IMG/VR virus record: IMGVR_UViG_3300034060_000702
Span: 1-64,000 of that record
Strand: one strand, 5' to 3'
Origin: a virus
DNA length: 64,000 nucleotides
Part shown: piece after piece, positions 1 to 64,000 of the stretch
How positions within the stretch are numbered: position 1 is the stretch's first letter
Layout: the number at the start of each line of letters is the position of its first letter
The notes under the pieces: generated by a model
Databases searched by the model: none
The model's input: the letters and a program-made list of their open reading frames with translations, nothing else
Told to the model about the DNA's origin: nothing
Program-made: the position numbers and the translations under genes

Positions 1-3000
1 ATCATCTGCACTATATACACTCTTCTCATAGAAATTCTCTTCAACAAAAGTTTTAAACTCCGGACTAGCAGCAAAAGCATCATTAAGATTACCATTAACA
101 ATAAAATCTAAAATATCTTCCGATTCAATATCCCATGCAAAATCAAGAGTAACACCAGTATCTTCTAAATAAGAAAGTACAACATCCGTTAATGCAGGAC
201 TATCATTTACTAAATCACGAACTACACTTCTAAAAGAATCCGTAGGAATAGAAGAACTCATCTTAGCTAAATCAGCATCTATTGCATTTAACCTAGCAAT
301 AATTAAAGGATCCAATCCCAAAGCAGAACCACTTGTTAATTGCTTAGACAATAAATCTAATCTTTCAATATCTTCTTGTGAAGTAATAGTTCCAAGAATA
401 CTTAAATTTTGTAATGTTTTTAATCTATCTACCTCGGCTCTAGTAAGACCTAATCCTTTATAGTTATAAAGATTATTCTTCATGTCATCAATTTCTTGAT
501 GAGCATCTCTCACTTTCTTTCTAATTTCAGCATCAGCGGTAATTCCATCTGGTTGGTTTGAGTTGTCAGTAACAAGTTTAACCATATCTGAAATCAACTG
601 TCTTTGTTCAGAATCATCATCGATGTTCTTATTGGCCGCTATTAATGTTTCAAGCAATGAAGCTCTTTCAGTTAATAGTTTTTGTTTTTTATCAACTATA
701 GAATTTTTTAAAGAAACTACTGTGTTTTGTTCTAACCATAAATCCATTTGTTTTTTGTATTCATCACTACCTAAAGGATTTCCAGAGTCAGTCACACTTT
801 TAGAATGAGAGTTATAAGCTTCTTGAAAAACTTCAGGTATTTCATTAAATACAATAAACTTACTTTTTGCCTCGCTATATTCTTTTAATCTTTTTGAAAC
901 CTCTAAGTCAGAACCTGTCTTCATGGTTCCATCTAAGTTATGAAATGACTGAAGTAATTTATATTCATCCCACATATAATTTAATGCCGCGGTTCTATTA
1001 GACTCTTCTAAATTAACATTAGCATTAATGGCAGACATTATTTCAAAAATGGTTTCTCTTCTTTGTTTGGCATCTCTACCTATATCATCTTTAGTAAACA
1101 ATTTATCTGCTTCATAGTATTCAGCAGAATATTGTTGATGCATGTATTTATTTTTCCAGTCTGCATATTTTTGAATAGCATCCATTAATTTTATCTCATC
1201 CGCATCACTATTTGTTTCAGAAAAAGTTTCTTGGGCTTGATTAACTGCAAATTGTTTAGATACTTTATCAGATTGCCAACCAATAAATTCTTGTAAAAAT
1301 CCATGTTCTTCATGTTCAACAATTTCACCATCTACAATAGAAGCAACTTTGTTAACTTGACCTAACTCTCTTCCTACAGAACCTCTATTTTGAAAATTAA
1401 CTTGATCAAAATATGGTTGTACTGCATCTAAATAGTTTTCAAACTTAGTTTTTGCATACACTTCATACTTAGCAATTTCACTTTGTATGTGTTGTTGTAA
1501 ACCAAATACAGTTGCATCTGTGTTAAATGAAGCTGATTCTAGTAATCCATTAAAATAATTTGAATCAACTCCTTCATTAGATATAATATCTTTAAGCTTA
1601 TCCTTAGTCATTTCCAGACCTTTCATCCATAAAGATTTAAGCTCTTTATATTCTTTATTGTTTACAGCTCCAGCATTTTTCATAATCATAAACTTTTCAT
1701 ACTGATCTTTAGTCATATTATGAAACTCTAACCAATGAGCATCTTGGTCAGCAGTAATTTGGCCTTTAAACACTTTAGTTATGTCAATGATTTTACCTGA
1801 CTTTCTACTTGCTTCTTTATTAAACTTATCTTTAACTTTATTAGCAATAGGTTCAACCATTCCCCACAATTCATCAAGAACAGCTTCAGTTTTAACATCA
1901 AGCAAAGTTAATTGTGCTTTTTGCATTAATGTTGATAATGAATCTGTTAAATCAGTTAAATCATTTTTAGTACCAATACCCACATTATTAACTCTTACAA
2001 ATGATAATCCTTTAACTACTGGATTCCAATTGTCAATAAATGTAGTATAATAATGAAGTGTATCAATTTGCTCTCTAGTAGTTAAACTTTTGATCTTTGG
2101 TATTTCTTCATTCATTACTTTCAACATTTCTTGAATGTTGTATAAGTTATTAGTCAAAGTTGTCAATCTTTCTGCAATAACATCTGCATGATTTATCAAA
2201 GCACCAGCATCATCTTTTTTAGAAATGGCAATAATCATATCGCTTGAAGTAGCAAGAGGACCTAACTCTTTTTTAATCTTTGCTAAAATACCTTGGTCAT
2301 ATTCTTTAACTAATAAATCAGCTAAGTTTTCTAAACCAGGCATTGTATCTTTATTTTCTTCAAGAGATGTTAATTGCACTGTTGCAGCATATACAGCATT
2401 GTTAATTAATTCTTGAACATCAGTAGCTTTTTTGCTTTTTAATGCAGTATTAAATGTATGATCAAAAGATGTGTATTCACGCATGTAATCAAATATCTCT
2501 TCATCAGTATATATTGCTGCATCCATTGCAACTTTATCTCCCTTAGATAGAATATCTGCAAGTTCGCGCATTGTAGTCATTGGACTCAAGTTTTGAATCT
2601 CTATTGACTTCCCTATTAACTTTCTTAATGCTTGTTTCACATTAAATAGAAACTCTTTAATCCAAGATGAAAATTCTTCTTTAGGAGAAGTCATCATAGT
2701 CGATGCAGTTAATGCTCGAACAAACACTTCTTCTTTAAGAGAGTCTTCTGATCTATTTTTGTATTTCTTAGTTACCTCATCTAATATGATTTTACCATCT
2801 TCAGTAGCAAGTAATCGATCATACAATGAATTAAATAGTTCAGGATTATCCTTCATCAACATTTTTACAAATGGATGTGAGAACTCATGTACTACAGACT
2901 GTGGAGTTAATCTACCAGTAATGAAATAAGCTTTACCATTGTGGAAAAAAGCAGGCTCATTGCTATAAATCTTACCTTTTTCATTGTGCAATTCCATTGC

Positions 3001-3288
3001 CTCTTCTTCAGTGATTATTTCATAACTAACCCCTAAAGCTTTAGATAGTTTTGTCAACCAGCGATTAACAGTTTTTTCAGTGTAGCTATATTCTTTTTCA
3101 GCATTGTCTTCTTTTAAGATTGACTCCGGAATATAATCTGCATTAAGTTTATCCAGTTTGTATCGAATAAACTCTGGTGAACCTACATCACCTGTTTCTA
3201 AATAATGTGCATGTACATCAGCCAATGTAACACCTAATTTTTGAAAGTCTTCAAGATTGATTTGATCATTTATACTACATGCTCCCAT
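1..3288 (-). CDS. Giant ejected cargo protein with N-terminal zincin (HExxH) domain; 3'-truncated by the window edge (>1096 aa)
   Basis: Missing from the ORF track because it has no stop in the window. ATG at 3288-3286 overlaps the upstream stop (TAATG). Reads MGACSINDQINLEDFQK...QSVVHEFSHPFVK...KEEVFVRAL, with HEFSH at 2875-2889; the frame is open at both ends where I checked it. Confidence 0.8.
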   Translation of the reverse strand, partial: MGACSINDQINLEDFQKLGVTLADVHAHYLETGDVGSPEFIRYKLDKLNADYIPESILKEDNAEKEYSYTEKTVNRWLTKLSKALGVSYEIITEEEAMELHNEKGKIYSNEPAFFHNGKAYFITGRLTPQSVVHEFSHPFVKMLMKDNPELFNSLYDRLLATEDGKIILDEVTKKYKNRSEDSLKEEVFVRALTASTMMTSPKEEFSSWIKEFLFNVKQALRKLIGKSIEIQNLSPMTTMRELADILSKGDKVAMDAAIYTDEEIFDYMREYTSFDHTFNTALKSKKATDVQELINNAVYAATVQLTSLEENKDTMPGLENLADLLVKEYDQGILAKIKKELGPLATSSDMIIAISKKDDAGALINHADVIAERLTTLTNNLYNIQEMLKVMNEEIPKIKSLTTREQIDTLHYYTTFIDNWNPVVKGLSFVRVNNVGIGTKNDLTDLTDSLSTLMQKAQLTLLDVKTEAVLDELWGMVEPIANKVKDKFNKEASRKSGKIIDITKVFKGQITADQDAHWLEFHNMTKDQYEKFMIMKNAGAVNNKEYKELKSLWMKGLEMTKDKLKDIISNEGVDSNYFNGLLESASFNTDATVFGLQQHIQSEIAKYEVYAKTKFENYLDAVQPYFDQVNFQNRGSVGRELGQVNKVASIVDGEIVEHEEHGFLQEFIGWQSDKVSKQFAVNQAQETFSETNSDADEIKLMDAIQKYADWKNKYMHQQYSAEYYEADKLFTKDDIGRDAKQRRETIFEIMSAINANVNLEESNRTAALNYMWDEYKLLQSFHNLDGTMKTGSDLEVSKRLKEYSEAKSKFIVFNEIPEVFQEAYNSHSKSVTDSGNPLGSDEYKKQMDLWLEQNTVVSLKNSIVDKKQKLLTERASLLETLIAANKNIDDDSEQRQLISDMVKLVTDNSNQPDGITADAEIRKKVRDAHQEIDDMKNNLYNYKGLGLTRAEVDRLKTLQNLSILGTITSQEDIERLDLLSKQLTSGSALGLDPLIIARLNAIDADLAKMSSSIPTDSFRSVVRDLVNDSPALTDVVLSYLEDTGVTLDFAWDIESEDILDFIVNGNLNDAFAASPEFKTFVEENFYEKSVYSADD

Positions 3289-4181
3289 TATCTACAAATT
3301 CTATTAAAGTTATTTACTAAATCCTTACTAACAAAGTTATTGTTTTTCCATAGCATTTCATACAAAAGTTCATTAAATACTGCCATTGCTTCAGCAAGAT
3401 CCTTTGCCATGTAATCATCTATTTCTGTTTGCGAATACACAGATCTTATTGCATTCACTTCACCCGCGCTGTATGTTCCAATCTTTTCAAATGTATTTAA
3501 CACAGGCTCATTAACCTCTAGATTATCATTAAACAAAGATGTTTGAGGACTAGCAAAGTTATTTTCCAATTCCTTAACTGCTATGATGTCTTCACTATTC
3601 CTAAAGTCAAATGATACCACAGAGGAATTATCTTGAACTAAACCACTATAACCCTTTGAAGAAAGAAACTTATAGAAGTTTAGGTTATTTTCTTTTCCTG
3701 CTATACTTTGATCATTTGGATTATATGTTAAACCCAACTTATTAAAGAATAAGTTTTGTAATACAGTGTATCCTTCTTTGTTTTGTTCTGTATCTAAAAA
3801 ATTAGCAGTAGATAAACCACCACTATTCTTATTAGATTCTTCAACAACTTTATAATGTTTTACATTGGTAGTAGTATCATAGTTTTCTGCATTATCAAGA
3901 ACTACTTTTTTTACATTGTAATCATCTTTAACCTTTTGAACTTTTACAAACAAATCTCTATTAATATCAAAAGTCCAATTACCTTTTCGAGATTTGTTTC
4001 TTTCAAACAACATCTTTCCTTGAGCTTTTACTTGATATGTTCTTTCAGCAATTTTTGTTTTGGTTTCATTGTATTCATCAAAGTCTTTTAGATTCAATAC
4101 TAAAAACTCTTCTTTATCAATGATACCATCCCTAGCCATTTCAGCTAGAGAACTATCTAATACACTACATACTGCACCCAT
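3288..4181 (-). CDS. Hypothetical protein (297 aa) in the cargo gene cluster
   Basis: ORF track; co-oriented and tightly packed between two giant genes; no recognisable motif. Confidence 0.75.
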   Translation of the reverse strand: MGAVCSVLDSSLAEMARDGIIDKEEFLVLNLKDFDEYNETKTKIAERTYQVKAQGKMLFERNKSRKGNWTFDINRDLFVKVQKVKDDYNVKKVVLDNAENYDTTTNVKHYKVVEESNKNSGGLSTANFLDTEQNKEGYTVLQNLFFNKLGLTYNPNDQSIAGKENNLNFYKFLSSKGYSGLVQDNSSVVSFDFRNSEDIIAVKELENNFASPQTSLFNDNLEVNEPVLNTFEKIGTYSAGEVNAIRSVYSQTEIDDYMAKDLAEAMAVFNELLYEMLWKNNNFVSKDLVNNFNRICR

Positions 4182-4193
4182 AATACTTACTTA

Positions 4194-7100
4194 TTAACAA
4201 CCAATTTTATCATTATCATACTTACTTTTTTCAGCACCAACTGTAATACTTTTAGGATCAATCGGAGCAGTTTTTGTTACCATTACTAATTTAGTAGTTG
4301 GTCTTGAAACCGCAACATATAATGCTTGATTTTTTGCTTTTGGTGTACCTAAATTTGTATTACCTAAAATGTTGTCAAGCATTACATAAGTATTGGTATA
4401 TGTAGAACCCTGTGCTTTATGTGCAGTAATTGCATAACCATATTGTAAATTACCAAATTCTTTTAACAAACCATAAGCCATTTGACCATCTGTTTTAAAT
4501 AAAGCAGCTACATCTTGTCGAAATTTATTTATTGATGAATTTGCAATAACAGGTATGTCAAATAAATTAACACCTTCTTCATTTATTAAATCTAAATATT
4601 CAACATCATATTTAAAAGATTGAGTTCTATTACCTTTAGCTTCAGAATAAACAGTTATATTAAAATTAACATCAACTTTTTTAGTATTACTAACAACTAT
4701 TAAATCTTCACCATTAGTAAAAACTGGAGATTCATCACCAAATGTATCATACGCCATCAATCTTTCTCCAGGCATAAACTGATTTTTAACAGCATCAAGA
4801 CCATACAAAGCATTTCTAACTTTCATATTCAAATTTAAAACACTTTGTCCACTTGGATTTTTTTCATTGTTAAATGTTATAATTTTAGCAAAATTAGGAT
4901 CATTGCTGTTTTTAACATCATCTACAAATTGATTTATAGCATTTGCTTCATTCTGTTCCCAAAGTAATTCGGAACCAGATACAGAATCTTTTGCATTAAC
5001 CATCATATCAGAAGTAATAACATTTACTTGTGGATCTTTACTTTTTACATTATCTGAAACAACAGTTCCAATTCCAATAATTGGAGATGTAGCTGCTTGT
5101 CGCATCTTTTCAGTTAGTAGGTAATGATTTGAATAACCAAATACTTTACTATCGGAACTTTGTCCAACTGGAGGAAGCTGTGCTCTATCTCCCATGTAAA
5201 TAATTTTAGCTCCTTTTTTCTTCCATTGATTGATTTCAGCAATCATATCATCTTTAAGCATAGACGATTCATCAATTATAACAAAGTCTGCTTTAAGCAT
5301 TGGAACCCATCCTAGTTTTCTTTTTTTTATATTTGGTTTAAATTCACCAGTTGCCTCATCTAATTTAATTGCTAAAGCTGCATCTAATGTTATGGTATTG
5401 ATTTTGTCTTTACTAAATTTTCTATCTCTATTTAAAGAATTATCCAACACTTTTTTTGCTTTGTGAGTAGGTCCAATTGCTAACACAGTACCTTTACTTT
5501 CTAATTCAGCAACAAGATTTTTAATAAGAGTAGTCTTACCTGTTCCTCCAGCACCTTCCAATACAAATTCAGACTCATTAGAACTAATGAAATCATACAG
5601 CTTATCAATAGCTTCACTTTGTCCTTGGTTAGCAAACACACCTGGAAATAACTCATATCTATTTACTTGAGGTTTATTACCAGAAATTGGTTCTACATTA
5701 ACAGGGGTAGGTTCAGTTCTAAATGGTTTACCATTTTGTGGATCTACATTTGGATTCTCATTGTATTTAGCTAATAGTTTGTTTTTATCTGCAGGTTTAC
5801 CTTTGTATCCAACAACATCAACACCTACACCATCTTTGATTACAATAGCATAAGGTTTACCATAGTATTGATAACTATCAGTAGTTGTTTGAGAAGTAGT
5901 TGTTTCTGATTTACTAATAACTTTAGGTGTATCGCCTGTGTTATCAATACCAATTTCAGCAAGTTTTGTATTAAGATATTCCCATATTTTTGGAGCAGTA
6001 TCTTTCATGTTAGAAATTTCACCTTTACCAAAAGGTTTTTCAGCACTAAATTTAACTCCTTTAAAATAACCTTCTCCAATAAAAGATTTTATTCTACGAA
6101 TTTCACGATCAATTTCTTTTTTAAACTCATCAAATTTTTCATCAGTCCATTGAGTTCTTTTGTCATCAACCATTGTTGTTATTGGAAATGCATTAGCCAA
6201 CCCTCTAATTACAGCTTGAGTTTTACCAGGAAATTTTTTATCTGTTCCATAAGTACTAGCATACCAACCAGTAGGTCCTACTAAATTAGGACCAGAAGTT
6301 CTAGCTGCATTATCTGTAAATAAATAAGCATACTCATTATCTTTTGTAACAGACTCTCTAGTAAATCTTTGCGATTCAGTTAAAGCTATTGCTGTTACAG
6401 GTCTGCTTACTAATTCAAATTCAATAGCATAAGGATAATTGTCAACATGGTTATCAGTTACAGATTTCACCCAACCTTCTTTTTCCCATGTAGCATCTTG
6501 ATATTCTTGTGTAAAAGGAACAACTTTAGTAATTCTAGTATAAGCTCTACCAGTTTTTTTATCAGTCATTCTTATTACCTTACCTACAAGATCTTCAATT
6601 TTAGAAAGATTATAGTCTTTCATCATTCTTTCTATATCAGTTTTAGCTCTAGTAGTTCTAGTTCTATCACCTGAAAGAATAAGTTGCATAGTTGATCTAT
6701 CTTTAAATTTAGATTGCATTTGTCTACCTCCATCTCCATCTTTAAAGTTTTGTTGAATAGGTGTTAATTCATCAGCTGCATCAAATTCATTAACACTAGT
6801 AGATGATTGAGTAGGTTGTGCAAATGTTTCTTCATATACCTCTTTAATAGCTTGTTTAGCAGCTGCTTCTTTTGCAGCACCTAAATATTCTTTTCTAGGT
6901 TTCCATTCACCAGTTTTTTTATCTTTTGTGTTATAATTTTCAATATCTCTTGAACCAACACCAGCAAAATTCTTAGTCAAAGTTGGTGTTTCTGTAACTT
7001 CAAAAGTATCTCCATTATATTTATACCAACCTTCAGTAACAATATCCCAAACATAAGTTGGTTTATTCATTTCTATACCAAGTTGTACAGCAGTATTAGT

Positions 7101-10100
7101 ACCTCCAAGAACAGCTGTTTTATCTGAAAATAGTTTAGCAACAGCAAATACAGCATCTGCATTAGCTACTTGATAATAATTTCTAACTTGTAGATTACCT
7201 TCTAAGGTATCAGGATATTTTTCTCCAAGTAATCTTTCTACTTCAGTTCTTGCAGTATCCATTTGTTCTTTAGTAAGAACTGTAGCTGTTACTTTAGCAT
7301 TTTTAAGTTTTTGAGAAAGGTTTGCATTACCTGCATCTTTATAATGCATATGTTTAGTAACTCCAAACTCTCTACCTATCATATCCCAAAAGGTATCTCC
7401 ACCATAAGCACCACCAGAATGATTAGTATAATCAGATGGATTAACACTAGTAGATAGTTGAGTAGTGGAACCTGCAGGTTTCTCAACAGCTCTTCCTACA
7501 GGATTAACATCCGGAGTATGTCTTAAAGTAATACTATATCTAATACCTGCCTGACCACTATTTTTTTCAATTCCATGTTTATATTTAATTTGGGAATCTT
7601 TACCCATTACTAATACATGTCCTTGCTTAGTAGGTATACCAACTTTCTCATTAGCATAGGGAGTGTTTGACATTCCTTCTAATCTAAATATTCTTTCAGC
7701 ACCAAGCGATAATGTAAGCACAGTTGGATTAATATTTTCTTTACCAACCAAGTTAGGTTCTGCATCAGTATGCATTCCTAAACCTTGCTCAAGACCTGTA
7801 TATCGATTAATTAAAGCAGTGTCAAAGTATCCTGGAATAACTCCCATTCTTTTTTCTAATTCTCTAACAGTTTTATCTAACCAAGATGGTAATGGTGCTG
7901 CTGCTTTTGTTATTGTAGAATATTTATATTCAATAGGACCAAAGTAAATTGATTTTGTATTTGCAAAATTTGGAATACCTTGTGCTGGATCAGCTAATAC
8001 TTTAGGAAACTCTCTATCCATGATTTCGAACAACTTGTCTGATTCAACTTTATTGAATACTTCTCCATCAAAAATTTCAGCTCCTGTTATTTCTTGAACT
8101 CTTTTAAATCCAGATAATGTTCCTGCACTAAGAAAACCTGAAGATGTAGTAAGTACTGCATTTTTTTGTTGAGGACTTGTTGCAACAGCATTAATTTGTA
8201 CAAGACTTTTTCTTGCAGTCATCAATGCTCTAGCATACATGTTGTTTAATTTATTTGAAACAGTTCCTTGCAGTAATGCTGCATCCTGTGTATTTACTAA
8301 TAAATTTTTAAAATCTTTATCTTTTTCAATAACTTTTCCAACAACATATTTATAAGCAGACTCAATTGCAACATTGTCAATTACATTTGCTCTAATAAAG
8401 TCAGACCAAGTAGCATTCGGTAAAGATTTATGTGCTTGATATTTTTCTTCTAAACCATATTTATCTGAAAGTTGTTTTGATACTAACTGGTCAATAGAAA
8501 CTTTTACAACTTCATTTTTATTTGATGAAGAAAGTAATGAGTCATCTTTAATAGAAAAAGTACTTTGTGTATTATACAATCCAGATACAGCCATTGAATC
8601 AACTTTAGACATAGCATAATACAAACCATTACCACTTAACATTGGATGTTTTTTATAACCCAATGATTCCAAATGTTCAATGATAAGTTCATTAGCACCT
8701 GGTTTCATTTCAATATTAAATGTAAGATTGTTGTCATGATTTAATCCATCTAAATGTTGTTTGTACTTTTTAAAGTATTCTTTAACAAATTTTGGATCAG
8801 TTATTTCTGAAGAAGAATTAATGTAAGCAGTAGAATAAAGACCTAAATCAGCATTGATAGCAGTTTCACCAAGTCCAGTAAAATAGTCAAACTGTCTAGT
8901 AGTATCTTCTGTTTCACCAACAGCTGAATATGGCATAATTATAGCACTATTTGCATATCTAGCCATTGCAATCTCTATCTTTCTAACACCTTCTAAATAA
9001 GATAAATCAAATTTATTTGTATATTGAATAGTATTATCAAAATAAGAATCATTCTCATAAGAGCCTCCTCTTTTATTTTGCAATTGTCTTTTACTATAGT
9101 TTTCATGATAATTAAGAGCAGTGTATAAATTAAGAACAGAATAATTTACAGCTTCACCAGATCCTATTTTATTTAAACTTTCTAATATTGAATCATATTG
9201 ATTACCGATTACATTTGAAATGTGAGCAGGATCAATAATTTCAGTTACATTAAATTGACCAGCAGTTCTAATTCCAGATTGCAACACAGCAAAGTGATCA
9301 AACTGTTCGAACAATTCTTGAACCTCTGGAATTTCACCATAAGCTTTAAGAATTTCCAATTCCTGTCTGTATATTTTTGAATAACCTGTTTCTTTAATAT
9401 TTGCTAATGAGATATTATGAGAATACTTATTATAGTTATGTCTAATGTCTTCTAAGAAATTAAATTTTCCTATTAGTTCTCCATGCTCACTTGCAACTTC
9501 TAGCAATCTTTTAGCATAAGAAAATGGACCATGCATTAATGTTTCTCTATTTCCAGAAGCAAGTAATGCTTTAGATTCTAAAGCCGCTGTTAAAATTAAA
9601 TCTTCATACTCTTCAGCAGAAATTTCTTTACCTTCAATTGTTTCTTCATTAATACCTACATCACTCAAAGCTTTTTTAGCCAAAATGTAATGCATGCTAT
9701 CTTTAGGAAGATCCATAAAATCTATTTTTCCATATTCAGCTAAGAATTTTAATGCAGCATTTTTAGAACCAAATTTATGAGGCAATGCATTAAGAACATT
9801 AAATCCAAAAGCCAACTCATTTAAGAAAGTTGGATTGTATCTTAACTCACCATCTTTGTAATCATACTTATCTACAGACTCATCTTCAACTAAAGCAATA
9901 TCATTATAAGTATTATCAGTAATTCGATTGCTTTCATTTTGATATAAGTACCAAATAAAATCTTCTTGGAATTGGTTAATGTTATCTTCAGGAAAAATAC
10001 CAGCTTTAAAAGCAATATCTGATTTTTTATCAGCAATAGCAGATAAAGCTTTATTATTTTTTAATGCAGAGAAATTAGAAAATAATTTTAAAATCAATTT

Positions 10101-13100
10101 AGAAGAAGCAAACTTACCAACAATAGTAGAATCAACTCTTTTTAAAATGTCAACAGGCAATGCTGGATTTGACTTAACTAAAGAATCTAATTTTTTTTGT
10201 TTATCTCTAACTTCATTTAACTTGCTTGATGCTTTTGTATCAAATGTTGTAGCTGTTGTTAAACTTGTTATTTGATTTGCAATATTTTCATAAGCAATAA
10301 ATTTATTTAATAAATCAAATTGAACTTCATCTGATATTGGAATAGCTTTTCCAGGTTCAGCAAAAGAATTTTTAATAGCCGCAGTATTAATTGGAGAATT
10401 ATCATTGATTGATAACTTCATAACTTTACCTAAGTTTTGTACTAAATCAACATTAGTATAAAGTTCTTTTGTTTTTGAGTCTATATCCAAACCATTAACT
10501 ACAGATTTATAAGCATCAATATCTTCATACTTAATTAAAGCATCAAAAGTATTTCTATCAAAAGTTGCATTTTGATTTAATACATGTAATGCACCTTGTT
10601 GAACTCTTTTAGCTTCTAAGTAGTTTCGAATAGCAGGTACAGATACAAAATTAACCGCATCTTCTACAGGAACACCCGCCATAAATAAATACAACAATGT
10701 TGGAGTTGCTTCTTTGTTACCTTGGATATTAAAAATCCAACCACCTTTTGCAACATCCACCCAACCATTAATCATTTGTCCTAAAATATCAGGAATGTAT
10801 TCACCAGCTTTGTTTTTTAATGCAGCTAAGTCAATTACTTTTTTTCCATTAATAATTTTAGAATTAAAACTTGGAAAGTGTAAGTTGTAATTTTTATATG
10901 AAAATGCTAAATCTTTTTCTATTTTACCTACATTTTTAGCATCTTCTTTTAGAGCAGCAATAATCTCATTATAATCTTCTAATGTCAAGATGTTTGAATC
11001 TATGTTAGTGTACATACCCATTCGAGTAAACATAGAGAAATACTTGTTTATTACAGCACCAATTCCTAATGTATCTTTACCAACAGAGTTTTCAATTTGT
11101 TTGTTTCTATTGTAAGATGGATCAAAAATCATAGAAGATGAAATCTTAGTTCTAATAGTTTCTTTATCATGAACAGATTGATATTTATTAAATGGAGAAA
11201 CATGAGATTCTAATTCTTTTGCAATTCCATCTACCAAGTTTGTATCATTTGGTCTTACTAAATCGGCATAGTTATCTTCTCTTTCAAGTCTTTCAACTAT
11301 AACATCAATAAGATTATTCTCTAAACCTTTAATCGATTGACCATCTTTTTTAATTTGCAAGTCTGCTAATTCAGATTTCATTGCTTCAAGTTCTCCAAAC
11401 AAAGCAGACTTTTGTCCTAAAGCATCATACACAGAATCTATAATTGCATTTAAAGCTGCAACTTCTTTTTCATTTTCAGCAAGTGCCTTTTTTTCTTTGG
11501 TTGTTAATTTACCTGAAGTAGTTTTAATTGCTTCTTTAAGTAGTTTTCTATTTTCTTTTATTTCAGATAAGACTTGTTTTTGCTCTAATGTATCTTGATT
11601 TGCTTCGATGTAATCAAACACTTCTTTTCTTTTATTAGAAATGTTTTCTTTTAATGTAGAGATCTTAGAGTTTAACTCATTGATGTCTTCTTTAGGAAGA
11701 GCTTTGATCTTCTTAACTTCACCATTGTATAGTCCAAGATTGGCCATCATTGTGAATAATTTATCCACATCATAATCGGCTCCAGACTTAGCAACAATTT
11801 CAGAAGGTAGAATAATAACATTACCTGCAATTTTTGGTAAGAATGAATGTATCTCCATAAATTCAACAGAGTTCATCGCTTGACCAGGTATCCTACAGGT
11901 AGTCATGATAAATAAATCCATGTTTTCTTTTTTCCAAACAGGATCAACCATCAAAGCATTCAATTTATCTAAAGTTGAATCATAATCTAATGTTTTTACT
12001 TTAGTTCCATCTTTACTTGTTTTAGTAATGTATGTAGCAATAGACTTACCATCTTTACCTTTTATGTATAAAAGCTTTTCAAAGTCACCTTGCAATGCAA
12101 TTTTAACTTGCATCGCTTTGATCTTTCCATCTTTTCTATAGTAACTTCTTAAACCATTAGTACCATACTCTAATTGCTCTTCAGTAGTAGCTTTTTTCCA
12201 TTGTGAACCTTTTTTCTCACTCATAGTAGAAGCCATCTGAATAAGACCTTCACCATTAACTTTCATCTTAGTTAATCTTTTATCAATCAAAGACACAAGC
12301 ATTTTAGATACTTGTCCTTCAGTTAATGCAAGAGAGATGTCATTTTTAAGAGCACTGTTGTTAAATAAGAAATCAATTTGAGCATCATCAATTTCACTTC
12401 TTGTCAACTCACTTCTAATTAAATTAGCAAGTTTTTCAGAACTTCTTGAGATGTCAGCTTCTTCAGTAATACCAAGTTCATTAAACAACTCTTGTTTTTT
12501 AAACTCAACTATGTCTTCTATTGTTTTTTCATACTTAACTAACCACTGATAGTCATTAGACTTTAACTTTTCAGTTTCAGACATTTCCTCCCATTTACTT
12601 TGAAAATCTTTTTTATCAAACTCTTGCAATTCAAACATTGCAGAAACATCTTTAGGAACCCCATTATCCATTAATCCAGCATACAAGATTGCTCTCATTT
12701 GAGTAGGTAATGTAATCTTACCTTTATACTCATTATGTATCTTGATTTGGTTTTTCAAATACTTAACATGAATAATGTTTGGTGTAAATTTGAAAGTAGG
12801 ATCTGTAGTAGTTTCTCTAGTTTCTTTATTGTAGTAATCATCATTAGGTGATTCTGATTCAGAATTAGATACAGATGTAAGTTTAGAACCAGATGCAAAA
12901 GTCATATAGTCAATCCCCTGCTCCATCATTTTATCATGAAGATCTTCTAACTTAGTTCCTTTAATCATGTTAGGAATTAATGGAATAAGATTGAATTTAT
13001 GAAAAGCCATACCAGGTAAACCATCAGTTTTAACTGGACCAAAATGTTGTAACTTCATTGATTCAAAGAACTCATTTACTCTAGTCTGATCAAATGCAAC

Positions 13101-16100
13101 TCCATTAACAATGTTGTTATACATTGCTTCTTTAACTGGCGACCATAAACCTTGAGATATAGAAAGCATTCTGTAGAAGTCAAAAGAAATAAATCCTTGA
13201 CCATCTGCTTCATTCATATTATTGTAAGGACCTAATGAATTTTTGATGTCTTCTGCTAACTCATCTAAGTAAATAGAATTAACTTTATGGTCATTGATAA
13301 TTGCAGTTACAACTGTACCATCATATGACCTAAATTCTTTTTCAGGTTTTATATTTCCAGACTTAACTCTTGATTGAGCATAGTTTCTACTTTTATTATT
13401 TTCAACAACATCTCCACTTTTAAATGGAAGTGTATTTAATGTTTGTAACATTGATGTGTCATGTCTAAAACCTTCACCTGTTGAAATAATACCTGCAATC
13501 CTTTTATGGAAATCTTCTTTGCTAACATCATATAATGCTGGATCACCTAAAAACATTGTAGTAAAATTCAAATAGTTTAAGAATTGATTTCTTTCAAACA
13601 TTGAAATCAATATCTCTTTAGATTCATCAACAGAAAGTTTTGTTTTAGCATTACCGCTAATCTCTGTTCGAACTCCTTCTGCTAAATAAAAAGTATCTTT
13701 TTTATTCTTTAAAGTGTTATCAGTTTTTTCTTTAAAATACTGGTTAATCTCTTTTGTAATAACAGATTTAGATTTTTCAACTTCTTTTAAAACTTCATCA
13801 AAGTTAGTTGAATTGATTTCTTTTAGTTTACCCTTAGTTTCATTTGTAAGCAAAGCATCAAAGATAAAAAACTCTTGACCTCTTGCTTTGTAATTCTTAT
13901 CTATGTTACCTGTCGCGCTTTTTAAAGTATTAATCCTAACTATTTCTGCAGCAATATATTTCTTTAAAGCAGAATACATTTTATTATTTGTATCTGCCTG
14001 TGTCTTGATTGCTTTAGCATCAGTAACATCAAATATAGGTTTAGCATTATTTAAACCAAAGTGAAATGAAGATGACTTATCAGCCATCCTTGGAGCTTCT
14101 GCTTTACCATAGTAACTTAAATAAACATCAGTAATAAACTTTGAATTTTCATCCAAAGACATATTGCTTAAACCTCTTTCAACTAATGATTCATATTCAT
14201 TTTCACCAATAAGTTTTTGAAAGTATTTAGTACCAGAAAAGTTTTCATATTCTATTGCTACATTTCCTTGCTTGGTACTTTGTTTCTTACCATTTTCATC
14301 AAACAATTCATTCAACCATGTATTTGCTTTTTTAAATGGATCAAGATTACCATCTAAGTGTTCAAAAGCATTGTCCTTAGTTAACTCTTGTAATGTTTGC
14401 GCATTATTAATACCATTGATTTGATGAGTAATAGAACTATTTAAAACCAATTCCGAAGCTGTTTCACCTTCAGCATTAGTACCCATAAATGAATTATAGT
14501 TGTTAGAGTATTTGAACTCAACTTCCTGCAATGTCTTATAAAAACCACCAAGCCCTTTTACTTTTTCATAAGTTTCATTACCCTGCTCATCAGTATTTTT
14601 AACACTGTAATCTTTAATTAAATCAGTAATACTATTGATCCTTTTATCAAAGTCTGTTGTTTTTATAGAAGAATCATTTCTTAATCTATTAATAAAATCA
14701 TCAAGCAATCCACCAGGAATTCCAGAGTCTTTATCGCCTTTAAATAATACTTTATTTACTTCAGCAGTATCAGTAAGATTAACACCAATAGCATTAAACT
14801 TTTGTGCAATACTTGCTTTTGGATTTGCTTCTAACCACTCTAATGCTTTTTTAACATTAAGATATGGACCATGAATATCTACTTCAATATTTGGACTTAA
14901 TTCAAATGCAGTATTCCAGTTATTTCTAACTTGAGATGTCGAACTTGAAACAGAACCATATTTAAGATTAATTCCAATTTCTTTACCATCATTTACTCTT
15001 TCAAACAAAAGTTGTTTAAGAGGCATATTTGATTTACTGAAAGTCTGGAAAAATTTACTCCATAATATTTGAGAACCTAAATGTATTGGGAGTTCCCCAT
15101 TTACCAAAGGCATTCTTTTAAGAACTTCTTGAATGATTGGATCTTTAGAATCTCTCAATACAGCAAACATTGTATCTGGATTTGCAGATGACATTGTTTG
15201 TTTAGCAACTATCGATAATACTTTTACTTTATTGCTTAATAGATGTACACCCAAAGCATTTGTTACCTTCTCTCCTTTTTCATTAAAATCAGGAACAGTA
15301 CTTAACAACATTAATATTTCTTTGTCCGCATATTCCTCTAAAGAAATATCTTTTCTTTCTTTAAATGGATCTGTTTCATCTCTTTCAGTATCTTCTTCTG
15401 CAATACTCTTCAACCCTTGTTGAGTAATAAATAACCCAGAAGAAATATGAGCACCAATGACACCAGTATTAGCACCAGTTTCACTAACATTTTTTTCAAT
15501 ATCTTCTAAGTTACCAAACTCTGCAATAGAAAAAGTTAATGCTTCAACTTGTTTTGCAACTTGAGCAATCTTCATTTTTTGTGCAGCATCTGGATTACTA
15601 ACCTTAGATAAAGATTCTTGAATTTTTAATTGATTTTCTTTTATCTCAATCAGTTTAAGTTTAGCATGTTTGTACAATGGTGTGATGTCATCAAGTGTAG
15701 TAATTTTCATATTACCATTCTTGATTTTTTCAGAGTATGCTTCATTTACCAATGTATTAACTGTATCTACAATTAATTTACTTTGAGCTGCATCTAACTT
15801 ACCATTCTTAGGATCACTAAATGCAGTAATAGAAGCATTCATTCTACCCCAAAACATATTAGCTTCAGGATTGTATTTAGTAAAATCAACTTTGTTATCA
15901 ACTAAGTCTTTGAAGTATTTATCAGTAAGTGTTTTTCTCTTAAAGATTTTTGTAATAGCATCAAGTAAATTCTTAAAGAATTTTTGAAGCATGTTACCTT
16001 TAGGAGAAATCTTATTTGTTGCATAAGCTCTAAACTTTTCCGCTAAGAATTCCTCTACAGCTTTATCATTCTTGAAATTCTCATTTGGGTATGATTTTTT

Positions 16101-18218
16101 AACTTCAAAGTAAAGTTTATTCTTTTGTTCTTTAGTCAATATACCTTGTGTAAAAGCATGCCATGCTTCATGGTATATCAATGTATTATTAGAACCTTTG
16201 TATAATGTTATACCACTTGTAAACCATTGTGCTAATGCATGTGGATGTTTCTTATCACTAAAATCTAAATCCAATTCACTTTTCATGTCATGAGCTTTAA
16301 ACCAACTTAGTGCAGCAGCTTCTGCTTTTTCAGTAACAGTTTCTAATTCAATTGTATTTGATGCAAGTACATCATCATCAGCATAATCATCAAACTCTTC
16401 AAATGTTGGAGGAGTTGGTTTAATATCTTCCGCAGGTGCAACTTCATCAGCAGTTTCAACCTCAACTTCTTTTTCAGCAGTTACAGGAACAGCAGTGCTA
16501 ACTGAAAAACCAATTCGAGGATGATACAATCTTAATTCATTAGCGGTACTTGTTTCAGCAAGAGTGTAACTATTATTCATAATATGTGCATTATGAGTAA
16601 TAGGTGTAAGAACTAAAGCATTACCTTCCATTCTAAAAGTATTTCCAGCTTTAATCTTAAAAGAGAAATTAGGTTTTCCTACAGTATGAAGTTTACCACT
16701 AGCTGTTCTAAATAAATCATTTTTAGATTTAGCTTCAGCAATATCAGTAACAATATTTTTCTTTTCTGTTTTTCCTGTATATTCTTTTTTCTGTACTGAT
16801 AATTTTGTAAAATGATTAGTCAATGCTTCTGCTAAACCTTCATCAAATAACTTAAATGCTTTATCAACAATTATAATTTTACCATCTGGTTTAAATTTAA
16901 TTGGTGAATCTGAAGCAACATTTACATACTTTTTAAACAAATCCATTCTTTGTTCAGGAGTCTGCACAGCATCATCAACAGTAAGTTCAGGATTAGTAAG
17001 TAATTCAATTAAAGATTTTACAATATCTGGACTTGTATCTAATGAAGATGGATAAAGAGAAACAGGAGTTGTATGTAAAGTATGACTAGTTAATGCATAA
17101 AACTGAAACAATAGTTTTCCATTTTCATTATGTTCTTCCTTTGTTATAACTTCAAATTGATTGTAATCTTTTACACTAGTTATTTTAGTTTCTTTACCTG
17201 AATCTTGATTTATGTAACCAAAATTAGAATTTTCAAGATTGACATCCAATAAGAAACCTTCTGCTTTATTTTGGTTAGCTTTCTTATTAATGTCATTTAA
17301 AATCTGTAGTTCATTTGCTAATTGCTCAAAAGCCATTCGCATAGCTTTACCAGGTTCTAAATCTTTATTGTTAAATTCAATAGCTCTTGCTAATTTTTCT
17401 TGAACTTTTCTAATTCTTAAATTAGCATCTGTAGCCTTAAATCCTTTTTGTTCATTAAAAGGTTTTTTAAAATCATATCCTTCAAATAAAGCATCTGGAT
17501 TATTTGTATATGTAGAAAATATAAAAACCTTACCTTCTTTAGATATGATTTTTCCATCTTTATCAGTCATTAAAAAAACTAATGCTTCAGGACTAGTAAC
17601 AGAATCTCCAACAAGATTTCTTTCTAATTCTAAGCCAGCACTTTCAATTAATTTTCTTGCAGCACCAAGTTTAATAGCTAATACTTTATGTTCAGCATTT
17701 GCCATAATATCAGTTAACACTTCTCTAACAAAAGCAAATGCTTCTGCTTTACTTGGATCTACTGTTCTTACCTCTCCTGTAAACTCTGGAGTTTGGTTTG
17801 TTAAAACTTCGACATGTGATGGATTGAACTTAGAAAAATCTACAAAATTTTCTTCTTCAGTTTCAATTGGATTTTCTTCAACATCAATTGTATCTACAAT
17901 TAATTTTTGATAACCTTTTATTAAATCACTAACAGCTTTTGTGCTGTTCATAGCAGTCATAGTTTTTGCTAAGTCTGCCTCAATGTTAAGACCTGGAAAA
18001 CTTCCATTTAAAGCAATAGGAAGAAACAACATATGCTGTACTACCAAATCAATATTTGATTGATTGTTAGCATCACCAGACTTCATTAAAGCAGCATTGT
18101 ACATTCTCTTGTACAACTGATCTTTTGATTGAATGGTTTTAGTGTTTATTAATTTTGCTTGAGATTTAAAAAGTTTTACAAAATCTTTTATTGACTGTTC
18201 ATTAATACATACATTCAT
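4194..18218 (-). CDS. Virion-packaged single-chain DNA-dependent RNA polymerase polyprotein (phi14:2 gp66-like), fused to zincin, AlkB, SLOG, ASCH, macro-like and SF1B helicase domains
   Basis: RNAP motifs: EADGQG, TCRIPGQ, catalytic GADYDVDK (~11760-11783), GKDTLGIGA, NGWVDVAK. Zincin HEAWH at 16158-16172. AlkB HTD...H...RYSITLR. Helicase GAGGTGKT, IIDESSM, GDRAQLPPV, TAHKAQGSTY, YVAVSR. Confidence 0.9.
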   Translation of the reverse strand: MNVCINEQSIKDFVKLFKSQAKLINTKTIQSKDQLYKRMYNAALMKSGDANNQSNIDLVVQHMLFLPIALNGSFPGLNIEADLAKTMTAMNSTKAVSDLIKGYQKLIVDTIDVEENPIETEEENFVDFSKFNPSHVEVLTNQTPEFTGEVRTVDPSKAEAFAFVREVLTDIMANAEHKVLAIKLGAARKLIESAGLELERNLVGDSVTSPEALVFLMTDKDGKIISKEGKVFIFSTYTNNPDALFEGYDFKKPFNEQKGFKATDANLRIRKVQEKLARAIEFNNKDLEPGKAMRMAFEQLANELQILNDINKKANQNKAEGFLLDVNLENSNFGYINQDSGKETKITSVKDYNQFEVITKEEHNENGKLLFQFYALTSHTLHTTPVSLYPSSLDTSPDIVKSLIELLTNPELTVDDAVQTPEQRMDLFKKYVNVASDSPIKFKPDGKIIIVDKAFKLFDEGLAEALTNHFTKLSVQKKEYTGKTEKKNIVTDIAEAKSKNDLFRTASGKLHTVGKPNFSFKIKAGNTFRMEGNALVLTPITHNAHIMNNSYTLAETSTANELRLYHPRIGFSVSTAVPVTAEKEVEVETADEVAPAEDIKPTPPTFEEFDDYADDDVLASNTIELETVTEKAEAAALSWFKAHDMKSELDLDFSDKKHPHALAQWFTSGITLYKGSNNTLIYHEAWHAFTQGILTKEQKNKLYFEVKKSYPNENFKNDKAVEEFLAEKFRAYATNKISPKGNMLQKFFKNLLDAITKIFKRKTLTDKYFKDLVDNKVDFTKYNPEANMFWGRMNASITAFSDPKNGKLDAAQSKLIVDTVNTLVNEAYSEKIKNGNMKITTLDDITPLYKHAKLKLIEIKENQLKIQESLSKVSNPDAAQKMKIAQVAKQVEALTFSIAEFGNLEDIEKNVSETGANTGVIGAHISSGLFITQQGLKSIAEEDTERDETDPFKERKDISLEEYADKEILMLLSTVPDFNEKGEKVTNALGVHLLSNKVKVLSIVAKQTMSSANPDTMFAVLRDSKDPIIQEVLKRMPLVNGELPIHLGSQILWSKFFQTFSKSNMPLKQLLFERVNDGKEIGINLKYGSVSSSTSQVRNNWNTAFELSPNIEVDIHGPYLNVKKALEWLEANPKASIAQKFNAIGVNLTDTAEVNKVLFKGDKDSGIPGGLLDDFINRLRNDSSIKTTDFDKRINSITDLIKDYSVKNTDEQGNETYEKVKGLGGFYKTLQEVEFKYSNNYNSFMGTNAEGETASELVLNSSITHQINGINNAQTLQELTKDNAFEHLDGNLDPFKKANTWLNELFDENGKKQSTKQGNVAIEYENFSGTKYFQKLIGENEYESLVERGLSNMSLDENSKFITDVYLSYYGKAEAPRMADKSSSFHFGLNNAKPIFDVTDAKAIKTQADTNNKMYSALKKYIAAEIVRINTLKSATGNIDKNYKARGQEFFIFDALLTNETKGKLKEINSTNFDEVLKEVEKSKSVITKEINQYFKEKTDNTLKNKKDTFYLAEGVRTEISGNAKTKLSVDESKEILISMFERNQFLNYLNFTTMFLGDPALYDVSKEDFHKRIAGIISTGEGFRHDTSMLQTLNTLPFKSGDVVENNKSRNYAQSRVKSGNIKPEKEFRSYDGTVVTAIINDHKVNSIYLDELAEDIKNSLGPYNNMNEADGQGFISFDFYRMLSISQGLWSPVKEAMYNNIVNGVAFDQTRVNEFFESMKLQHFGPVKTDGLPGMAFHKFNLIPLIPNMIKGTKLEDLHDKMMEQGIDYMTFASGSKLTSVSNSESESPNDDYYNKETRETTTDPTFKFTPNIIHVKYLKNQIKIHNEYKGKITLPTQMRAILYAGLMDNGVPKDVSAMFELQEFDKKDFQSKWEEMSETEKLKSNDYQWLVKYEKTIEDIVEFKKQELFNELGITEEADISRSSEKLANLIRSELTRSEIDDAQIDFLFNNSALKNDISLALTEGQVSKMLVSLIDKRLTKMKVNGEGLIQMASTMSEKKGSQWKKATTEEQLEYGTNGLRSYYRKDGKIKAMQVKIALQGDFEKLLYIKGKDGKSIATYITKTSKDGTKVKTLDYDSTLDKLNALMVDPVWKKENMDLFIMTTCRIPGQAMNSVEFMEIHSFLPKIAGNVIILPSEIVAKSGADYDVDKLFTMMANLGLYNGEVKKIKALPKEDINELNSKISTLKENISNKRKEVFDYIEANQDTLEQKQVLSEIKENRKLLKEAIKTTSGKLTTKEKKALAENEKEVAALNAIIDSVYDALGQKSALFGELEAMKSELADLQIKKDGQSIKGLENNLIDVIVERLEREDNYADLVRPNDTNLVDGIAKELESHVSPFNKYQSVHDKETIRTKISSSMIFDPSYNRNKQIENSVGKDTLGIGAVINKYFSMFTRMGMYTNIDSNILTLEDYNEIIAALKEDAKNVGKIEKDLAFSYKNYNLHFPSFNSKIINGKKVIDLAALKNKAGEYIPDILGQMINGWVDVAKGGWIFNIQGNKEATPTLLYLFMAGVPVEDAVNFVSVPAIRNYLEAKRVQQGALHVLNQNATFDRNTFDALIKYEDIDAYKSVVNGLDIDSKTKELYTNVDLVQNLGKVMKLSINDNSPINTAAIKNSFAEPGKAIPISDEVQFDLLNKFIAYENIANQITSLTTATTFDTKASSKLNEVRDKQKKLDSLVKSNPALPVDILKRVDSTIVGKFASSKLILKLFSNFSALKNNKALSAIADKKSDIAFKAGIFPEDNINQFQEDFIWYLYQNESNRITDNTYNDIALVEDESVDKYDYKDGELRYNPTFLNELAFGFNVLNALPHKFGSKNAALKFLAEYGKIDFMDLPKDSMHYILAKKALSDVGINEETIEGKEISAEEYEDLILTAALESKALLASGNRETLMHGPFSYAKRLLEVASEHGELIGKFNFLEDIRHNYNKYSHNISLANIKETGYSKIYRQELEILKAYGEIPEVQELFEQFDHFAVLQSGIRTAGQFNVTEIIDPAHISNVIGNQYDSILESLNKIGSGEAVNYSVLNLYTALNYHENYSKRQLQNKRGGSYENDSYFDNTIQYTNKFDLSYLEGVRKIEIAMARYANSAIIMPYSAVGETEDTTRQFDYFTGLGETAINADLGLYSTAYINSSSEITDPKFVKEYFKKYKQHLDGLNHDNNLTFNIEMKPGANELIIEHLESLGYKKHPMLSGNGLYYAMSKVDSMAVSGLYNTQSTFSIKDDSLLSSSNKNEVVKVSIDQLVSKQLSDKYGLEEKYQAHKSLPNATWSDFIRANVIDNVAIESAYKYVVGKVIEKDKDFKNLLVNTQDAALLQGTVSNKLNNMYARALMTARKSLVQINAVATSPQQKNAVLTTSSGFLSAGTLSGFKRVQEITGAEIFDGEVFNKVESDKLFEIMDREFPKVLADPAQGIPNFANTKSIYFGPIEYKYSTITKAAAPLPSWLDKTVRELEKRMGVIPGYFDTALINRYTGLEQGLGMHTDAEPNLVGKENINPTVLTLSLGAERIFRLEGMSNTPYANEKVGIPTKQGHVLVMGKDSQIKYKHGIEKNSGQAGIRYSITLRHTPDVNPVGRAVEKPAGSTTQLSTSVNPSDYTNHSGGAYGGDTFWDMIGREFGVTKHMHYKDAGNANLSQKLKNAKVTATVLTKEQMDTARTEVERLLGEKYPDTLEGNLQVRNYYQVANADAVFAVAKLFSDKTAVLGGTNTAVQLGIEMNKPTYVWDIVTEGWYKYNGDTFEVTETPTLTKNFAGVGSRDIENYNTKDKKTGEWKPRKEYLGAAKEAAAKQAIKEVYEETFAQPTQSSTSVNEFDAADELTPIQQNFKDGDGGRQMQSKFKDRSTMQLILSGDRTRTTRAKTDIERMMKDYNLSKIEDLVGKVIRMTDKKTGRAYTRITKVVPFTQEYQDATWEKEGWVKSVTDNHVDNYPYAIEFELVSRPVTAIALTESQRFTRESVTKDNEYAYLFTDNAARTSGPNLVGPTGWYASTYGTDKKFPGKTQAVIRGLANAFPITTMVDDKRTQWTDEKFDEFKKEIDREIRRIKSFIGEGYFKGVKFSAEKPFGKGEISNMKDTAPKIWEYLNTKLAEIGIDNTGDTPKVISKSETTTSQTTTDSYQYYGKPYAIVIKDGVGVDVVGYKGKPADKNKLLAKYNENPNVDPQNGKPFRTEPTPVNVEPISGNKPQVNRYELFPGVFANQGQSEAIDKLYDFISSNESEFVLEGAGGTGKTTLIKNLVAELESKGTVLAIGPTHKAKKVLDNSLNRDRKFSKDKINTITLDAALAIKLDEATGEFKPNIKKRKLGWVPMLKADFVIIDESSMLKDDMIAEINQWKKKGAKIIYMGDRAQLPPVGQSSDSKVFGYSNHYLLTEKMRQAATSPIIGIGTVVSDNVKSKDPQVNVITSDMMVNAKDSVSGSELLWEQNEANAINQFVDDVKNSNDPNFAKIITFNNEKNPSGQSVLNLNMKVRNALYGLDAVKNQFMPGERLMAYDTFGDESPVFTNGEDLIVVSNTKKVDVNFNITVYSEAKGNRTQSFKYDVEYLDLINEEGVNLFDIPVIANSSINKFRQDVAALFKTDGQMAYGLLKEFGNLQYGYAITAHKAQGSTYTNTYVMLDNILGNTNLGTPKAKNQALYVAVSRPTTKLVMVTKTAPIDPKSITVGAEKSKYDNDKIGC
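6789..6814. repeat. 26-bp direct repeat, copy 1 (encodes linker TQSSTSVN)
   Basis: attaacactagtagatgattgagtag; 24/26 identical to 7440-7465. Confidence 0.85.
7440..7465. repeat. 26-bp direct repeat, copy 2 (encodes linker TQLSTSVN)
   Basis: attaacactagtagatagttgagtag; 24/26 identical to 6789-6814. Confidence 0.85.
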
Positions 18219-21200
18219 TATTTACAAGCTTTAAAGTGTTCTAAAATATCTTCATCGGTTACTTCCTCATCTGCAATTGCAAATGATTGAGTTGTAAATT
18301 TAGACAAAATACTTGACAAGTCATCAAGATTATTTTGATCTAAAGCACTAACAATTTCATCTTGTTTCAAGTTGAAATCATTGATAACTTTTTTTACATC
18401 GGTATTGAATTGTTTAGAATTCAGCTCAACTTTATTTTCAATTATGCTGTTAAAATCAACAACTTCAATCGAACCTATTTTTGAGCTTGGTGAAATTGTA
18501 TTCACTTTTGAAACTTTTACAATTCTACCATCAGTAAGTAAAAGTTTATCCCCTACAGATAATGTACTAAAATCTTTTTGATTAGCCAAATCTATCTTAG
18601 CTTGATTGAATATATTTTGTATGAATGGTAAATGAATATCATTAATCTCATTCAATGTAACACCTAACTTAGTAGTAGCATACTTAACTAATTCTTCATA
18701 CACATCTACTAAACCTGATTCAGTTTTTATTCCAGTAAATCTATTTTTTAAAAAATCAGTTATTCCAGATTGTACTTGATTTTCAACTTTAAGTTTATTC
18801 AAAGCTTTTTGTTCTGCTACATATTGTGCTTTAGTAATTTCATTCTTTACTATATGCATCTTAACTGCTTTAGATAATCGCTTGATGTCAGTAGGAGTAT
18901 ATCCTAATTCTTTCAGTTTAGAATCTTGTGTAGCAAAAATTGGTTCATTGTTATCTACTACATCTGCAGCTGCATTTAGGATTTCTTCTTCAGTTGGTTC
19001 TTTAGGAAGAGTGGATTTAGCTGTAGTATCATAATCAGTTATAGCTACATTGCCTAAAAATCTATCACCTGAATACACTTGAATTACATTATCTAGATCT
19101 TTTTTACCTGGTCTTTTTAACACAGGAACCAATTTTAATGTAACAGGTTTACCAAAGTCTTCTGCTTTAATCGCTGTATTATGATCAAAAATAATAACTT
19201 TTTCACCATCTACTTCTATTACAAAACCAGTAGAACTACTTGGAGTTTTACCAGTCAACTTTGCTTTTATTGATTTACCACTAGTAAGTTTATCAACTAT
19301 CTTTTCATGCATAGATTGATTTCTTCCTACAGGTTGTTCAGCAGGTTTAATATCTTCTAAAGCAATACTTAAAACACCATCTGTAAAGTATCCAATATTT
19401 AAACTAGATGGTAGTTGTCTTTTTGCAACATCATCTATAAAGTTTTCTTCTAAGTAGTTTTCTAGTTTATCTTGTAAACTTTTACCTGGAGCACTTTCAA
19501 GAGTAGCTCTATCAATACTTCCTATAAATAAATCTAAATATCCTCTATGAGGAGACTTACCTTCAGCTAAATCAAATAATAGTTGCTTTAATTGTTCTTT
19601 ATTAACAATTCCTGTAGTAGAACTTACTCCAGCAGGCATTTTCAAACTATCATTAAAAATGTTTTTAGCATTTCCTTCTGAAGTTACATGAGTTATAAAT
19701 AATAAATTATCAGGTAAATTATTTATTATTCTTTCTATATCAGCTTTAGTATCTGTAGTAGTAGGGTTATCTCCTACACCACTATCTACTTTTTTTTCAG
19801 TTTCAGTTTTTTCTTGAACAACTGGAGTATTTTTTTTAATAATACTTTCAGCAATAGGAATTAAAGCATCAACCATTTCCTTAGTTGTTGTAGGATTCTT
19901 ATAAGAAGTTCTATTTTCAGAAAGTTGTTTTGCTTTTTTAATCAAAGGTTCAGCAACTTCAGAAGCAGACATTCCATCTGGTAATGCAATTACAATAGCT
20001 GTATATACAGATGGTCTATTAGAACCAGTTGAATCTGATTTTTGAATTGGTATTTTAACATCTACATATCTAACACCATTGCTATTAAAAGTTTCATCAT
20101 AAGTATAGTTGTGTAATTTTTTTTGATTTCTTATATCCACAGTGGACATATCATTTGTTTTATTATCAGAACTATATTTAATACCAAATCCACCTTGTCC
20201 ATCATAAGCTCTCCATTCAAAAACAGAGTTATCTTGTTTTGTATTTTTAACTCTATCCAAAAACATTTCAAAAGCTCTTTTAGATATTTCTTCTTTAGTT
20301 GGAGCTTTTGCTTTTCTAAATAATTTTTTATTTGCTGTTGCTTCTTTTTCTAATTCTTCTTTTGCAAGTTTTTCTAAAAAAGCTTTTGGAGAATGTATTC
20401 CAGTTCTAAAACTATCTTGGAAATATAATTTTTTTAATGCTTCCTCATCAGTTCTTAAAAACTCTTCTGCTTGAGATGTAGTTTCTTGTGATTGATTAAC
20501 AGGTTCAACTGTTTCTACAGGTTTAGTTTGTGCACCAGAGAACAATGAGTCTTCTGCAGTTTTAAGATATGCATCAATGTTTTTAAATGTAGTACTTTCA
20601 TACTTATTGAATTTAGGATTCTCACCTTTCCAATTTGTTTTAACAAACCAACCATCTTTTGCAAAACTAAATAATGGTGTCCATTCTCCTTTTGAAGCAG
20701 CACCTGTACCAAGTCCAGTAGATTTATATACTAAAAATCTTTTACCATCAGCAAATACATCTACAATTAATCTTCCAGCAACTTGAGTTCGAAAACTACC
20801 TATTGTCCATTCTGAATTATTTGCATCTAAACTTTGACCAAACTCATAAAGATCTTGAATTTCTTTTGAAATAGCCAGTTTATTACCATCATATCCAGAA
20901 ATTTCTTGATTAACCCATTCATCAAATATATCAGGTCTATCAGATTGATCATCAACTACTACAACATCAGTATTAGCACCTATTGATTTTGGTTGCTTTG
21001 GATTTTCTTTTTGATTTGTTTCACTACTAACTGTATCGCTTGTTCCCTCTCCTGTGGTGTCAATAGGGATTGTTTCTTCACTAGTTTCTTCATCGGATTC
21101 AATTATTATATTTTCATCTATTAATTCATCTATTACTTTTTCTTCAAGAGTTACTTCAGGACTTGTTAAAACTTCATCTGTAAGAGCTTGTTCAACTTGT

Positions 21201-24200
21201 CCTGGAGTCATAGCATCAACTTCATCAGAAGTGTAACCTTTGCCCGCTAAATTAGCTTTAGTTTCATCATCTAATACTTCACTATTAGTTTGCATTGGTT
21301 CATTTACTAATGCATCATAAGCATTAATAATTTCAGTACCATAATCATCAACCCAACTTTTAAATTTAGGTGTAATATTTGTATCTGACAACTCATTAAT
21401 TTTTGCATCAGCTATTACATCACCATCTTTAATAGCTTGTTTATATCCATCAATAAGTTGATTTAATAAAGCTTTAGGATAACTGGCAATCTCTGCATTC
21501 GGATCAAAACTTTCTAAATCTTCTGCAGGTAAAGGTTCAACAGCAATTTCTTCAGGAGTAGTTTCTGGAGTTACTTCTGGAGTATCTTCTTCTTCAACCA
21601 AACTGTCATCTTGTTGTGGAGTATTTAATTGACTAGGATCAATCTTAGCTTGAACTACAGATACAATACTATTGTAAACAGAATTTGATACATCTACTGT
21701 TCTACCTAATAAGTTTGATAAAGCATCAATCAAGTCTGTCCAAATTGTACTTTCTTTTTTAGGAGCTTTTACTCTAGCAAGCAATGTTTGAAAAGTTTGA
21801 TTGCCAAAAGATTCTTTAATAAAATCTAATTCTGAATCAAATGCTTTCCAGTTATCTTTGATTTGTTCAGAAGGCTTATCTTTATTTTTTTCATTTTCAG
21901 ACTTAATATAAGCCATAGTTGCTTCTTTCAAAGATTTTACTTCGGCATTAAAAACTGGATCATTCTTTAAAGCATCTGTAGTCAATCTTTCTAATTCATT
22001 TTTAAGAATCAATTCTTCAATTGAGAAAACACTATTTGTAAAGTTACTTGCAGCATATCTACCATCAATGATACTTACACCACCTTTAAATTTATTTGGT
22101 CTAGAAGAGTTATCTACAAATGAAACTTTAGCATTCTCATCAACTAATCTCTTTAAAATTTTAGCTAAATCTTTTTCAGCTTTAGTAGAACTTTTGCTTG
22201 CAATAATAGTATCTAAAACATCAGAAACTTTTTGCTCATTAGCAACATCAAATCCATATTCTTTTGCTATCTCATTGTATGTTCTTTTATCACCTTCATT
22301 AATTCGAATACCTCTACCAACTTCTCTATAAATATCATTTTCTTTTTCAAGAATAGGTTGTTCAATTAAATTATCAACTAATTCATTTAGTTTTTTCAGA
22401 GCCATCTTGTATTTTGGATCTGATTGTTTTAAAACTTCTTCTGTTGTAATATCATAAAGTTCTTTAGGCATTATACCTTTTTGAATGAGTTCATCCATTT
22501 CAGATAAATCAAATGATACACCTGCATCTAAAAGTTCTTTGACAACTTTGTTTACTTCTTCTTGATCTCTAAATTTTGCAATAGAATTTTTTACATAGTC
22601 TTTATGCTGTTCAATAATTTGATCAGACATTTTAGACATTCTATCTACATGTGCATTAAAATAATTTTCATCACTTAAAATGTCAATATTTTCTTCTAGT
22701 CTAGCATTTCTATTTTCTAATTTATAATAGTCATATAATTTAGAAAATGAGTTTTTACTAAATCTATTTATTTTTGAATTTCGAGAACCTTCATTTACTG
22801 TAGTATTATTTGGATCATATTCTTTAGAATGAACAATTTCTAAATATTTTCCATGTCGAAGTTCCATTGTATCAGCAGCTCGCTTAACTCTTTTGTTAAG
22901 TTTTTTTAATAATACTTTTTCAGCCTTACTTGTATTTGGTTTAGATTGTAATTCATCAATCTTAGCAATTACTCTATCATGATCTCCTAAAGATTCTTGG
23001 TATTGAATAAGAGCTTTAAGTTTCTGATTCTTTTGAATTAAATCTTTTTTAGCTTCAGGTGTTAAATTTTCATATCCATTTAGAACTGCTAACTCTTGAG
23101 TAAGCATTCCTATTTCCTTATTCATTTCTTTATTAGAAGTTAAAGCATTGTAATCATTAAATGAAACACCATATGCTTGAGCATCTGTTTGAATTACATT
23201 AAGCAAATCTTTTTTTCTATCTAAGTTTTGTTCAAACTCTGCAGTATCAAAAATTAAATCATCTACTGCTTTGTTCCAACTATGATGATAATTCATCATT
23301 GCATTATAGTTAGGATCATCTTTTTTTAGCTTAGATATATTTACAGGACTTTGATAATCATTTTTAAAAGTAGTATACTTAGTTTTAAACTTCTTTGCTT
23401 CTTGAACTTTTTTGTTAATTAATTTATTAATTACATCTTGAGAAGAATTTTCATTAATACCAAAAGCAGCAGCTGCTTGTTTAGTATCCATAGATTTAAA
23501 ACCTTCAGTATGCTTAATAAATTCATCAAGCATATCATGTTTCATCATAGTTTGCAAATGAGCTCTGTAAGACTCATCTTTTTTATCTTGAAAAGTATGT
23601 CTATCTCCTTCAGCAGCTGCTTGAACCATTTCATTTTCAAGTCTTGATTGAGTTGCTAAGTTGTTACCCATACTGTTGTACACAGCACCTACATTTTTAT
23701 AACCTTCATTGATTAAATCAGAATCTTTTTGAAGCTCATCTAATCTACTTTCTCTTTCAGTATTAAATGCTTTTTTATTTGTAAATTGTTTATAAGAACC
23801 ACTTTGTATAGAAGCAAGAGGTGCAGTCATAGTAGAAGTTACAGGACTCACTAAACCTCCCATTAAAAATCCTGAAAGAAATGTTTCAAACCCTTGTCCT
23901 GATTTTTGTTCTTTTAAACCATGAAGTAATGAATCAAAATATCCTCCAGAAGCTTTACTTCCAAATTGATATTTATTTTTTGCTTGAATAGTTTCCTGAA
24001 TTGTTTCTTGTAAACCTTCACCTAAATTTGAAATACCATAAGTTCCAGTTTTAGCTATTGCAGTTTTACCTAATTTACCTAAACCAGTACCAATACCTTT
24101 TTCAAAAAGAAGTTTCCCTTGATCTTTAATACCTTGGTAAAAACCTTTTTGAAATATGTTACCAGTTCTAATAACTCTAGTTGTACCATCTGCAGCAGTA

Positions 24201-25327
24201 GCAAGATTACCAAATCTTCCAGTTGATACAAATTTACCTACACCTTTAAGATCATCAAACCTTTTATACATGTTATTAAACACAAGTTTATTGGTAGCAA
24301 ATATTGCTCCTGTGTTTTCCATTAATGTATAAGCTTTTGCATTTTTAATTCTTTTAGTCAAATCATCAGATTCTTCTGCAGTCATGTTAGGATGTTTATT
24401 TATGTATTCATCATACATATCTTTTTCTAACATGTTTGCTTCTAATCTAGCTTCTGATACCGCCATTTGACCTGCTTTAACATCTCTAAATATAGCTGCG
24501 CCACCTTGTCCAATTTTACCTAATACTGTAAGATCTTTTACAGAGTTAATCTCTTTTAAAGACTTAATATATTTAGTTGTATTTTCTATAGGATTTAAAA
24601 CATTAAGAGCTTTTTTTCCAAAAGTTGCAGCTTTAGATATATCTTTAGCTTTATCAGCAGCATTAATTGCTCTTTTAATATCATTCATTTTGTCAAAAGC
24701 TTTACCTATTTGACCAAATGCTTTGACTCCTTTACCAACCATTGCTGCACCACCTACAGCTAAAGAACCACCACCAGAAGGAAGTGCTGTAAGTGCAGAA
24801 ATACCCATTATAGCAAGTTCTTCTGCAACCATGTCCATAGTTATTCCTAAAGTATAACCAGCATTTAATGTAAGATTTTGTGCAAAGCCCGTAACACCTC
24901 CTCTTTGTGTACCATACATATCAGCAACTTTACCAAATTCATTTGCATTCTTTTTTGAATTAGCAAATGCTCCAAATAAAGCACTGTCATTAAATCCAAT
25001 TGCAGCTAATTTACCAGCACCTTTTATACTTCTAGCCCATTGTTCAGAATCAGTAGTTATTTTATCATAAAAAGCTTCATTGTCTGTGTTTGCTTGATAA
25101 CCATAATCATTCCATTTAGAACCATAAGATTGAAGCTTTTCAATCTTTTTATCATACATAGAAGTATTAATAACTTTAGATGCTGCGGCTTGTTTAAGTT
25201 TTACATTATCTCTTCTTTGTGTCGAAGCAGCAGTTACCTCATTTGCAATTTTTTGAATTGTAGACTCTACAGCTTTAGGGCGATTAACCAATAAGGGATT
25301 TTGACCTGGTTTAATTTTATCTGGCAT
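18218..25327 (-). CDS. Giant ejected cargo protein (2369 aa): Gly-rich hydrophobic segments, coiled coils, a degenerate zincin and a variable C-terminal domain array including an ART-like domain
   Basis: Lies immediately upstream of the vRNAP gene with a TAATG overlap. Hydrophobic stretches LAIMGISALTALPSGGGSLAVGGAAMVG and FLSGFLMGGLV; acidic P/T/E linkers separate compact domains. Confidence 0.75.
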   Translation of the reverse strand: MPDKIKPGQNPLLVNRPKAVESTIQKIANEVTAASTQRRDNVKLKQAAASKVINTSMYDKKIEKLQSYGSKWNDYGYQANTDNEAFYDKITTDSEQWARSIKGAGKLAAIGFNDSALFGAFANSKKNANEFGKVADMYGTQRGGVTGFAQNLTLNAGYTLGITMDMVAEELAIMGISALTALPSGGGSLAVGGAAMVGKGVKAFGQIGKAFDKMNDIKRAINAADKAKDISKAATFGKKALNVLNPIENTTKYIKSLKEINSVKDLTVLGKIGQGGAAIFRDVKAGQMAVSEARLEANMLEKDMYDEYINKHPNMTAEESDDLTKRIKNAKAYTLMENTGAIFATNKLVFNNMYKRFDDLKGVGKFVSTGRFGNLATAADGTTRVIRTGNIFQKGFYQGIKDQGKLLFEKGIGTGLGKLGKTAIAKTGTYGISNLGEGLQETIQETIQAKNKYQFGSKASGGYFDSLLHGLKEQKSGQGFETFLSGFLMGGLVSPVTSTMTAPLASIQSGSYKQFTNKKAFNTERESRLDELQKDSDLINEGYKNVGAVYNSMGNNLATQSRLENEMVQAAAEGDRHTFQDKKDESYRAHLQTMMKHDMLDEFIKHTEGFKSMDTKQAAAAFGINENSSQDVINKLINKKVQEAKKFKTKYTTFKNDYQSPVNISKLKKDDPNYNAMMNYHHSWNKAVDDLIFDTAEFEQNLDRKKDLLNVIQTDAQAYGVSFNDYNALTSNKEMNKEIGMLTQELAVLNGYENLTPEAKKDLIQKNQKLKALIQYQESLGDHDRVIAKIDELQSKPNTSKAEKVLLKKLNKRVKRAADTMELRHGKYLEIVHSKEYDPNNTTVNEGSRNSKINRFSKNSFSKLYDYYKLENRNARLEENIDILSDENYFNAHVDRMSKMSDQIIEQHKDYVKNSIAKFRDQEEVNKVVKELLDAGVSFDLSEMDELIQKGIMPKELYDITTEEVLKQSDPKYKMALKKLNELVDNLIEQPILEKENDIYREVGRGIRINEGDKRTYNEIAKEYGFDVANEQKVSDVLDTIIASKSSTKAEKDLAKILKRLVDENAKVSFVDNSSRPNKFKGGVSIIDGRYAASNFTNSVFSIEELILKNELERLTTDALKNDPVFNAEVKSLKEATMAYIKSENEKNKDKPSEQIKDNWKAFDSELDFIKESFGNQTFQTLLARVKAPKKESTIWTDLIDALSNLLGRTVDVSNSVYNSIVSVVQAKIDPSQLNTPQQDDSLVEEEDTPEVTPETTPEEIAVEPLPAEDLESFDPNAEIASYPKALLNQLIDGYKQAIKDGDVIADAKINELSDTNITPKFKSWVDDYGTEIINAYDALVNEPMQTNSEVLDDETKANLAGKGYTSDEVDAMTPGQVEQALTDEVLTSPEVTLEEKVIDELIDENIIIESDEETSEETIPIDTTGEGTSDTVSSETNQKENPKQPKSIGANTDVVVVDDQSDRPDIFDEWVNQEISGYDGNKLAISKEIQDLYEFGQSLDANNSEWTIGSFRTQVAGRLIVDVFADGKRFLVYKSTGLGTGAASKGEWTPLFSFAKDGWFVKTNWKGENPKFNKYESTTFKNIDAYLKTAEDSLFSGAQTKPVETVEPVNQSQETTSQAEEFLRTDEEALKKLYFQDSFRTGIHSPKAFLEKLAKEELEKEATANKKLFRKAKAPTKEEISKRAFEMFLDRVKNTKQDNSVFEWRAYDGQGGFGIKYSSDNKTNDMSTVDIRNQKKLHNYTYDETFNSNGVRYVDVKIPIQKSDSTGSNRPSVYTAIVIALPDGMSASEVAEPLIKKAKQLSENRTSYKNPTTTKEMVDALIPIAESIIKKNTPVVQEKTETEKKVDSGVGDNPTTTDTKADIERIINNLPDNLLFITHVTSEGNAKNIFNDSLKMPAGVSSTTGIVNKEQLKQLLFDLAEGKSPHRGYLDLFIGSIDRATLESAPGKSLQDKLENYLEENFIDDVAKRQLPSSLNIGYFTDGVLSIALEDIKPAEQPVGRNQSMHEKIVDKLTSGKSIKAKLTGKTPSSSTGFVIEVDGEKVIIFDHNTAIKAEDFGKPVTLKLVPVLKRPGKKDLDNVIQVYSGDRFLGNVAITDYDTTAKSTLPKEPTEEEILNAAADVVDNNEPIFATQDSKLKELGYTPTDIKRLSKAVKMHIVKNEITKAQYVAEQKALNKLKVENQVQSGITDFLKNRFTGIKTESGLVDVYEELVKYATTKLGVTLNEINDIHLPFIQNIFNQAKIDLANQKDFSTLSVGDKLLLTDGRIVKVSKVNTISPSSKIGSIEVVDFNSIIENKVELNSKQFNTDVKKVINDFNLKQDEIVSALDQNNLDDLSSILSKFTTQSFAIADEEVTDEDILEHFKACK

Positions 25328-25346
25328 AATAATTTTTTTTAAAATA

Positions 25347-28300
25347 TTATTTTATTTTTTTTTGTGTTTCAAACACATCATTTAAAAAACCTAATGCATC
25401 TTCATAACTTTCAAGACTTTCATAATAATCTTTATCTGAATTATATAAAAAAGTATTTAAGTCTTCAAGTTTTCCATCAACATGTATTACTCCATCAAAT
25501 TTTAATTCTCCACTATTAGTTTTTTCAACATACACCGCTTTTTTATTAGTTAAATCATTGCCTCTAAATAATATAGTTCTACCTGTTTGCTGTAAAGATT
25601 TATCTTTAGTAGATTGATCTCTGTCATCATACATTTTAGACATTCTAGCATTTGGATTGGTAGCAAGTGTTATTTTCTGACTTGTTTTTGTATTATAAAA
25701 AGATAAACCTTCCCAATCATCTTTAACACCATCTTGCAATCCAGTTAATCCTGATAACTGATAACTTAAATTATAAAAATCTTTTGACCTTTGAAGCTCA
25801 CCGATATACTTTTGAATTTCAGTTTTATCAGTTATTTTATTACCATTAACAAATAAAGCTCTATCTCCAGTTGCAGATGCTTTAAAAGTTTCATTAATAT
25901 AGTTCATAGCATCATTTCTAGCAGGAGATAGATCTGCATACATATGAACATTATTTGATTCATAAATATTATAAGTTGCTGGACCAACTCCTGATTTATT
26001 TTTAGTTTGTTTAAGACCTATACTTAAACCTTCATGATATTTTTCAGTATATGTTTGATATTCTTCATTTAAATCATCAATATCTCTTCTACCAAGTGCT
26101 ATATTTTTTTTAATAAATTCTCTTTTAGAAATTAAAAAACCATCTTTAACAACATCTTTTTGAAAAGGATATTGATAGTCATCAAGACCATCTTTCATTT
26201 TAGTTACTATATCATCATGCCCTTCTTTTTTAAGGTTAAAATGATTTGTCATATCTTCTTGAATATCCGCAATTCTATCTTGTGCCTTTTGAACTTTAGG
26301 AGATTCTAACATTTTAAGTAATTTTGGATTATCTCCAGGACTATCAGTTTTCTTTTGCACATTATACTTATATAAAGTTTGAGAAAAACTAGAATTATTT
26401 TCAATTAAATTCATCAAACCCCAATCCGAAATTTCATTTTCTTTATACTTAGTATTTGCAACAAAATATTCTTTTACTGGTTTTTTACCTTGTTCTCTTG
26501 TAGAAGATTCTTCTCTAAGTTTATTTATATTATTATTTTCAACTCCTCTTTGTTTAATAAAATTTAAAGCTTGTCTTTTAATAAGTTTATATTCAGCAGA
26601 ATTTTTATCAAGTGTTTCAATATAAGCCCTGTTTACAACTTTTGTTTTTGCACCTAATGTATTATTTAAGTAACTTGATTGTTTATTATAAGCACTTGCT
26701 ACAGACTCACTAGAAACTGTTTGTGCACCAGTCATATCAAATGATTGATCTTTATTTAACTTTTCATACTTAGCTGCAATATTTTTCTTTTCAGTAGCTG
26801 ATAACTTTTCAATAGGTTTTTTACTAAGTTCTTTATATGCTTTTTGAACAGAAGGATTAGCATGACTATCTGCAACAAACTGTATCATTTCTTTTGTTAC
26901 AGGTTTTGTTGCAACTAATTTTTTCTTTTCTGCATTAACAACCTTGTTTGTATGTATGGCAATTGTTTTTGAATCGCCTGCATTAATTTTTTCAGTTGTA
27001 GCTTTAGGAAGCGGGATATAAGACTCTTGAATTATCTGCACAGCCTGTTTCTTAGCTACAGGATTAACATTAAGATCTGCAGCTTTTGTACTTCGCTTAC
27101 CATTGTTTTTATTTATTTCAGCATTTACTTCTGGTTCACTATATAATTGTTGACCAGTACCTGTTAAAATACCATTTATTGTTCCTAAAGTTTTACTAAC
27201 TCCAGTAACAGCGGATGATTTTTTATTTTTATAATCTTCTTGAGTTCTACCACTAGCTTTTTTATCTTCATTATATAAATTGCTGAAAGATCCTCCTGTT
27301 ACAGGTTTTGTACCAGACTTATCAAGCCACTGTGCTTGCTGTCTTTTAATATTTTCTTCATTTAAAGGTCTTAGTTTATCAAGTTTGGTTTTAGCTTCTT
27401 TATATTTTTCACCAGTAACAGCAGATGAATTATTTGTTAATACCGTTTCAAGTGTTTTAATTTCATCAGCCCAATGACCTTTAAGTTTAGGACCTTTATA
27501 GTTTTCAGAAAGATAAGCAGATACTGTTGTATTAGCTAATTTATTACCTTTACCTTCTTTACCATCAGTGCTAGTACCAAATGGATTTGATTCATCAGTT
27601 TTTAAAGAAGCTTTATGACTCTCTAAAGCTACTCTATTAGATTGTTTAATACCTTCCATCATAACATCATACTGATGCTTTACACTTAACTTAGCAAACT
27701 CATCAGCTTCTTTCTTTTGAGTCATAGTATTATCAGCAATACTTTTTGCAGCACCAGTAATATCCTCATGCATAAATATTGCAGCATCTCTTGAATCTAA
27801 TTGAGAAGCCATATTTCTTATGTAAGTATTGTCATTTGCTTTCTCTGCAGTCATCTTAGCCAACTTAATATACTGACTTGCTTGTTGAGCACCAGGAAGA
27901 AGTTGTTGTAAAGCATTATACTCTTTTGCAAGATTTGAATCTTTAGCAACTTTACCAGCTTTTATTTTTTCTTCAAGAGCTGATATTCTACCAGAAATGT
28001 ATTCTTCATCTGCATTAGATTGTTCTAATATAGAATTAATTTTTTCTTGCTGAACTGTTCCTTGTCTTCTATAATATTCAGAAGTTGCAGCATTCTCATC
28101 AAGTCCAGTTTCAGACATAATTGAACCTACATTGTTTTTTCTAGTTACATAAGCTTGTGCCTCATATTGCTTTAACAATTTTGGATCATTAGCATATAAG
28201 TTTGTAAACAATTCTGCCAAAGGACCATAAGCTTGAGGACCATTTTTAGTAGTCACCATATAGTTTCCTATAAGTTGATCACTTGAGATTTCAAGTTTAT

Positions 28301-28856
28301 TATCTTTAGCATACTTCATTGCTTTGTCCATCATGTTAGTATATGGGATATACTCTACATTCTCAAAGCCCAAAGATTCATCATTAGAAGCATCCTTAAA
28401 CTCTTTTAGTTTGTATTCCATATACTGATCACCTTGATCCCAAGCTTGACCACCACACTTATCAGGATCCACACAATTTCTTAAAGCTTCTCCTCTAGAC
28501 TTTTCATTTTGAAAATTCTTAGTCCACACCATATCTTTTACAATATGGTTGTTATTATAAATAGCTTGAAAAACATTTGCTGCAGCATCAACATTTTCAT
28601 CAAGTGAAAAATCCATACCAGCCATTTTTACAATATCGGTATTGATGTTTTTTACAAACTGATCTCTAGCCGCAATATTCTCATTCCTACTCATAGAAGA
28701 ATTTAATATTGAACCATAAAGCTCACTTATCTTTTGATGATTTGCATCAAACTTAGTTTGTTTGGTTTGCAAAATTTGTGCATCAAATGCTAAATTCGGT
28801 TCAGTAGGTTGAATTTGTGATATGTAATCTGTAACTCCTGGTTGATATGTTGCCAT
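25347..28856 (-). CDS. Putative ejected/internal virion protein (1169 aa)
   Basis: Long helical ORF between the muzzle gene and the giant cargo genes, the usual crAss-like position for cargo proteins. Confidence 0.65.
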   Translation of the reverse strand: MATYQPGVTDYISQIQPTEPNLAFDAQILQTKQTKFDANHQKISELYGSILNSSMSRNENIAARDQFVKNINTDIVKMAGMDFSLDENVDAAANVFQAIYNNNHIVKDMVWTKNFQNEKSRGEALRNCVDPDKCGGQAWDQGDQYMEYKLKEFKDASNDESLGFENVEYIPYTNMMDKAMKYAKDNKLEISSDQLIGNYMVTTKNGPQAYGPLAELFTNLYANDPKLLKQYEAQAYVTRKNNVGSIMSETGLDENAATSEYYRRQGTVQQEKINSILEQSNADEEYISGRISALEEKIKAGKVAKDSNLAKEYNALQQLLPGAQQASQYIKLAKMTAEKANDNTYIRNMASQLDSRDAAIFMHEDITGAAKSIADNTMTQKKEADEFAKLSVKHQYDVMMEGIKQSNRVALESHKASLKTDESNPFGTSTDGKEGKGNKLANTTVSAYLSENYKGPKLKGHWADEIKTLETVLTNNSSAVTGEKYKEAKTKLDKLRPLNEENIKRQQAQWLDKSGTKPVTGGSFSNLYNEDKKASGRTQEDYKNKKSSAVTGVSKTLGTINGILTGTGQQLYSEPEVNAEINKNNGKRSTKAADLNVNPVAKKQAVQIIQESYIPLPKATTEKINAGDSKTIAIHTNKVVNAEKKKLVATKPVTKEMIQFVADSHANPSVQKAYKELSKKPIEKLSATEKKNIAAKYEKLNKDQSFDMTGAQTVSSESVASAYNKQSSYLNNTLGAKTKVVNRAYIETLDKNSAEYKLIKRQALNFIKQRGVENNNINKLREESSTREQGKKPVKEYFVANTKYKENEISDWGLMNLIENNSSFSQTLYKYNVQKKTDSPGDNPKLLKMLESPKVQKAQDRIADIQEDMTNHFNLKKEGHDDIVTKMKDGLDDYQYPFQKDVVKDGFLISKREFIKKNIALGRRDIDDLNEEYQTYTEKYHEGLSIGLKQTKNKSGVGPATYNIYESNNVHMYADLSPARNDAMNYINETFKASATGDRALFVNGNKITDKTEIQKYIGELQRSKDFYNLSYQLSGLTGLQDGVKDDWEGLSFYNTKTSQKITLATNPNARMSKMYDDRDQSTKDKSLQQTGRTILFRGNDLTNKKAVYVEKTNSGELKFDGVIHVDGKLEDLNTFLYNSDKDYYESLESYEDALGFLNDVFETQKKIK

Positions 28857-28913
28857 AGTTTTTAATGTAAATATATTAATTATTTAATAACCAAAAATTA
28901 GTTATCCTTATGA

Positions 28914-31757
28914 TTAAGTTGTTGAATTTTGCTGAAGTCTAATCAACTCTTCAGGTGTTTGAACTTGATTTTCTGCATCGCTTGCATCACCAAGTTTGTA
29001 ATCTCCTTTTGCAACACCCATAACCATAGCAGCAATTTTATCAGGACTAACTCCTGGCATTTGTTTAACATACTCTGCATACATTCCAGGTATATCCATT
29101 TTGCTGTTTGTTTTCGGAGTAACAGGTTTTCCAGAACTATTGTAAATTACACCAGTAGCAATATCTTTTTTGAAATTGTTTGTGGTTTGATTTAAGTTAA
29201 ATATGTTCGAAGCATTAGTCCAAGCAGCATTTGATAACTCAACAATCTTATCTTTAGCAGCACTTATAGAATTGTCAAACTGTTGTTTTAAAGTTTGTCT
29301 TTTATCATGCATACTTGTTGCATTTGCAGCATCTTGAGCATTTGCAATATTTGCAAGTTGAGTATTTCTATCTTCAGCACTATTAAACAAACCTACATTC
29401 TTATCAGCATAATTGCTAATTTGATCTGCTACTTGTTCATATGCTTTACCTTGCATTTGAGAAACACCGGCAGCTAATTGACCGGGAGTTGCAAATGCTT
29501 GTAATCCAGCAATACCTTGACCAAGTTGAGAATTAACAGCAGCAATAGCTCTTTCCGGAGAATAGAACATTGTATCTGATTGTTGTGTTGCTCCAACTTT
29601 TGACCAAGGATCATATTTCTTAATATCATTTTTAGCATCAATTGCTCTATTTAAAGAAGCAATATCTTGTTTTCTAAAATCCCATTTACCAGGTACTGGA
29701 GGTTTAGCATTTAAAGGATTAGTTTTTACATCAACAGTTGAATCAATTTTTGCAGCTTCAGGTTCAATTTCATAATCAGGTTTCATTGAAAAACCAAAAG
29801 CATCAAAATGTTCAAAACCAGATTTTGCATCATCTTTATGAACAGGTCTATAGTCACCAGATGTTTTTAATTTATCTTCAATACCTCTTGTTACACCAGC
29901 AAAATTCTTTTTGTAAAAATCTTCTGACATTAATTCAGCATCATCTTTAGCTTTTACACCTAAGAAGCTAGTAAACTCTTTTTTGTTTACTAATCTTTTT
30001 GCAGGATCAGCAAAAGTTTCTTCAATTAATTTAAAACCTTCTTCTTCAGAAAGACCTTGACCTTTTGCTTTTTCAAGCAAGTATCTTTTTTCATAATCAT
30101 CTGGTGAAAATCCACCAACAAATGAACCGGTCTTATCTAACTTACCTTGAGCATTAGCAATTGAATAAGCACCAGTAGCTCCTTGATTAACAATTTTAAA
30201 CTTATCAGTACCAAAGTCTTTTCCTGATTTATTTATAGCTTTACTAATTGCAATCTTAGTTCTAAAGTCTGGATTAAATGTTCCAAGAACTTTAATACCA
30301 TTACCAACACATTTTCCATTCTTATCTTTTTTATTACATACAATAGTACCTGCTGCTAAACCATCTTCTATAGCTTTATTTGCTATTTTTAATGTTTCAG
30401 CATTAGTTACATCTTTACTCCATTCAGCTAACTCATTTGCAGCAGAAGTTTTAGTATTATTTGCTTTTACCTCACTACTCAAGTATCCTACTTTTCTGTA
30501 AGTACCATCTGGTTGTTCAACAAAGTCACCAACTTTAAATGAAGTATCTGTTGTTTTTTTAAATACAGCACCTTTAGGTACTTGATCTTTAGTATATGTT
30601 TTATATTTTTTAGTATCTGCTCCTCCATCTGCTTTAGGAAGACCAACAATAGTATACCTACCAGCTTGACCACCTTCTGCAAAATTATATGTAAGACCTG
30701 CTTTAACTTCAGGATTCCATAAGTCTTGAGGAAGCATAGTATTTTTAATACCTATGTTTGCATTTAATCCAGTTGGATTATTAGTTTCATATGAAAGACT
30801 AGCTTGCCCGCTTGGATTAAGTAAAGCACCAGGAACTGAAGAATTTTCTAAAGTTACATCTCCTTGTAAATTACCAACTTTTTTAGTAAAACCAATTGAT
30901 TGATTAGAAATTCTATTTTTAAAATCATCTATTAATGATTCAGTAGAGTAACCTGCATGTAATCCAGATTTATCAAAAACATTTACACCAGCACCAGCTA
31001 TTTGATCTGTTCTAACAACATTACCTTGCTCATCCTGTTGATCTTGATTATAACCATAAACAAAAGGATTTGCAGACAATCTATCTTTAAGTTTTGATAG
31101 TTTAGATTTACCACCTCCATCATCTTTCTTTTCTAAGAAACCTCCAAAGGCAGCTTGCATCTGTTGTCCTACAGCTTCTTGCTGTGCCTCATCTACTTTA
31201 AAAATATCATCTGGAGTAGTTTTAGTCTTATCAAAGAATGGAGCAAACTGTTCGCTAAATCCATCTTTCATTCCTTTTTTAGATTCTTGCCATAATGCTA
31301 ATGCAGATAATGCAAACCTAGAGTTATCTAAATTCTTAACAGCAGAAGCTTTTTGAATTTTATCAGCATACATATCTTTGATGATTGCTTTAGATTTAGC
31401 AACAGCATCAATATGCTTTTTAGAAATTTCAGCAGGTGTCATTCCTTTTTTAGATTCCACACCAAAAAACTCCAACTCTTCTTTATCCTTTATCAATAAT
31501 TTTTTGTTATCGGAATAAATAAAAGATGCACTTTTTCCATTATCATCACCAGTAGGCAAATCTAATGGAGTTCCACCAGCACTGTGTTTTTTACCACCTA
31601 TAGCTTTTAACTCAAAGATGTTATCATTTTCACTTAAATTAGTTAAAACTGTTTCACCTTTTTCAGCTTCTAAAACTGCTTTCTTTCTATCGACAGGTCC
31701 TACAGTTGTTTTTAACTTTTTCTTGGAACCATCAAATACATTTTTTTGAACAGCCAT
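28914..31757 (-). CDS. Putative internal virion/cargo protein (947 aa) with an N-terminal EAEKGE...GKKHSAGG module and an embedded beta-barrel-like segment
   Basis: ORF track; position; GG motifs; amphipathic strands ending in KAGLTYNF. Confidence 0.65.
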   Translation of the reverse strand: MAVQKNVFDGSKKKLKTTVGPVDRKKAVLEAEKGETVLTNLSENDNIFELKAIGGKKHSAGGTPLDLPTGDDNGKSASFIYSDNKKLLIKDKEELEFFGVESKKGMTPAEISKKHIDAVAKSKAIIKDMYADKIQKASAVKNLDNSRFALSALALWQESKKGMKDGFSEQFAPFFDKTKTTPDDIFKVDEAQQEAVGQQMQAAFGGFLEKKDDGGGKSKLSKLKDRLSANPFVYGYNQDQQDEQGNVVRTDQIAGAGVNVFDKSGLHAGYSTESLIDDFKNRISNQSIGFTKKVGNLQGDVTLENSSVPGALLNPSGQASLSYETNNPTGLNANIGIKNTMLPQDLWNPEVKAGLTYNFAEGGQAGRYTIVGLPKADGGADTKKYKTYTKDQVPKGAVFKKTTDTSFKVGDFVEQPDGTYRKVGYLSSEVKANNTKTSAANELAEWSKDVTNAETLKIANKAIEDGLAAGTIVCNKKDKNGKCVGNGIKVLGTFNPDFRTKIAISKAINKSGKDFGTDKFKIVNQGATGAYSIANAQGKLDKTGSFVGGFSPDDYEKRYLLEKAKGQGLSEEEGFKLIEETFADPAKRLVNKKEFTSFLGVKAKDDAELMSEDFYKKNFAGVTRGIEDKLKTSGDYRPVHKDDAKSGFEHFDAFGFSMKPDYEIEPEAAKIDSTVDVKTNPLNAKPPVPGKWDFRKQDIASLNRAIDAKNDIKKYDPWSKVGATQQSDTMFYSPERAIAAVNSQLGQGIAGLQAFATPGQLAAGVSQMQGKAYEQVADQISNYADKNVGLFNSAEDRNTQLANIANAQDAANATSMHDKRQTLKQQFDNSISAAKDKIVELSNAAWTNASNIFNLNQTTNNFKKDIATGVIYNSSGKPVTPKTNSKMDIPGMYAEYVKQMPGVSPDKIAAMVMGVAKGDYKLGDASDAENQVQTPEELIRLQQNSTT

Positions 31758-31760
31758 ATT

Positions 31761-34106
31761 TTAAGATTTTTGAATGTTAATACCATGAGCTTTAAATAAG
31801 GCAACATCATCATCACTTAAATCATATTGTCCACCTAATGCATATGTCTTACCACCAAGAGAATATACTTGCTGATTCATTGATTGACTAGTGTTAGTTA
31901 AGTTTTGAATTTCAGCACCTGTATCAGTACCACCCATAAAGTTACCAAATTGATCCCAACCTTGATTCTCTAATTGATTTCTTGGTCCATTTACAGCAGA
32001 TAACTTACCTTCATTTTCTTTATCAAGTCTTCTTTGTTCTGCTTCATTTGCAAATTTAGTAACCCAATCCATTCCTTGTTTACCAACATCAGCTGCAGCA
32101 TTCCAATCAACTTTAAGTTTACCTTTTTTATTCATAACCTCAACTTCTGTTTCAGCATTAAAAGGATTATCTTCAGGTAAACTGTAACCTCTTTCCATGA
32201 TTAATTCTTCTGAAGTTTTACCACCTGGACCAAATTTATTTAATCCTCCACCAAATGCCATCATAATAGTTTGAGCAGCTTTATGTAAATCAGATGAAGT
32301 TACACCACCAAAAGATTTCATTCCATGTGATTCTTGCATATACTTTAGTTTCTCATCTAAATCAGGTTCTACTACTTCTTCTTGACGTGGAGAATCAACT
32401 ATAGATTTATTTTCAGGAAAATGTAACATTGAAAAAGTAAGATTACGTGGGTTATCTTTAGTTTCAACAACAGGTTCAACAACAGGTTTAGAAGCTACAG
32501 GTATAGTTTCACCTGGTTTAAGAGGTATAGTAGTAGTAGGCGCAGTAGTAGGATTATTAAATGAAGACAAGCGATTAATAAAATTATGTGCTTCAGGACT
32601 TAAATCAGTAGCAGAATCATAAGTTTTTTGTTTAGGAAGTACTGGAAGTCGTCTGTAACCAAAAGTTTTATCATAAGCTTCTTGATTTCTTTTAAGTGAT
32701 GCTTGATTTTCTGCAATTTCTTCTGGTGTAGGGGTATAATCTTCTTCTTCTGAAGTTACAGGTGTAGTTGTTTTTTTAGGCATAACTTTTGAATTAGCTT
32801 TCATACCTGGTATATTCTCATCAACATATACATCATCTGGTATTTCGCTTGTTAAAGTAGAAGTTGCCGCAGTTGTTGGTGCAACTACCGCAGGAACTAC
32901 TGGTGGAACTACAGCAGTTACAGGAGGTATAGCACCAGGAGTTGTAGCAGTTGGTACAACTCCAGTTGGAGTAGCACCTTGCGCTGGATCCCAATTAATC
33001 TTATATTTCTTACCTACTACTTTTCTATTAAAAAGACCACCTCTAATATCTTCAGCTTCTGTTGTCTTCCATGTTCTTCCATCAGCAGTACCAGTACCTT
33101 TTCCAGGATCAAATAAATCTGAATAGTTAAAACCAGCAGGAACATTTTTTCCATTGATTTGCATTTGTCCAGGTTCTCTTCCAGAGTTACCAAACAATCT
33201 TGCTAATGATGATGTTCCAAATGTATTAGTTGGAGGCGCATAATTATAAACTATGTTATATCTTGGTTGACCATAAGGATTAATATTTGGATTACTAAAT
33301 TGAGGATTTTGTCCTGTATTAATAGCTGTTGCTACTGGAGCTTTATATTTACCTACTTCAGTTTTATAATCAAGCTTGGTTGTATTCTTGTCATCTGCAT
33401 TATAGTCATATAAAGCTTCAAGATATTCTCCTCTAGTTTTATACTTAGACATATCTAGACCACCATCAGCTTTAGGAAGATCTCCACCAAACTTCATGGA
33501 ATCTGGACTGTTTTGAAAAACTTGCTTACTAGCTTGATTCATTAATGCATTTTGTTTTATAGCATTAATAAAATTTGCTTGTCTATCTTGTACATAAGAA
33601 GCAGAGTTAACATTAAGATCAGCTTTACCACCAAATGCTTTTTCAATTAAATTAAATGCAGGACCTCCAAAAGCCATTTGCAATTCTTCATCTGTTGGTT
33701 GAGAAGCACCTTGTTGCTCTTGCATCATAGCCATTTCTTCAGGAGATGGTTGACCACCTTCTTGAGGCATACCTTGCGGAGCACCTTCCATCATTTCCTC
33801 TTGTGGATTAGATGCTTGACCTTCTATCTGCTCTTCACCAGGACCTTGTTGTTGTTGACCACCCTGCATAGCTTCTTGAATAGTAGCTTGTGCTTCTTCT
33901 GGAGCCATACCCATTTGAGTAAATACTTCCATGATCACTTCTGGTGGAACTTGACTACCTAATAATTGAGCAGCAACTTCTGCAGGTTGCGCACCTTGCT
34001 CCAACATTTGTTGAGCCATTTGCATTACTTGTTGCATTTGATCACCCCCTCCTTGTTGAGGAGCTTGTTGTGCTGGTGCACCTGGCATGTTTTGAGAATC
34101 TTCCAT
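31761..34106 (-). CDS. Putative internal virion protein (781 aa), low complexity, rich in GG motifs
   Basis: Q/E/M/P-rich N-terminus; MAFGG, KAFGG, MKFGG, KADGG, KSFGG, YSLGG and YALGG motifs; P/T-rich middle. Confidence 0.65.
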   Translation of the reverse strand: MEDSQNMPGAPAQQAPQQGGGDQMQQVMQMAQQMLEQGAQPAEVAAQLLGSQVPPEVIMEVFTQMGMAPEEAQATIQEAMQGGQQQQGPGEEQIEGQASNPQEEMMEGAPQGMPQEGGQPSPEEMAMMQEQQGASQPTDEELQMAFGGPAFNLIEKAFGGKADLNVNSASYVQDRQANFINAIKQNALMNQASKQVFQNSPDSMKFGGDLPKADGGLDMSKYKTRGEYLEALYDYNADDKNTTKLDYKTEVGKYKAPVATAINTGQNPQFSNPNINPYGQPRYNIVYNYAPPTNTFGTSSLARLFGNSGREPGQMQINGKNVPAGFNYSDLFDPGKGTGTADGRTWKTTEAEDIRGGLFNRKVVGKKYKINWDPAQGATPTGVVPTATTPGAIPPVTAVVPPVVPAVVAPTTAATSTLTSEIPDDVYVDENIPGMKANSKVMPKKTTTPVTSEEEDYTPTPEEIAENQASLKRNQEAYDKTFGYRRLPVLPKQKTYDSATDLSPEAHNFINRLSSFNNPTTAPTTTIPLKPGETIPVASKPVVEPVVETKDNPRNLTFSMLHFPENKSIVDSPRQEEVVEPDLDEKLKYMQESHGMKSFGGVTSSDLHKAAQTIMMAFGGGLNKFGPGGKTSEELIMERGYSLPEDNPFNAETEVEVMNKKGKLKVDWNAAADVGKQGMDWVTKFANEAEQRRLDKENEGKLSAVNGPRNQLENQGWDQFGNFMGGTDTGAEIQNLTNTSQSMNQQVYSLGGKTYALGGQYDLSDDDVALFKAHGINIQKS

Positions 34107-34168
34107 AACTTAATACTTGTTAAAATTAATATAGTAAAAATAATTTAGAATGTATAACTAATAAATGT

Positions 34169-37100
34169 TTATCTTAATGACTGTAGCATATCTGCATATG
34201 CAATATTGACAAGCATTTCCACATTATCATTTTCCATTCTTCTTAATATCACGCGATGCTTATTGTTTCTAAACTTCTTTCTTTCAAATTCTGATTTTTG
34301 ATAATTAATTGAATCAGGGTTTATACTGCGAATGTAACCATTATCTTCTGTTTTCCATATGGTTTCCTTTACATTACTATACTCACCTCTGTCTTTAACT
34401 ATATCCCAAAATTGATTGAATCTATATTTTTGTTCTTCTTTAGAATACAATATATCGATTGAATTAAAGTTTACTTTTGGATAAGAAATCATATCACTTA
34501 AATCATTTTTAGGATTCAAGTTCAATTTTAACTTTCCAGAAATCTGTTCTGTATTATAAATTACAGCCTCATCAAAGTTTCGATCTAATAATAAAAATTT
34601 ATCATAGGTGTTCTTATCATAGATAGAAGCTTCAATGTAGTATTCGATGCTTCTTAAAGTAGTAACTTCTAAGTTTGTATCTAATTCAAATTCTACTTCA
34701 AAAGGATAAGAGTCACCATAATAATTACAATAGTTTGTAACACTTTTATTATGTCGCCAGAACCCATTTACTTTAGTTGTAATGAATGTATTCTTACCAG
34801 ACATAGCTAAGTCTGGATGCCAGTCATGGAATGAAACAAAATGATTAATCATTGGATCATAAGAAATAGTCCAAGAAGCATTGTTAAAATACATTGGATT
34901 CCCAACATGTGTTTCAAACATCCCACCAATTAAGAAAATACCATCTCCTTTATATTCGACAGTCATCAAAGGATTAGGTCCTTTGAATTCATCTTTTAAA
35001 GAGTAATCTTTTTTACAGAAATAAACAATACCATACTCATTATCATAAATAGTTTGGCAGCCAATTCCAGCAACTGGATTGTCATCAATATCGAAGTTTG
35101 GAAAATCTTCTTTTAACTTATATGGTAAATAAAGATTCAACCAAAATTCATTATGATTTAAAGACAATTCTTTTATTCCACCTGCATATTGAAATAGTTT
35201 ACCTTGATTCAAACACATCCAATATAAACCTGTAGGTGTATTTATTACAGATAATCTACTTTGACAAGAACCATACTCATAAGATCTTTCTGAATTAGAA
35301 AGTCTTTGTAAATCTCTTGCAAATAAACTACCATCTCCAATTTGAAGTTGAGTACCGCTACCAGTTTGTAATGTATCTACACCAGGAAGTAAACCAGGAG
35401 CAGTATTCTTAAACAGTATTAATGCTGCAGTTTTATCAATTGGTTTTATAGCTGTAACTTCACTGTCAAAGTCTTTATAATTATAAGGTAAGAATACTGA
35501 CCAATTATCTTTTTTTGTTTCAGTTTGTTGAGGTAATGAATACAACACTCTTCTAATTCTTTTTGTATAACAAGAAGCATATAACAAAGGATCATATTTT
35601 AATTCTTGTATAGTTGACCATGGAATTTTTGCAAATGGTAAAAAAGATACAGCAACACTTCGATCAAGTTTATAATAATTATCATTCTTAATAATATTAT
35701 TATGGAACATTGCATCTAAGTTACTTGTTATAGGATAGTGTCTTTTTTCAATTACTTCTCCATAATCACGACAGTCAATATTTAATTCAGACTCAACAAA
35801 GAATTCTCGAACTCCAGAATTAAACAAATACATGTATGCTTTTTTCAATGTAAACAAACCTTCACCCTTTCCATTCTTATCAAATACATGTAATGAAGAA
35901 GGTACACCTAAAGCTTGAAAAAAAGCATCTGCGGCATTTGGATTATCTTTAAACATTCTATCAGCTGCATTTTTAAAAGCATCTGATATAGATGATGTAA
36001 AGTCACTAAAATCATAATTTTCAGTATTCATCCAATAAGATGTATACTCAAACATTTGATGCAATCTATAATTAAGTTCAGCTCCATCAGGTTCACCATG
36101 TAACCATTGTTGAAAATAGTATAATGTATTTTTTTCAGAATACTTTCCAATATATGTATCACCACCAAAAACTATATCAGATTTAGATTGATTTACATTA
36201 TAGATAAATGATTGTGTTGGAATAATTTTAATATTTGTTAATTGACCATATTGATTTCGCAATCTATTTTTTATTGCAACATAATGAGAAGAAGCTCTAT
36301 AAAAATTATCCGCAAATTGTGCAGAATCCTCAAGAGCATTAATTTTTGGAGGTCTAGATATATCTTGTATAGTTGGATCTGATACATTTGATGTTGTTGT
36401 AAGTACAACAGTTTCTTGTCTATGAGTATGATTAATTACATAGTTTTGTGAAGGTGTATATAAATCATATAATCCAGGATTTAAGTATTTAGCATTATGT
36501 AACTTCTTTCTAATATTTGCAGGATTTGGAATACCAAAGTTTTCATATTGACAAACAGAAACATGTTGATAAGCAAATTGAGAATATTTAGAAATAGATT
36601 TTATCAACTCTAAAAAAGAGTTTGCTCCTTCTCCTAAATAATTTGTAAACACAGGAATTGCTGTAATAGCTCTTAATAAACCAGGACTTCTATCTACATT
36701 ATCATAACTTATTTCCGTATGCCCAGATACTAATTGAGAACCAGGAATTAAACTTGCAACAAATCCAGCATCTTGAGCAAAAGCTTTGGCAACATAGTTT
36801 GTAGAAGCAACTCCATAGTTTTGACCAGTAAATACATCAGCTACAGTTGTAGTACCTTCTAATGCTATAGAACCTATATCCGATGCTAAACCTACAACAC
36901 CTGCTGCAGATAAACCAGGAACAATACCTCCAAGACCATTTGCAAGACCTGCATAAGCTTCAAGCCATGGTAACGAACTACCATCTCCTTTAGAAGAAAC
37001 ATATTTTGTATTTCTTGTACCAGATACTTTACCAATAGCATATCCAATACCTATTACAACACTAACAGTAAATGCAAAGTTTGTTACAAATTTATGTCTT

Positions 37101-39163
37101 GGATGTTCATCAACAGGTTTGTAATGTCCTTTAGACATACCATACATTTCCCCATAAATTTTTAATTCATCATCTACAAGAAATGGTTTAACAAACATTG
37201 TATCTGGTGAATGGAATGTAAAGTTTTTTCTATTCACAGCATCATTAGGAACTAAGTGAATTACTTTTCCAGTAACTTCAGTTATACCAGGAGCTTTAGA
37301 AATAAATGGATCTGGTCGCAAATCATTGAATGGATAGTTTGCATACATTCCTTTTTGCTTACCTGCGTTAACAACAGATGGTAAATCATACTCAAACATG
37401 TTATTGATTAATCCTTTGTATAAAACAGTTTTATTACCATTTCTACTTCCTCTAAGGATTTCATAACCAACAATCGATTTAATCTTTACACCATTATTGT
37501 CAACAGGTGGTTTGATATTCTCAAACTGAACACCCATAATTCTAATCTTATCTCCACCATCACTATAGTGATTAGAGTTAGTATTCTTAGTACCACCAGA
37601 AGAAATAACATTTTCAGGAAACTTATGATGTCTAATTGGTTTACCACATAAATCATGATCTGGAATTTGAGAAGCAGACCAAGTGTGTGCACTTGCATTC
37701 CATACAGTAGGATTCTTATCCGGATAAAATTCAGAAGATTCATGGTAAGCCATTCTTCCCCTTTGAATAACTACACCACCATCAGGTAGTTCAGGATTAG
37801 GAACAGGTAAACTTGAGTTATCTACCCAAGCAGTATTATAAACTTCAAATACTTTAGGAGCATAACCTTGTTCGATAATATTAGCAGAGCCTGGCGCAGT
37901 TGCATTTTCTATTAATGTAGCAGCAACACCACCAGCATCTGAAGGTACTTTGTAATCAACAGGACCTCTTCCTGGAATATGATATGCTTTTGTTTTATCT
38001 CCAGTATTATGAATCCATCTAATGAAAAAAGGATATACTTCATCACGCATATAACCAACATTAACCCCAGCATTCTTGTAGTACTCTTTTGTGTATTCAA
38101 CACAAGTCCACCAAGATTGAATTTGATTTGCTAATGGTTGGTAATTAAACTCAAACTTTTCAGTTGGAGCAACTCTTAATGCATACATACCATTTTCATA
38201 TATCCCTTCCGATTTGTCTGGAACTGGGGTAAGAATAGGCAGGCTTTCTAAAGATACTATAGGGAGAGTAAGATCAACAAAATCTATTATGACAGCACTT
38301 TGACTAGTACTATAAGAACCAATCTTTCTTGCAACTGTCTTCTCCGATATAGTAGATACCAATACCAAATCAAAATCATCAAAGTCTGTATCAAGATTGT
38401 CAAACTGAATCTCAATAGCATTGTTTACATTCTCATGACTCCATAGAGCAACCACATTAGACATAGTAGAGTAATCAGATACCTGTTGTCCATTTACAGT
38501 ATAGCAAATATGTACATGGTAAGAACCATTTAACATACTACCACCAGAAACTCCCTTAGCTATTTTTATATTAGGATAGGTAAGATAACTCTCCAATCGG
38601 ATTTTATCGCAGTCAAGGATCTTATTTCCATCTACATCAGTCTTATCTACACAAGTAATACATCCACCGGGCAAGGAACCGTTACTATCACTACATGTTT
38701 GCACCCAAGGAATCTTTTCAGTATCAACTACCCTATCCGGATTTATACCATCTGCAAAGTATACTTTGTAAGAACAATCAAATGTTGCTCTAGAAACTCC
38801 TTTAATTAAATGTGAGGTTTTAAAATTCAAACAAGCATCTCTAACAAGTTTCACATAAGTGCAAGCACCCTCATCGAACATGCCAATTTCAGACTCATAA
38901 TTATTTGTGCTGAATACTATCCATTCTGTTCCAACAATGTGTATTGCACCTATAACAGTAAATGGAGCAATAGTACAAAGTATATTTCCAAACTCATTAC
39001 CTAGTTTACCTAAATCACCTTTTCTAGAATTATTAGATGCATTCCTTGCATAAGTCCAACTACCTTGAGGAGCTCCTCCTCCTGCTGGTTCATTAATTTG
39101 CATCCCAGTTGAGAATGAAGCACCTGTTTGTGTTGAACTTTGTCCTGAAGATTTCTTAGCCAT
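34169..39163 (-). CDS. Tail muzzle / tail stabilisation protein (crAss-like)
   Basis: 1664 aa, beta-rich. Motifs GYMRDEVY, GYEILRG, FGGDTYI and WTISYD...SFHDW resemble crAss-like muzzle proteins; follows the ring-protein genes. Confidence 0.75.
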   Translation of the reverse strand: MAKKSSGQSSTQTGASFSTGMQINEPAGGGAPQGSWTYARNASNNSRKGDLGKLGNEFGNILCTIAPFTVIGAIHIVGTEWIVFSTNNYESEIGMFDEGACTYVKLVRDACLNFKTSHLIKGVSRATFDCSYKVYFADGINPDRVVDTEKIPWVQTCSDSNGSLPGGCITCVDKTDVDGNKILDCDKIRLESYLTYPNIKIAKGVSGGSMLNGSYHVHICYTVNGQQVSDYSTMSNVVALWSHENVNNAIEIQFDNLDTDFDDFDLVLVSTISEKTVARKIGSYSTSQSAVIIDFVDLTLPIVSLESLPILTPVPDKSEGIYENGMYALRVAPTEKFEFNYQPLANQIQSWWTCVEYTKEYYKNAGVNVGYMRDEVYPFFIRWIHNTGDKTKAYHIPGRGPVDYKVPSDAGGVAATLIENATAPGSANIIEQGYAPKVFEVYNTAWVDNSSLPVPNPELPDGGVVIQRGRMAYHESSEFYPDKNPTVWNASAHTWSASQIPDHDLCGKPIRHHKFPENVISSGGTKNTNSNHYSDGGDKIRIMGVQFENIKPPVDNNGVKIKSIVGYEILRGSRNGNKTVLYKGLINNMFEYDLPSVVNAGKQKGMYANYPFNDLRPDPFISKAPGITEVTGKVIHLVPNDAVNRKNFTFHSPDTMFVKPFLVDDELKIYGEMYGMSKGHYKPVDEHPRHKFVTNFAFTVSVVIGIGYAIGKVSGTRNTKYVSSKGDGSSLPWLEAYAGLANGLGGIVPGLSAAGVVGLASDIGSIALEGTTTVADVFTGQNYGVASTNYVAKAFAQDAGFVASLIPGSQLVSGHTEISYDNVDRSPGLLRAITAIPVFTNYLGEGANSFLELIKSISKYSQFAYQHVSVCQYENFGIPNPANIRKKLHNAKYLNPGLYDLYTPSQNYVINHTHRQETVVLTTTSNVSDPTIQDISRPPKINALEDSAQFADNFYRASSHYVAIKNRLRNQYGQLTNIKIIPTQSFIYNVNQSKSDIVFGGDTYIGKYSEKNTLYYFQQWLHGEPDGAELNYRLHQMFEYTSYWMNTENYDFSDFTSSISDAFKNAADRMFKDNPNAADAFFQALGVPSSLHVFDKNGKGEGLFTLKKAYMYLFNSGVREFFVESELNIDCRDYGEVIEKRHYPITSNLDAMFHNNIIKNDNYYKLDRSVAVSFLPFAKIPWSTIQELKYDPLLYASCYTKRIRRVLYSLPQQTETKKDNWSVFLPYNYKDFDSEVTAIKPIDKTAALILFKNTAPGLLPGVDTLQTGSGTQLQIGDGSLFARDLQRLSNSERSYEYGSCQSRLSVINTPTGLYWMCLNQGKLFQYAGGIKELSLNHNEFWLNLYLPYKLKEDFPNFDIDDNPVAGIGCQTIYDNEYGIVYFCKKDYSLKDEFKGPNPLMTVEYKGDGIFLIGGMFETHVGNPMYFNNASWTISYDPMINHFVSFHDWHPDLAMSGKNTFITTKVNGFWRHNKSVTNYCNYYGDSYPFEVEFELDTNLEVTTLRSIEYYIEASIYDKNTYDKFLLLDRNFDEAVIYNTEQISGKLKLNLNPKNDLSDMISYPKVNFNSIDILYSKEEQKYRFNQFWDIVKDRGEYSNVKETIWKTEDNGYIRSINPDSINYQKSEFERKKFRNNKHRVILRRMENDNVEMLVNIAYADMLQSLR

Positions 39164-39165
39164 TA

Positions 39166-40101
39166 TTAATGAGATTTAAACATGTTGTAATAATTATGGT
39201 ATTGAGCTTTTCTATTAGTTTCCCATATAGCTCTCAACTCTCTAAAGTCTGGTGTATTAACCAAACTCATTGCATTATTTCTAGCAGCTCTATATCTTTG
39301 TTCAATCAATTGAATTTGCCCTTGATTAACAGCTTCTCCATTCATAATTAAGTTTTCCAATAGTCTTTGCTTAACAGCATACTCATAGAACTCATTTAAC
39401 AAATCATGATCAGGAACAAGTAAGTTACCTTCTTCATCCTCCAACATACCTTGATAGTTTATATACAACTTCCCAGTCTGGAATGAAGTATAGATAAAAC
39501 CATTTTTAATGTATGCAGAATTTGCAGTCTGTACTTTCTTATTAGGACAATTCATGCTAACTACATTCCCATCATCTTTAATTCGAATAGGATAAAAATT
39601 CTTATAAGTTCTAGTTTCATACTTTAACTTTTGAACTAAAACAGTTTCTTCACCCTTGCAGTTTACTTGAGTTACACATGCAGTAGCACATGTACACTTT
39701 GGTTTTTGTACCAAACACTTTCCACAAATAGTAGGAGGAGTAGAAACAACTGGAGTTACACAAATATTAATTTCATTTGGTCCTGGATTATACATCTGGC
39801 TAACAGGTACAGACTCTATGTGAGTTCCTTGAGGTATAACTTCATTTACAGTATATTCAGATATAATGTAAGCAAAGTTTAAAGCATTGAAATCATTAGG
39901 TAATTTTGTTTTACCTTTTTCAATATCCAATACATCATCTTTTGTTTTAAAGATTTTGAATCCAAGTTCATAATTACATCGCTTTGCAATTTTAATAAAC
40001 TCTTGTGGATTAATCAGATCTTCTAAAGCGAAGTTTCTAAACTCATATATGACTTCAGAAAGTAACTGATCATATGTTCTATAATTTACTTTACTTGCCA
40101 T
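39166..40101 (-). CDS. Tail ring / tubular protein
   Basis: GKTKLPNDF and YIKNGFIYTSFQTGKLYINY...DEEGNLLVPD motifs; directly upstream of the muzzle gene. Confidence 0.7.
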   Translation of the reverse strand: MASKVNYRTYDQLLSEVIYEFRNFALEDLINPQEFIKIAKRCNYELGFKIFKTKDDVLDIEKGKTKLPNDFNALNFAYIISEYTVNEVIPQGTHIESVPVSQMYNPGPNEINICVTPVVSTPPTICGKCLVQKPKCTCATACVTQVNCKGEETVLVQKLKYETRTYKNFYPIRIKDDGNVVSMNCPNKKVQTANSAYIKNGFIYTSFQTGKLYINYQGMLEDEEGNLLVPDHDLLNEFYEYAVKQRLLENLIMNGEAVNQGQIQLIEQRYRAARNNAMSLVNTPDFRELRAIWETNRKAQYHNYYNMFKSH

Positions 40102-40102
40102 C

Positions 40103-40780
40103 TTATCTTAAAATATGTTGTGAATCATCATTTACATCACTTGGTATTTTACCAAGAGTCATCATTTCTTGTTGAACCATTTGTTCTATTTCAGCAAACA
40201 AATGAACAGGAACATTGAATGTTGTGTTTTGTTTAATCTCACAACTAGTGTCTTCTCCATCTTCTTTACAGTAACCTTCAGTTGAATCTTCAAACATTCC
40301 TTCTATAGATACAGACTCCCATCTTATATCTGGAAAGTATAAGTATCCATTTTTATACCAATAGTATTTGTTTTTATTATATTTGAAATGTGTAGAGTTA
40401 GTCATTGCTTGATAAAGAGTTGCTTTAGTTTGAGTAAAAGCTTGTCTACCATCAATAGATGTAATGTTTCGAAAGATAGGACCAATAGATCCACTGAATA
40501 CTTTAGGAAGCTTCTTGTAAGTTCTCATGATTTTACAACCCGTTTTTATACCAGCACAATCAGCTTCGATTCTATCAACCTCAACCAACTCAACATAAGG
40601 CAAGACTTCAAACAAACTGTCATAGTTCATGAGTTTGTTTTCATTATCTTGTCTTCTCATTATAGCATAAGCATACTTATTTATAATGGAATAGATAGTT
40701 CTATCAGTTAGAAAAGCATCTTCAGAAACTGCTTTTAAAATATTTCTTATTCTTGAAATCGATTCTCCAATTGTCATCAT
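40103..40780 (-). CDS. Tail ring protein
   Basis: 225 aa; RTYKKLPK, YYWYKNGYLY, GMFED and a C-terminal DVNDD; sits between the IHF-like and tubular genes. Confidence 0.6.
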   Translation of the reverse strand: MMTIGESISRIRNILKAVSEDAFLTDRTIYSIINKYAYAIMRRQDNENKLMNYDSLFEVLPYVELVEVDRIEADCAGIKTGCKIMRTYKKLPKVFSGSIGPIFRNITSIDGRQAFTQTKATLYQAMTNSTHFKYNKNKYYWYKNGYLYFPDIRWESVSIEGMFEDSTEGYCKEDGEDTSCEIKQNTTFNVPVHLFAEIEQMVQQEMMTLGKIPSDVNDDSQHILR

Positions 40781-41268
40781 ACTTCTTCAATTTGTTGTTT
40801 ATAATTTAACTGCACACATCTAGCCCAGTGTTTTTTAAAGTAAGAACTTGCTGTCTTCCTAAAGCTTCCTGTTGCCGAAAATGAAAACAGTCTTGAATAC
40901 TTTACAAAGTTCTTAATGTTGTTATAGTAAACTATGCGCATCAAGTTGTTATCAGTATCCCAATTTTTAAAGTAAACAGTTCTACCTTCTTTTATTGAAG
41001 AGTTAAAATCTACACTTTTCTTATTTGATTTACCTGCATTATTAATAACTATCTGTCCAATGTTTTCTGGTAATACTACACCATAGATATTCTTTGTAGT
41101 TTCTTCGCAAATATTATCATTAAACTTTTTTATAATCTTTATGAAATCGCTTTGTAAAATAACACCATGTTCAGAGTACTTTCGATTGAATAAGCTAATA
41201 TCTTTTCTTGTTACTACTTTTCCTTTGAATTCTCTTACTCTTGGCTTAGTTAAATTTGGCTCTTGCAT
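40777..41268 (-). CDS. IHF/HU-like small basic protein (crAss-type)
   Basis: 163 aa, basic; VVLPENIGQIVI...SVDF...VYFKN pattern; conserved position upstream of the ring genes in crAss-like phages. Confidence 0.55.
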   Translation of the reverse strand: MQEPNLTKPRVREFKGKVVTRKDISLFNRKYSEHGVILQSDFIKIIKKFNDNICEETTKNIYGVVLPENIGQIVINNAGKSNKKSVDFNSSIKEGRTVYFKNWDTDNNLMRIVYYNNIKNFVKYSRLFSFSATGSFRKTASSYFKKHWARCVQLNYKQQIEEV

Positions 41269-41270
41269 AA

Positions 41271-41282
41271 ATATATAATATA
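41271..41282 (-). promoter_or_regulatory. Putative late promoter element TATATTATATAT
   Basis: The exact 12-mer also occurs at 51323-51334 and 60313-60324; here it ends 2 nt before the ATG and lies downstream of a terminator. Confidence 0.5.
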
Positions 41283-41315
41283 GTAATTTATTATCAAAAA
41301 TACAAATTATATATT

Positions 41316-41344
41316 AAAAACAAACCCCGGATCTCTCCAGGGTT
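41316..41344 (-). terminator. Rho-independent terminator
   Basis: AACCCTGGA-GAGA-TCCGGGGTT-TGTTTTT, after the tail-collar gene. Confidence 0.75.
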
Positions 41345-41387
41345 CATTCTAGTCAGCCACATTAAACCAACCTCTCTGTGACATACT
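41316..41387 (-). ncRNA. Candidate 3'-UTR-derived small RNA antisense to two head-gene leaders
   Basis: The transcript contains GTTGGTTTAA-TGTGG-CTGACTAG, complementary to the leaders at 57009-57034 and 60293-60313, and ends in a terminator. Confidence 0.4.
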
Positions 41388-42554
41388 TTAGAATTTTATT
41401 AAGTATCTCATTGACACACCTTTTTGTCTATTATCAGTAGATACAGTAGCTGTACCTGCTGCAGTTACAACAGTAATTTGTGGTTGTCCAACAACTACAG
41501 GACTAATATTATTATTACCTACAAGAAGACCGGTATTAGTAGTATCGCAACCATAGGGTATTGCATCAATTAAATTTGGAACTGCAAAAGCTAAAACATT
41601 TACTGCTGTATCATATATGTTACCTATTACTGCAAATAGTTTTGGATAAGAAGCTTTTAATTTATAAGAACCATCACATAACAACCAACCTTCTGGAAGT
41701 ACACCATTAGGGAAACCAGCCCAAGAAATAACTGTACCAACAGGTACTAATCCTACACCTGCGCCAACTTCTTCACCAGGAGTCGGAATGTTTGCAGGTA
41801 ATGCATCTAAACCAGCAAGAACATAAGACACTACCACTTCATCAGTTGCAGTTACTTGAGAACCATTACCAGCTAAAGGAGAAACTGTAAATATAAAATA
41901 AGTTGGAAACTCAACATAATATGTAACCAATGCTGCTACAAACTTACTAGGATCATTGCTATTTGAAATTTGCAATATAGTTCTAAGTTTAATAGCGGCT
42001 AACCATCCACCAGCTGTTCCTGAAGGAGCAGTAACATTTGTTCCATAACCAAGCAAACAAGTCTTACTTATGATTATTGTACTAGTTAATAAAAATGTAG
42101 CATCAAGACTTACTGTACCTTGTACAGTACCAGCACCTCTTTTGTATATTAAACTGTTTGCTCCAGGATTTCCTTGTAAACCATTAGTACCTGGAATACC
42201 AGAAGGTCCTGCCATACCTTGTGGTCCTGCAGGTAATCCAATATTCATATTGTAATTTGGGGATGTTCCTGTTATTGTAACAGTACCTGAAGAACCAGGA
42301 GCAAGTGTTGTTACACCACCAATAGCAAGATTAGGTGCAGGTCCAGTAGCTCCCATAGGACCTGTTAATCCTGGATTACCTTTTGGTCCAGCAATACCTG
42401 TAGGACCAACTGCTCCTGTAGGTCCAGGTAATCCGCTTGCACTTCCTGATGGTCCAGCGGGTCCAGCTGGTCCTTGAAATCCACGTGGTCCTCTTGCAAC
42501 AGCTGGAGCTGCGCAAGAACCACCACATGAACTTTGATTACATTTTACACACAT
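41388..42554 (-). CDS. Collagen-repeat tail fibre protein with a phage tail-collar domain
   Basis: GXY repeats; C-terminal VPVGTVISWAG...PEGWLLCDGS...YPKLFAVIG...FAVPNL collar motif; Cys-rich N-terminus. Confidence 0.85.
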   Translation of the reverse strand: MCVKCNQSSCGGSCAAPAVARGPRGFQGPAGPAGPSGSASGLPGPTGAVGPTGIAGPKGNPGLTGPMGATGPAPNLAIGGVTTLAPGSSGTVTITGTSPNYNMNIGLPAGPQGMAGPSGIPGTNGLQGNPGANSLIYKRGAGTVQGTVSLDATFLLTSTIIISKTCLLGYGTNVTAPSGTAGGWLAAIKLRTILQISNSNDPSKFVAALVTYYVEFPTYFIFTVSPLAGNGSQVTATDEVVVSYVLAGLDALPANIPTPGEEVGAGVGLVPVGTVISWAGFPNGVLPEGWLLCDGSYKLKASYPKLFAVIGNIYDTAVNVLAFAVPNLIDAIPYGCDTTNTGLLVGNNNISPVVVGQPQITVVTAAGTATVSTDNRQKGVSMRYLIKF

Positions 42555-42564
42555 AATAAATTAT

Positions 42565-45500
42565 TTAAGGACAAGTTAAATTTATACTCAAAGCATTCAA
42601 TGCTTGAACAACTTTATTTTTATAAAAAATTGCAGTTTGTGCGGCAGGTACTTCTGTATCTAAATTAAAAATACCTTGAGAATTTTCTAAAGATAAATTT
42701 GAATTTGCTGTATAAACACCAGTACTTCCAAATGTTGCTAAAGCTAAATCTCTAAAGTCATCAAAAGGAAAACCTAAAACTGTAGTTTTTATTTGAAATA
42801 AAGTTCCTTTAATTTGATAATCTTGAGCAGAAGCAGTAATTAAATTATTTTTAGTTTGAACAATATCTGCAGAATAATCTGGTGCTATTGCATTATTATT
42901 AAAAGGAGGTGCTTGAACTGCAGGTGAACCTGTAGCACCAGGTGCATTATATGGAGTTGACTCATCTTGGAAAACTAAATTTATAACTAAACCTGGTTCT
43001 AAATCTGGGTTTCTTCCATAGTTTCTAAGAGTTCCTAAACACTTAATAAATCTTTCATAATAAGGTTCACCTGTTAAACCACCCATGTCAAAGAATTTTA
43101 CTTTTTCATCATATAACACAGGATCATTATCATAAATTTGAAGCAAACAAAGTTTTAAAGTACTGGTTCTCATTTCATTTAACGCTGTTTCAGAACTACT
43201 CATAGAACCAGAGTTATCAAACCAAATATTTATTTCAGTAGACCTATTTATTTGCGGAGCCTCTACAGTATTGCAATCAGCACATGGTTCTTTAAGAACA
43301 CACACTGGAGAACCATCACAAAAACTTACTTGAGAACCATCTGGACAAGTTAATTGATTTACACCATCCTGAATTGGAATTGCTTTTCCTTTCATACTTT
43401 CAGTACTAAAAATTATGAAAGGTGCTAACTTAGCTGCATCATCAGTAGTATGATCAGGAGCAGATGGTATTGTAGTTCCAGGTGCATAAATAAATTCTTC
43501 TAAAAATTTAGTTTCTGCATCTATTGTAGGATCATTTGCTATGTTCATATCATATATTTCAAAACCTAATGAAACAGCAGCTCCAGTATTAAGACCTATC
43601 ATTTTTATTATATGATCTCCAGCCGGTAATACAAAAGGTATTATACTCCAAACATTAAAATTAAATGTATAATTTGCTTCAAATAATGCATGAAATGGAC
43701 CAGTTCCATCAAGTTGTATATAAGCTCTTGAATTATTATCTCCTGAAAAACCAATATGATAAACTTTTTGAATACCAATAGTTAAACATTTTGTAAATTC
43801 CATATTAAAATCAGAATTTTCAAGGTCGCCTATTTGATTTGGATTACCTACAGTAGGCAGAATTAATGCAGTTGGACCACTCCATTTTGTAGGTTCTAAA
43901 TCAGGTCTTATATTATAAGGAGCATTTGTAGCTGCAGGAATACTTTGAGTAGCTGTATATTTAATATAAGAGTCTGTTATAATATCATAAACTAAAACTT
44001 TTGTTCCATTGGAATAATTTTTTTTCTTATTCCAAACTTTATAAGCCCATCTAGCAATACCTACTGTATTTAATCTATTATACCATACATTACCGGGAGT
44101 TGCAAAATTAACAGTAGATGTTGTTTGCCATGCTGTAATATATGTATTCCAAGTATTAAGTAAAAGATTTAGATTTGTTCCAACAGTTGTAGCAGGTGTA
44201 CCTGTTACAACTCTAAATTGATAATTATTATCAAGAGGCTGCTGATAAAAAAATGTATTTATAGCAAAACTTTGAGTTGGATATAAACGCATTCCAGTAC
44301 CTCCATATGTACCAGGTAAATTACAACCTGGAGATACCACAGTCATTTGTCCATCAAATTCAGGAGCTACACTGCGAAAACATTTTTGTAAAGGAATGTT
44401 CGGAGTATATCCTGGAGAACAACAACAACTAGGTTCTTCAATTATTAAATCTGAACATTCCACTACAGTAATTTTTTCACAAGTTGGAAAGCCATTAATA
44501 CTTGTAAATGTGTAACCTGCTGGACAATCAAATGAAGCTGACACAGTTTCATTTGGTTCATAAACTGGATACTGTAATGGAGGAGTTGCAATAAACCTTT
44601 TAGTTGACCAAATTATATAATTATTTAAACCTGGCACACCTTCTTTGGTTAATAAGGAACCCGTATCAGCTTTACCAAATTTTTGTTTAAAACTTTCAAT
44701 AGATATATCATAAATTTCTGCACCAAACATATCATCGGTTGCACCACCTGCATATCCCCAAAACCAAAGTTGATGATTTCCTGCAGGTAATGCAATAGAA
44801 AAAGTATGCCAATAATCACACTGACCAGTGTTGTTTTGATTTATTTCAAACATAGTGGTAGCCTGTTGTTGTATTTGATCATAATAATCTAACCTGCATC
44901 CATGTTTTCCAGCCATTCCAATAATAAATGTTTTAGCTGTAGTGCAAAGCAAAGTAGTTTTAAATAATGTATCCATTGTTCTACCTTGAGGCCAAAGACC
45001 TACAGAATTAAGCCTGTTATAAAAAGCAAATGTAGGATTCCCACCCCAAACTTTATTTTTTATTCCTTTGTATCCAGCATAATACATTAAACTATTATTA
45101 GGAGAATTTCCATAATCTGTAATATTGCTTTCAAGATTAGCAGTATTTACACTTAACCCTTGACCTGGAATAAGCATTGAAGTATAAAAAGATTCTGTAT
45201 CCCAAAAGATTAATCCTTTTTGTCCTAAATCAATATTTATAGGAGCTTGTGCTAAATCTTCATTTTGACATTCACCTTCACAAATAGTATTTTGATAACT
45301 TCTTTTAGTACATCTTTGTAAAGTTAAATCATAAAAATAACCAGCAGCTTCATCACAATAGCAAACACATTTAATTGGTTTCCATGTTGGAAAGTTTGGA
45401 CTATTTGAAGGTACACCGTTATAAGTTCCATCATGATAATACAAATCTCTATTGTAAGGATCTAATAAGATCCATTTATTTGCTGGTTTTCCAGAAAGGT

Positions 45501-45582
45501 CTATTGCATTATCTCTATAATAGATGTGATGCCAACAAGGATCAATCCAATTATGTCCATCATAAACTTTGTAATCACTCAT
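42565..45582 (-). CDS. Cys-rich adhesin / receptor-binding-like virion protein with a duplicated beta-sandwich and a C-terminal vWA-like domain
   Basis: Two copies of NRLN.VG...LPAG.H...EIYD...IIxST; CPAGY/CSPGY linkers; MIDAS-like FDNSGS at 43204-43218. Confidence 0.6.
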   Translation of the reverse strand: MSDYKVYDGHNWIDPCWHHIYYRDNAIDLSGKPANKWILLDPYNRDLYYHDGTYNGVPSNSPNFPTWKPIKCVCYCDEAAGYFYDLTLQRCTKRSYQNTICEGECQNEDLAQAPINIDLGQKGLIFWDTESFYTSMLIPGQGLSVNTANLESNITDYGNSPNNSLMYYAGYKGIKNKVWGGNPTFAFYNRLNSVGLWPQGRTMDTLFKTTLLCTTAKTFIIGMAGKHGCRLDYYDQIQQQATTMFEINQNNTGQCDYWHTFSIALPAGNHQLWFWGYAGGATDDMFGAEIYDISIESFKQKFGKADTGSLLTKEGVPGLNNYIIWSTKRFIATPPLQYPVYEPNETVSASFDCPAGYTFTSINGFPTCEKITVVECSDLIIEEPSCCCSPGYTPNIPLQKCFRSVAPEFDGQMTVVSPGCNLPGTYGGTGMRLYPTQSFAINTFFYQQPLDNNYQFRVVTGTPATTVGTNLNLLLNTWNTYITAWQTTSTVNFATPGNVWYNRLNTVGIARWAYKVWNKKKNYSNGTKVLVYDIITDSYIKYTATQSIPAATNAPYNIRPDLEPTKWSGPTALILPTVGNPNQIGDLENSDFNMEFTKCLTIGIQKVYHIGFSGDNNSRAYIQLDGTGPFHALFEANYTFNFNVWSIIPFVLPAGDHIIKMIGLNTGAAVSLGFEIYDMNIANDPTIDAETKFLEEFIYAPGTTIPSAPDHTTDDAAKLAPFIIFSTESMKGKAIPIQDGVNQLTCPDGSQVSFCDGSPVCVLKEPCADCNTVEAPQINRSTEINIWFDNSGSMSSSETALNEMRTSTLKLCLLQIYDNDPVLYDEKVKFFDMGGLTGEPYYERFIKCLGTLRNYGRNPDLEPGLVINLVFQDESTPYNAPGATGSPAVQAPPFNNNAIAPDYSADIVQTKNNLITASAQDYQIKGTLFQIKTTVLGFPFDDFRDLALATFGSTGVYTANSNLSLENSQGIFNLDTEVPAAQTAIFYKNKVVQALNALSINLTCP

Positions 45583-45587
45583 AAAAA

Positions 45588-46253
45588 TTAATCTTTAATC
45601 CAAATATCACCAGCTCTTAATCTATTTGCATTATATGAACCCGGAGGATTTAGAATAGTTGTGTCTACAAAGTTAACAGTAAATCCTGGAACACCAGCAT
45701 AAGTAGCTTGATAAACTGGCTCGGTTGGTTCACCATTTGCACCACCAGCAACAAATTGACTTGTTACTCCACCTACAAATACTGCAACCCCTCTACCATC
45801 TAAACCATTACAACCATTGCTAATATTAGCAGATGATATTTTACCATCAGTAAGTCCATTACGATGGGTAACAATTATACCACCACATTTAAAACTAAGA
45901 TCATTTGGAGTTGGTAATGTAACATCAACATAATCACCAGGATTACCCGCATCACCTGCAGGACCTTTTTCACCAGGTTCTCCTTTTGGTCCATTTAAAC
46001 CATCAACACCATTGATACCATTTGCTCCATCAGCACCGGCTGGACCTTGTACTCCAGGAGGTCCTAATGGTCCAGTTATAGCAAGTCCTTGTGGTCCAGG
46101 TGAACCAGTTAATCCAGAGTTACCAGGAGGTCCTTGAGGGCCTGTTTCACCCATATCTCCTTTATCTCCTTGAATACCTTTCTCTCCTTGATAACCTCTT
46201 GGACCTCTTATTCCTTTAGGAAGCTCTTCGCATGAATCTTTGCAATCACTCAT
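45588..46253 (-). CDS. Collagen triple-helix repeat protein (fibre component)
   Basis: About 30 GXY triplets after an N-terminal CxxxC; C-terminal GDIWI. Confidence 0.8.
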   Translation of the reverse strand: MSDCKDSCEELPKGIRGPRGYQGEKGIQGDKGDMGETGPQGPPGNSGLTGSPGPQGLAITGPLGPPGVQGPAGADGANGINGVDGLNGPKGEPGEKGPAGDAGNPGDYVDVTLPTPNDLSFKCGGIIVTHRNGLTDGKISSANISNGCNGLDGRGVAVFVGGVTSQFVAGGANGEPTEPVYQATYAGVPGFTVNFVDTTILNPPGSYNANRLRAGDIWIKD

Positions 46254-46273
46254 AGCATTAGTTTTTTATAAAG

Positions 46274-46867
46274 TTAATAACCAATTTTAATATTTGGTCT
46301 ACGGGTATGTATATCTGCAACTGTATTTGGTAACAATGGATCATCCATATCTCCAGAATAAATTCCTTTATTTGGTTGAGTTGATCCATCTGAACCACCC
46401 GCTGTTGAACTCCAATCATTAGCATTGTTTTCCCAAATCAATATTAAATTTGAAGTTCCATTGTAAACAAAGTTTATATCAAAATTAATTATCCACCATA
46501 GATTATTTGCATATGTACTATATGCAAAATTACTTTTAACATTAGTTAAATCAGTTATAGTCAAGTCTTGTAAACCAATTAAAGGAGTGCTGCCAAAAGA
46601 AGATTGTGCAACATGTCCAATTTTTAATGTTTGATTTGGTAAACTTGTAATTGAACCATAACTTCTATTATAAAATGCAACAAAATTAATAGTTTTAGCA
46701 GCACCCATTTCTGCAGCAGTCCATATAAAAGCAGTTCTTGAGTATCTGTAATTATAATTATTTGGAGCATAATATATTAGCGAAGTACCTGTACCAATTT
46801 GTAAAATTTGTCCTGTAACTGGAGGATCTGTACTTCTATGTCTTAATATTCCTAATTGTGTAATCAT
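46274..46867 (-). CDS. Beta-sandwich protein resembling Bacteroidota surface-protein domains (possible fibre tip or accessory)
   Basis: YSRTAFIWTAAEMG...FVYNGTSNLILIWEN...RPNIKI pattern. Confidence 0.55.
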   Translation of the reverse strand: MITQLGILRHRSTDPPVTGQILQIGTGTSLIYYAPNNYNYRYSRTAFIWTAAEMGAAKTINFVAFYNRSYGSITSLPNQTLKIGHVAQSSFGSTPLIGLQDLTITDLTNVKSNFAYSTYANNLWWIINFDINFVYNGTSNLILIWENNANDWSSTAGGSDGSTQPNKGIYSGDMDDPLLPNTVADIHTRRPNIKIGY

Positions 46868-46869
46868 AA

Positions 46870-48519
46870 CTATACTTTTAAATCACCACCTACCATAAAG
46901 GCATTTGTACCAAGTCTTACTACAGTGCAAAATGAATATTGAGCTCTTAATCTTCTTTCATTATTAGTAGATAAAATACTAAATTGTGTTCCAAGTACTG
47001 AAGGATTTCCAGTAATTGTTACTTCTCCTATACCTTGTCTTACAACAATCAATGACTGACCTTCTTTAAGTATTTGAGCATCAGCATAAGCTGCAGCTAA
47101 ATTGAGTGTAACATCTGAAGATGAATTTACATAAATTATTCTATTTCTATAACTCGAATTTATAAATGTAGATGTATTAACAGTAATACTTTCTGTAATA
47201 CCAATTGGTTGCCAACTATAACTATATGCATCTGCAAAATAGTTATAATAATTTGCTGCCCAAAAATATACAGCATCTTTATCGGTATCATAAACTTGAT
47301 AACCTACATCAGTATAAGCTAAAGTTAATGCATTTCTTTGTAGAGTAGTTAATCTTGGCATTTCCCAAGGATTACTTAATTGTGCTCCTGGTAAAGGCCA
47401 TACCCCAGAAGCTTTAGGACCATATAAAATATATGTAGCTGTATCTAAGTAAAAATCTCCATTAGCTCCAAAAACATCATTTGGAGTTTCTCCAACAGGT
47501 AAAGCAGCACTTAGTATAGTTTTACCATTAGTACCATTTGTACCAGCAGTACCTGGTGCTCCATTTGCACCATCCATACCATTAAATCCTGGGAATCCTT
47601 GAGATCCAGTTGCTCCAGTTATACCTTGGATTCCTTGAGGACCAGTAGCACCAGTTGGACCAGCAGGTCCAGTCAATCCAATAGGACCTTGAATACCAGT
47701 TGCACCAGTTGCTCCTGTAGCACCAGTGTTTCCTGTTAATCCTGTTGGACCAGTAGCACCTTGAGATCCCGCAGGACCAGTAGCACCTTGAGCACCTGGT
47801 AAACCTTGTGCACCAGTAGCTCCTGTTGCTCCACCTGTACTTAATAAAGCCCATTGTGTACCATTGTTTGTTGGAACAACTCCAGTTACAGGACCATTGT
47901 AAACCCAATAAGAAGCTCCGTTATATAAAGCAGTATCATTAGTTACATATGTTGTACCAGCATTATAGACACCTTTCCATGTTAAACCTCCAGGAGAAAC
48001 TCCAGGATTACCTTGAATACCTGTAGCACCAGTTGACCCTATTGGTCCTTGTAAACCTGTAGCACCTGTTAATCCAATTGGTCCAGTAAGTCCAGTATTT
48101 CCAGTAGGACCTGTTGGTCCAGTAGGTCCGGCAGGACCAACAGGTCCAGTTGCTCCAGCAGGCCCAGTAAGTCCAGTTGGTCCAGCAGAACCTGCGGTTC
48201 CAGTTGCACCTTTTATTGAAGTTCCGGATCCCCAAGCAGTTCCAACTTTTGGTCCATAAATAATATTTGCAGCAGTATCAATATAAAAGTCACCAGCAAC
48301 ACCAATAAAACCAGCTGGAGCTATAGTTCCGTTTAATATTGTATTACCATCTGCTCCTGCAGAACCTACTGTAAATATTTCTTCATATCCAGTAGTTAAA
48401 TACACATAGTATTTACTTTCGAAATAATAAATTACTTCCGGGGATCCTACAGCAGGAACTCCATCGGTATAAGATAATAGTTGTAAACTTTTAGTTTCAG
48501 TTAAAGTTGGTGTAGACAT
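46870..48519 (-). CDS. Collagen-repeat tail fibre with a CBM5/12-like insert
   Basis: Two long GXY tracts; duplicated TIL...GDFY.DT...YGPK module; [15 protein letters not shown]...YNGASY insert; [12 protein letters not shown] motif. Confidence 0.8.
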
Positions 48520-48529
48520 AATTATATTT

Positions 48530-50122
48530 TTAAGTAGTTACTGGAAATGATACTTCTGCATCGCTTGCATTATAATAGGATATTTTATACGCGCCAAGTG
48601 AATTTTTATATATTTTACATGTATAACTAGCATAAACAAGAGTAGCAGCTGATAAATCAATTGGTACAGCTAAAGTACCTGTGTATATGCAATCAAAGTT
48701 ATTAAATCTAAATATTTTAACAGTACTAGGTGAAGTATTTACCCAAGCCATGGATAAACCTCTATTACTATCTGCAGCATAATTAAAAATACAATTAGAA
48801 ATAGATAGTGAAAATACATTATTTGTAAATGCATTCAATATAGTGTTTGCACTAAAAGTTTGCATTTCATTATTTGTAAAATTTTGATTTGTAGTAATAG
48901 TATTTCCTGTAAAAGTATCAATTACATTATTAGCAAATAAGTTAGCTGTAATAGTGCTAGAACCTACACTATACATTGTATTATTTGTAAATGTTGCATC
49001 TATAGTACAATCTACAAATGTATATTTAATAGTATTAAATTGAAATGTTTTTTTAAAAACATTTCTATTCATTGTAGCAACAGTATTTCCAGTAACTTGT
49101 AAGCTATGTGTATTACCATAAGCACTATTAATTTTATTATTAATACAAGAAGATAAATAAGTATTATTACCAAATGTAAAACCAAAAGTATTATCATAGG
49201 TAGTACTTCTAAATACTACATTTGGTAAATCAAATGCAAAATATAATTTACTTTTTGCAATAAAATTATTATAAACTTCAACTGTACCCAATTGATTAAA
49301 TGTTTTGAATTCAAGAGAACCAAAACCTAAATCAAATACAGAACTATATACACCAGTCGAATCTTTATATCTTTTAAACAATACTGTTCTATGATCATAG
49401 AATGTAGTATTTCCATACTCATCTTGTCTAAATGTAATTCTACCAGTAGTTGCTGTAGCTGTAATAGGTGTTGTATAATTTAACTCATACTTAATTATAT
49501 CTTTTGTATATTCATTTTGAAAAGCAAATGGATTTAATTTAGTTGGTGTTATTGCTTGAACATGTATTGGTTCAATAAGTGAAGTTACAACAACAGGTAC
49601 AACTACAGCTTGTATATTAAGAATTGTAGTACCAGTATAATCAGGTTGTTCATATATTGTAGAAAAGTCTGTAATCTTATACCATTGTCCTGGAACAAAT
49701 GTACCAGCACCCTGCATTGCAACCATTTCAGCATGTGTCTTATTAAGAAGACCGCCAGCTCCACCGGAACCACCGCCTCCTTGAGAAAGAGCATTACTAA
49801 AATAATCTATAACACTAATGAGTGATTCAGTCATTCCATCACCAACAGATAAAATCTCTACACCTCCTGCACTTTTAGCTTCTTCAATGTGTGTATGTTC
49901 ACAAAAATAATCTATGACTTTTTTTAAGCCTACAGATAAGTTATCGCCAGTTTCTAATAATGGTTCATTTAAATGACAACCAGCCTCTAGTCCTGTATAT
50001 ATAACACAATCAGTTGATGTAACATCAACACATGGATTTGGATTAGGACAGTTAACTGTAGGAGCAGAGCATTCTACACATGATACAGTTGATTCGGTTT
50101 GACCGCAGCTTGGACAACTCAT
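48530..50122 (-). CDS. Putative tail spike / parallel beta-helix protein
   Basis: Cys-rich N-terminus, [12 protein letters not shown] motif, then N/T/F-rich repeats (FTNNT, FANNV, FTGNT). Confidence 0.6.
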
Positions 50123-50127
50123 AATTT

Positions 50128-50793
50128 TTAAATATTTGGGTTTTCAATAAATTCAATAATTAAATCACAACCTGTACAATCAACAGTAAAGCCATTGTTA
50201 AAAATAAAACCAAACATTGTAGTTAATGTAGCTTTAGGTATTGCTGGACTTAATGATTTTAAATAATCTAACATAATTTTAATTCCGCTTTTTCCATTGA
50301 AGGCAGATGCTTCTATTGCTCCACCTGATAAATTAATAGCAGGATCTATTCCTGTTTCATTTAAAAGATATGTAACTTCATTACCAAAAGTTTTTGGACA
50401 ACAAGTTGGAGTTTTATCTAATGTAGGAGTTTTAAATAATGGACTGTATATTAATGTTTCTACTTGTACTGAAATTGATTTATTAACACAACAAGGATAA
50501 AGAGTGTTTGGATTAGCACCAACATCAACTCCCATTTGTTTATCATTAATAACTTTCTTAAAAGAAGATATACCTCCTAAAAAATAAAAACCTGATTCTG
50601 TAACACAATCTGGACAACAAAAGTTTTGTTTACCTGAAACAACAATTCCAGAATATAAAACTTGTTCAAAAGCAGTAGACAAAGATACTCCATCAGTTGC
50701 TCTAGCAAGAGCTCTTTGTAACAGATATACAAGAGGATTAATACATCCTGGTGTAATCTGACATGGATCCGGACAACATTTTAAAGTACTCAT
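50128..50793 (-). CDS. Cys-rich hypothetical virion protein
   Basis: CCPDPC, CCPDC, PCC, TCCP and CTGC motifs; lies in the tail cluster. Confidence 0.6.
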   Translation of the reverse strand: MSTLKCCPDPCQITPGCINPLVYLLQRALARATDGVSLSTAFEQVLYSGIVVSGKQNFCCPDCVTESGFYFLGGISSFKKVINDKQMGVDVGANPNTLYPCCVNKSISVQVETLIYSPLFKTPTLDKTPTCCPKTFGNEVTYLLNETGIDPAINLSGGAIEASAFNGKSGIKIMLDYLKSLSPAIPKATLTTMFGFIFNNGFTVDCTGCDLIIEFIENPNI

Positions 50794-50796
50794 ATC

Positions 50797-51321
50797 TTAT
50801 CCTTGTAATAATTGATCTATATTCGCTTTCATTTCAGCCATATCTTGTTGCATTTTAACAAGACTTAATGCTTGAGTTTGTATTTGCACTTGTTGTGCAC
50901 AAACTTTAACACCAATTGCTGCAATGTATTCTTTTAATTGCATTGTAGTATTTCCATTAAGTTGGAAACAAGCTGCAATAGCCATTTCACAATCAGGACA
51001 ACCCGCAGTGCTTCCTACAGTAGTTGAAGTAGTACCTGGAGCAGGGTGTGCTAATCCACACACTGTATCCAAAGTTAATTGAAATAATTCAATAAAACTT
51101 TTTGGACTACAACCTTCAGTATCAATACATGCAAAATCATATGATCCAACACTTGTGATTGTAATTAAATTACATACTTTATCAGCAATACCAGCAACAA
51201 CAGTTGATATAGTATCACCAGTACATAAATTTAAAAATGGAATATCTGGACCATTCCAAATAACACACTCACTAGAAGATGTTACACATCCATTTGGTTT
51301 ACCATTTACATTCTTTCCCAT
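50797..51321 (-). CDS. Cys-rich fibre-associated protein with a C-terminal coiled coil
   Basis: The CVTSSSECVIWNG...TGD module is shared with the N-terminus of 48530..50122. Confidence 0.6.
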   Translation of the reverse strand: MGKNVNGKPNGCVTSSSECVIWNGPDIPFLNLCTGDTISTVVAGIADKVCNLITITSVGSYDFACIDTEGCSPKSFIELFQLTLDTVCGLAHPAPGTTSTTVGSTAGCPDCEMAIAACFQLNGNTTMQLKEYIAAIGVKVCAQQVQIQTQALSLVKMQQDMAEMKANIDQLLQG

Positions 51322-51322
51322 A

Positions 51323-51334
51323 ATATATAATATA
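51323..51334 (-). promoter_or_regulatory. Putative late promoter element TATATTATATAT
   Basis: Exact 12-mer ending 1 nt before the ATG of 50797..51321. Confidence 0.5.
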
Positions 51335-51349
51335 ATAAATTTTTGTCAA

Positions 51350-51979
51350 TTAAGGACAACAAATTTCTGAATTATTTACTAAATCCATTTTAAGCAATTG
51401 ATGATTAATAATGGTTTCCATTAAATCATCCATGCAACAAAATTTAATTCCCATTTTCTTTTCCATTGCTGATTTAAAAGTTAAGTCAGCAAATCTACAC
51501 ATAGTAGTTTCAACTTTAGTTTCATCTAATCCATTGTAATAAGAATCTAAAAATAACTTTTTAGAATCGATTTCATTTGTTGCAGGAACTGGAATATCTG
51601 GCATACATTCCTTACAAGTTTTTACACAAGTATATTCAAAGAAAAAATTTTCAAATGGAATGTCATAAGTTTCCTCATTACAAATTTCCGCAGCTTCAAC
51701 AAACTTAAAACAACCTGTAAGTTTACTTAGATTAATATCTGTAACAGATGAAACAACTACCATTGCTAGATCATCAGGATGAATGTTATTACTCATCTTT
51801 CCTGTGAATACTAATCGCAATGGTAAATTGTTTATTTTACATGGAGTTGAATCGCAACATTGCACTAGTGTATAGTATTCAATATTTGGTCCAGGACTTA
51901 CACTATAAGAAGTAGCATAGTCTTCTAAATCAAAGTGTAAAAATCTTGGTCTAAACCCTAGTATAATGTCAAAGTTCAT
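51350..51979 (-). CDS. Cys-rich hypothetical tail-region protein
   Basis: ORF track; 209 aa with multiple CC and CxxC motifs. Confidence 0.6.
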   Translation of the reverse strand: MNFDIILGFRPRFLHFDLEDYATSYSVSPGPNIEYYTLVQCCDSTPCKINNLPLRLVFTGKMSNNIHPDDLAMVVVSSVTDINLSKLTGCFKFVEAAEICNEETYDIPFENFFFEYTCVKTCKECMPDIPVPATNEIDSKKLFLDSYYNGLDETKVETTMCRFADLTFKSAMEKKMGIKFCCMDDLMETIINHQLLKMDLVNNSEICCP

Positions 51980-51981
51980 CT

Positions 51982-52110
51982 TTATTTTGGATTTTGTGAG
52001 TTATAAATATAAACACATTTAGAACACACTTGTGTTCCATTTAATGATACAACTGGATAAGAACCAGTACAGCTGCATGTTCCGCAGTTAGGACAAATTG
52101 TAGTAGCCAT
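51982..52110 (-). CDS. Small Cys-rich protein (42 aa), missed by the ORF track
   Basis: MATTICPNCGTCSCTGSYPVVSLNGTQVCSKCVYIYNSQNPK; fills the gap between its neighbours with 1-2 nt spacing. Confidence 0.7.
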   Translation of the reverse strand: MATTICPNCGTCSCTGSYPVVSLNGTQVCSKCVYIYNSQNPK

Positions 52111-52111
52111 C

Positions 52112-52678
52112 TTAATATAATTTACATGTAAAGTTATCTAATAATTTTTTAGCATAGTTATACAAAAGCATACCTTCTTCAACATTTAAACAATACTCTA
52201 CTTTTGCTTTAGCAGCATCAATGTATCCAGTGATTGTCATCAATGCATTGAATTTATCTTTTGTTTCTGGAATTGGTTCGCAAGCACTCAATTTAAGATC
52301 ACACCAAGCAGACTGTAATTGTTTTTTAAGAGCAGTAACTCTTAAATGGTAATACTCAACAAACAATCTATCATTTGGTGAGTTAGAATACTTAATTGTA
52401 TAAACACCATCATTCAAAGTATCAAATTCAACATCACATGAGTCCATTTGTAATTGTAAGTCACATGCTGTTAAATTTAAGATAAATCCTTTTTGAATTG
52501 TAAGGGGAGCTGGTGATAAATCATTATAGGTAATCCAGTTACCAAATCCTGGAGCCATTACTTGTACTGTAGGACAAGAGTAAGGCATTATATCACTATA
52601 GACACTTGTATCTTCTATTCGAAGAATACAGTCAGTCATAATATCTGGGATATTTAATCTTAAATTATTTATTGCCAT
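52112..52678 (-). CDS. Putative tail hub / collar structural protein
   Basis: 188 aa; LNDGVYTIKYS motif and a helical C-terminus; first gene after the auxiliary-capsid terminator. Confidence 0.5.
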   Translation of the reverse strand: MAINNLRLNIPDIMTDCILRIEDTSVYSDIMPYSCPTVQVMAPGFGNWITYNDLSPAPLTIQKGFILNLTACDLQLQMDSCDVEFDTLNDGVYTIKYSNSPNDRLFVEYYHLRVTALKKQLQSAWCDLKLSACEPIPETKDKFNALMTITGYIDAAKAKVEYCLNVEEGMLLYNYAKKLLDNFTCKLY

Positions 52679-52692
52679 TTTTTCTTTAATTT

Positions 52693-52728
52693 AAAAAAGG
52701 GGAATAGAGAAAAACTCCATTCCCCTTT
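52693..52728 (-). terminator. Rho-independent terminator
   Basis: AAAGGGGAATGGAG-TTTTT-CTCTATTCCCC-TTTTTT. Confidence 0.8.
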
Positions 52729-52751
52729 GAAGAGTAAATATACTACTTTTT

Positions 52752-54386
52752 TTAGATAGCTTTCGCTACAAATGCAGTGTGACCATAAGTTTCTAAAGAA
52801 ACAGCTTGTCTAGCATTTGTCAACCAAGTATTCATGAATGTTTCAAATGCAGTTGCTGTAGCAGCAGGAACATAAATGTTCAATGCATATTGATCATTAT
52901 CATAAACACCAGAAGGGTTGTTTGTTCTTGGAGTAGTATGCAAGATTACGTATCTTGTGAAAGATGCTTGTCTAATTGGTTTAAGAACACCACCATTAAG
53001 TGCAGTGATTGCCAAATACTGATCTCCTTGATTGATTTCTCTTAATCGGCTATCAGAATGGAATTGGTTTTGTAAGTATGATTCATCAAAGATAATATCA
53101 CGCAATACACTTTCTCCAAAACCTTGACCTTGAAAACCTTTTGTTTCATCAGTAATACATAATTTGCTGAACTCACATGGATTTCCAGTTAAGTCAGTCA
53201 ATGATACATTAAGATTAACAATTTCTTTTTCAAAACCATCTTCAAGTTGGAATGAACAATTACCAAATGAAGTTTCAACATAAGCACCAACTAAGCGGAT
53301 ACCAGCAACTTTACCAGCAACATAACCTGGAGATAAAGTAGCAGCAGTAGCACCTGCAACACCATAGTTTGACCATACATAAGCAGAACCAGCTTCAGCA
53401 CCTACAGTTGTAAGAGGAGTGATGTAACCAGCAGCAACAGCTTCAGCAGCAGTAGCAAACAATGGTTGTTGATATTGATTGTAAACGATAGGTCTAACAA
53501 AGTCTTTTACAATTGGATCATTGATGATTTGGTTAGCCCAATCAATCATTACCAAAGTTGAATCAACATTAACAACACCAGCAGTTGTACAACATCCTGT
53601 GTTAGCAGCATATGTTTTGTATGCTTTGTGGTTCAATAATTTCAAAATTGGAGCACCAGACAATTCAACCGCTAAGTTGTATGTTTCGCCACACATGAAA
53701 TCAAAAGAACAAACCGCAGGTTCAGTAATTGTAAGTGTTGGAGCAGTACCAACTGTAAATCCAGCACCAACATTTGCAGGAACCGTTAAAACATTACCTG
53801 TAACATAATTTGCACCATTGTTGTTAATTTTTGCAGAAGTAACAACACCACCAGCAACAACTAAGTCAACTGTTATTCCAGTACCAGCACCACCAGTAGT
53901 AGGTAAGTTAAGGAAAGTACCATTAGAAAGACCAACACCAGCAGTTGTAATTACAGCAGTAATTTCATTCAAATTTGTGTTACCAACATGAACAATTGCT
54001 TGTTCTGGAGCAGCAGCAGTCATTTTTACAAACTTGCTGATGTATCTTGGGTTAATCACTTTTGATTTGTTAGACTCATTGTAACCACCATGAAATGGTC
54101 CAATTTTATCTTTTGGTAAAATAGCTGAAGAAGCTAATACTAATGGAGCAGCAGCTACAACTTCAGCACCACCTACAACAACTGATAAATAAGTATCCTT
54201 GTTAAAGAATCCAAATGTACCAACACCTAATGCATAAGGTGCAGCTGTTGAACTTAGGTAGCGAGAGTGAACTCCGGCTTCAGTTAAAAATCCTTCATTA
54301 ACTGATTTTCTTACACCCGCAGATGTAGTTTGTGTTGCTTTTGTTCCTAAAAAGGACTTTCTAAAAGCACTGTTGAAATGACTCAT
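52752..54386 (-). CDS. Abundant structural protein, probably an auxiliary capsid (decoration) protein
   Basis: 544 aa, A/G/T/V-rich, with codon usage similar to the MCP; has its own promoter-like element and terminator; position matches crAss-like auxiliary capsid genes. Confidence 0.55.
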   Translation of the reverse strand: MSHFNSAFRKSFLGTKATQTTSAGVRKSVNEGFLTEAGVHSRYLSSTAAPYALGVGTFGFFNKDTYLSVVVGGAEVVAAAPLVLASSAILPKDKIGPFHGGYNESNKSKVINPRYISKFVKMTAAAPEQAIVHVGNTNLNEITAVITTAGVGLSNGTFLNLPTTGGAGTGITVDLVVAGGVVTSAKINNNGANYVTGNVLTVPANVGAGFTVGTAPTLTITEPAVCSFDFMCGETYNLAVELSGAPILKLLNHKAYKTYAANTGCCTTAGVVNVDSTLVMIDWANQIINDPIVKDFVRPIVYNQYQQPLFATAAEAVAAGYITPLTTVGAEAGSAYVWSNYGVAGATAATLSPGYVAGKVAGIRLVGAYVETSFGNCSFQLEDGFEKEIVNLNVSLTDLTGNPCEFSKLCITDETKGFQGQGFGESVLRDIIFDESYLQNQFHSDSRLREINQGDQYLAITALNGGVLKPIRQASFTRYVILHTTPRTNNPSGVYDNDQYALNIYVPAATATAFETFMNTWLTNARQAVSLETYGHTAFVAKAI

Positions 54387-54471
54387 TTTTCTTTTTTTTT
54401 AATTAAACACTAAAACACTAAGTATATATTATAAGGATAATTTTTTTAAATTCCTAATTTATATAAACTTT

Positions 54472-54609
54472 TTAACATTTTTTCTTTGCAGAACCGCCCA
54501 TAGCTTTTTTTGGAGCTGCTTTTGCTCCTTTAGCTGGAGCAGCTTTCTTCGCCCATGGTGGAACCCATGCTCCTTTTGCAGGTGCGGCTTTTTTCTTTGC
54601 TGTTGCCAT
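54472..54609 (-). CDS. Histone H1-like basic peptide (45 aa), missed by the ORF track
   Basis: MATAKKKAAPAKGAWVPPWAKKAAPAKGAKAAPKKAMGGSAKKKC. Confidence 0.75.
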   Translation of the reverse strand: MATAKKKAAPAKGAWVPPWAKKAAPAKGAKAAPKKAMGGSAKKKC

Positions 54610-54635
54610 TATATTTGATTTTTAAAGGTTACTAT

Positions 54636-55340
54636 TTAAGTATTTGATTCTACACTATTAGAAGCAATTTGTTGAATGTTAATACTTTCAATATCACCTG
54701 CTAATATTTTAACAGCTTCATCAATAAATATTTCAACAATATCATCTTTAAATTCACACTCAACTTCAACTAATGAAATCAATCCGGTATATGGATTAGA
54801 TACACCTTTTATTTCAATTCTTCTTGGTTGTTTATAATAAGTTAGTTTAGGTTCTACAACATCAAATTTAGAATCTGTATAGATCTTAATCTTATTTGCA
54901 GAAACAGTACAAAAAGTTTCAGCCCATTCAAAACTTGGTTTTTTATTGAAGTCAGATAATAGTGTATCTACATCTGCTTCTTTTGCCAATACAACAACAA
55001 GCTTTCTAGGATCTTTGCAACAACCACTTGTAGCTTTTGCTGATATTCTTTTCCACTCGAAATAATCTTTAGGAAGAGCTTGTGAGATATAGTATTCCTC
55101 TTCTTTGCTCATTTTTACTAGAACTGTATCCAATAAGATTTGCAAGTCATCGATTCTTCTTTTGGAAGCCTCATCTCCTGTTTTAGAAATATTGAGGCCT
55201 TCTAAAGTTCTTCTACACCAAGCAACTGTTGCTTTGTTGAAAGCCTCAACAATTTGCCAGTCAGTAATGTTATCATAATCCTTACTGTCTAACTTGTTAA
55301 TTCTTTGCTTAACTTTTATTTTGATAGTGCTATTATTCAT
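54636..55340 (-). CDS. Head-tail adaptor / ring protein
   Basis: 234 aa; KRRIDDLQIL, FNKKPSFEW and LTYYKQP motifs; downstream of the MCP as in crAss-like genomes. Confidence 0.6.
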   Translation of the reverse strand: MNNSTIKIKVKQRINKLDSKDYDNITDWQIVEAFNKATVAWCRRTLEGLNISKTGDEASKRRIDDLQILLDTVLVKMSKEEEYYISQALPKDYFEWKRISAKATSGCCKDPRKLVVVLAKEADVDTLLSDFNKKPSFEWAETFCTVSANKIKIYTDSKFDVVEPKLTYYKQPRRIEIKGVSNPYTGLISLVEVECEFKDDIVEIFIDEAVKILAGDIESINIQQIASNSVESNT

Positions 55341-55468
55341 TATTTTTTATTTTTAGAAGCAGGTTTTTTCATATTGCGACCAATCATCATTCCTGCCTGA
55401 AAAGATTTTTTAACCTTTTCTGCACAGTCTGATTTTTTTGAACTTGTAGTAGTTTTTGTCTTTGCCAT
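55340..55468 (-). CDS. Small basic peptide (42 aa), missed by the ORF track
   Basis: MAKTKTTTSSKKSDCAEKVKKSFQAGMMIGRNMKKPASKIKK; TAATG overlaps at both ends. Confidence 0.7.
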   Translation of the reverse strand: MAKTKTTTSSKKSDCAEKVKKSFQAGMMIGRNMKKPASKNKK

Positions 55469-55755
55469 TACTTTTTCTTTTTATGTGTATTTGCAAAATT
55501 TCTTGCTGCTTCTTTACTACCAAATCCCCATGCTTTTAATGCAAGTTTCAATCTTGTAGGCTCACCATTTGATTTCTTTTCTGGACCAGCCATACCACCA
55601 AATCTAGCAGCAAAACTAACCCTTCTTGGATTAGTTCCTGATTTTACTGGAGCTTTAAGGTTAGAACCTTCTGCTTTCGCAGAGGCTCTACCTTTAGCAT
55701 TTAATCCTCCATTGGGATTTTTTCCTTCTTTTCTTGTCCAAGCTGGAGTAGCCAT
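55468..55755 (-). CDS. Conserved small basic phage protein (DUF6321-like)
   Basis: PAWTRKEGKNPNGGLNAKGRAS...NLKAP...RRVSFAAR...ALKAW signature. Confidence 0.7.
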   Translation of the reverse strand: MATPAWTRKEGKNPNGGLNAKGRASAKAEGSNLKAPVKSGTNPRRVSFAARFGGMAGPEKKSNGEPTRLKLALKAWGFGSKEAARNFANTHKKKK

Positions 55756-55756
55756 C

Positions 55757-55975
55757 TTAACAACCTTTTTTCATTTTACCACCCATTGACATTTTAGGTT
55801 TTGCTTTACCACCCATTTTCATTTTAGGTGTTACTTTACCTCCAGCTTTATAAGCTTTTACTTTACCACCATTACGCAATATTGTAGCAGGATTATTATC
55901 AAAATCATCTGCAGCAATTGTTTTAGTAGGTGTTGGTGCTGGTGCTTTTTTAACTGGTTTTTTAACTGTTGCCAT
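55757..55975 (-). CDS. Small basic GG-motif peptide (72 aa)
   Basis: K-rich; LRNGG, YKAGG, MKMGG and MSMGG repeats; terminal Cys. Confidence 0.7.
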   Translation of the reverse strand: MATVKKPVKKAPAPTPTKTIAADDFDNNPATILRNGGKVKAYKAGGKVTPKMKMGGKAKPKMSMGGKMKKGC

Positions 55976-56002
55976 GATATTTATTTTTAAAAGTTACATT
56001 GT

Positions 56003-57001
56003 TTATTTACTCCACAACCCATCAACATTTGCCATCAATCGATCTAATACTTCTTCATTAGAAGGATTCAACAAGTATTCAATCATATCGGAAACATTTC
56101 TTCCTAACATAATATTTGTACTTGCTTCATACATCATGCTATCTCCTTTAGGAATAATGTATTTAAAGAAGCATGCATCCTTAACAACCGCTTTGATTTT
56201 CAAATAATCATTTGCTAATTCACTTGTTTCAATGAATAAGCGAGCAGTTCTTTTCTTATCTTGATCAACACCAAGACCATTGATATACTTATCTAAACCA
56301 TCATAAATAATATCAGGTAATGTTCTGTTACTAAATTGAACCGAACTACCTTCAAGACATTTGATCATGTAGAATAATTTTCTTGGGTTTTCAGTAGAAA
56401 TGTTTTCTAAGATAGCCAATGCTTTATTTCTAAGTTTAACAGTTGACATTTGAGTAGAGATTGTATCAATCTGTCTATCTAAATACCATTTCTTTTTGTT
56501 TCTTTTACACTCTTCTAAACTAGAAGCTACTAAAGAGAATCCACCAGCTTCTACAGCTTTGATAATAATCAAGTGATCAAGATTATTAATTGGATCTAAA
56601 ACAATTTCATCATTGCTTAATCGAATATTTATCTTACTCCAGATTTCAGAATTATCTGGTTTAAACATTTCAACTTTAGTCCAAAAATCTTTATCTTCAA
56701 CTTTTAAAGACATGTTAAAAGCTCTATCTCTTTCAAGTAAAACAATAGTTTCTCTGATTTCTTTAATAACAGCTTTCTGTTTTTCAGGATCACTAATTTT
56801 TTTGATGTCTGGAGCAAACTCATTTAATCCAGTAACATACCTTGTTTTACCATTTTGTTCGATTGCTGCAAGTGGTTCTACTTGCTGTGTTCCAGGAAAT
56901 ACAACATAACTGTATTTTTCTAATCCCATATTTTCAACTGTGTTATCACAGAATGGTTTAATAGAAATTTTACCTGAATACTTAATTGGTTCTTTACTCA
57001 T
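56003..57001 (-). CDS. Conserved crAss-like head-module protein (332 aa), function uncertain
   Basis: RYVTGLNEFAP and DFW motifs; lies between the MCP and the adaptor gene. Confidence 0.55.
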   Translation of the reverse strand: MSKEPIKYSGKISIKPFCDNTVENMGLEKYSYVVFPGTQQVEPLAAIEQNGKTRYVTGLNEFAPDIKKISDPEKQKAVIKEIRETIVLLERDRAFNMSLKVEDKDFWTKVEMFKPDNSEIWSKINIRLSNDEIVLDPINNLDHLIIIKAVEAGGFSLVASSLEECKRNKKKWYLDRQIDTISTQMSTVKLRNKALAILENISTENPRKLFYMIKCLEGSSVQFSNRTLPDIIYDGLDKYINGLGVDQDKKRTARLFIETSELANDYLKIKAVVKDACFFKYIIPKGDSMMYEASTNIMLGRNVSDMIEYLLNPSNEEVLDRLMANVDGLWSK

Positions 57002-57051
57002 TTTATTTGTTGGTTTAAATTAATAACTGACTAGGTTATAAAGATAATAAT

Positions 57052-57077
57052 AAAAATAACCTCCGAAGAGGTTATTT
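57052..57077 (-). terminator. Rho-independent terminator with a cUUCGg tetraloop
   Basis: AAATAACCTC-TTCG-GAGGTTATTTTT. Confidence 0.8.
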
Positions 57078-57082
57078 ATTTT

Positions 57083-57304
57083 TTAAGAAAGTGCAGTTAA
57101 CAATGCATTGAAGCGAGCTTCAAGTGCTATTATTCTGTCTGTAGTTGTTCCAGTTCCAGTTAATGCTGGAATAGCTTTTGCTAAAGTTGAGAATTGATCA
57201 ACAATTTCATTTACATGAGCAACTCTTGCAAGCTGTGCTTCATTGTAATCAGCTCCTTTTAATACTTTATCAGGACTTTCTGTTTTGATTTTTGTAAGTG
57301 CCAT
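57083..57304 (-). CDS. Small head-fibre/decoration-like protein (73 aa)
   Basis: Directly after the MCP; C-terminal heptad IIALEARFNALLTAL typical of trimeric head-fibre stems. Confidence 0.5.
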   Translation of the reverse strand: MALTKIKTESPDKVLKGADYNEAQLARVAHVNEIVDQFSTLAKAIPALTGTGTTTDRIIALEARFNALLTALS

Positions 57305-57316
57305 TTTATAAGATTT

Positions 57317-57350
57317 AAAAAAAGGAACCGGGGGTTGCCGGCTCCTTTTT
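57317..57350 (-). terminator. Rho-independent terminator after the MCP
   Basis: AAAAAGGAGCCGG-CAACCC-CCGGTTCC-TTTTTTT. Confidence 0.85.
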
Positions 57351-57363
57351 GATTAATAAAAGA

Positions 57364-58980
57364 TTATAAAGAATAACCAGTGATTGGGTTTCTCATAACG
57401 ATTTTCAACACTTTAGTTGGATCTTCTACTTTGATCGCAGGCATTGCTTGTGTCATGTAGATTTGGTATCCATTGAAGTTACCTGAAGATTGGAACCCTT
57501 GAGTTCTTCCCATGTAATCCATAGAACCATTAACATATCTCCAAACAAGGTCTTTGTTCCAAGCACATTTCAACAATTTGATGTTATCATTACCATTTTC
57601 AGTAATATCAAATACGATGAATGAGTAAGAAGACAATCTATGACCATCAATGATTGGGTTCTCAATATCATTGTTTTGTAAGTTATCGAATGCTGGATTC
57701 AATACAAACTTGATATTAGCTAAGAAAGGAATCATGTACTCTGTGAAAGAGAATCCGAATCCTAAATCCATTCCTTGACCTTTGATAGCATCAAGTTCTT
57801 TAGCGTTCATAACCAATCCAGAAGAGAAAGCTTCGCGCTTAATCGCTTCATTGATCATTCTCATACCACCCATACCTGTTTGAACAATCAATGATCTTTT
57901 AGAATCTGGTCCTTGGAAATCAACTTTACCATTGTAGAAGTTGAATAATTCAGAACGGAAGATGTCTAATTTGAAATCAGATTTGTTGTATACATGTTTG
58001 AAAGACAAATCTAATTGTTTCCAAAGTCCAACTGATAATCTTAAATCATCTGGCCCATCTTGTTTGATTCGACCACCTTTACCCCACATTAAGTAAGTTT
58101 CGATGTCATAAGCAATTTTGGACAAGTGAGCTGCTTCCAACTTAGTGATAAAAGTTCTAACTAAGTTACCATTAGCTTGCGCTTTTTTGATATAGTCAGC
58201 ACCTTTAGCTTTCACCATTCCTTCTAAAGAAGTAATTGATGGATCTAAACTTGTGTCAAAAGATTTCCATAACTCTGTTACAGGTACTTTTCCATCTGCA
58301 TTCATACCACCTTTTTCCATCAACTTCACTTTAGAAGAGATTGAATAATGAACGTGTGCATCTGCATTACCAACATAGTTGTAGAACTCTCTTGTTGTAG
58401 CAGTAGTTGTAAGATCAGAATATCTTTCACCATATTCACCTCTTGCAGAACCTACTCTGAAATAGAATGATTGTGATGTCAAGAATGCATTATCAAATAC
58501 TGCATCTGAATCATTGTTTACTAACTGTACTGTATAGATAACTCCATCAGTTAAATCAAGAATTTCCTCATCAGTGATGAATAATTCTTTACCATTGAAC
58601 TTATCATAAGTGATGATGTCACCATGACCAAAAGTTCTTTTGTTCAATTTGATTTTAAATGGAGTTCCATCTAAACCTTTCATTGAGTTGTTAGAATCTA
58701 AATCCTCAACAATGAATGGAAGCTCTTCAGAAACTGGTGTGCTCCATTTGTATTCACCTCTTGGGTGTTGAACGTCAATAACATTCTTACCACCAAAAGA
58801 AGACATTTGATAAAGAGGCATCTCAACTTTTTTAACTTGAGCCCATAATTCTACTGGACCTAAATCATCTGGTTGTGCATCTTTCATCAAATTCATCATG
58901 TGATAAGAATCTACATGCGAACTTGCTGTGTAATGGTTATCCCGAAGGAACATTCCATTATTTAAAACTGGTGTACTCAT
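57364..58980 (-). CDS. Major capsid protein (crAss-like, HK97 fold)
   Basis: 538 aa; portal-scaffold-MCP order; motifs YLMWGKG, GLWKQL, VQTGMGG and FVLNPAFD; biased codon usage; strong terminator. Confidence 0.85.
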   Translation of the reverse strand: MSTPVLNNGMFLRDNHYTASSHVDSYHMMNLMKDAQPDDLGPVELWAQVKKVEMPLYQMSSFGGKNVIDVQHPRGEYKWSTPVSEELPFIVEDLDSNNSMKGLDGTPFKIKLNKRTFGHGDIITYDKFNGKELFITDEEILDLTDGVIYTVQLVNNDSDAVFDNAFLTSQSFYFRVGSARGEYGERYSDLTTTATTREFYNYVGNADAHVHYSISSKVKLMEKGGMNADGKVPVTELWKSFDTSLDPSITSLEGMVKAKGADYIKKAQANGNLVRTFITKLEAAHLSKIAYDIETYLMWGKGGRIKQDGPDDLRLSVGLWKQLDLSFKHVYNKSDFKLDIFRSELFNFYNGKVDFQGPDSKRSLIVQTGMGGMRMINEAIKREAFSSGLVMNAKELDAIKGQGMDLGFGFSFTEYMIPFLANIKFVLNPAFDNLQNNDIENPIIDGHRLSSYSFIVFDITENGNDNIKLLKCAWNKDLVWRYVNGSMDYMGRTQGFQSSGNFNGYQIYMTQAMPAIKVEDPTKVLKIVMRNPITGYSL

Positions 58981-59011
58981 TTTTATTTATTTATTTATTG
59001 TTACTTGTTAA

Positions 59012-60286
59012 TTACCTACCAAAGATACTTTTTTGTGATCTTGTGATAGGTGGTTTTCTTGCACCTGCTGCTCCTCTATTATCAGTTTGTGAACCTGCAC
59101 CGGATGAAGCTGTTCTTGAAGCTTCTTCTGTTTTCAACATTCTAACTGTTTTTGCATTTGCTTCTTTGTTACCAATTTGCTTTACAGAACTTCTGTAACC
59201 ATCTGGATCACTCAATAACCATAATGCTTCTGCAACTAAACCTGGATTAGTTTTTTCTCCAAATTGGTGTTGTTCTAAATAGTATCCTAAAGCATTTGTC
59301 GGTCTTCCTTTTGAATCCTGATACTTTGATCTATCAATCAATCCATAATATAATGCATTTTGTACTTTCGGATTTAATGGAATACCATTTAATTCAGTTG
59401 TATTTAATGCATTGAAAACAGTTGTTTGATAAACTTTAGTTTGCTCTTGTTTTCTATGTTCTGCCTTTTTTTGATCATCCAACCTATGTTGAATTATCTC
59501 TGCTTGTTTAGCATCTAATTTCGGTTTGTATCTTAATGCATATTTCTCAAGATCACCTCTGTCTTTCAACATGTTTATTTCATCTTCAATTTCTTCCGCA
59601 GAATCAACATCTAATGAGTTTAACCATTGGCGAACAATAACCTCTTGATCATTTGGATTGTCAACATCCAAATCAAAAGTTTCTTGAGCTTTAGCTAACT
59701 GTCCAAAAACAGTTTTAAGGTCACTACCTCCATTTAAAGCATAACTTACTACAGCTTGAACTTCTTCCGGCAATGTTTGAAACAATTCAACTGGTGCATT
59801 TTGTGCAGTTGTTGAAACTTGGTTTTCAATATTTGCAGTAATTAATTCTTTAAAATCATTTACTGTATAATCTGATAAAGGTTTGTCATCATCAAATGCC
59901 TGTAGGATGCCCTCTTCAATCAAACTTGTTGCTGCTTCAATCAAAGCATCTTTAGATAAAGAAGGGCGACCTCCTTTATTTTGAGATTTCTTTGCATCTG
60001 CATCATCATCTTCATTGTCAAGTTCATCATCTACTAATTTACTGATGTCATCATTTGTAATAACAACATCTTTCAATGCATCTGGATTGTTCTTGTCAAT
60101 AGTATCATCATCTAAAAATGATGTATCAACTTTACCTCCATCAAACATACTAGGTTTAACTGGTTCATCTGTACCAATTATTGATTCTGTAACTCCTAGT
60201 AATTCATCTAAATTGTCAAAGTCTACTTCTTCTACATTTGCAGAAGCCGATGTTGCAGCCGCTGCTGCAGTTCCATTGTTTGTCAT
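59012..60286 (-). CDS. Putative scaffolding / head assembly protein
   Basis: Acidic, helical 424-aa protein between the portal and MCP genes, with a basic C-terminal tail. Confidence 0.6.
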   Translation of the reverse strand: MTNNGTAAAAATSASANVEEVDFDNLDELLGVTESIIGTDEPVKPSMFDGGKVDTSFLDDDTIDKNNPDALKDVVITNDDISKLVDDELDNEDDDADAKKSQNKGGRPSLSKDALIEAATSLIEEGILQAFDDDKPLSDYTVNDFKELITANIENQVSTTAQNAPVELFQTLPEEVQAVVSYALNGGSDLKTVFGQLAKAQETFDLDVDNPNDQEVIVRQWLNSLDVDSAEEIEDEINMLKDRGDLEKYALRYKPKLDAKQAEIIQHRLDDQKKAEHRKQEQTKVYQTTVFNALNTTELNGIPLNPKVQNALYYGLIDRSKYQDSKGRPTNALGYYLEQHQFGEKTNPGLVAEALWLLSDPDGYRSSVKQIGNKEANAKTVRMLKTEEASRTASSGAGSQTDNRGAAGARKPPITRSQKSIFGR

Positions 60287-60312
60287 AACTGTGTTGGTTT
60301 TAATTACTGACT

Positions 60313-60324
60313 ATATATAATATA
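60313..60324 (-). promoter_or_regulatory. Putative late promoter element TATATTATATAT
   Basis: Exact 12-mer directly upstream of the TAGTCAG...AAACCAAC leader of the scaffold-like gene. Confidence 0.5.
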
Positions 60325-60417
60325 AGCAAAAATATTCAATTTTAAATAATATATGTTTAACTATTTTAAATGAACTAAATATTAAGCGGTAGTATATGGT
60401 TAAAACCTAACAAATTG

Positions 60418-63156
60418 TTATTTGCTAGGTTTTTTATCATACTGATTTTTGTTTTCTCTTGCAACTTGTAGATCTATTTGTTTATCCATTGCAGCTTGGT
60501 TAAGTTTCTGTTTTTCAATCTCTAACTTTTGTTGTGCAAGATTTGTTCTAGTTGCTTCTTTTTCTTGATTGAATCCCATAGTTTCTTGATACTGATCATT
60601 TTTACGCATTGCATCTAATGTATCAGTAAAATCAGATTGTTGATTTTGATTGATGTCTTGTTGAGCACCATATCCTGCAGCTTTAATTTCTGCTTCAAGT
60701 AATCTGTTTCTTCTATCTTTTTCTTTCTCTCTAGACTCATGATCAAACACCATTTGTTTCTCTTTTTGTCTTGCTTGAATTTCTGCTTGTTGAGCTTCTT
60801 GTGCTTGTTGTTGTTGTGCTTGTTGTTGAGCTTGAGCTTTAGCCTCAATAGATTTAAGAGCATTGTTAAGAGAACCAATTGAATCTGCCTGCATAACACC
60901 TCCCAATTCATAAATAGATGCACCAGTAGTGTTGTTTTGTACAAACATTTGTTTTAACTGTTCAAGAATAGTTCTATGATTTACATTTGTAGTACCATAG
61001 CAATTCAAATCTGCTAATAACAAATCTGTACCATTGATTTCGAAATTAGTTCTTTCATCTGGAGAAATCATTCCTTGTAACTTCACTGAAGGTTTTGTAG
61101 AATGATAAAACTGTGCAAGATCAGTTCTCATCTGGTGAACTCTAGGCATTAAGTGATCTGAATGCTGAATGAAGTAAACTTCAGTCTGTGCAAAAGAACC
61201 AGTCATTGCTTGTTCTACTCCGGTAGCAGTATTTATTTGACCAAGTTGTTGGCCCATTCTTTGAGGATTTAATCCTACAACTTCCATTGCTTGTTGCTTA
61301 AAATAATTTGCAAGTTGAATTCTTGATTGCAACCTTGCAGTTTGTTCTAAGTTTAAAGTTTGGTAGTGTTGAAAATTAGATGTTGTTTCTGTATTTTGAA
61401 TAGAAGGATCTAAGGGCAACATTGAAAAATCTTTCATCGCTACATAAGCTTTAGCAAGATTCCCTTTACCCCAGTCTTCTCCCATTGAATGTCTTGGTAA
61501 TGCATTTTGGTCTAACACCACAACAGTACCAATTTCATCTATAAGAATATCTGCTATCTGATTGTTACATAAATTGTATCCAATCTGTGCAGGCTTCATC
61601 TGGTCAACCAATGATGTAGATTTAGTATTTCTATCCGAGAATACTCTTCCTTCAATTGGTAACTTACAACCATACATTGAAGAATCTCCTTTAAATTGAA
61701 ATCTTAATGGTCCAGGTGTAGGTCTTCCAACTCCTATGTACATAGAATCAAAATCACCATCATCATTTAAGTAATTAAATACAGATCTATTGTTTCCAAT
61801 TTTTACACCAGCATTAGTTTGGTTAATCCAAATCCAATCAATATGATCTCCAAATACAAGATTATCTGCACTTCTTACATCAGTAAATGACATGTTGTAA
61901 ATTGGATTTGTTCTAACTACATAATTCTCATCAATGATTTCAGTCACAACTTGACCATCTTCATCAATTTTAGTTAAGTTACCAATTCTTCTTTGTGTTT
62001 TCCAATATACATGAGTAACTCTTAACATTTCAGAGTTATTGATATATCCTGTGTGCTCACTTTCTCCAAGTACCCAAGATACAATATCGCTTGATTCAAT
62101 GTTTGAATCGATATGAGCTAAGTGTCTTTTCATATCAACACCCATAACTCTATTCTCATCATAGGTTTCATCGGAATTGTATAATGAACCATCATTTGGA
62201 ATACCATCAACAAGATATTTTGCTGAACTGGAAGGATTCAATCTTTCTAGTTTTTCCAATTGTTCATCAGTCATCAAGTAACCATGTATATCAATTACAT
62301 CTGCAATAGACATCATATCAATAAAACCAGAATAGTTTCCTTGAGAAACATATTTAGTTGAAGGTGATTTATGGTAAAAAGTCAAAGCAGGATTCAATAC
62401 TTCAACATCATAGTCATCTTCAAGCATCCTAAAGTGCCAGAATTCCGAATCTGTAATTAAGGAATCTCTAAAAGCAACTTCTTCCAGTTCATCCATGTGA
62501 AATCTATTAACATCAATAGCATGTTGCTTAACAGCCCATTGCTCACTTAATGTTTGATATGATTTAGAATAGAACTTTTCAATTTGTGGTAATTTCTTTA
62601 ATGCTTCTGGATCGATTTGCTGTTTAGCTTCTTCTGATTCAGGATCCATTCCCATCTCAATCATTTTAGATATAAGTTTCTGGGAAGCATCTTGAATTAA
62701 AGCACTACCAATTTCATCAGCTTTCTTATTCATTATCTCATTGTATGAATACTCATCCAATGCGCGATAATCTATTTTAGTATTTCTTTTAGCAAACTCA
62801 CTAACAAGTGTATTTACAATGTTTGGAATTATTGGATAGAATTTTAATTCCATTGCAGAATCTGTATCTTCTACAAGTACATCCAATATGTCAACCATAT
62901 CATTGTCTACTTCTGGAATATAATCAGTCTTATCAATTACACCTTTTGCAAGTTTGTAATTCTTCATCAATCTTCTTGACTTCTCTCTGATTTGTTTTAT
63001 CCCTTGCCATTCAATCCAATCAATGTTATGTCTATACCATTCTTCATCCTTTTCCTCTATAGGTAAGAACTGAATTGGTTGTGTGAATACATTATATCTA
63101 TTTTTATTTTTAGATTTTTTTCCACCTTTAAGGTCCATTGCATTTAATACTTCCAT
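60418..63156 (-). CDS. Portal protein
   Basis: 912 aa directly after the terminase; FYPIIPNIVNTLVSE, RVTHVYWK, SLVDQMKPAQ and PQRMGQ motifs; Q-rich coiled-coil C-terminal barrel. Confidence 0.85.
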   Translation of the reverse strand: MEVLNAMDLKGGKKSKNKNRYNVFTQPIQFLPIEEKDEEWYRHNIDWIEWQGIKQIREKSRRLMKNYKLAKGVIDKTDYIPEVDNDMVDILDVLVEDTDSAMELKFYPIIPNIVNTLVSEFAKRNTKIDYRALDEYSYNEIMNKKADEIGSALIQDASQKLISKMIEMGMDPESEEAKQQIDPEALKKLPQIEKFYSKSYQTLSEQWAVKQHAIDVNRFHMDELEEVAFRDSLITDSEFWHFRMLEDDYDVEVLNPALTFYHKSPSTKYVSQGNYSGFIDMMSIADVIDIHGYLMTDEQLEKLERLNPSSSAKYLVDGIPNDGSLYNSDETYDENRVMGVDMKRHLAHIDSNIESSDIVSWVLGESEHTGYINNSEMLRVTHVYWKTQRRIGNLTKIDEDGQVVTEIIDENYVVRTNPIYNMSFTDVRSADNLVFGDHIDWIWINQTNAGVKIGNNRSVFNYLNDDGDFDSMYIGVGRPTPGPLRFQFKGDSSMYGCKLPIEGRVFSDRNTKSTSLVDQMKPAQIGYNLCNNQIADILIDEIGTVVVLDQNALPRHSMGEDWGKGNLAKAYVAMKDFSMLPLDPSIQNTETTSNFQHYQTLNLEQTARLQSRIQLANYFKQQAMEVVGLNPQRMGQQLGQINTATGVEQAMTGSFAQTEVYFIQHSDHLMPRVHQMRTDLAQFYHSTKPSVKLQGMISPDERTNFEINGTDLLLADLNCYGTTNVNHRTILEQLKQMFVQNNTTGASIYELGGVMQADSIGSLNNALKSIEAKAQAQQQAQQQQAQEAQQAEIQARQKEKQMVFDHESREKEKDRRNRLLEAEIKAAGYGAQQDINQNQQSDFTDTLDAMRKNDQYQETMGFNQEKEATRTNLAQQKLEIEKQKLNQAAMDKQIDLQVARENKNQYDKKPSK

Positions 63157-63157
63157 A

Positions 63158-64000
63158 CTATCTTAAATTTTTGAATGCACTTCTTTGTTTTTTAAAACCA
63201 CTATTGGAATTATTCATACCAATATTTTTAAAAGGGCTTCTGTTTAATTTATACAAATTTTCTGAATTATCCAAATATTCTGTGTCTTCATGTTCAATTC
63301 TTACAGTTGTTCCTCTATTTGATTCCTGAATTTTAACAAATGTAATTAATGCGCCTAAAGAAATCAATCTATCGACATTTAATCCTGGTTGGTATGCTTC
63401 CATTTCAACCATTGCCATTATATCCGGAATTCTAGATACTCCAAATTGAATTATATTTACATTTCCATCTTCGCTATACTCAACATCTAATTCCTCTTTT
63501 AAGAATTCAATCAGATAACTCAACATAACTGTTTTAAATATGGTTGAAACATTTCGCCATCCATATTGTTGAAATTGGGTTTTTGATGCTTGTATTTCTT
63601 TAGAAAAGACCATTTGAGATGAAGGCACTAAATACTTCTGTTTTCTTTTAAATTGCATGTGTTGAATAAACAAGGGTACATTGTTCTCAACAACTGTCCA
63701 AGCTTGATACCATTCAATCATTAATTCTAATCTCTCATGTGTTTTATTAATGTCATCAAATCGACCACACCATGAAGCAACTATCTTATCACCTTCAATA
63801 AAGTTTTCTACTTCACCATTCTGTTGTATTCTTTGTACCTGTACAGGATTTTTGTAAATGTAAATTGAACATAGAGATTCGGAAGTTGTAGTTTTTCCTT
63901 CTCCAACTGGATCGACAGATGCAAAGTATGTTGTACAAAATTTAATTTCATCATCCGGTTCTTCCCATACTTGAATTACTCCAGTTTTATCTTCAGCATT
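63158..64000 (-). CDS. terL: Terminase large subunit, C-terminal RNase H-like nuclease domain (5'-truncated)
   Basis: The frame stays open from 63721 to the window end: ...QVWEEP...YFASVDPVGEGKTTTSESLCS...WCGR...VVENN...NVDRLIS; immediately upstream of the portal. Confidence 0.85.
   Translation of the reverse strand, partial: NAEDKTGVIQVWEEPDDEIKFCTTYFASVDPVGEGKTTTSESLCSIYIYKNPVQVQRIQQNGEVENFIEGDKIVASWCGRFDDINKTHERLELMIEWYQAWTVVENNVPLFIQHMQFKRKQKYLVPSSQMVFSKEIQASKTQFQQYGWRNVSTIFKTVMLSYLIEFLKEELDVEYSEDGNVNIIQFGVSRIPDIMAMVEMEAYQPGLNVDRLISLGALITFVKIQESNRGTTVRIEHEDTEYLDNSENLYKLNRSPFKNIGMNNSNSGFKKQRSAFKNLR

Follow-up and report, generated by a model that had tools for sequence, protein, structure and literature searches.

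Why does the 3' end of a tail fiber mRNA carry, in a hairpin ahead of its terminator, the complement of a motif that stands before the start codons of head genes in the same phage, and what would follow if the two RNAs met? We addressed this question in viral record IMGVR_UViG_3300034060_000702, of whose 82,460 bases the first 64 kb were analyzed (here called the window); the − strand carries every gene in it. The phage is contained in 21 runs, all of them freshwater or lake DNA metagenomes. Its portal and major capsid proteins match PHROG head families, the two genes downstream of the element's neighbor encode Pfam CrAss_Ring_2 and CrAss_Ring_1 proteins, and giant open reading frames (ORFs) of 4674 aa and 2369 aa come after the ring protein genes, so that by its gene content this is a crAss-like phage. 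No DNA similarity to isolated phages was found; the nearest isolate by capsid protein is a cyanophage (Leptolyngbya phage Lbo-JY46, 26% identity), which has neither the element described below (best match, E = 0.88 at 12.9 bits) nor the leader motif. The two indications of the host are leaders free of Shine-Dalgarno (SD) sequences and TAnnTTTG-like boxes, which suggest a member of the Bacteroidota. Bacteroidia ribosomes are reported to be blind to the SD sequence (PMC7797042), and translation and its regulation in hosts that do not use SD pairing are still an open question (PMC6847099).

The pattern TAGTCAG-N{4,14}-AAACCAAC has exactly three matches in the window, at 41350-41371 (+), 57009-57033 (−), and 60293-60313 (−), and none of 100 dinucleotide-preserving shuffles gave a match (0 expected). 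The original prediction, a bipartite motif present twice in sense and once in antisense orientation, is borne out by these exact matches, with the correction that the antisense copy starts at 41350 and not at 41349. The sense copies, said to end 6 to 7 nt before an ATG, end 6 nt before that of the 424-aa gene and 7 nt before that of the 332-aa gene (Table 1). The + strand copy is antisense on the mRNA, which there reads GUUGGUUUAAUGUGGCUGACUA; positions and fold agree that it sits, as claimed, between the stop codon of the tail-collar (388-aa) gene at 41388-41390 and the terminator. Scanning the genome for further leaders yielded a fourth sense copy beyond the window at G000:67966-67981, site D, where ATGTCAGAACAAACCAAC supplies an 88-aa gene with its start codon and the codons next to it, the motif spanning the ATG and codons 2 to 6 (MSEQTN). 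This gene is the first of an operon running to terminase and portal, and distant relatives retain AACCAAC inside the first codons of its homolog. The gap between the two boxes ranges from 3 to 11 nt. Two head genes had been named as targets; both leaders stand, but the set is wider, taking in the first gene of the packaging operon here and 3 to 9 genes per genome in relatives. Neither of the two head proteins could be assigned by homology: the 332-aa protein has no match in Pfam, PHROG, or the named Atlas clusters, its Atlas look-alikes being viral hypothetical proteins, and the 424-aa protein likewise has no Pfam, PHROG, or named Atlas cluster match, so that we infer its role as a scaffold from position and composition.

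Table 1. Positions of the hairpin-terminator element, the motif copies, and the genes and terminators around them
Feature	Position	Strand	Basis or remark
Whole element: short spacer after stop, hairpin, linker, terminator	41297-41392	−	Covariance model R1
Hairpin	41356-41382	−	Arms GUCACA (41377-41382) and UGUGGC (41356-41361), 15-nt loop (41362-41376)
Loop core GUUGGUUU, complement of AAACCAAC	41364-41371	−	
CUGACUA, complement of box TAGTCAG	41350-41356	−	Directly 3' of hairpin
Intrinsic terminator	41316-41342	−	Stem CCCUGG/CCGGGG (41325-41342), U tract (41316-41324)
388-aa tail fiber gene, 3'UTR bears the element	41388-42554	−	Pfam Collar and Collagen; PHROG tail fiber/collar families
Downstream operon start, conserved	40103-41268	−	Synteny in relatives
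163-aa gene	40777-41268	−	First gene of downstream operon
Tail ring protein 2	40103-40780	−	Pfam CrAss_Ring_2, 3.5e-24
Strong intrinsic terminator	52696-52728	−	14-bp stem, then T tract; located between element and leader A
332-aa gene, predicted target	56003-57001	−	Downstream of major capsid gene; no family match
Leader site A: TAGTCAG-N10-AAACCAAC	57009-57033	− (sense)	7 nt before ATG of 332-aa gene
Perfect 10-bp hairpin	57054-57077	Scores as terminator on both strands	T/A tracts both sides; directly upstream of leader A
Major capsid gene	57364-58980	−	Flanks 424-aa gene; leader 58981-59011
424-aa acidic scaffold-like gene, predicted target	59012-60286	−	Position and composition
Leader site B: TAGTCAG-N6-AAACCAAC	60293-60313	− (sense)	6 nt before ATG of 424-aa gene
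Portal gene	60418-63156	−	Flanks 424-aa gene
Site D, fourth sense copy	G000:67966-67983	−	About 4 kb past window end; relaxed pattern

Covariance model R1 scores the element in the window at 85.4 bits (E ~1e-22), and no other strong copy is present there. For the 81-nt 3' region the predicted fold is a 6-bp hairpin and then the terminator, at −30.8 kcal/mol (z = −5.2); the GUCACA/UGUGGC stem that had been proposed to expose the complement of the leader motif is part of this minimum-free-energy fold and presents GUUGGUUU, a loop core predicted to be mostly unpaired (0.66). UUGG in the loop conforms to the YUNR U-turn motif known from antisense loops that pair rapidly. In this phage 5 nt separate the stop codon of the tail fiber gene from the hairpin, and the hairpin is followed by the gene's intrinsic terminator, a G+C-rich stem-loop with a U tract that keeps its structure while its sequence varies. 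A small ORF was rejected for both strands of the element, where candidates have 5 to 20 codons and a frame that is not kept among four genomes. A search of Rfam 15 assigned the element to no family (best match, 18.5 bits, E = 0.53; gathering cut-off, 114).

The element was located in relatives with an alignment of ring protein 2 as anchor; the 163-aa protein, used as anchor, found none. In these relatives the genes for the 163-aa protein, ring protein 2, and ring protein 1 are syntenic and the upstream fiber gene differs, and the same module stands upstream of the ring protein 2 gene in dozens of contigs. Model R1, built from 23 sequences, gives 57 matches at E < 1e-3 (the window included) with one strong copy per locus or genome; at least 57 related contigs have the element, each genome a single time. 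The stems are diverse (GUCACG/CGUGAC, GUUACAG/CUGUGAC, UUAGUUG/CAACUAG, GCUACAG/UUGUAGC, AUCACG/CGUGAU, and an 11-bp version), and the loops of relatives always bear (U)UUGUUGGUU(U) or AGGUUGGUUU, with a terminator of variable sequence next to them; GUUGGU is invariant in alignment A2, and GUUGGUU(U/A/G) is retained in every relative listed. In the 57-sequence alignment, which was fitted to the model and thereby favors structure, although the stems were first seen in a model-free scan, 98.2% of helix 1 cells are paired and double-sided changes occur at 6/6 pairs, values reached by none of 500 shuffles, while a slid partner gives 37 to 57% pairing; helix 2, the terminator stem, has double-sided changes at 12/13 pairs with pairing kept. 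G·U or U·G pairs occupy about 15% of stem cells; on the opposite strand they would be A·C mismatches, and this indicates that the RNA is the transcript of the gene-sense (−) strand.

A median of 7 nt separates the upstream stop codon from the hairpin (47 loci), and the upstream proteins, compared over their last 100 residues, sort into 19 unrelated groups. The element is thus a 3'UTR module that stays put while fiber genes are exchanged; the few nucleotides between stop and hairpin cannot hold a conserved promoter for it. With a conserved, covarying hairpin this close behind the stop and a terminator behind it, the predicted terminated 3'UTR RNA holds across the family. The linker box, as CUGAC, UUGAC, or CUAAC, is found in part of the family and is absent in other clades. 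Some relatives (L185, L205, L211, and L216) have an additional zinc-ribbon-like gene that separates the tail module from the homolog of the 163-aa gene: the hairpin element of L205 lies further upstream, ahead of the inserted gene; L185 has a cut-off, weak partial match before it (18 bits, E = 0.057); and L211 and L216, which have the inserted gene too, gave no model match within the stretch examined.

The counterpart of the loop is a motif of translation starts. Seven genomes, complete or long, contain 95 sense copies of AACCAAC, and 30 of these end 0 to 15 nt before an ORF ATG, an interval that makes up 1.4% of the sequence in these genomes; the same interval captured 1/84 copies of GTTGGTT, 4/90 of the reversed word, and at most 5 of other non-overlapping permutations. 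We surveyed leaders in about 80 relatives located by their capsid protein, counting distinct leaders, and found AACCAAC within 30 nt of the ATG of the scaffold-like gene in 60/66, mostly 3 to 6 nt before it, and in 52/54 homologous leaders of the post-capsid gene of about 330 aa. The leaders of the capsid gene bear it in 0/80, though the genes on either side almost always do. Relatives have 3 to 9 AACCAAC-led genes per genome, some of them internal cistrons that start about 20 nt past the previous stop with no room for a promoter, which indicates that AACCAAC is read at the RNA or translation level and not as a promoter. In the leaders it is predicted to be 0.5 to 0.99 unpaired. Its complement GTTGGTT occurs in 0/57 Bacteroidota 16S rRNA genes, so that pairing with or mimicry of 16S rRNA is ruled out for Bacteroidota; only one hairpin-plus-terminator element per phage genome, the one described here, carries the complement of AACCAAC. 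In genomes G006 to G010, the leaders of a gene of about 338 aa often bear two tandem copies (e.g., AAACCAACAAAAACCAAC), which would offer two registers for loop pairing.

How well do loop and leaders fit each other? Among 101 ORF starts (mean duplex energy, −14.9 kcal/mol; SD, 3.8), leader A ranks first (−28.0 kcal/mol) and leader B second (−27.5 kcal/mol), with site D seventh and a 109-aa gene (G000:72669-72998, −) with the leader AAAACCAACAACCUCUC tied for fifth (−21.9 kcal/mol). The last of these leaders complements the loop and its 5' flank (GAGAGGUUGGUUU) with a 2-nt bulge. Recomputing the pairing gave two segments totaling 18 nt for the 57009 leader and 15 nt for the 60293 leader, in agreement with the predicted 10+8 and 8+7 nt. 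In every one of the 14 to 15 matched genomes, the element can form 7 to 13 contiguous Watson-Crick pairs with leaders of the same genome, built on a seed in which the invariant GUUGGUU loop is the complement of AACCAAC in initiation regions.

Because the 8-nt core never varies, classical covariation is inapplicable to it, and we turned to own-versus-cross comparisons. In these comparisons, all of which ignore shared ancestry, the longest match showed no difference (p = 0.50 and 0.16), two-segment complementarity was higher for own pairs with scaffold leaders (13.3 versus 11.7 nt, p = 0.007) and gave p = 0.06 with the post-capsid leader, and duplex energy gave p = 0.03 and 0.08. Individual lineages provide examples: in genomes whose flank is AUUGAC, the scaffold leaders carry GUCAAU, as opposed to CUGACUA and UAGUCAG in this phage; the genome with loop GUUGGUUG has leaders with CAACCAAC; and two genomes with loop GUUGGUUA have UAACCAAC in the post-capsid leader. 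The loop variants GUUGGUAU and UUAGUUGG come without matching leader changes. For the anticipated covariation between 3'UTR and leaders, signal thus comes from flanks that match in three lineages and from the scaffold-leader comparison, but not from the longest match or the invariant core, and we regard it as suggestive only. The loop/AACCAAC half of the proposed two-box pairing is family-wide, but the TAGTCAG/CUGACUA half belongs to this subclade, being absent or non-complementary elsewhere, with weak covariation with the leaders; other clades that lack this half stretch the loop pairing to 11 to 13 nt.

The reading that we favor, a well-supported candidate to which we attach moderate probability, is that of a 3'UTR-borne antisense RNA that occludes initiation regions bearing AAACCAAC. 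The tail fiber mRNA ends in a hairpin with GUUGGUUU in its loop, the short linker CUGACUA, and the intrinsic terminator, and this 3' end may act while still attached to the rest of the mRNA or after processing to a stable fragment. Its loop would base-pair with AAACCAAC 0 to 15 nt upstream of late-gene starts, or inside the first codons of one gene, the putative targets being the scaffold-like gene, the 332-aa gene behind the capsid gene, and the gene that opens the terminase/portal operon; in this subclade the linker would add a second pairing of 5 to 8 nt with GUCAG on the 5' side of the leaders. The duplex would occupy the place where the 30S subunit binds and so repress translation, coupling the output of head and packaging proteins to transcription of the tail operon. 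Pairing in vivo, action in trans, and repression over activation are what we infer from the sequences. Repression is the most likely effect, since the predicted duplex ends 0 to 7 nt before the AUG or, in the 88-aa gene, covers codons 3 to 6. The strong terminators at 57054-57077 and 52696-52728 suggest that leader A and the hairpin belong to separate transcripts and make action in trans likelier than folding within one transcript. The capsid gene is never among the predicted targets, whereas its scaffold partner is there almost without exception, and this suggests that protein ratios are controlled, not that the motif is a general enhancer. The scaffold mRNA is probably far more abundant than the tail fiber 3'UTR, which is a point against occlusion.

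The same pairing could instead have a positive outcome, stabilizing its targets or opening an inhibitory leader, so that transcription of the tail operon switches head genes on; we consider this unlikely. The scaffold leader here (60275-60319, −) offers the best case for it, with a predicted 9-bp hairpin (GUCA and UAAUU with AGUUA-UGAC) that holds AAAACCAAC in its loop and buries the AUG (probability unpaired, 0.08) and that pairing of CUGACUA with box 2 would open, and the boxes lie close to likely mRNA 5' ends. However, RNAalifold found no consensus pair in 13 related leaders, and we rejected the start-hiding hairpin as a conserved feature; leader A and capsid-type leaders are essentially unstructured (−2.9 and −1.1 kcal/mol), and a duplex 0 to 7 nt before the AUG normally blocks 30S binding. 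Somewhat more doubtful again is that the complementarity is coincidental, the hairpin being a 3'-end stability or processing element or a protein site and AAACCAAC an independent enhancer. Stem-loops before terminators are common mRNA 3'-end stabilizers, A/C-rich and G-poor leaders suit hosts that do not use SD pairing (PMC6847099), and a core without covariation, together with longest matches no better between own pairs than chance, is what coincidence would leave. On the other hand, for two invariant 8-mers to be exact complements is improbable (~1.5e-5 per 8-mer pair), complementarity reaches 10 to 13 nt by different routes in different clades, a stabilizer needs no invariant loop sequence, and the most highly expressed gene, that of the capsid, is without the supposed enhancer in all 80 cases.

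Read at the DNA level, the motif might be an operator that works in either orientation at the starts of late transcription units, with another copy upstream of the ring protein operon, a reading we hold to be very unlikely. Sites A, B, and D do each stand at the start of a transcription unit beside promoter-like AT-rich elements, and the antisense copy precedes the start codon of the following operon by about 100 nt; yet a spacing of 3 to 11 nt between the boxes lacks the fixed geometry of half-sites, AACCAAC is tied to start codons, internal cistron junctions included, and not to promoters, the reverse orientation almost never occurs near starts (1/84), and the single reverse copy is always in the loop of a covarying stem that uses G·U pairs, for which DNA has no need. 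A bolder proposal, which we judge highly improbable, makes AAACCAAC at its SD-like spacing the phage's own initiation code for a late regulon and the hairpin RNA the trans-acting reader of that code, either as a surrogate anti-SD that would deliver mRNAs to ribosomes or as a master off-switch for the regulon. To the form in which AAACCAAC is a phage ribosome-recruitment signal and the hairpin RNA bridges mRNAs in trans to SD-ignoring ribosomes we would assign slightly less probability still. The spacing of mostly 3 to 6 nt before the ATG, the lack of GTTGGTT in Bacteroidota 16S rRNA, the loop as each genome's only such hairpin-plus-terminator complement, and ribosomes blind to the SD would all suit a surrogate anti-SD; against it, nothing points to ribosome binding by the hairpin, expression of the capsid gene and of most others does without the motif, and no precedent is known.

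The antisense reading, by comparison, has several known counterparts. CpxQ, SroC, and DapZ are bacterial base-pairing small RNAs derived from 3'UTRs; like them, the present RNA would be a regulator within an mRNA 3'UTR that shares its intrinsic terminator and directs a short conserved seed against several target mRNAs near their start codons. It differs in being phage-encoded, in a probably Hfq-less host, with its seed in a hairpin loop, and in its predicted targeting of one shared motif that would mark a small late-gene regulon. The staphylococcal Rsa small RNAs and RNAIII use C-rich (UCCC) loops to pair with the SD sequences of many mRNAs, and the likeness here is a conserved loop motif set against a translation-initiation element shared by several mRNAs, whereas the motif is a phage-specific A/C-rich one in place of the universal SD and the RNA is a 3'UTR in place of a stand-alone gene. 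Among phages, the c4 antisense RNA of P1 and P7 and the CI RNA of P4 are immunity regulators of temperate phages, processed from their targets' own operon. Like the RNA predicted here, they are structured antisense RNAs with two short segments directed against a leader, overlapping the ribosome-binding site, but the present RNA lies in a late structural operon of a crAss-like phage and has no sequence or Rfam relationship with them. Pairing of a 3'UTR with the ribosome-binding region has been described for icaR mRNA of Staphylococcus aureus, where an anti-SD motif in the 3'UTR pairs with the 5'UTR (PMC3868564), and as a 5'/3'UTR interaction in hbs of Bacillus subtilis (PMC5737220). In those mRNAs, as predicted here, the complementary 3'UTR controls translation or stability; theirs, however, is an intramolecular pairing through the SD, and here it would reach other genes past at least one strong terminator through a non-SD motif. 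Intramolecular pairing of the icaR type was rejected for the element: the leader of the 388-aa gene is without AACCAAC, and the terminator at 52696-52728 separates leader A from it.

Our literature search on small RNAs of crAss-like phages, their late promoters, and the motif found no regulatory RNA or such element described. On present evidence the element represents a new RNA family whose presumed mode of regulation is known, in a phage group and host context for which the papers searched describe none. The analysis provides an RNA family that covaries and has a working covariance model, a defined motif of 7 to 8 nt that is specific to start regions and to particular genes across hundreds of environmental phage contigs, and an exact complementarity that joins the two. 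If the pairing is real, the genes with AAACCAAC would form a small phage regulon from which the capsid gene is excluded, and this exclusion would point to control of the scaffold-to-capsid ratio, not to simple high expression. The notion that a phage 3'UTR sets the stoichiometry of head, packaging, and tail proteins thereby becomes testable with reporters and compensatory mutations.

Several smaller observations concern the sequences around the leaders. A promoter-like block, TATATTATATAT(T), abuts the ATG of the 163-aa and 174-aa genes (41269-41300 and 51322-51350, −), whose mRNAs may be leaderless or have very short leaders, and at site B the same block likewise comes before TAGTCAG. In some relatives GTCAG lies only about 14 to 17 nt past the terminator equivalent to 57054-57077 and overlaps a TAnnTTTG-like box; GTCAG may there be left out of the transcript. 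Finally, the word TAGTTAAACA occurs about 50 to 55 nt upstream of GTCAG at sites B and D (~60354-60363, −, and G000 ~68030, −) and is retained in close relatives, and it could be a separate late-promoter or regulator element.
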